Source of the DNA: Candidatus Hodarchaeota archaeon
GTDB lineage: Archaea; Asgardarchaeota; Heimdallarchaeia; Hodarchaeales; Hodarchaeaceae
DNA length: 26,843 nt
Assembly (NCBI GenBank): GCA_016839815.1
Contig: JAEOTM010000195.1
Location: 1 to 26,843, forward strand
Direction: 5' to 3'
Shown: one piece after another, positions 1 through 26,843 of the stretch
Layout: each line of letters starts with the position of its first letter
Numbering within the stretch: position 1 is the stretch's first letter
Position numbers and translations under genes: made by a program
The notes under the pieces: model-generated
The model's input: only the letters and a program-made list of their open reading frames with translations
What the model was told of the DNA's origin: nothing
Databases searched by the model: none

Positions 1-2
1 TG

Positions 3-368
3 AAAAAATTGAAGATGTATTCTGAGACTTCTGATTCAAAAATTATGGTGACTTGGCAAATCCTCAAGTTAATGCAAGAAGAATTAGGTTTACCAAATTC
101 AATGTCGGTTCAAGATCTTAACGCGCTCTATTTAAGGTTGGAAGAGGTGAGAAAGGCTTTAGATCTTCAACTCATGAATTTCAGTCAGGTAAATGAATTA
201 AATTTTGAGCTATTAAAAATGCAGGAAATATTGAATTTTCCGGATGATATCCCAATATCAACTATAATTGCCAAGCTATCGGAAGAAAAATTAACCGATC
301 TAGGAAGAGACTCTCTTCTCGGAAAAATCCTTCTTTTTAATCAGCTAAAAATAAAAACCTATGAATAA
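3..368 (+). CDS. Hypothetical helical protein, probably 5'-truncated by the window edge
   Basis: The frame is open to the left edge (aaa aaa ttg aag atg...) and ends at TAA 366-368. It is L/E/K/Q-rich with an internal repeat. No family recognised. Confidence 0.6.
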   Translation, partial: KKLKMYSETSDSKIMVTWQILKLMQEELGLPNSMSVQDLNALYLRLEEVRKALDLQLMNFSQVNELNFELLKMQEILNFPDDIPISTIIAKLSEEKLTDLGRDSLLGKILLFNQLKIKTYE

Positions 369-922
369 TTTGGGTTCATGACTATATTTCTCAAACAAGT
401 CCATGAGTCTTTTTATTTTCGTAGGATTTCATCAATATTTGAAGCCTAATTACCGCTTAGGTTTCTTTCTAGAAGCGCTTCCGCTCTTTTCAGGTATATT
501 CTTTGGAAAAAGGCTTAAATCAATACCACAGCTATCGATCAATAAATACTAAATATCGTCAAACCAGCCTCAATAGATTCCTTTGTGATGAAAAAATCAT
601 TGTTTGAGTGTTGGTATTTGGAGGCATATGATATTTTTGGGAGTTTTTAGCTAAAATTATTGAGAAAAAGGATAGTAAGAACTGTTTGAAGAGTAAATTA
701 TGAACGTTAACACTTTTTAATGGAAATAACCAAGCTATTTCTTCCCCCTTCACTTTTTTCTTTTTCTTTCATTTTTGTTTTCAATTTACTTACCTCAAGG
801 GTTGTTCTTTTATTTTTCTAGTGTTCCTATACTAAAAAGATCGCAATACGAAATGTATTGTTATTGGTTTTCCGTATTATCGTTTAAATGAAATAAAACC
901 TTAGAATTAAGAAAATTAATGT

Positions 923-2839
923 GTGATTCTTGTGAACAAACCTCAAAATCAATATCATCATGTTATTGAAGAGCTGAAATCATTTATCGAAAGAATACTC
1001 AACGAACGAGAGGATAACCTTGGTTTATCAATAGCATTAACCAATGACCAAGAAATAATCTGGGCCCGTGGATTTGGATTTACTGATCATACTAGAAAAG
1101 AGCGAGTAACTAATGATACTTTATTCAGTAGTCAATCAATGGGAAAATGTTTTACTGCTACAACTTTTCTGATTTTGGTTAGTCAAGGATTGGTCAATCT
1201 TGATGATTCCATTCGAAAATATTATCCGAAATTTAAGATTAATACCATCCATGGAACTCCAGAAGATGAAATAGCACAAATTACTTTCCGAAGGATGCTA
1301 AGTCATAGAGCAGGGCTTACTCATGAAGCTCCAGTAGGGAATAATTATGATAATGCTCTCTGTTCATTTGAAGAGCATGTTCAAAGTATAAGTGAAGGGT
1401 GGTTAAAATCTCCTGTAGGTTCCGAAATGTCATATTCAAATCTTGGATATGATTTAACAGGATATGTAATGGGATTGATTAAAAACCGATCTTTCAAGGA
1501 AGTAATAGACGAAGAGTTATTTCAACCATTAGGAATAACCAACGCTACTTATGTGATTGAAGAAGCTCTAAAGAAATCTTTTGCGAAAGGTTATGATGGA
1601 AGATTTGCTTATCCAGCAGTTCAAGTCCCTATGCTAGGAGCAGGAGGATTGTATATTTCAGTACTAGATGTTGCAAAACTTATTTCTTTCCATTTAAGAA
1701 AAGGGAAAATTGAACAGAAGCAATTAATAAATCCAGATTTATTGGAGGAGATGTACAAACCACAGTTCCTTGAAACAAAAGAATTTGGTTATGGGTTTGG
1801 GCTTTATTCTGTTGTAAAAATTGAGAATGCCAAAGTTTATGGGCATGCAGGGGGAGGATATGGCTATCAAACAAATATGCAATGGCTCCCCGAATTTAGG
1901 ATTGGGGTTGTTGTATTATCTAATAATATGAAAAACAGTCGTGTAGAAAGCATTGCACAGAAAGCTCTTAAATTAATGGTCAATAATTCGGACAAATATA
2001 AATTTAAACCTATTTCTCCTGAATTGCTTAAGCGTTTGGAGGGAACTTATTGTGCTGATGGTAATCTTGCCCCCCAACTACTGAGAATTTCTTACGAAAA
2101 TGAGAAATTATTTGTTTACTATATGAATGGGACACGAATTGAGCTTTTCCCCCAAAGTTATACTGAGTTAATATCCCAAAGTAGTATAAAATTTTCTTTT
2201 GAGTTAGATCGGGAAAGTAAGCCAATAGCGATCTATATAGATGATGGACTATTTCCATACAAGGCCAAGTATAATGATGGCCCAAATGATGGATTGGGAC
2301 CAAACCAACAAGAATGGCAAAAATACTCTGGAATATACATATACGAAGAAGAATCAAGACCCAGTTATTTAGGTCTTGTAGTTATCAATGGTTTTCTTTA
2401 TCTCATTTTTCGAGATAATCTTAAATTGCATCAATTCGAAAATAATATTTATTTCACAGCAGATGGAGAAGTTCTCATCTTAAATAAAGGTGAACTAAAT
2501 TATAAAGGTATACATGCTGAAAAAATTGATTTTGATATTGATCAGTTCATTAAAAGCATTTTCCAAAAGGATTTTAAGTTTGATAATTACTACTCGGCAG
2601 TTTCGAGTTTAATTAATATATTAACTACCTTTCAAGGATTTAAACAAGCGTTAGATTTCATAGAGAAGATTGTGCAAATAGATAAGGATTTCATGGGCAA
2701 TTTCATAAACTTCGGGAAACGTCTTTTTGCTATAGGAAAATTGCAACAAGCAGAAGTATGTTTCACAAAGGTTCTAAAAATTGATTCAGAAAATAGAGAA
2801 GCAAAAAAAATGTCCGAACAGATTAAATGCAAAGACTAG
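923..2839 (+). CDS. Serine hydrolase of the beta-lactamase class C / AmpC-like family, with C-terminal extension and TPR
   Basis: SxxK (S72-M-G-K in TLFSSQSMGK), LSHRAGL, YxN (Y171-S-N), and HAG triad (YGHAGGGYG). The C-terminus is TPR-like (FGKRLFAIGKLQQAEVCFTKVLKIDSENREAKKM). No signal peptide. GTG start at 923 or 932. Confidence 0.9.
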   Translation: MILVNKPQNQYHHVIEELKSFIERILNEREDNLGLSIALTNDQEIIWARGFGFTDHTRKERVTNDTLFSSQSMGKCFTATTFLILVSQGLVNLDDSIRKYYPKFKINTIHGTPEDEIAQITFRRMLSHRAGLTHEAPVGNNYDNALCSFEEHVQSISEGWLKSPVGSEMSYSNLGYDLTGYVMGLIKNRSFKEVIDEELFQPLGITNATYVIEEALKKSFAKGYDGRFAYPAVQVPMLGAGGLYISVLDVAKLISFHLRKGKIEQKQLINPDLLEEMYKPQFLETKEFGYGFGLYSVVKIENAKVYGHAGGGYGYQTNMQWLPEFRIGVVVLSNNMKNSRVESIAQKALKLMVNNSDKYKFKPISPELLKRLEGTYCADGNLAPQLLRISYENEKLFVYYMNGTRIELFPQSYTELISQSSIKFSFELDRESKPIAIYIDDGLFPYKAKYNDGPNDGLGPNQQEWQKYSGIYIYEEESRPSYLGLVVINGFLYLIFRDNLKLHQFENNIYFTADGEVLILNKGELNYKGIHAEKIDFDIDQFIKSIFQKDFKFDNYYSAVSSLINILTTFQGFKQALDFIEKIVQIDKDFMGNFINFGKRLFAIGKLQQAEVCFTKVLKIDSENREAKKMSEQIKCKD

Positions 2840-2956
2840 TTAGGTTTTGAAAAGGATATACTATGAAATTTGCCCCGAATCTTTGACAAGTACGAAAAGT
2901 TTCTTCTGAATAAGAAATATCGAATTAAAAAGAATTAAAAATAAGACATCCTTTTA

Positions 2957-3496
2957 TTAAGTCTTACCTTCAGTCACTGTCACTTTTCCTTGAAAGATGA
3001 GAATTGTCGAAGTAAGAAAAACAATGGCAAACAGATTTACAGGTCCACCCACGAAGAGAAGAAGAAGACTAAATGTTAATGATAATAGACTAGCCCCGAT
3101 CTGTCCGTTTTCTAAATATTCAATAGGTAAATCTCTTTTTCCTTGGAGGGTACGAATTCCTAAAATTACAAAAACAATGGAAAAAGCAAAAGGTGTAATT
3201 ATATCTAATAACGCTGATTGTGAAGGAGAGAGAGAAAAGAAAAGATAATCAATTTCCCTTGAAGGAAGATAGATATCTTCTGGATAAGAAGTGGAAGAAG
3301 AGAGAAATGAATTTAGGTTCTGAAATGTTGGAATGAGGCATACAAGACCAAGCACTAATGATACTAAACCAATTCTTCGCTGAGAAAATAACGGATCTTT
3401 AGTAACGGAATCGTTATCATTAGATATATCGAAATCTTCTTCTAATTCTGCATCAAGATCTATCAGATCAATCTTTTCTCGATCTATATTGTTCAA
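2957..3496 (-). CDS. Hypothetical membrane protein (about 4 TM helices, acidic N-terminus)
   Basis: 179-aa ORF with a TTG start, a D/E-rich first 30 aa and four hydrophobic segments. Confidence 0.7.
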   Translation of the reverse strand: MNNIDREKIDLIDLDAELEEDFDISNDNDSVTKDPLFSQRRIGLVSLVLGLVCLIPTFQNLNSFLSSSTSYPEDIYLPSREIDYLFFSLSPSQSALLDIITPFAFSIVFVILGIRTLQGKRDLPIEYLENGQIGASLLSLTFSLLLLFVGGPVNLFAIVFLTSTILIFQGKVTVTEGKT

Positions 3497-3781
3497 GCAT
3501 TTTTATTTTCTTCTCTAATTTTTAAGGTTTTTGAGGGTTGTTTTCTATAAGGGGATTAGTTTTCACATTTCTGTCCATAACTGGTTTAGACGCAAAAGGC
3601 ACCTTCTACGACTTTGGAAGTAATAACAATCAAGAAAGTAAGATTTAGGCATTTAGGTTAAGAAAAGAAATTATTTCAAGCATTATTCCGTACTTCCCCT
3701 CAGCCATCGCAAAATGTCTATATACATCAAAAATATTTTCAGAAAGTTAATAAGAAAAAATGAGTGCAAATACCCATCATT

Positions 3782-4329
3782 ATGAAAACACAAAACCTGA
3801 AAAAAATTGAAGTGATCATAGCCTCAACTTTAGTGGTAATATTCTTCAATCCAATGGTTTCGGTTGCTTTACCATTACAGTATTTCCTTCAAGATAATTC
3901 ATCCTCTCCAATCAGTTCTGGTACTGCTATTCTGAAGATTCTCATACTTATAGGAAAAACAACCAATTTTCCCCTACGATCACTGCTACCCGAGAGCTGG
4001 CAATAAACTACTATTATACCAATATTACGTTATTAATTGGTCACCAGAAAAAAACTACCGCCATTACAGGTTATATCGAGGATACTAATGGGGATTCCTT
4101 GGCTCAAGAGGTCGTTAAATTATTCGATGCATCAGAGAATGTGATTGCTACCACTCTTAGTGATGAAAACGGCTACTACTACTTCCTTGATGTTGGAATT
4201 GGAACTTTTATTGTAAAAGCGAAAAATAATAGAATAATCCAGTCAATAGAAGTGAAAAAGAAAAAAGAAGAACGAAAAAAAGAGAAAAAGAGAGGAAAGA
4301 GGAGAGGGAGTGACAAGAATAAAAAATGA
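3782..4329 (+). pseudogene. Frameshifted or truncated secreted protein with a carboxypeptidase-regulatory-like / SdrD-B (prealbumin-fold) domain
   Basis: ATG 3782 starts a signal-peptide-like segment (MKTQNLKKIEVIIASTLVVIFFNPMVSVA) that stops at 4006. The -1 frame is open 3898-4329 and encodes AITGYIEDTNGDSLAQEVVKLFD...ATTLSDENGYYYFLDVGIGTFIVKA, a typical I.G...D..G.........T.SD.NG.Y.F pattern. Confidence 0.6.
4255..4329 (-). terminator. Polypyrimidine (T/C) tract, archaeal-type terminator for a minus-strand unit
   Basis: An almost pure A/G run on + (T/C on -), directly downstream of the minus-strand frame ending at 4340. Confidence 0.4.
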
Positions 4330-4339
4330 ATTAAAATAA

Positions 4340-4627
4340 TCAATCTCCTAAAATCCTTCGTCCAAATTTGTCATGTGTATGTTCAAAGGAAGACCTACGT
4401 CTCCTAATGTAACCCATGAACATTTCGATAAGACACTTTGGTATAGCAAAAGAAAGGAATGGAGTTAGTAGATCAATGGATTCAACTCTATAATTCCACC
4501 ATTCTAACTTTTCATATTTTGATTTAGAATATGTTTTGGATTCCTCCCAGTCTTCCCAAACAATTGTAAGGCATGGATTATCATCCAGATCAAAAACTTC
4601 TACCTTTGTTGGAATAAGAAGAAGTAA
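4340..4627 (-). pseudogene. Start-less 95-codon reading frame, probable 3' gene remnant
   Basis: Manual translation gives LLLIPTKVEVFDLDDNPCLTIVWEDWEESKTYSKSKYEKLEWWNYRVESIDLLTPFLSFAIPKCLIEMFMGYIRRRRSSFEHTHDKFGRRILGD*. It is bounded by TGA at 4628-4630 and is absent from the ORF track. Confidence 0.4.
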
Positions 4628-4753
4628 TCAATGAAATAAAAGAGTTTAGTCTTCGTTTATTAAAAAAGATTGACTCTACTCTTGACTCATTTTAAGACTA
4701 GTTACATTTATCTTAACATAATGCTTTTTAATCCGGTTCTGGTTGGTTAAATG

Positions 4754-4770
4754 TTCAAATTTAATTTGAA
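4754..4770. promoter_or_regulatory. Perfect 8-1-8 inverted repeat, candidate operator upstream of SOR
   Basis: TTCAAATT-T-AATTTGAA ends 14 nt before the first ATG (4785). Confidence 0.45.
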
Positions 4771-4793
4771 ATAAACTAGAGGATATGCTATTT

Positions 4794-5180
4794 ATGGACT
4801 TTAATGAATTATTCCAGTCAGCAGATTGGAAAACAGAAAAACATTCGCCAGTTATTAAGATTAAAGAGAAAGAAGACAAAGATTTTGTCTTCATTAAGGT
4901 TTTAGTGGGGAAAGAAATTGCCCATCCTAATCAAACCAACCATCATATTTCATGGATTTCTCTGTTCTTTCTACCCAATGGTGAGAAATTTCCACTACAA
5001 GTAGGTAAAGTTGAATTTACCGCTCATGGTGAATCTGCAGCTGGTCCAGATACATCCACAGTATATACAGAACCCAAGGGATTGTTTGCACTTAAAACTG
5101 AGAAATCAGGAACATTAATTGCGTTCTCTTACTGTAATATTCACGGTCTTTGGCGTTCTGAAGAAAAACTCACCGTTTAA
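4794..5180 (+). CDS. sor: Superoxide reductase (neelaredoxin / 1Fe class II SOR)
   Basis: Iron ligand motifs EKHSP, HPNQTNHHISWI and YCNIHGLW. No N-terminal desulforedoxin domain. AGAGGA at 4778-4783. Start at 4785 or 4794. Confidence 0.93.
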   Translation: MDFNELFQSADWKTEKHSPVIKIKEKEDKDFVFIKVLVGKEIAHPNQTNHHISWISLFFLPNGEKFPLQVGKVEFTAHGESAAGPDTSTVYTEPKGLFALKTEKSGTLIAFSYCNIHGLWRSEEKLTV

Positions 5181-5185
5181 TCTCT

Positions 5186-5213
5186 GTTGGGGTAAAACCC
5201 CTACTTTTTTTTT
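5186..5213 (+). terminator. Hairpin plus T-tract terminator after sor
   Basis: GGGGT-AAA-ACCCC stem (5189-5201) followed by T9 (5205-5213). Confidence 0.6.
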
Positions 5214-5265
5214 AATTTTTGAAAAATTTACTATTCTGATAGCCAACCGAATGAGGAAATTAGAT

Positions 5266-6459
5266 ATGAGATGCATTATCATTGGTAACGGAGTTGCCGG
5301 TGTTACAGTAGCCCGATCTTTAGCCCAACAGCTGGATTCAGAGTCAAAAATCATCCTTTTCTCCACTGAACCATATGGGTATTATTCCCGTCCAAAATTA
5401 CCCCAATTTTTGGGAGATTCTAACCAAACACCAGATGATCTAATGATATACAATGTTAATTGGTATCGAGGAGTGAATATTGATTTTCACCCAAACGAGA
5501 AAATTATAGCCATAAATCGTGAGGAAAAGAAACTTATCTCGGAAAAGGATGAATACTTATATGACAAGGTAGTATTAGCCCAAGGTGCTAGCTGTGCTTG
5601 TCCACCAATTCCAGGACTTGAACTAAAACATGCATACACACTCAGAACCTTATCTGATGCATTAGTAATCCGTAATCAACTGGAGAAAAGTCAATCAGTG
5701 GTAATAATTGGAGGAGGTTTACTAGGAATTGAGAATGCAATTGCGTGTGCAAAACATGGGTTAAAAACAACGATTATAGAATTTTTCCCTCATTTATTGC
5801 CAAGACAGTTGGATCCAGAAGGAAGTAAGATATTCACTCAATTACTGAGTAAATATGGTGTAGAGACCATTACCAATGCTCAAGTTCAGGAAATCCTCGG
5901 TCAGGGAAAGGTTGAGCAAGTTACATTGAAAGATGGACGAAAAATACCAGCTGATATGGTTATGACATGTACAGGCATTAAACCACGCGTTGAGTTAGCT
6001 AAACGAGCTGAACTTGAAGTAAACCGGGGAGTAGTTGTCAATGATTATCTTGAAACATCTGATCCAAACATCTTTGCAGTTGGAGACGTTGCAGAACACA
6101 ATGGTAGAGTTTATGGCATTATTCCTCCGATAACAGAGCAATCACGTATAGTAGTTGAAAATCTAATATCACCACAGACACGAAAATATCATGGATCGAA
6201 AATGTCAACGACTCTCAAAGTTGCAGATCTTTTCCTAACATCCATCGGATATGATGCAAAACAAGAAGGTTTTTCTACCTTGAAATACGTAAATATCGAC
6301 TCTAGTGAATATATAAAGATCTTTCACAAGGATGATAGGATAAAAGCGATTATTTTGTTAGGAACTAAGAAAGGTATTCCTTACTTGAGGAAGTTATTTG
6401 ATGAATCTCTAATCGAGAATCTGGAGAAAATTGAAGAATTATTTCCAGGAATTGTATGA
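5266..6459 (+). CDS. FAD-dependent pyridine nucleotide-disulfide family oxidoreductase, NAD(P)H:rubredoxin reductase / NirB-N-like
   Basis: IIGNGVAG (FAD), YSRPKL, VIIGGGLLGIE (NAD(P)H) and TSDPNIFAVGDVAE. The true start is probably ATG 5266 (GAGGA at 5253-5257). The ORF-track extension to 5119 runs through the sor terminator. Confidence 0.88.
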   Translation: MRCIIIGNGVAGVTVARSLAQQLDSESKIILFSTEPYGYYSRPKLPQFLGDSNQTPDDLMIYNVNWYRGVNIDFHPNEKIIAINREEKKLISEKDEYLYDKVVLAQGASCACPPIPGLELKHAYTLRTLSDALVIRNQLEKSQSVVIIGGGLLGIENAIACAKHGLKTTIIEFFPHLLPRQLDPEGSKIFTQLLSKYGVETITNAQVQEILGQGKVEQVTLKDGRKIPADMVMTCTGIKPRVELAKRAELEVNRGVVVNDYLETSDPNIFAVGDVAEHNGRVYGIIPPITEQSRIVVENLISPQTRKYHGSKMSTTLKVADLFLTSIGYDAKQEGFSTLKYVNIDSSEYIKIFHKDDRIKAIILLGTKKGIPYLRKLFDESLIENLEKIEELFPGIV

Positions 6460-6963
6460 AAACAAATTTACCAGTTCCAAATATTCCTTGATGAATTGAT
6501 TCATCATAAATTGTCGGGTCATATCGAAAGGGATGTATTCAGTTTATTTAACAGCGTGTTATGTTTGTGATGAGAATCTTTTGACCCTCTAATTTTGAAA
6601 AGTCTCTCCCTTCTTGGGATTTATGAACTCCCAAGTATTTTCTATATGTGGTTAAATAGAACCGAGGTAGAATTAATGACGATAGAGACAACTCCACTCC
6701 ACACTGTTATGTCTTATCTAAATTATAGTGGACCTATTTTAGAAAGTTTTCATCCAATAAAAAGCGTAGAAATTGCACAAAATTGTATTTCTGACGATTA
6801 TCTTTTTTTCCATTTTATGAAGCAAGGGTTCCTCGTGAATTTTTCACCATTTTTCCGAGGATTTTTCTTTCGGGTTCGGTACTTCAACTATAAAGATGGA
6901 AGCTTTTGGCCGTAAATCCAGCATAACTGATAAGTCAAATGTGTTGTGATAAGAACTCTTTAT

Positions 6964-9900
6964 TCAATAATATTTGCCTCGGGATCTGTTAAACCACTTA
7001 GCTGCTTCAATTACAATTACAGGGATTGTCGCTGCAACTAAGCATATCAACCAATCACTGATAGAAAGACCAAGGATATCTACATACACTCCAATTCCTG
7101 CAATTATCTCTTGAAATATGGGGATGTACATTAGTCCTAAATGAATAGGGAGAATGGAGAACGCAAGTGCATAAGTAATCCAAGAGGAATCTTTTCGAAT
7201 CGCATCAAGTAAGGATTGATCTATCCTTCGTATAGATAAGATCATCAAAGGGATAGCAAGATACAAGATTGTATGCATCATTGTCCTCGCTTTAGCATGT
7301 TCCCAGCTAAGAGGACGCAGATTAATATCGGCTACACTCGGATCATCATGGAAAATTGGTAAATAGAAATCCCGATTCGTCACATTCACTGGAATCCACC
7401 CGAAATAAGTTGTGAAGTAAACTAGATATATAACGCTTGCAAGGCTTATTACAACTGCTAGGAGGGTCAGAGCAAGTTTCCGATTAAATATTCCCGCTGA
7501 ATCAATAGGGTCACGATTCATAATCCCTCGGGGCACCTGATCTAAGATCAACGCTAAAGGGGGGAACGTATGGGCAATTCCAAAAATATATGCTCGTTGG
7601 AGGTGATCCATTAATTCAAATCCAGGGATGAATCCTGAAATGAAGCTTGCCCCAATATAACAGGCAGCCTCACTTAAATTGATCGCTATATAAAAGAATA
7701 TAATCACTCGTATTCGTTGAAATAGTGCACGCCCCTCTCGTATCCCTGTCACAATTGAATTAAAAGAATCATCCGCAATTACTAGATCTGCTGCTTGTTT
7801 AGATACCTCTGTTCCTGCAATACCCATTGCAATCCCTGCATCAGCCATACTTAACGCTAAAGCATCATTAACCCCATCACCTGTCATAGCAACTACCCGA
7901 TTCTGATTTTGATAGCGTTGAATAATTGTTTGCTTATCCTGAGGGGCCACACGAGCAAAAACTCGAGTTTCTTTAAAATCAGGATCATTCAGAAGCGTAG
8001 CCATTCGTCCTTCATGTGCCTGATGATCTTTTGGACTCATCAAACCGATACTCCCTGCAATAGATGAAGCAGTAATTGGTGAATCTCCAGTAATCATAAT
8101 GGGTGTGATTCCAGCAGCTAGTGTTTCTTGAACAGATTCATCTACCATCTCACGTGGAGGATCTAACACTTTTACAAACCCGAGATAACACAAATCAGAT
8201 TCTATCAGGTCTCTTTCATCATCATTTTTGGGAGGGAGCTTTTCTGGATATCTATATGTAAAGGATAATACCCGATATCCTTCTCCTGCAACTGTCTCAA
8301 CTTCGGATAGGATTTCTTTCTTATCAGCCTCTGTTATGGTTCTTTGTTCATCTCCGTATCCAATAAGAGTACATCGTGGAAGAACCACTTCAGTAGCTCC
8401 CTTACAGAAGACAATTGGCTTATCGTCTAGTTCAAACACTTTACTCATTCGCTTTAACGAGGAATCAAACGGAAATTCTCTTATTAGATTATATTGCTTT
8501 GAGATCCTCTTTTCTGAGATCTTACTTTTATTAAAAAGAGTCATAAGAGCGGATTCTGTCGGGGAACCAGTACCAGTGTATACCACCTGATCTCCAATAG
8601 TTTCTTCAGTAATCTTGGAGTCGTTGTTTAACATACCAGAAACAATTAACAATCCTAATGAGGAGTCAAGATTAACATCAATTGGTTTCAAATTTAATGC
8701 TTCTTTCTCACTAACCTGAATATGGGTTGTACCTTCAATCCTAGATATATATCCCTTAGGAGAATAACCTAATCCACTTACATAGTAATGTTGATCCGAA
8801 GAAGCATCCCATATTCCTTTTACTGTCATTTGACCAGCAGTAATCGTACCTGTTTTATCAGAACAGAGAATAGAGATTCGACCCAAGCTCTCGATCGATG
8901 CAAGATTACGGATAATGACTTTATGCTTAGCCATGGCCAATACTCCCGTAATAAGTATAATAGTTGTAAGTAACGGAATATTTATTGGAACAACAGACAT
9001 AGCTTTAATGATAATATTTGACATATCAAAGATAATTCTACCAAATAGAGCAATTAGATCATTTTCAGGGATTACTCCCTTCTCTAGATCAGAAAAAATC
9101 ACAGTTCCTTGATAAATAAGTAAAAGACTGAATACAATAAGCATTCCCCCTGCAAGGTAATTTCCGATTACGTTGACTTTCTGACGGATAGGAATGTCCC
9201 CTGTGTTTAATTCAGCCAATTCTAAGCTAATTTTACCAAATTCAGTGCGGCCACCTGTATTCACCACAAGGAGTCTCCCTGAACCCATTGTCACAAAAGT
9301 TCCATTATACACCATATTCTTCCTCTCACCTATAGTTGTATCTTTTTCAAAAACTTTAGTTCCATCCTCAATTTTTGTTGCAGGAACACTTTCTCCTGTC
9401 AATGAGGACTCATTAACACGGAATGAGCTAGAATTTATTATTCGAGCATCTGCAGGAACTTTGTCTCCTTGAGCTAAGATAATCACGTCACCAGGAACAA
9501 CGGTTTCAGTGGTGATTTCGATTTCCTTTCCGTCACGAATTACTCTCGCAGTTGGAGCGGACATTTTCTGTAATGCTTCTATTTGTTTTTGTGCCCGTTG
9601 TTGCTGAATGATTGCGATCAGGAAATTTACACCTACGATGATTAGCCACTGAATGGCCGTAATCCAGATTGAAGTATCGGAAGGATCAATAAAAATGAAA
9701 TAAATCAAAGCAAGGATTAAAATGAAAGTTGTCATTAATAGATAAATTACGATCAATGTATTCATCAAAGGAGCCAAATACACTTTCCAGAAGCTCTGCT
9801 TTGGTTGAGGGATTTGATTTTGACCGTACCTCTCTAAACGACTGCTTGCTTCGCTTGAACTTAACCCTTTCTTGACATCAGTCTTTAAATCGTTTATTAG

Positions 9901-9966
9901 TGAATTTAGTTCATGAAAATGACCGATTATTTCCGGTATATCTTCTTGGACGTTATGTATTTCCAT
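6964..9966 (-). CDS. P-type ATPase with a P2A-like scaffold and a non-canonical transport site (M4 PINIP)
   Basis: YGQNQI, VPAD, NESSLTGES, CSDKTGT (D370), FDSSLKRMS, KGATE, DPPR, MITGD, ARVAPQDK and TGDGVNDALAL, with about 10 TM segments. AAGGAGG at 9980-9974. Confidence 0.95.
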   Translation of the reverse strand: MEIHNVQEDIPEIIGHFHELNSLINDLKTDVKKGLSSSEASSRLERYGQNQIPQPKQSFWKVYLAPLMNTLIVIYLLMTTFILILALIYFIFIDPSDTSIWITAIQWLIIVGVNFLIAIIQQQRAQKQIEALQKMSAPTARVIRDGKEIEITTETVVPGDVIILAQGDKVPADARIINSSSFRVNESSLTGESVPATKIEDGTKVFEKDTTIGERKNMVYNGTFVTMGSGRLLVVNTGGRTEFGKISLELAELNTGDIPIRQKVNVIGNYLAGGMLIVFSLLLIYQGTVIFSDLEKGVIPENDLIALFGRIIFDMSNIIIKAMSVVPINIPLLTTIILITGVLAMAKHKVIIRNLASIESLGRISILCSDKTGTITAGQMTVKGIWDASSDQHYYVSGLGYSPKGYISRIEGTTHIQVSEKEALNLKPIDVNLDSSLGLLIVSGMLNNDSKITEETIGDQVVYTGTGSPTESALMTLFNKSKISEKRISKQYNLIREFPFDSSLKRMSKVFELDDKPIVFCKGATEVVLPRCTLIGYGDEQRTITEADKKEILSEVETVAGEGYRVLSFTYRYPEKLPPKNDDERDLIESDLCYLGFVKVLDPPREMVDESVQETLAAGITPIMITGDSPITASSIAGSIGLMSPKDHQAHEGRMATLLNDPDFKETRVFARVAPQDKQTIIQRYQNQNRVVAMTGDGVNDALALSMADAGIAMGIAGTEVSKQAADLVIADDSFNSIVTGIREGRALFQRIRVIIFFYIAINLSEAACYIGASFISGFIPGFELMDHLQRAYIFGIAHTFPPLALILDQVPRGIMNRDPIDSAGIFNRKLALTLLAVVISLASVIYLVYFTTYFGWIPVNVTNRDFYLPIFHDDPSVADINLRPLSWEHAKARTMMHTILYLAIPLMILSIRRIDQSLLDAIRKDSSWITYALAFSILPIHLGLMYIPIFQEIIAGIGVYVDILGLSISDWLICLVAATIPVIVIEAAKWFNRSRGKYY

Positions 9967-10058
9967 ATTATAGCCTCCTTTATGAGGTATGCAAAGATTA
10001 TGGGACAGATAGACATTTCAAATAAAAGTAATCAATAAATTAGATGCATTTACAAGAA

Positions 10059-10066
10059 ATATAAAT
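10059..10066 (-). promoter_or_regulatory. Candidate TATA box for the P-type ATPase
   Basis: TTTATA on the minus strand (10065-10060) in the 132-bp intergenic gap. Confidence 0.35.
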
Positions 10067-10098
10067 AATTTGAGCTGACCTTTAGAGATTCTAATATC

Positions 10099-10806
10099 CT
10101 AAATGAGTATAATTAACGGACTTAAGGAGAGAAGGAAGATTGCAGCGTGGTATGTACTTATGACTTTGAGCTCACGATAAGCGAGATCATGATGAAACTC
10201 ACGAATGGCAATTATTGAATCTGAGATAACAAATAATAAAGCACCAAGTACCACAAAACCAAATTCCATTATTCCAGAGGTAGTCCACAGTAGCACTGCT
10301 GATGATAGCATACCTGAGATAAATATACAATAAATGATTACAGGGGTTCTGAATTTCCCTAATCCCTTATCAGAGGATTCTAAATAGCGTAGAAAGAGGA
10401 CTAGATAAATTATTAATCCAATAATAACGATTCCAGTCAATAATAAGGAATCTGAAGATATTCCAAGTTCAATAGCCTGACCCATTAACGAAATCATCAG
10501 GATTATTTGTGCAACTAAAAATAGAGGAAGTCCTGGGATTAGTCCTTTCTCCATACCAGCATCTCCTAACATGCAAAAAAATAACCCTATTGTCAAAATC
10601 AATGATAAATAGATCGACTCATGCCCAGTGTAGAGAACAAACAATGTAGCCATTCCAGCTGGAACCAGTTTAATATAAGTACTGAATGGAGCTAATTTTC
10701 TTAAGAACTCAACCTTAAGGTCAATCTCATCTGACTTAGTACTTTTGACAAGTATATAGAGAACTGAAAAAAACCAGAAACAAACTGTGTAGATTATTTC
10801 GATCAT
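10099..10806 (-). CDS. YhhN / TMEM86 family (lysoplasmalogenase-like) membrane protein
   Basis: About 8 TM segments, with family motifs K.VP, GLFFCMLGD, GL..FL.A, PVIIY, GALLFVISDSIIA and STY. The likely start is ATG 10806 (MIEIIY) rather than 10911. Confidence 0.85.
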   Translation of the reverse strand: MIEIIYTVCFWFFSVLYILVKSTKSDEIDLKVEFLRKLAPFSTYIKLVPAGMATLFVLYTGHESIYLSLILTIGLFFCMLGDAGMEKGLIPGLPLFLVAQIILMISLMGQAIELGISSDSLLLTGIVIIGLIIYLVLFLRYLESSDKGLGKFRTPVIIYCIFISGMLSSAVLLWTTSGIMEFGFVVLGALLFVISDSIIAIREFHHDLAYRELKVISTYHAAIFLLSLSPLIILI

Positions 10807-10927
10807 TTTTACCACTTTTTCCAAAGAGAACCTAGGAAAAATTGTCTGTATATTCTCCTTAAAAGCATTTGGCTTGAAAGAGAAAATCAAAGGGGGGAAA
10901 TTCTGAATCAATCGAAGAAATCATTAA

Positions 10928-13303
10928 TTATAATTGAATTTTTCCGTTTTTAAATAAACTATCAATTTTCTTATCTTCGAATGTTTGGGGTTTTCGCTTT
11001 TTTGTTTGCCTAGCTGGAGATCCACGTTTTTCATAAGTTTTCTTAACTTTTTCTTTCGCTCTCTCTAATTCTTTTTTCAATGAAAGAGAGATTCGTTTTT
11101 TAACTAGGTCTATATCTTTTACACGAGGTTTAACGATGTCTCCAACTTTTAGTCCTGCTTCACGAGGGTGTCGAATGAAACTATCCGAAATTTCACTGAT
11201 GTGAATAAGTCCATTCGTCTTTACTCCTAAATCTACAAAACAACCAAAATCAGTCACGTTAGTAACAGTTCCCTCAACCATACTACCTACCTCTAAATCT
11301 TCTATAGTTAAAACAGAGGATTTGAGAAGAGGTTTATCAAAATCGTCTCTGGGGTCACGATAAGGATTCTGTAGGATTTCAATTATATCAGTAATAGTTA
11401 CTAATCGATCTTCATGATGTAGTTGTTTGGCTGCAAAAGATGGATTGAGCATTTTTAATTGTCGTTGCAACCGAGTTCTACGTTCTTTTGTTGTTAGATC
11501 ATCTTTTGTAAATTTAGCTAATTTAATTATACTTTCTGCCAACTCGTATGACTCAGGATGAATGGGAGAGTTATCAAAAGGATCAGGAGCATCAGGAATT
11601 CGCAAAAAGCCAACGCTCTGCTCAAAAGTACGAGGACCAATTCCAGGAACACTTTTTAAATCTTCACGATAAACAAAAGCTCCATTCTCGGTCCTATATT
11701 TGATAATGTTTTTTGCGACCGAGCTAGTGATACCACTTACATATTTCAGCAATACTTCAGAGGCTGTATTAACATCAGCACCTACTAGATTGACTGTATC
11801 AACTACTACATCTTTTAATGCCTTAGATAACCCAGCAAGGTCGTGTTGGTACTGTCCTACTCCAATAGAACGTGGATCAATTTTAACAAGTTCTGCTAAT
11901 GGGTCTAGTAAGCGTCTTGCAATGGAAATTGCACCTCTTATAGTAACATCCAAATCAGGGAATTCATTTCTGGCTAGATCACTTGCACTATATACAGAGG
12001 CTCCAGCCTCATTTACAATAACATACCTTAACTCAGTTCCCTTGGCAATATATTTACTAACAAATTCTTCAGTTTCACGCGAAGCCGTGCCATTCCCAAT
12101 AGCAATGATTGAAATATTGTGTTTACTAATGATGTCCTTAAGGACGTTAGCGGATTTTTCAAACTGCTCATGAGGTTTTGTTGGATAAACAGTGCCGCTA
12201 GCTAAAACATTACCCATCTCATCAATCGCAGCATATTTACATCCAGTTCTAAAAGCAGGATCGATACCTAAAATTCGTGATCTAATTGGAGGACTAAGAA
12301 GTAAGTGTTTTAGATTTTCTCCAAAGACTTGGATTGAATGCTGCTGTGCTTTTTCAAATTGTATTCGTTTTAATTCCCTTTGCATACTCGGACCTAGGAG
12401 TCGCTTCCACGAATCACTTATAGCAAGATCTAACTGCTCGCTCACTTCAGGATTACTACTTTGAGAAGAAGAAACGATATCAGTAATATCTCCAATTATT
12501 GATTCATCTGGAAATACAACTTTAAACGAAAGAACACCTTCTCTGTCTCCACGTAACATCGCAAGTAACCGATGAGGAGGAACACTTAACGCAGATTCTT
12601 CAAACTCAAAATACTGTTCGAATTTCTTCCCCTGGATAATTTTTTGAGAATTTTCTTCTTCCTCTTCTTCATCCATTTCGAAGAGAAGCGATTTTTTGGT
12701 GGTGAAGAAGGCTTTACTATAGAATTTCTTCCTAATAGTCTCACGAATATTCTTCGAATTTGAGAGATCTTCTGCAATGATGTGTCGAGCCCCTTCCAAG
12801 GCTTCTTCAGGTGAATTCACACCAACTTCAGAATTGAGATACTCATTGGCAAGCTCTACTAATGATTTATCCTCGGGAAATTCAGATTTGCCAAAAATAA
12901 TGTCAGCTAAAGGCTCCAATCCTTTTTCTCTAGCAATGAACCCCTTAGTTTTCTTTTTACGCTTGTAAGGTCTATAAATCTCGTTTAATTCTGCTAAACT
13001 TGTAGCATTAGCAATGCTTTTAGCTAATTCTTCAGTCATTTGTCCCTGCGCAACGATTACTTCATGAATTCGTTTTCTTTCACGACGTAAGTTAGTCAAC
13101 TCTTGATAATTCTCTTCAATTGCACGTATTTGAGTTTCATCTAAAGATTGGGTTTTTTCTTTTCGGTAGCGCGCTATGAACGGAATTGTATTACCATCGT
13201 TTAATAACTGAAGAGTTGAGGAGACCTGTTCTTGTGATAAATGTAGTGTACTAGCAATCATTTGCATGATTTCAGTGCTAGAATCGTCCGTTAGGGTTGA
13301 CAT
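10928..13303 (-). CDS. tex: Tex/YhgF transcription accessory protein (YqgF-like, HhH and S1 domains)
   Basis: GNTIPFIARYRKEKT, ILGIDPAFRTGCK, IAIGNGTASRETE, VNEAGASVYSAS, SIGVGQYQHD, and a C-terminal S1 (GTVTNVTDFGCFVDLG...GLIHIS). Confidence 0.96.
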   Translation of the reverse strand: MSTLTDDSSTEIMQMIASTLHLSQEQVSSTLQLLNDGNTIPFIARYRKEKTQSLDETQIRAIEENYQELTNLRRERKRIHEVIVAQGQMTEELAKSIANATSLAELNEIYRPYKRKKKTKGFIAREKGLEPLADIIFGKSEFPEDKSLVELANEYLNSEVGVNSPEEALEGARHIIAEDLSNSKNIRETIRKKFYSKAFFTTKKSLLFEMDEEEEEENSQKIIQGKKFEQYFEFEESALSVPPHRLLAMLRGDREGVLSFKVVFPDESIIGDITDIVSSSQSSNPEVSEQLDLAISDSWKRLLGPSMQRELKRIQFEKAQQHSIQVFGENLKHLLLSPPIRSRILGIDPAFRTGCKYAAIDEMGNVLASGTVYPTKPHEQFEKSANVLKDIISKHNISIIAIGNGTASRETEEFVSKYIAKGTELRYVIVNEAGASVYSASDLARNEFPDLDVTIRGAISIARRLLDPLAELVKIDPRSIGVGQYQHDLAGLSKALKDVVVDTVNLVGADVNTASEVLLKYVSGITSSVAKNIIKYRTENGAFVYREDLKSVPGIGPRTFEQSVGFLRIPDAPDPFDNSPIHPESYELAESIIKLAKFTKDDLTTKERRTRLQRQLKMLNPSFAAKQLHHEDRLVTITDIIEILQNPYRDPRDDFDKPLLKSSVLTIEDLEVGSMVEGTVTNVTDFGCFVDLGVKTNGLIHISEISDSFIRHPREAGLKVGDIVKPRVKDIDLVKKRISLSLKKELERAKEKVKKTYEKRGSPARQTKKRKPQTFEDKKIDSLFKNGKIQL

Positions 13304-13385
13304 GATAGATTACACAATTTAAAGCTAGATACGAGTCAAAAGGAGGGAATAGAGATTGCTTTTAATAGAAATTGTATAGTTATCA

Positions 13386-13397
13386 ATAAATATTTAT
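13386..13397. promoter_or_regulatory. AT palindrome in the divergent tex/mocA intergenic region
   Basis: ATAAATATTTAT, a perfect palindrome ending 26 nt upstream of the mocA ATG (TATA-like spacing). Confidence 0.35.
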
Positions 13398-13423
13398 GAA
13401 TTTGTAGACAATCGAGAGATTCG

Positions 13424-14029
13424 ATGATTTCTGGAATAATTCTTGCCGCAGGGGAATCAAAACGCTTCACTACACAAAATAAACTCCTTTATGAACTTAC
13501 TCCTGGAATAAGTCTAATAGAATCTATCATTCATGCTTTTTTGCAATCTCAAGTACATGAGTTAATCATCGTTACAGGTTTTGATTCTACCAGAATAGAA
13601 GAGGTAATTCGAAAAGCTTCAATCGATTTCAAAAATCGTGTTAGAATAACATTTAATGAAAAATATAAAACTGGAGGAATGTCTTCCTCTGTAATTACAG
13701 GACTAAAGGAGGTAGATAAAGCTGATGCTGTTCTAATTACTCCAGCGGATATTCCGCTTATACCTCCAGAGACTATCGACTTAATGATTTCATATTTCTT
13801 GAAAAAACAACCAGAAATTATAATTCCGACTTTTAAAAATCGAAAAGGTCATCCTATCATGTTTAAATCTACGTTATTTACTCAAATCTTGATGATTTCC
13901 GAAAAACAGCGAGGACTTAAAGAAATAACAAACAAATACCAAAAAGAAATTGTATTTCTTCCCGTACAAAACTCTGGTATACTTAAGGACCTAGATACGA
14001 TAGATGATCTGAAAAAATTTTCTCCGTAG
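13424..14029 (+). CDS. mocA: Molybdenum cofactor cytidylyltransferase (MocA-like NTP transferase)
   Basis: IILAAGESKRF, GMSSS, PADIP, GHP and DLDTIDD. It lies next to XDH-family genes, which typically use MCD. Confidence 0.85.
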   Translation: MISGIILAAGESKRFTTQNKLLYELTPGISLIESIIHAFLQSQVHELIIVTGFDSTRIEEVIRKASIDFKNRVRITFNEKYKTGGMSSSVITGLKEVDKADAVLITPADIPLIPPETIDLMISYFLKKQPEIIIPTFKNRKGHPIMFKSTLFTQILMISEKQRGLKEITNKYQKEIVFLPVQNSGILKDLDTIDDLKKFSP

Positions 14030-14040
14030 TTTCTTATTGG

Positions 14041-14055
14041 GAAAAACTCTTTATA
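14041..14055 (+). promoter_or_regulatory. Archaeal BRE-TATA-like promoter for the moaD-xdh operon
   Basis: GAAAAACTC-TTTATA ends 28 nt upstream of ATG 14084, consistent with a leaderless transcript. Confidence 0.45.
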
Positions 14056-14083
14056 TTTTTTATTTATCTTCTCTGTTTAGTTC

Positions 14084-14341
14084 ATGGTAAGATCGAATAT
14101 GAATTCTGCTACATTAGAGCTAGTTGGATCAGTCCGAAATCCTTTTCCTAGCAAGAAACGTAAAAAAACAATTGAATTTTCGAAAAAAACATCTATCAAG
14201 ACAATCTTACTTAAAGTAGGGTTTCTCGAAACAGAGCTAGAATTCCTTATTCCAATCGTGAACGGAACACGAACCTCACATGACTATCTACTACAAGATA
14301 ACGATCACATCTGGATTTCTCTCCCTATTGGCGGAGGTTAA
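14084..14341 (+). CDS. MoaD/ThiS/SAMP ubiquitin-like sulfur carrier
   Basis: 85 aa with IVNG...LQDNDHI..SLPIGGG* and a C-terminal di-glycine. Confidence 0.85.
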   Translation: MVRSNMNSATLELVGSVRNPFPSKKRKKTIEFSKKTSIKTILLKVGFLETELEFLIPIVNGTRTSHDYLLQDNDHIWISLPIGGG

Positions 14342-14347
14342 ACAAAT

Positions 14348-15184
14348 ATGAAAAACGTAACAGAATTTATGTACCCTTCAAACGTCTCAGAGGCTTTATC
14401 GCTTTATACAGAACAAGAAAATTGTGCTTATATCGCTGGTGGAACCCACATATCGGCAGAAAATAGGAATAATACTATTAGACTTGTAGATATTACACGA
14501 ATAGGTTTAAATGAAATTATAGATGGGGATGAGAGAATTCAAGTAGGTGCTACAGCAACAATAACAGATATGTATTGTTCACCAGTCGTGAAAAAAGTAG
14601 GAAATGGTGTGCTGAAGAAAGCATGTCAATTAATAGCCGACACACCACTAAGAAATGCCATTACCCTAGGAGGGAATATCGCTCGTTTGTATACTTGGGC
14701 AGGATTACCCGTAGTGTTGCTTACATTAGATGCCGAAGTTGAAATTATGAATCCACAGGGAGAGACCACAATGGTACCAGCTACTGATCACTTTACCAAT
14801 GGTGGTGTAAAAGGTGGAGATCTAATCCTCAAGGTCCATTTTCCACAAAAAAAATCTTGGATTCACTTCTATGAAAAATTTTGCCTTACAACAGTAGATT
14901 ACTCATGGTTAACCATGGCCTTTGCTGCAGAAGTTAAAGATGGAAAAATCAGTGATGCTAGACTTGCAGTCTCCCGTATTACTAAAGTTAAACGAGTGAC
15001 AGAAGTGGAAAACGCAATCATAGGGCAAAAAGTGGCTAATCTTGAATTTAACAATCTTATATCAGTTTTAAAATCATCTGTTAATATTGTAAAGGATTAT
15101 CGTGTAAGTAAAGAATATCGCAAACAACTTTTGGGAGTTTTATTCAAACGAATGCTCCAACAACTACAGGAGGAATCAAAATGA
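14348..15184 (+). CDS. Molybdenum hydroxylase FAD-binding subunit (XdhB/CoxM-like)
   Basis: YIAGGT, IQVGATAT, LRNAITLGGNIA and DYRVSKEYRK. ATGA overlap with the next gene. Confidence 0.88.
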   Translation: MKNVTEFMYPSNVSEALSLYTEQENCAYIAGGTHISAENRNNTIRLVDITRIGLNEIIDGDERIQVGATATITDMYCSPVVKKVGNGVLKKACQLIADTPLRNAITLGGNIARLYTWAGLPVVLLTLDAEVEIMNPQGETTMVPATDHFTNGGVKGGDLILKVHFPQKKSWIHFYEKFCLTTVDYSWLTMAFAAEVKDGKISDARLAVSRITKVKRVTEVENAIIGQKVANLEFNNLISVLKSSVNIVKDYRVSKEYRKQLLGVLFKRMLQQLQEESK

Positions 15185-15654
15185 GCCAGATTTTGCATGT
15201 AACCATTAATGGACTGCAGAAAAAACTTTCAATTGAACCTGATGAACTTTTGCTTGACGTACTTAGACGTGATGGATATAAAGGAGTAAAAAGGGGATGC
15301 AAAGAGGGAGCTTGTGGAACTTGTACAATTCTGCTTAATGGAAAAGCTGTAAAATCCTGCATAATGTTAGCTGCCCAAGCTGAAGGTGGAGAAATTATTA
15401 CCATTGAGGGAATAGGAACAAGGGAAAAACCCCATCCGATTCAACAAGCATTTGTGGATGAAGGAGTAGTCCAGTGTGGGTATTGTATTCCAGGAATGAT
15501 ACTAGCTGCTAAAAATTTACTTGATAACAATCCTAATCCTACCGAGGGCGAAATCAAATTTGCATTAGATGGAAATTTATGCCGTTGTACAGGGTACAGT
15601 GGTCAAATTAAGGCAGTATTAGCTGCTGCCGAAGCTATACGAGGTGAAAAATAA
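15181..15654 (+). CDS. Molybdenum hydroxylase 2x[2Fe-2S] subunit (CoxS-like)
   Basis: GCKEGACGTCT..SC, QCGYCIPG and NLCRCTGY. Confidence 0.95.
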   Translation: MSQILHVTINGLQKKLSIEPDELLLDVLRRDGYKGVKRGCKEGACGTCTILLNGKAVKSCIMLAAQAEGGEIITIEGIGTREKPHPIQQAFVDEGVVQCGYCIPGMILAAKNLLDNNPNPTEGEIKFALDGNLCRCTGYSGQIKAVLAAAEAIRGEK

Positions 15655-17987
15655 TGACGAAATTTTACGAAGGACGAGTAGTTACAAAAAGTGTTCCAAA
15701 AAAAGATGCACTTAGTTTAGCAATGGGGAAACCCATGTATACAGATGATATTGACTATAAAGACCTCGTTCATGTGAAAATGCTACGTAGCCCACATGCA
15801 CACGCAATAATCGAGAAAATTGATACAAGTAAGGCTGAAAAGTTACCTGGTGTAGTGGGAATATTAACCTACAAAAATTCCTCACAAGTTCTTCATACAA
15901 GTGCAGGTCAGGGTTTTCCTGAACCTTCTCCCTATGATACACGACTATTTAACAAGAAAGTTAAATTTGTTGGGGAAAGAGTTGCAGCTGTTGCTGCAGA
16001 AACAATTAAAATTGCAGAAGCAGCTTTAGACTTAATTAAAGTGGAATATACTGTTCTTGAACCAGTTTTTGACCATGATAAGGCTTTGGGGAATAAAGTC
16101 GTTATCCATGACGAGGATGATTCTAAGTACATTATTCCAGTATTTTTTGATCCCAAGAAGAACCACGCTTCCCATGTGGATGCAGAAACAGGTGATTTAG
16201 AAAAAGGATTTGCAGAAGCAGACCATATTGTGGAAAAAACTGTTAGAAACCATTATGGACAACATTGTCCATTAGAACCGCATATCAGCATTGCCTATAT
16301 TGATAACTACGATCGTTTAGTCGTTCGAACAGCCACCCAAGTTCCTTTTCACTGCCGAAGAATCTTAGCTCAAATCTTGGAGATCCCACTCTCACAAATT
16401 AGAGTTATTAAACCTAGAATCGGTGGAGGATTTGGTACAAAGCAGGAGATTATCACAGAACCTATCGTTGCATCTTTTGCCTGGAAATTGAAGCGTCCTG
16501 TTAAGTTTGAGTTTACTAGAAAAGAGGAATTTATCTCAGCCCGTACACGTCATCCTATGACAACTTGGTTTAAAGCGGGAGTGAAGAAAGATGGTACCAT
16601 AACTGCCATGGATATGAGAGTAACGAGCAACACTGGTGCTTATGGCTCACATGCATTAACCGTGTTGAGTAATACAGGAAGTAAAACATTGCCTCTCTAT
16701 CACTGTCAAAATATCAGATTTATTGGAGATACCGTATATACTAATCTTCCTGTCGCTGGAGCTTATAGGGGGTACGGTGGTACACAAGCCTCACTAGCTA
16801 TGGAAATTGTTATGGATGATTTGGCTGGAGAGATTGGTATGGATCCAGCTAAGTTTCGATTAATGAATCATATAAAAGCAGGTGAAACCTCTCCTATATT
16901 TAAAGCACTAGGTGAGGGTACAGAAGGTGTTGAGCAAACAGTAGATTCAGTAGGTTTAACAGAATGCATTAATCAAGGTGCAGATGCTATCAATTGGTGG
17001 AATCGGGAAGAAATCAAAAAACAAAATAGTACAGATACAGTTAAGCGGGGTTTTGGTCTTGTGTGTGTGATGCAAGGATCTTCGATACCAGATATTGATA
17101 TGGCTGCAGGATATTGTAAGATGAATGAGGACGGAACCTTCAATCTGCTAGTAGGTGCAACAGATATTGGAACAGGGTCTGATACCATTCTTGCTCAAAT
17201 CTTTGCAGAGGGATTGGGTATTGAGGAATCGGATGTAATCGTCCTTAGTTCCGATACAGATACTACACCCTTCGATACTGGTGCCTATGCTTCGTCTACT
17301 ACCTATTTGACGGGTCAGGCATGTATAAATTTAACAATGAAAGTTAAAGAGCAACTATTTACCTATACTGCCACTGTGCTAAATGTACCCAAGGATGAAT
17401 TGAAAATTGAAGACAAAGCAGTTGTCCACAAGAAGTCAGGAAAACAAATGACATTTGCAGAGATTGGAACGAAGTCGTATTACTCTGAAAATCAAACACA
17501 GATAGGTGCTGTGGCCTCAGAGTTATCAAAAAAATCTCCTCCTCCATTCATTGCGCATTATGCCGAAGTAGATGTGGATATCGAAACAGGTCGGGTAAGT
17601 GTACTAAAATACGTAGCGGCAGTTGATTGTGGGACACCAATCAATCCAAAATTAGTAGTAGGCCAAGTCGAAGGAGCATTAGTAAATGGATTATGTTATG
17701 CTTTATCAGAACGGTATATTTTCAATGATAAAGGGAAAATGATGAACCCTTCATTCGGTAATTACAAAATCATGACAACCATTGATCTACCTGAAATAGA
17801 AACGATTATAGTTCCTACCTACGAACCAAGTGGTCCTTGGGGAGCAAAATCAGTAGCTGAAGTAAATATTTCAGGCCCAATGCCAGTGTTGAGCAATGCT
17901 ATATTTGATGCTATAGGAATACGGATGACAGAACCTCCATATACTCCCGATCGGGTACTTAAGGCCATTCAGGATCATAACAAGTGA
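15654..17987 (+). CDS. Molybdenum hydroxylase molybdopterin-binding subunit (xanthine/aldehyde oxidoreductase family, XdhD-like)
   Basis: LRSPHAHA, QHCPLEPH, IGGGFGTK, AYRGYGGTQ, DIGTGSDT, AYASSTT, GQVEG and GAKSVAE (catalytic Glu). It lacks the CO-dehydrogenase AYxCSFR loop. TAATG overlap with the previous gene. Confidence 0.93.
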   Translation: MTKFYEGRVVTKSVPKKDALSLAMGKPMYTDDIDYKDLVHVKMLRSPHAHAIIEKIDTSKAEKLPGVVGILTYKNSSQVLHTSAGQGFPEPSPYDTRLFNKKVKFVGERVAAVAAETIKIAEAALDLIKVEYTVLEPVFDHDKALGNKVVIHDEDDSKYIIPVFFDPKKNHASHVDAETGDLEKGFAEADHIVEKTVRNHYGQHCPLEPHISIAYIDNYDRLVVRTATQVPFHCRRILAQILEIPLSQIRVIKPRIGGGFGTKQEIITEPIVASFAWKLKRPVKFEFTRKEEFISARTRHPMTTWFKAGVKKDGTITAMDMRVTSNTGAYGSHALTVLSNTGSKTLPLYHCQNIRFIGDTVYTNLPVAGAYRGYGGTQASLAMEIVMDDLAGEIGMDPAKFRLMNHIKAGETSPIFKALGEGTEGVEQTVDSVGLTECINQGADAINWWNREEIKKQNSTDTVKRGFGLVCVMQGSSIPDIDMAAGYCKMNEDGTFNLLVGATDIGTGSDTILAQIFAEGLGIEESDVIVLSSDTDTTPFDTGAYASSTTYLTGQACINLTMKVKEQLFTYTATVLNVPKDELKIEDKAVVHKKSGKQMTFAEIGTKSYYSENQTQIGAVASELSKKSPPPFIAHYAEVDVDIETGRVSVLKYVAAVDCGTPINPKLVVGQVEGALVNGLCYALSERYIFNDKGKMMNPSFGNYKIMTTIDLPEIETIIVPTYEPSGPWGAKSVAEVNISGPMPVLSNAIFDAIGIRMTEPPYTPDRVLKAIQDHNK

Positions 17988-18084
17988 TAAGCTTAGTGAC
18001 TCCCCCATAAATTTCGATATGCTAGCTATCAGAAATACTGTAAATCGCTATTCTTTTATGTAAGGGGTATCTAGATTTAACGAG

Positions 18085-19896
18085 ATGTGGTTCGAATTCT
18101 CAGTCTATGGATTAATGATGGCAGCTACAACTGTTCTAGCCATCTTCCTACTTGCTTATCCCATTCTATCCCGTCCAAAAACTAGATTAAGATCGTATTT
18201 CTTACTTTTAGTCTTTTCAGCTTTTATTTGGTCTTTTGGGTACTTCCTAGAAATCTCCAGTGTTGACTTAGGACTAATGAAATTCTTCAATTTAGTCCAG
18301 TATATTGGTATTGTTACTCTACCAGTGTTTTTCTTCTTTGTTATCTTATATTTTACACGAGGATATGGTTTTTTCGAACGACCGTTACTTTTACTTCTCT
18401 TTTTCCCTTCGATTATTCACTACTTCCTCGTACTGACAGATGACTTTAATCAACTGTTTTATGAATCTATTTCACTAAATACTAGTGAACCTTTCAGCAG
18501 GATGGAATTAGTGTATGGACCAGCTTTCTATAGTAACTTTCTGTATTCATATATACTAATCCTTGGAGCTTTTTACCTCCTATTCCGAAAGTTTCAAGAA
18601 ACACCCGTCAATGAAACCATAATTAGGAGCCAAATAATCATTTTTACATTTGGGGCTACTTTTCCAATTATCGGGAATATTATCCGTGTAACGAAGCCAA
18701 TTCCAGTTCTCGATTTTATTGACTTAACACCAGTTTCATTTATGATTGCCTTTGTTCTTTTTACTTATGCTATCTTCGAAGTAGGATTTTTAGATCTCGT
18801 TCCCATTGCTCGAAAACATGTATTTCAAGACATTTACGATCTTCTTATAGTTCTAGATTCCCACTTGAATGTCATTGATTTTAATCGATCTGCTCATCGA
18901 ATATTGTTTGACAACAACCCTGAAAGTAACATACGCAATAGAGATTTTAAAACAATAATAGAGGACCAAACCAACAATCATATTCATATTTCAGATGTTT
19001 CACATTTATACAAAGGTTTATGGGGTCTCCTTCAAGGAAAAATTGGATTATATACTCAGGATACCGAATTTTTAATATCAGGAAAAAAGATTGAAAGAGA
19101 TTATTATAATATTACTGCTACTCCTCTTTATCAGGCAAAAAAAATCGTAGGTGCAATTATTTTTATACGAAATACCTCTGCACAGCGAGAAGCTGATTTA
19201 GTTGTACAACAAAAAACACAAATGCAGGAAGTAATACTTCAATTACTTTCACACGATCTACGCAATCATTTAAATGTGTTAAAGGGATACTCGGAGCTTG
19301 CTAGCTCCTCGGATTCATTTGAAGACACTAAAGAAAGTCTTGAAGCTATTGAGGTTAAAAGTTCTGCAATATTAGATACTATTAATGAAGTAACTAATTA
19401 TCTGAAAATTGATAAATTGCTAGCTGGACAGCGTCAACAACTCAATTTAAATCAAGTAGTTGTTGAAGCAATTGATGTTATGGGCCCTGAATGTGCTATC
19501 AAAAAGGTAACAATTGATTTTGAACACAGTTCTCAACCTGCGTACGTTTGGGGAGATGTGATTATCTTAAAATCGGTAATCCAGAATTTACTCCAAAATG
19601 CGATCAAATTTTCCCCTCCAAATTCATCTATAGAAGTAAAAATTAACGATCTGCAGGAAGTCGCTCAATGGCAAGTGAGTATTGCCGACAATGGTCCTGG
19701 AATTAGTAAAGATTTGCAGGAAGAAATTTTCAAACCATTTGTTTCCTTTGGTATAGAAAAAGGAACAGGTTTAGGACTGACTATTGCTAAGACTATAATC
19801 GAGAGTTTAGCGGGACGGATATGGGTAACAGATAATAAACCTGAAGGTGCGATTTTTTATTTCGTACTCCCCAAAATGTCCGAAGATTCAAACTAA
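18085..19896 (+). CDS. Membrane sensor histidine kinase (HisKA_7TM, PAS-like, HisKA, HATPase)
   Basis: Seven hydrophobic segments ending in DLTP...LDLVPIAR, then H-box SHDLRN, N-box NLLQNAIKF, G1 DNGPGI, F-box IFKPF and G2 GTGLGL. Confidence 0.93.
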   Translation: MWFEFSVYGLMMAATTVLAIFLLAYPILSRPKTRLRSYFLLLVFSAFIWSFGYFLEISSVDLGLMKFFNLVQYIGIVTLPVFFFFVILYFTRGYGFFERPLLLLLFFPSIIHYFLVLTDDFNQLFYESISLNTSEPFSRMELVYGPAFYSNFLYSYILILGAFYLLFRKFQETPVNETIIRSQIIIFTFGATFPIIGNIIRVTKPIPVLDFIDLTPVSFMIAFVLFTYAIFEVGFLDLVPIARKHVFQDIYDLLIVLDSHLNVIDFNRSAHRILFDNNPESNIRNRDFKTIIEDQTNNHIHISDVSHLYKGLWGLLQGKIGLYTQDTEFLISGKKIERDYYNITATPLYQAKKIVGAIIFIRNTSAQREADLVVQQKTQMQEVILQLLSHDLRNHLNVLKGYSELASSSDSFEDTKESLEAIEVKSSAILDTINEVTNYLKIDKLLAGQRQQLNLNQVVVEAIDVMGPECAIKKVTIDFEHSSQPAYVWGDVIILKSVIQNLLQNAIKFSPPNSSIEVKINDLQEVAQWQVSIADNGPGISKDLQEEIFKPFVSFGIEKGTGLGLTIAKTIIESLAGRIWVTDNKPEGAIFYFVLPKMSEDSN

Positions 19897-19914
19897 TTCA
19901 GTGCTAGTACTCAC

Positions 19915-21693
19915 TTATTTCTGTAATATTGCCTTCCCTGTTTGTACATTCCAAAGAGTGGTGTACAAATTATTAGATTTAACCAATTCCTCATGCGTTC
20001 CTTCTTCAATAATCTCTCCGTTTTCTATTACATAGATACGATCTGCATTACGTACAGTGCTAAGTCTATGTGCAATCAATATCGTTGTTCTATCGAGAAT
20101 AATCTTCTCTAAAGACCTCTGAATTGCTGCTTCTGTTTCATTATCCACAGACGATGTTGCTTCATCCAGTACAAGTATTGGGGGGTCTTTAAGCACAGCA
20201 CGGGCTATTGAAATTCTTTGTCTTTGTCCTCCGCTTAATTTCTGACCTCTTTCACCCACCAGTGTATCATATCCATTCGGAAGGTCAGTGATAAATTCGT
20301 GAACTTCCGCAATTTTAGCTGCTTCTATTATTTTTTCCATAGAGGCATCTTGTCTTCCATAGATTATATTTTCCTTTACAGTTCCATCTATGAGGAACGT
20401 ATCCTGTGAAACAAGGCCAATTCCTTGACGTAAATCCTGAAGTTTTAAATCTTGAAGATTGATATTATCAAGAGAAATTTCTCCATTGATCGGATCATAT
20501 AATCGAAGGAGTAATTTGACAATTGTGGTTTTTCCTGACCCCGTAGATCCTACAAATGCCACTGTTTGACCAGGATGAATATTTACACTTAAATTGGAAA
20601 AAACTACTTCTCTACCTTTATAGGAAAAATCTACATTCTTAAAGCACAATTTCCCCTGAATTTTATTTAACGGAAGCTCAACTATCCCAGATTGGATCTT
20701 ACTTTGAGTATCAAAAAGACTCATAATTCTCGATACTGATGCCATGGCACGTTGATACTGATCGAAAGTCTCACCCATTCGTGTTAAAGGCCATAAAAGC
20801 CTTTGAGTTAAAAATATCATTGCACTATAAGCCGCTACTTCTAGATTACCATCAATAGTTTGGAATCCCCCAAAAATAAGCATGGCGGTAAATCCTAATA
20901 CGATAATCATTCGAATCAGAGGAGAAAATGCAGAACTAAATTTAATTGCATCGCGATTACTCTGTCGGTATGCGTTTGAGGAGGCAGAGATTCGTTGGGC
21001 TTCGAATGACTCAGTTGTGTAACTTTTGATGGTAGCAATACCAGTTAGGTTATTCGATAATTGGCCGTTCAATATTCCCACCTTCTCACGAACCGCACGA
21101 TATTTGGGCTCAAGACGAGTTTGAAAAAGAACAGCAAAGGTTAAAATAAATGGCATGGGAACCATTGCCATCCATGCAATCTGTGGAGAGAGTACAAAAA
21201 ATGCGAGGGAAATAGTGATTGCAGTAACTGTAACCTGAATTAGATCATTAGCACTGACATCAAGAAATCGTTCTAATTGATTAATATCGTCGTTCAAGAT
21301 TGACATTAATCCACCAGTCTGACGATCCTCAAAATATTCGAGTTCTAAACTCTGAAGATGATTATAAGCATCCATTCTTAATTCATGTTCAACTGTCTGA
21401 GCTAAATTCCTCCAATAAATCTTGTACACATATTCAAACAATGATTCGAACCCCCAGATGACAAATGTTATTAATCCGAGAACCACAAATTGTGTTGAAG
21501 GATCTGTAATGCCAAAAGATGAAAATATCGAATTTTCTCGTCGTACTGCTATATCTACCGCAGCTGAAATTAGAAAAGGTGGTGCCAAATCGAATAATTT
21601 GTTCACTATCGAGAAGAATGTGGCTAGAATGATAGTTGTACGATGTGGTCGTGTATATTGAAGTAACTGAATAAATGGACGATCGGGATTCAT
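19915..21693 (-). CDS. ABC exporter half-transporter, TMD plus NBD (MsbA/Sav1866 type), canonical NBD
   Basis: Six TM segments, Walker A GSTGSGKTT, LSGGQRQR, Walker B LVLDEATS and IAHRLST. Confidence 0.95.
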   Translation of the reverse strand: MNPDRPFIQLLQYTRPHRTTIILATFFSIVNKLFDLAPPFLISAAVDIAVRRENSIFSSFGITDPSTQFVVLGLITFVIWGFESLFEYVYKIYWRNLAQTVEHELRMDAYNHLQSLELEYFEDRQTGGLMSILNDDINQLERFLDVSANDLIQVTVTAITISLAFFVLSPQIAWMAMVPMPFILTFAVLFQTRLEPKYRAVREKVGILNGQLSNNLTGIATIKSYTTESFEAQRISASSNAYRQSNRDAIKFSSAFSPLIRMIIVLGFTAMLIFGGFQTIDGNLEVAAYSAMIFLTQRLLWPLTRMGETFDQYQRAMASVSRIMSLFDTQSKIQSGIVELPLNKIQGKLCFKNVDFSYKGREVVFSNLSVNIHPGQTVAFVGSTGSGKTTIVKLLLRLYDPINGEISLDNINLQDLKLQDLRQGIGLVSQDTFLIDGTVKENIIYGRQDASMEKIIEAAKIAEVHEFITDLPNGYDTLVGERGQKLSGGQRQRISIARAVLKDPPILVLDEATSSVDNETEAAIQRSLEKIILDRTTILIAHRLSTVRNADRIYVIENGEIIEEGTHEELVKSNNLYTTLWNVQTGKAILQK

Positions 21694-21797
21694 AAGAGGA
21701 GAAAATTCTGTTTCTCTTTATCTAGATTTTTCATCCTCCAAATCCTTTAATTCTAAAAAGGACTGATATTTTCCATTCCTTTCAGTGGTAGAAAACA

Positions 21798-23066
21798 ATG
21801 AAAATCGGTATCATCGGTGCTGGAATAGGAGGATGTTCTGCTGCTTACTATCTCCGCCAAAAACTTCCAGACTCAGAAATTTATATCTATGATAAGCTAG
21901 GTAGAATTGGTGGAAGATTATATCATCGTCAAATTGCTAATATTACCAATGAATTAGGGGCGACATTCTTTCATACAGTAAATAAACACCTTATGAAGTT
22001 TGTTGAAGACTTTGATATTCCTATAGATGAATATGTCTATCCGAGATTTGGTATATGGGATAGCAAAAGTATTATCTTTACATCAAGTAGAAATTCTCTC
22101 ATTACGAATCTAAAATTATTTCTACGCTATCGAATGACTGCGTTACGATTAAATGGATTGATCAAAGCAGCGAAGAAGCGTGTACTGGCACTATATCAGC
22201 AAGATCCAACTGTATATTCGAATTTAAGGGATCTCTTTACTACAGGTAACATTAACGAATGGATAGGCATTCCATTTGATGAGTATTTACGTTCGATGGG
22301 AATTTCTCAGAAATTCATTGATGAAATCATTGAACCGAGTACAAGGATGATTTACACTCAAAATGCAGGTATAGGAAGTTTTGCCGGATTAGCCACATTG
22401 ATTTCATCGGATGGGACTCCACTCTACAAAATGAAAAAGGGGAATGCTTCCTTAGCACAGCATTTAACGGAGGTTTCCAAGAGTAAAGTGAAATTAAATA
22501 CTGTAATCGATACTGTTGAAAAAAATAATGGTAGACTTCTTATTAAAGGGAAGGATCTAACTGAAGAATTTGATGCTATTATTCTTGCCGCTCCACTGGA
22601 ACAAGCAAACCTAATAATAAACTTGGATATTCCTAAAATCGAAATGAGAAAGTTTCAAACTACCCACTTCAAACTCATTATCGGCAAGGTAAATCCTGGT
22701 TATTTTGGTAAGAAGACCCTTGAAGAAATTCCGGAACTCTTGATGACCAAGAATGTTGAAACTCTTCCATTTAAGGTTCTAGAAAATTTAGGAAGATTAG
22801 ATGATGGAAATTTCTTATACAACCTTGTTTCAACAAATCCTATAACCGAAGAGTTGATTGATCAAATGTTTCAAGAAACTAAACTGATAGAAGATCATTC
22901 ATGGCAGTTTTCGTATCCTGTCTCCAGAGCTATCAAAGAGTATCAGCCAATCAAACTCCATTCAAATTTTTACTACATTAATGCAATTGAATCTACCGCA
23001 TCGACAATGGAAGCTTCCATATTGGGTGCAAAAACGGTTACAGATCTACTGGTAGCTGAGAATTAG
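21798..23066 (+). CDS. Prenylcysteine oxidase/lyase-like FAD oxidoreductase (PCYOX1 family)
   Basis: [63 protein letters not shown].SYP and LH.[18 protein letters not shown] follow the motif order of PCYOX1 as recalled from memory (no search run). Confidence 0.8.
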   Translation: [422 protein letters not shown]

Positions 23067-24847
23067 TTATGATTGTTATTCTCCACTTTTCCTTCCCATA
23101 AACGTCTCATTTCAGAGCTAGTTTCTAGAAGTGTCTCTAGGTTACCTGATGCTTCTAGGTTCCCTTTCTTTAGAATAATAATCTTATCTGCCTCTTGTAA
23201 GACTAAAGGCTTATGAGAGACAACTAAGAATGTGTTATCTTCCTTATTACAGAACATTCGTTCCCAAAAAACTTTTTCTGTTTCAACATCAAGAGCACTT
23301 GAAAGATCATCGAATACTTTTAACTCCGACTCCTTTACTAACATTCGAGCCGCCGCTAATCGTTGTTGCTGACCTCCAGAAAGTTTTTTTCCTTTTGGAC
23401 CTACTATTGTATTCAATCCATCCTCTACATCTTCCAAATCCTTCTGAAAAACTGCTAAATCAATAGCGGAGTTCATGCGATCAGGATTTTCAGGCATTCC
23501 CAGTAATAAGTTCTCCTTGATTGTGTCACTAAATAAATTGGGTACTTGAGGAGTATAGGCTGCACGAGGTGGTCTAAAGAATTCTGTAGTATCGGAAATT
23601 TCGTGGTTATTCCACTGAATTGAACCAGTACTAGGTAAGAGACCAAGAAACGCTTTTAATAAGGTTGATTTTCCAGATCCAACACGACCTGTTACAACTG
23701 TCAATGTTCCACGATTTAGTTCAAACGAAATATTTTGGATTCCTTTATCTGAATCAGGATATTGACAGCTAAGATTTCTTATTGTGATATTCTCAAGATA
23801 ATCTGTTGATTGTTTCTCCACAATAGTCCTTGGGGGATAGGCCGTTTTCAGATATAAAGGACTATGTTTCACTATATTCTTTTCAGGAATGTCTTTCATT
23901 GTACCTTTCATCAATTTCGTCATCCTACCATAAGAAACTGTCGTTCGATGGTAACGTGCAATTGATTCCCCCATGTAAGAAATAAAACCGGTTACCCAAT
24001 TCAATAGGTACTGAAAGAGGGCAAAATCACCAATAGTAAATTCCTTTGCGAGCATAGGTCTACTTATCATTAAAAACATAATTCCAGTTGCTAAAAATAC
24101 AATTAATGTTCTGGTTGCTCGTAGAAGTGAACCAAAAAATTCATCCTTGATTGCAGCCTGAGCTCTTTTATTATTGATCTGTTCAAAATGTTCTAACATA
24201 TTTTTTTCAGCAGTGTTTACCTTAACACTCTGAATAGAGCTAAAAATTTCTCTAATTGCACTGGTAACCTCACCAGTTGCTTTCCTTCTCTCACTTCGGT
24301 AATGAGCAACTCTTCTACGAAATGCATTCACCAGTACAATCACAACAACGAAGGGAAGAAAAATGAAGAAAGTAACCTCTGAATTAATGGTTAGCATTAT
24401 CAGAAAAGCAATAAATCCAAAAATGAAAAAGTTTAGCAAGTCAGCCATCGCAATAGGGAAATAAGATGCTTCTTCTGCATCCAGTCGAAAACGAGAAATA
24501 GCTTCTCCAGGTGAATATGGTGGGGAACTGGCACCATATTGAGTGTACAAACCATTCATCATATTTCGTCTAAAGAGTAATCTCATCGACATGAAGAAAA
24601 TATTCATTAAAAGAGCCCAGAAGACGTCAAAAATTATTTGAAAGATATTAACTACTAGTAGAATAAGAACTAACAACCAAATATCTACTTCAAACTCTAT
24701 CACTCCTTCTAAATGATTAAATATTTCCCTTACCGTTAATGCTCCTATTAAAGGAGTAATAAAGAAGGTAAAGGAGGTAAACCAAACGAAAAAGAATACT
24801 ACTGGTTTAAAACGAATACTTTCGATCATATATCGAGTCAAATTCAT
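23063..24847 (-). CDS. Heterodimeric ABC exporter subunit with degenerate Walker B
   Basis: TMD plus NBD, with GRVGSGKST, LSGGQQQR, Walker B VFDDLSS (E to D) and VSHK. Confidence 0.92.
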   Translation of the reverse strand: MNLTRYMIESIRFKPVVFFFVWFTSFTFFITPLIGALTVREIFNHLEGVIEFEVDIWLLVLILLVVNIFQIIFDVFWALLMNIFFMSMRLLFRRNMMNGLYTQYGASSPPYSPGEAISRFRLDAEEASYFPIAMADLLNFFIFGFIAFLIMLTINSEVTFFIFLPFVVVIVLVNAFRRRVAHYRSERRKATGEVTSAIREIFSSIQSVKVNTAEKNMLEHFEQINNKRAQAAIKDEFFGSLLRATRTLIVFLATGIMFLMISRPMLAKEFTIGDFALFQYLLNWVTGFISYMGESIARYHRTTVSYGRMTKLMKGTMKDIPEKNIVKHSPLYLKTAYPPRTIVEKQSTDYLENITIRNLSCQYPDSDKGIQNISFELNRGTLTVVTGRVGSGKSTLLKAFLGLLPSTGSIQWNNHEISDTTEFFRPPRAAYTPQVPNLFSDTIKENLLLGMPENPDRMNSAIDLAVFQKDLEDVEDGLNTIVGPKGKKLSGGQQQRLAAARMLVKESELKVFDDLSSALDVETEKVFWERMFCNKEDNTFLVVSHKPLVLQEADKIIILKKGNLEASGNLETLLETSSEMRRLWEGKVENNNHN

Positions 24848-26616
24848 ACCAAAACCTCCTCGATACCTGTTCGCAAGAGTTTGGAATACTTGGAATTAGG
24901 ATCCTTCAATAATTGAACTCTATCGCCATATTCACTAATTTTTCCATCTTCTAAAAGCATTATATCGTCAACATGATCCAGAGTTTGGAGACGGTGTGCA
25001 ATTATTATTGCCGTTCGATTTTCTAAGAGCTTATCTATTGCACTCTCGATTAATTTTTCTGTAGCTGGATCCAAACGCGATGAGGCTTCATCCAAAATCA
25101 CAAGTTTAGGATTCTTCATAAAGACACGAGTTAATGCCAGTAATTGTGCTTCTCCTGCAGAAAAACCTGTTTCTCCATTGAGTAATTTAGTATCTAACCC
25201 CTTCTTCAGCTTTTCAAACCAATCATGCAATTCTAGAGAATCTATTATACTCAAAATCTTTTCATCAGCAAGATTTTTGTTAAATAATGTTATATTATCT
25301 CGAACAGACGCTTGAAAGATTTCTACTTGCTGGGTTACATACGCAATACTATTTCGTAATTCTGATAATGGATAATCTTTAATATTGGTGTCATTGAAAT
25401 AAATCCCACCGCTGGTAGGATCGTATAAGCGAAATAGAAGACGAGAAATAGTTGTTTTTCCACTTCCTGTCCTACCAATCAATCCAAGCCTCCTACCTGG
25501 TTGAATTTGAAAAGAGATATCCTCGACTGTGGGGGTTCTTTCAGAGTAGGAAAATGTCAATGAGTCAAATTTTAACCTTAATTTCGTATCATCAATAAGA
25601 GTAGTCTCCCCACTATCTGTAATCTTGGTTTGAATTGCAAAAAGTTCTGCTACACGATCAATAGATGCATCAGCACGAGTGAGTTGTTGAGCTTCTCTAA
25701 CTAAACGAATCATTGGGTCAATAAGAGCGGCTACATATTGATTTATCAAAAATACCGTTCCTATAGAAATAACATCTGCCTGATATAAAGGGATGCCAGT
25801 TACAAACACCATAGTCGTACCTAAAGCAACAATTCCCATTATCGAAATGTGAATCATCCGGCTAACTAGCATGGCTTTGAATGTGATATCATATTCGGAT
25901 TTTGAATATTCATGAAACCGTTTCATGATATAGGGTGTTGCTCCGTTTGCTATTGCGTCTTCTTTCCCTGTAATCGCTTCTTCTACATATCCCATTAGAT
26001 CAGCACTTGATTGTCTGACTTTCTTCCAAAATGGAGAAGCATAGTTCCATATCTTGTATAGAACAAGTAATGTTGAAACACAAAACACAGTAAACGCTAA
26101 TCCGATTCTCCAGTCCTCTAGAAATAGTACAAATAAGATACCAATTATTAAGAGGAGATTCGTGACAATCAGCATAGAAAATTGCGAGAAAAAATTGGAC
26201 AGAGTGGTTACATCTCCATCAATCCGTTCTATCATCTTACCAGGTGTATGCTGGTTATGGAATGTCATATCAAGATCCACACAATGGGCTGCTAAATCCA
26301 TCCGTAACTGGTTAGTGGATCCCCATGCCAGTAGTTGAGTTAAATACACTGCTGCAATAAAAAATACCTGTTGTAAAGCAGCTAGTCCAATATACAGTAG
26401 TGCTGCTTCCAATAAACGCCTTTGAGCAGCAACTGTTGTTAATCCTCCTGCATCCACAAAATCAAAGGTATCTAAATAATAACGTATTATTTGAGGGTTG
26501 ATTAATGCAAAACCAATATCCAACAGAACAAGGATGAATAATACGAAAAAATATACCCTATATGGAGCTAAGTACTGCCGTAATAAGACGAAATACTTCC
26601 GGAAGGGTAATTTCAT
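24844..26616 (-). CDS. Heterodimeric ABC exporter subunit with degenerate signature motif
   Basis: TMD plus NBD, with GRTGSGKTT, signature FSAGEAQ, Walker B VILDEASS and IAHRL. ATGA overlap at 24844-24847 with its partner. Confidence 0.92.
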   Translation of the reverse strand: MKLPFRKYFVLLRQYLAPYRVYFFVLFILVLLDIGFALINPQIIRYYLDTFDFVDAGGLTTVAAQRRLLEAALLYIGLAALQQVFFIAAVYLTQLLAWGSTNQLRMDLAAHCVDLDMTFHNQHTPGKMIERIDGDVTTLSNFFSQFSMLIVTNLLLIIGILFVLFLEDWRIGLAFTVFCVSTLLVLYKIWNYASPFWKKVRQSSADLMGYVEEAITGKEDAIANGATPYIMKRFHEYSKSEYDITFKAMLVSRMIHISIMGIVALGTTMVFVTGIPLYQADVISIGTVFLINQYVAALIDPMIRLVREAQQLTRADASIDRVAELFAIQTKITDSGETTLIDDTKLRLKFDSLTFSYSERTPTVEDISFQIQPGRRLGLIGRTGSGKTTISRLLFRLYDPTSGGIYFNDTNIKDYPLSELRNSIAYVTQQVEIFQASVRDNITLFNKNLADEKILSIIDSLELHDWFEKLKKGLDTKLLNGETGFSAGEAQLLALTRVFMKNPKLVILDEASSRLDPATEKLIESAIDKLLENRTAIIIAHRLQTLDHVDDIMLLEDGKISEYGDRVQLLKDPNSKYSKLLRTGIEEVLV

Positions 26617-26843
26617 TAGTTTTCACTTCGTATAAACTCATTAATAGGATGAAGAAGATAGTAAAGTATGGATTATTGTACTATCTGCCGTAAAAGCCCA
26701 CCCAAGTGCACAAACATTGGAGCTATGCTTGAGTATTTATTCGAGAGGATACTGGCAAAAAAATCATTATAGATAGGAAAATTGCAGCCAAAATTACGGT
26801 TTCATAATATGGATGAATTAACTGGATTAATTGAAAGGATAAA

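Follow-up and report, generated by a model that had tools for sequence, protein, structure and literature searches.

Which substrate would be moved by a P-type ATPase that keeps its catalytic machinery but carries isoleucine and histidine where the calcium pumps carry the M4 glutamate and the M6 aspartate? This question is raised by a gene in a 26,843-nucleotide stretch of DNA from a Candidatus Hodarchaeota archaeon (GCA_016839815.1 JAEOTM010000195.1:1-26843; hereafter the window), which a first-pass annotation took for a flippase-like pump with a dismantled cation site, and possibly for an intermediate between the P2 cation pumps and the eukaryotic P4 lipid flippases.

An intact P-type ATPase with a rebuilt cation site

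The product of 6964-9966 is an intact P-type ATPase of a Hodarchaeales Asgard archaeon, encoded by a single open frame of 1000 aa with zero internal stops. It has what defines the P-type superfamily, namely the DKTGT, TGES, KGATE, DPPR, TGD and GDGVND motifs and the A/N/P/M architecture, and it scores 252 bits against the superfamily model TIGR01494 (cut-off 62). Canonical PEGL pumps are present in the same genome, together with two pumps of the P1B type. The features of the gene are as follows.

6964..9966, minus strand: P-type ATPase gene, 1000 aa, 10 membrane helices with A, N and P domains (AlphaFold model, pLDDT 86.4)
9974..9980, minus strand: AAGGAGG, Shine-Dalgarno-like, 7 nt 5′ of the ATG
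9388..9399, minus strand: A-domain phosphatase motif TGES, of the P2/P3 type and not P4 DGET
9004..9006, minus strand: K321 in M4, at the SERCA L302 position; a subclade feature (40/223 members)
8974..8988, minus strand: M4 motif PINIP (P327-P331); I328 = SERCA E309, N329 = G310
8845..8859, minus strand: phosphorylation motif DKTGT (D370)
7864..7881, minus strand: P-domain hinge motif GDGVND
7669..7680, minus strand: M5 N763 and E766, equivalent to SERCA N768 and E771
7570..7584, minus strand: M6 F795 (SERCA N796) and H799 (SERCA D800)
7252..7275, minus strand: M8 H898 and I905 (I905 at the SERCA E908 position)

The first-pass annotation had read these elements correctly: the catalytic motifs TGES, KGATE, DPPR, TGD and GDGVND are all present, PINIP lies where it was placed with P327 preceding D370 by 43 residues, and K321, N763, E766, F795 and H799 were all located as claimed. 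The register that puts I328 at the E309 position was checked on real SERCA2 and LMCA1 sequences, and the same alignment pairs N763 with N768, E766 with E771, F795 with N796, H799 with D800 and likewise I905 with E908. It also disposes of the P4-like FDQ end that had been seen in M6, as D809 follows the P2 register and precedes the position of the P4 Asp by one residue.

Conservation, spread and selection of the family

PI(N/S/T/A)I(P/T) and the M6 His are found together in each of the 120 best homologues (42-100% identity), and the close ones are named Hodarchaeales or Heimdallarchaeota; PEGLP, which in close homologues would have pointed to a private change or an assembly error, does not occur among them. 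Against three relatives, dN/dS is 0.03-0.07, and the pump is under strong purifying selection. Because the same motifs recur in 120/120 top homologues and dN/dS is this low, neither chance nor faulty assembly accounts for them, and the pooled conservation likewise rules out a private mutation.

Conservation was counted over 231 pooled members, with denominators of 217-224 depending on the position. E766 is invariant (223/223), H799 is His in 219/221 members, N763 is kept in 213/223 and N329 in 201/224, and position 328 is Ile in 209/224 members and Glu in 0/224. With E766, H799 and N763 near-invariant and the M8 Glu present in 80% of the family, the reading of a dismantled cation site is not supported. 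The claim of an M8 without acidic residue holds for this protein and for its subclade of 42 sequences at least 63% identical to it (itself included), to which the loss of the M8 Glu is confined and all of which carry H898, seven residues before the lost Glu; it fails as a family trait, since the Glu is present in 173/217 members. Similarly, of the three features that had been singled out for a conservation check, the M4 motif and H799 stand, whereas K321 occurs in 18% of members (40/223), elsewhere being Thr, Arg, Ser or Leu, which rules it out as a family-wide counter-ion. The PISIP variant of the M4 motif occurs in 16 members. The deepest-branching members carry PFNFP, PWNFP, PVNFP or PWSFP, and these Phe, Trp and Val residues suggest that Ile at position 328 arose inside the family. 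In two members (P0129 and P0185) Gln has taken the place of the M6 His as well as of the M8 Glu, and P0129 is surrounded by genes for NiFe-hydrogenase and aldehyde:ferredoxin oxidoreductase.

When 1.8 billion representatives were searched with a profile, about 45 clusters of the family came first, followed by ordinary PEGL pumps; the membrane-domain profile had matches in 154/201 Asgard genomes, including 71/88 high-quality ones. Named loci belong to Hodarchaeales, Heimdall-, Hermod-, Odin-, Hel-, Atabey- and Asgardarchaeum lineages, with the addition of one Dehalogenimonas chromosome. The latter copy was the sole match among 201 genomes of that class and was therefore probably transferred; at its locus (L048 1815-5862) the pump gene is divergent from an adjoining presenilin/signal-peptide-peptidase gene. 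One family of Asgard genomes usually has two pump copies, often in tandem, and its tandem or near-tandem paralogue pairs (L371-L379) vary in M4 motif (PINIP, PINLP, PFNLP, PLNIP). In the bin of the window itself (G000), contig C81:1-5111 carries the pump and the genes downstream of it once more, with 77% nucleotide identity to window 9821-4705 and saturated synonymous sites; this is probably a co-binned relative, the genome contamination being 7.8%.

The family branches among the P2 pumps

Judged by sequence comparison, the family resembles a P2/P3-type ion pump, yet falls outside P2A, P3A, P4 and P5 alike. The NCBIfam models score 337-420 bits for P2, 305-309 for P3, 251 for P5 and 81 for P4, each below its own cut-off; specifically, the P2A models reach 397-415 bits (cut-offs 703-798), the P3A model 305 (615), the P5 model 251 (618) and the P4 model TIGR01652 81 (431), and the M4 motif is PINIP rather than the PP(E/A)LP of P5. 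The closest folds of the full model are LMCA1, SERCA, SPCA and PfATP4. The M5-M10 profile can be aligned with SERCA over its whole length, with only P2 pumps among the best 60 matches listed, while a single-sequence M5-M10 search of the PDB gave no useful match. Fold comparison of the M5-M10 model (pLDDT 91.7) gave Z scores of 19.5 for SPCA1, 19.0 for PfATP4, 17.5 for SERCA and 17.0 for LMCA1, and lower values of 13.8-16.2 for P4, 11.6-14.6 for P5 and 13.9 for TMEM94.

The scaffold and the HMM and structure matches are thus those of Ca2+-ATPases, and this is what speaks for the automatic label, under which the protein would still be a Ca2+ pump. However, E309, N796 and D800 are all replaced, and none of the curated P2 cut-offs is reached. 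All Ca2+ pumps have site II (bioRxiv 2020.06.23.166462), and Ca2+ transport is unlikely because this is the very site lost here. We therefore consider the label hardly credible, in agreement with the first-pass annotation, which had also foreseen that an undescribed prokaryotic subfamily would be hidden under it.

In a tree of 57 sequences and 682 columns (site columns removed, LG+C20 PMSF; P5, TMEM94 and eukaryotic P2B/C/D left out), the family and its basal members group together with full support (100/100); this clade lies within the P2 radiation and separate from P3 and P1B, although the tree does not settle the sister group. By these sequence criteria the family branches among the P2 pumps, and it apparently represents a large branch of the calcium-pump family that has yet to be described. 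The P4 stem in this tree is very long (3.5), and P4 attaches elsewhere than the family; forcing the two together was not rejected (p-AU 0.386). When P4 was moved over 99 branches of a fixed backbone (LG+F+G4), 36/99 placements survived, including the one with P4 and the entire family as sisters (p 0.335), whereas a position as sister to the Ile core was borderline (p 0.048). P4 as sister to the Hodarchaeales subclade was rejected (p 3e-5), so an origin of P4 from that subclade is rejected as well.

Likeness to the P4 flippases

The Ile at the E309 position had been taken as a hallmark of P4 flippases, but P3 pumps also carry Ile or Val there according to a review of P4 (PMC4937031), and Asgard P3A pumps have PVALP or PIALP in M4. 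What the protein has in common with P4 is this Ile, a small polar residue next to it, the loss of the M4 and M6 acids, and the common P-type fold seen in the M5-M10 comparison. It differs from ATP8A1/2, Drs2 and Neo1 in having TGES in place of DGET in the A domain, and in missing the P4 M4 Asn (M323), M5 Lys (I762) and M6 Asn/Thr (F795) as well as the M4 Glu at +7 after PISL, while retaining the second M4 Pro; from the P4 M5 Lys-Asn it keeps only the Asn, which all P2 pumps share. Furthermore, the family's invariant M5 Glu and its M6 His set it apart from P4, the buried Glu766 being without a P4 counterpart.

Measured against a P4 reference set of 29 sequences from metagenome contigs (P4 and P5 seeds were also sought in viral contigs, with none found), the family matches 1/70 P4-specific columns, where control families match 1-10, and 72/112 P2-specific columns. 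Membrane-only profiles gave 98-203 bits for prokaryotic P2, a score inflated by the choice of that profile set for similarity to the family, and values below zero for P4. No P4 chain was among the best 50 Foldseek or VIA matches listed for the full model, lower-ranked P4 matches being possible. The P4 C-terminal domain PF16212 (PhoLip_ATPase_C) and CDC50 (PF03381) each exceeded the cut-off in 0/201 Asgard genomes searched. The CDC50 subunit is used by P4A and P4C, and since P4B flippases work without it, its absence is not decisive against P4.

A convergent lipid or lysolipid flippase, in which the M4 carbonyls, N329, N763 and H799 would hold the head group and I328 would form a hydrophobic gate, could draw on the resemblance of PI(N/S)(I/L), and of the PISIP members in particular, to P4 PISL, on the further acid lost in the subclade of this protein, and on the independence of P4B from CDC50. 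With P4-specific columns not above control families, the P4 residues missing, a buried Glu766 throughout, and Phe, Trp or Val rather than Ile in the deepest members, we regard such a flippase as improbable. Even less probable, in our estimate, is that the Hodarchaeales form is an archaeal lipid flippase, the whole family is the archaeal sister of the eukaryotic P4 flippases, or both. An intermediate between P2 and P4 has no positive support, though the whole family as P4 sister is not rejected (p 0.34-0.39), and the pump does not yet account for how the P4 flippases arose.

Gene neighbourhood

A further hint at lipids comes from the gene directly upstream of the pump.

10099..10911, minus strand: YhhN (lysoplasmalogenase-family) membrane protein

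This gene, of a lipid-hydrolase family, lies directly upstream on the same strand in 8/17 genus genomes, and 3 others have it within 6 kb. This arrangement would suit a flippase; outside the genus, however, YhhN is not adjacent to the pump. Since YhhN belongs to a block of conserved gene order that also contains a molybdoenzyme cluster and a 7TM kinase, its adjacency hints only weakly at lipids, and only among close relatives. A Tex-like gene lies 16 bp before the YhhN gene, which in turn ends 132 bp before the pump (window 10099-13303, minus strand), and the three genes possibly share a transcript. The cluster itself (window 13424-17987, plus strand) is of the xanthine-dehydrogenase type, stays near the pump in genus relatives, and encodes a MocA-like nucleotidyltransferase, a small ubiquitin-fold protein (14084-14341) and the FAD, 2Fe-2S and Mo subunits.

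Across 47 loci, no partner gene was conserved between lineages and no substrate clue came from conserved neighbours. A DtxR-type regulator, ZnuABC and Ni-SOD lie near some copies, as lineage-specific neighbours.

Elsewhere in the window, a superoxide reductase (desulfoferrodoxin domain) is followed by an NADH:rubredoxin-reductase-like flavoprotein (4785-6459, plus strand), together an oxygen-detoxification pair. A prenylcysteine lyase family protein (PF07156, E 2e-51; 21798-23066, plus strand) is flanked by three ABC exporter half-transporter genes; this family is known mainly from eukaryotes. A 179-aa ORF at 2957-3496 (minus strand) has no Pfam match, and about 1.3 kb at 3500-4780 are without a long ORF.

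A proposed single-site pump for a small monovalent cation

Based on residue conservation and on analogy with known pumps, we propose that the family may pump H+ or a different small monovalent cation by way of a single site with an M5 Glu and M6 His pair, a reading to which we give even chances. The protein would act as a stand-alone P2-derived pump with the ordinary E1-E1P-E2P-E2 cycle, its activity being deduced from the motifs. Where SERCA has the side chains of site II, the bulky hydrophobic I328 and F795 take their place, and because these positions are so occupied, Ca2+ would not be bound in the usual way. One small site would be left, formed by the unwound M4 backbone, N329, N763, E766 and H799, through which one small monovalent cation could be moved per ATP, presumably outwards if the export direction of the P2 and P3 pumps applies. 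His799 stands at the position of the proton-carrying Asp of P3A pumps, and Glu766 would serve as its partner of opposite charge in a contact predicted from SERCA homology, so that the two might form a charge-reversed version of the P3A M5 Arg and M6 Asp pair. Alternatively, His799 may serve as a built-in counter-ion, as has been proposed for the M6 His of P1B-4 pumps (PMC8880997). The transported ion could perhaps be a proton, which is tentative, or with still less confidence Na+, K+ or NH4+.

In the Hodarchaeales subclade the M8 Glu is gone and one membrane carboxylate is left; therefore a monovalent substrate is favoured over a divalent one. Over the family as a whole, by contrast, the N768, E771 and E908 positions are kept in 80-100% of members, with His for D800, and Asn, Glu, His and the M8 Glu might together form a rebuilt site I that holds Mn2+, Fe2+, Zn2+, Co2+, Ni2+ or Mg2+. 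His together with carboxylates is a typical soft-metal set. A precedent also exists in ERMA/TMEM94, reported to hold Mg2+ via M4 carbonyls and an M5 amide (PMC13322241), and the metal-related genes near some copies would fit. However, these neighbours are lineage-specific, the protein has no metal-binding domain or Cys motif, and the 42-member subclade with its one carboxylate is nevertheless under strong selection; a divalent-metal pump is thus rather unlikely in our view.

The hydrophobic site II and the Glu/His/Asn pocket could also suit an amine, and non-metal substrates have arisen twice in the P-type superfamily. No neighbouring genes match a small organic or neutral solute (amine, polyamine, ammonia, small acid), and for a P5A-like helix mover the P5 model scores well below those of P2 and the P5 folds rank below P2, so that we rate either as improbable. 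The monovalent-cation pump with its Glu-His pair remains the reading that we prefer, and such a pair was not found described for any P-type pump in the literature searched.

Comparison with known P-type systems

No paper describing the family was found in the literature searched, subscription papers lying outside its scope, and a survey of Asgard transporters lists only putative Ca2+, Mg2+ and Cu pumps. Since 1998 the P-type families have gained only P6, and prokaryotes are expected to yield further ones (PMC10654040). The present family is old, occurs in about three quarters of Asgard genomes, is often duplicated and is mis-annotated as a Ca2+ pump, and it corrects the counts of Asgard Ca2+ pumps. 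Identification of its substrate would show how a P2 scaffold comes to accept a new cargo and which substrates the archaeal kin of eukaryotes transport at the expense of ATP.

The P3A proton pumps (AHA2, Pma1 and the archaeal PVALP pumps) resemble the family in the hydrophobic residue at the E309 position, the second M4 Pro, and a titratable M6 residue with an M5 counter-charge. In P3A pumps the M6 Asp is controlled by the M5 Arg, whereas the Glu and His of the family carry the charges in reverse. P3A forms a separate clade, and neither placement nor columns show a special kinship; because the number of conserved derived columns common to both is 0, the likeness to a proton pump is an analogy only. 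Genuine P3A homologues over the curated cut-off, whose presence counts against a proton role for the family, occur in 22/121 Asgard genomes (L184-L203), among them a divergent group with altered M5 and M6 (L200-L203). The P1B-4 pump sCoaT likewise has a conserved M6 His, but differs in architecture and M4 motif (SPC), and this too is an analogy only. The ER Mg2+ transporter ERMA/TMEM94 is another P-type fold without PEGL; it has lost TGES and GDGVND, both of which are retained here, and in the structure comparison no special affinity backs a link through its PILP motif, its M5-M10 Z score being among the lowest P-type matches.

The best sequence and structure matches are the P2A pumps (Listeria LMCA1, SERCA1/2 and SPCA1), with LMCA1 at 360 bits, Z 33.7 and rmsd 5.0 over 850 aligned residues. 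The likeness extends to TGES, the 10 helices and the retained N768 and E771, while the Glu of PEGL (E309), N796 and D800 have become Ile, Phe and His. Of the site I residues, N768 and E771 are kept in the family, and E908 in most members though Ile in this protein. The single-site Ca2+ pumps keep site II and drop site I, whereas the Asgard family does the opposite, and its cation site is the mirror image of theirs.

Follow-up and report, generated by a model that had tools for sequence, protein, structure and literature searches.

A leaderless prenylcysteine oxidase-family flavoprotein in a Hodarchaeales archaeon, its relatives and its possible substrate

Introduction

Prenylcysteine oxidase (EC 1.8.3.5) uses O2 to convert S-farnesyl- or S-geranylgeranyl-cysteine to cysteine, an aldehyde and H2O2. 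PCYOX1, the mammalian enzyme, takes the C1 hydride from farnesyl- or geranylgeranyl-cysteine; it is inactivated by the Y221A substitution, remains active as Y433A, and has its tunnel blocked by V234W (PMC11530802). PCYOX1 numbers used here follow that study and equal the chain number of the PDB entry 9fxq plus 20. In PCYOX1-like, tunnel position 234 is Met instead of the Val of PCYOX1. Plant farnesylcysteine lyase (FCLY) belongs to the same Pfam family, and RefSeq lists a "prenylcysteine lyase family protein" in prokaryotes (e.g., WP_028986632 of Thermicanus aegyptius and WP_050048368 of Halanaeroarchaeum sulfurireducens), whose members are mostly leaderless, match PF07156 over its full length and have the same invariant residues as the protein described below.

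PCYOX1-like proteins of Asgard archaea have also been published already. Kostlbacher et al. (PMC12962969; bioRxiv 10.1101/2024.07.03.601958) described in their main text an Asgard "isomorphic ESP" with PCYOX1 (Q5R748) as its best structural match. Going by that description, it is most likely the same Heimdallarchaeial family as ours. The main text gives it one clause and does not discuss sparse distribution, a bacterial clade or absent prenylation machinery, and the supplements of PMC12872458 and PMC10307638 do not mention the family.

Results and Discussion

The window analyzed here, a stretch of 26,843 nucleotides, is contig C180 of a Hodarchaeales metagenome-assembled genome (4.2 Mb, 89.5% complete). 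From the sequence alone, it had been read as encoding a 422-aa flavoprotein that begins directly at the Rossmann motif, lacks a signal peptide and resembles human PCYOX1 well beyond the FAD motif. The features concerned are as follows.

21798..23066, + strand: PCYOX-family flavoprotein gene (P0001), leaderless, 422 aa (open reading frame, Pfam, structure comparison)
21798..22013, + strand: N-terminal FAD-binding Rossmann part, residues 1-72, GxGxxG at 7-12 (PF13450, residues 5-72)
22080..23054, + strand: Prenylcys_lyase substrate domain, residues 95-419 (PF07156 match, 9fxq alignment)

This description was borne out. The GxGxxG motif begins as early as residue 7, and since an in-frame TAG sits two codons before the ATG (the open frame spans 424 aa), a signal peptide is impossible and an overlooked one is ruled out. 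No transmembrane segments were found in the 422-aa protein. The Pfam search that had been proposed gave a full-length Prenylcys_lyase match of 175.4 bits (cut-off 27; model positions 2-351 of 363), and all four of the motifs quoted as PCYOX1-like were found (residues 7, 104, 168, and 387), with near-identical stretches in 9fxq_A, an ancestral mammalian PCYOX1. That chain aligned to residues 2-413 with an E-value of 1.8e-42, while the next best solved structure reached only 1.8e-7. The predicted model (pLDDT 92) has the same two-domain fold as mammalian PCYOX1 (PF13450 plus PF07156; TM 0.91, rmsd 2.5 Å to 9fxq), while amine oxidases reached a TM of at most 0.74. Its nearest Atlas clusters are plant, fungal, and mostly bacterial PF07156 proteins (TM 0.93-0.96; 0.95 for the mostly plant cluster). 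Scores against the NCBIfam protoporphyrinogen oxidase models were far under their cut-offs, and in a tree with amine-oxidase outgroups, another check proposed at the outset, the protein fell within the PCYOX family, apart from generic amine oxidases. An identity as a generic amine oxidase or protoporphyrinogen oxidase is ruled out by Pfam, NCBIfam, and the fold comparison. Sequence, profile, and fold agree on the family assignment, and the product of 21798-23066 is confirmed as a genuine, full-length, leaderless member.

The protein is ~25% identical to PCYOX1 over its whole length and ~50 residues shorter than the mature mammalian enzyme. An N-terminal extension occurs in 57 of 61 rows of eukaryotic members and is absent from the archaeal oxidase. 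Since the latter has neither a signal peptide nor a KDEL-type end, in contrast to mammalian PCYOX1, it should be cytoplasmic and not resident in the ER or secreted. In the alignment with 9fxq, Tyr186, Ala199, and Tyr373 of the oxidase correspond to Tyr221, Val234, and Tyr433 of PCYOX1. Tyr186 is conserved in 91-97% of the archaeal, bacterial, and eukaryotic alignment rows, and Asn62, Tyr133, Arg183, Gln188, Asn216, Phe303, Trp369, Glu398, and Glu405 are common to all three groups; the PCYOX1 chemistry has probably been kept, judging from these residues. Val or Ile occupies position 199 in 93% of the eukaryotic rows and 86% of the bacterial ones, whereas Ala or Ser predominates in the archaeal clade. 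Since Ala is smaller than Val, the tunnel should not be blocked, and specificity may change; the tail-binding tunnel, and with it the substrate, may therefore differ from those of PCYOX1.

The oxidase gene is single-copy in this genome and is flanked by ABC-exporter genes.

19915..21693, - strand: MsbA-like ABC exporter half-transporter, divergent from the oxidase (Pfam; context only)
23063..26616, - strand: pair of ABC exporter half-transporters, convergent with the oxidase (Pfam; context only)

For two of these flanking genes, several other genomes of the genus have orthologues of 78-90% identity, the ABC-oxidase-ABC order recurs in G018, and the GC3 of the oxidase gene (0.298) is normal for the genome (mean 0.276 ± 0.029). 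Eukaryotic contamination or mis-binning is ruled out by these three observations. No phage match was found. The stop codons of the oxidase and the nearer convergent ABC gene overlap. However, a functional unit of the oxidase with the three flanking exporters is unsupported, since the ABC genes occur oxidase-free in close relatives: the divergent gene has no adjoining oxidase in G002, G013, G019, and G020, nor does the nearer convergent gene in G002, G005, and G020, and tblastn revealed no remnant in either set. A unit with a HisKA_7TM kinase is likewise unsupported, and no conserved operon surrounds the oxidase across the Hodarchaeales loci. Two other neighbors, 4-11 kb away, are a YhhN (lysoplasmalogenase-family) membrane protein gene (10099-10911, - strand) and a xanthine-dehydrogenase-type molybdo-hydroxylase operon (13424-17987, + strand); linkage to the oxidase was found for neither.

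The sequence-only reading had offered three possibilities: prenylation of the cell's own proteins, scavenging of eukaryotic prenylcysteines, or an isoprenoid-thioether substrate of ancestral type. Scavenging or an endogenous isoprenoid thioether are the readings that we favor; the first fared worse. If the cell modified C-terminal cysteines (as a forerunner of CaaX or Rab prenylation), the enzyme would end the turnover of these proteins. The best candidate locus is on contig C17 (L002, L003; see also L072, L075).

G000:C17:21170-25032, all in one direction: Arf-like GTPase, ICMT/PEMT-like protein, zinc-less prenyltransferase-beta-like toroid, secreted C13 peptidase

The toroid adjoins the ICMT/PEMT-like gene and the GTPase, the genome encodes eight ICMT-family and eight Rce1-like proteins, and at 89.5% completeness some genes could have been missed. 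However, the toroid (291 aa) has no PDB match and lacks D-x-C...H, the zinc ligands of FTase/GGTase, and the Arf-like GTPase ends without a cysteine; the cluster is ruled out as a prenylation operon on these grounds. A PPTA alpha subunit was absent from the available genome and from all 121 Asgard genomes searched (none over cut-off). Cysteine occupied position -4 in 23 of 3263 closed ORFs (0.7%, under the 0.88% background), no ORF fitted a strict CaaX pattern or ended in CC or CXC, and a terminal cysteine was missing from every one of ~45 motif-picked GTPase-like proteins, which agrees with the lack of a C-terminal Cys in archaeal Rab-like proteins (PMC4915359). ICMT-family and Rce1-like matches also occurred in 5 and 11, respectively, of 14 ordinary control genomes. 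Prenylation of the CaaX or Rab type is thus unsupported here: the proposed search for its components yielded no alpha subunit, a zinc-less beta-like protein, no terminal-cysteine enrichment, no prenylatable GTPase, and ICMT- and Rce1-like genes of a kind common in controls. We consider it highly improbable as the source of the substrate; unlike mammals, the host has no source of protein-derived prenylcysteine that we could find. The genome weighs against archaeal CaaX prenylation rather than in its favor, and with Asgard PCYOX1-like proteins already in print, the present finding alone changes little. The C17 GTPase-toroid linkage is conserved in G018 and G020. Many Heimdallarchaeia also encode adjacent, very large proteins (770-1990 aa; L058-L070) with several prenyltransferase-type alpha-alpha toroids each.

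Neighborhoods of related oxidase genes were richer in membrane prenyltransferases. An oxidase gene adjoins, or lies within two genes of, a UbiA gene at five Bathyarchaeia loci, in G048, G083, and G034, and at L054. Among 24 Bathyarchaeia loci, UbiA is directly beside the oxidase in five, in two orientations; a third UbiA, unrelated to these, is found two genes away from P0078; and the three UbiA groups have no pairwise BLAST similarity. In Heimdallarchaeia, a distinct UbiA forms a module with a multi-transmembrane, roadblock-like protein (360-390 aa, ~6-7 TM segments, roadblock-like C-terminus) in seven genomes of three families.

UbiA plus roadblock-like module: L139:6418-10977, L140:4162-12161, L141:1-3713, L178:2877-6124
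Further UbiA plus roadblock-like module: L180:2569-4609, L181:6336-8364, L182:2-1998, L183:1079-3369

A PCYOX homologue is beside or within the module in three genomes (G034, G048, and G083), and a PAP2-family gene accompanies the module in two, including G083. One may speculate that UbiA, the roadblock-like protein, and the oxidase make, sense, and destroy a prenylated signal. As a clue to the substrate, these neighborhoods are suggestive only, since UbiA paralogues are abundant (11-16 family matches in each Hodarchaeales genome, a large membrane-prenyltransferase expansion) and the family was chosen after the loci had been seen. UbiA adjoins the oxidase at none of six Hodarchaeales loci, and the present genome has merely a distant relative of the module UbiA, on another contig. 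With no adjoining UbiA, and with ABC neighbors that exist without the oxidase in relatives, the locus itself offers no clue to what the enzyme acts on.

Twelve of 400 Asgard genomes had a protein over the PF07156 cut-off, all of them Heimdallarchaeia (12/83; 0/317 for the others). Carriers make up 6 of 22 genomes in the host genus, and 4 of 12 and 2 of 3 in two other families; these three families are among the four Heimdallarchaeial families with the heme-copper oxidase subunit I (COX1). Across Heimdallarchaeia, whose related genomes are not independent, COX1 was present in 8 of 12 carriers vs. 16 of 71 non-carriers, while no such link is seen within the host genus (3/6 vs. 6/16). In Bathyarchaeia, the family occurs in 7 of 301 genomes (~2%), and in the trees these copies fall inside a mix of Heimdallarchaeial rows and archaeal-type rows that are unplaced. 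Members from Chloroflexota, Bacillota, Acidobacteriota, Myxococcota, Actinomycetota, and haloarchaea form another prokaryotic clade; it is separate from the present oxidase, to which it is 24-34% identical, and keeps Val or Ile at 234. The family is therefore enriched in eukaryotes and not specific to eukaryotes plus Asgard archaea. The idea of a candidate eukaryotic-signature protein stands insofar as Asgard PCYOX1-like proteins have been proposed as ESPs in the main text of PMC12962969; in the strict sense it fails, since bacteria, haloarchaea, and Bathyarchaeia also carry the family, and the trees do not fix the direction of inheritance. Several copies have unusual settings. A bacterial-clade homologue on a haloarchaeal plasmid (L115:1735-7290) sits amid transposases and is three genes away from a polyprenyl synthetase, and the Heimdallarchaeial genome G085 has a split family gene on C293 (L050, L143:6921-8173) plus another copy on C117 (L053) that is intact but very divergent.

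Considering the sequence and the predicted model together, we assign a probability of roughly 0.6 to the protein being a PCYOX1-like FAD oxidase whose substrate is a long-chain isoprenoid thioether, cleaved with the use of O2. We infer FAD binding, O2 use, the substrate, and its source. The enzyme would be cytoplasmic, soluble or associated with the inner membrane, and would bind a long (C15-C20) isoprenoid thioether in its hydrophobic tunnel. The C1 hydride would pass from the substrate to FAD, the resulting thiocarbenium ion would be hydrolysed to a thiol (cysteine, if that is the head group) and a prenyl aldehyde, and the flavin would be re-oxidised by O2, yielding H2O2. The host would be a heterotrophic, O2-respiring cell, and the substrate would come not from host proteins carrying CaaX-type prenylation but, with about even odds, either from eukaryotic detritus as scavenged free prenylcysteine or from UbiA as a small S-prenylated metabolite. 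The genome encodes COX1 and aldehyde dehydrogenases and has motif matches for cytochrome bd and two catalases, a set that, as predicted, would be enough for O2 chemistry and for clearing H2O2 and aldehyde; Hodarchaeales have been described as coastal-sediment heterotrophs that respire aerobically (10.1101/2024.07.04.601786). Confinement of the Heimdallarchaeial gene to families that also have COX1 counts for O2 use. Counting against this reading are the 24-31% identity to eukaryotic PCYOX enzymes and the absence of any assayed prokaryotic family member from the literature searched.

The same fold and head-group site might instead serve a different hydrophobic substrate or acceptor, such as in C-N or C-O oxidation of a prenylated or long-chain metabolite, with electrons possibly passing to a quinone and not to O2. 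Carbon or oxygen, not sulfur, is the usual site of prenylation by UbiA enzymes; the family sits within the amine-oxidase fold; and position 234 differs in the archaeal clade. The gene also occurs without COX1 in G007 (99% complete), G003, and G019, which goes against an O2-dependent reading, and since Halanaeroarchaeum sulfurireducens, the bearer of WP_050048368, is an anaerobe, O2 may not be the acceptor. However, the residue set common to eukaryotic PCYOX enzymes, head-binding Tyr included, is nearly invariant across the three groups, and the fold is far nearer to PCYOX1 than to any amine oxidase, so we hold this alternative to be somewhat unlikely. Recycling of S-archaeol-cysteine released by lipoprotein turnover is very doubtful. 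The lipobox cysteine of archaeal lipoproteins does carry thioether-attached archaeol, through AliA-type lipidation, and AliA has been called widely conserved (PMC13631571). But the present genome shows no excess of lipobox-like N-termini (4, against 0-3 at control offsets), and Haloferax volcanii, in which AliA was described, had no PF07156 match in our control set. Moreover, the carbon beside the sulfur in S-archaeol would be a non-allylic glycerol CH2, and this two-chain lipid would be much larger than the substrates of PCYOX1. If the Heimdallarchaeial enzyme does cleave prenyl thioethers, cells that lack the eukaryotic prenylation cycle nonetheless possess its disposal step, which would imply either a novel S-prenyl metabolite of archaea or feeding on eukaryotic detritus. 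Since it is a small, soluble protein, this is directly testable.

The history of the gene was followed in quick protein trees made without bootstrap. On the RNA-polymerase tree of the host genus, the carriers require six state changes, and the deep splits of the oxidase tree are consistent with it, which fits an old gene that was repeatedly lost. G007 and G011 have oxidases that are more closely related than the hosts themselves, suggestive of some sideways movement. The archaeal clade stands apart from the bacterial clade in unrooted trees, and the latter sits amid eukaryotic rows, a few of which it takes in. In the best tree, the archaeal clade is monophyletic, with Heimdallarchaeial proteins as its deepest members; enforcing the archaeal rows together raised the likelihood (p-AU 0.60), and forcing the core eukaryotes together was borderline (p-AU 0.066). 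When seven distant outgroups of amine-oxidase type were added, the best tree was rooted on the archaeal stem, with roots on the bacterial or eukaryotic stem within 17 log-likelihood units, and none of the seven rootings compared was rejected (p-AU 0.21-0.74). Composition bias is strong, AT-rich archaeal and protist rows attract each other, and unplaced or compositionally extreme entries (P0183, P0168, P0157, P0181, P0171, P0328, P0149, P0317, and G054) were excluded from the tested trees.

Eukaryotes may have inherited the gene from their archaeal host, early eukaryotes may have passed it on by transfer (a route for which PMC12395588 argues in general terms), or its source may be bacterial. 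One scenario would have the enzyme ancient in O2-using Heimdallarchaeia, where it degraded a UbiA-made prenylated (thioether) small molecule, perhaps sensed by the linked multi-transmembrane roadblock-like protein. Eukaryotes would have inherited it from the archaeal host before protein prenylation arose and later turned it, now with a signal peptide, to disposing of prenylcysteine, and the bacterial clade would be a later derivative of eukaryotes. The archaeal root of the best tree, the monophyly of the archaeal clade, its deep Heimdallarchaeial members, and the UbiA module in G034, G048, and G083 fit this scenario; every other rooting fits about equally well, and we regard it as tentative and considerably more apt to be wrong than right. 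"Eukaryotic" rows were mostly labelled by N-terminal leaders and retention-type ends, the label being checked for P0064, P0065, P0066, and P0216 (by name) and P0131 (by its neighbors). P0149 and P0317 group with eukaryotic rows yet have an apparent bacterial lipoprotein signal, possibly reflecting a separate transfer.
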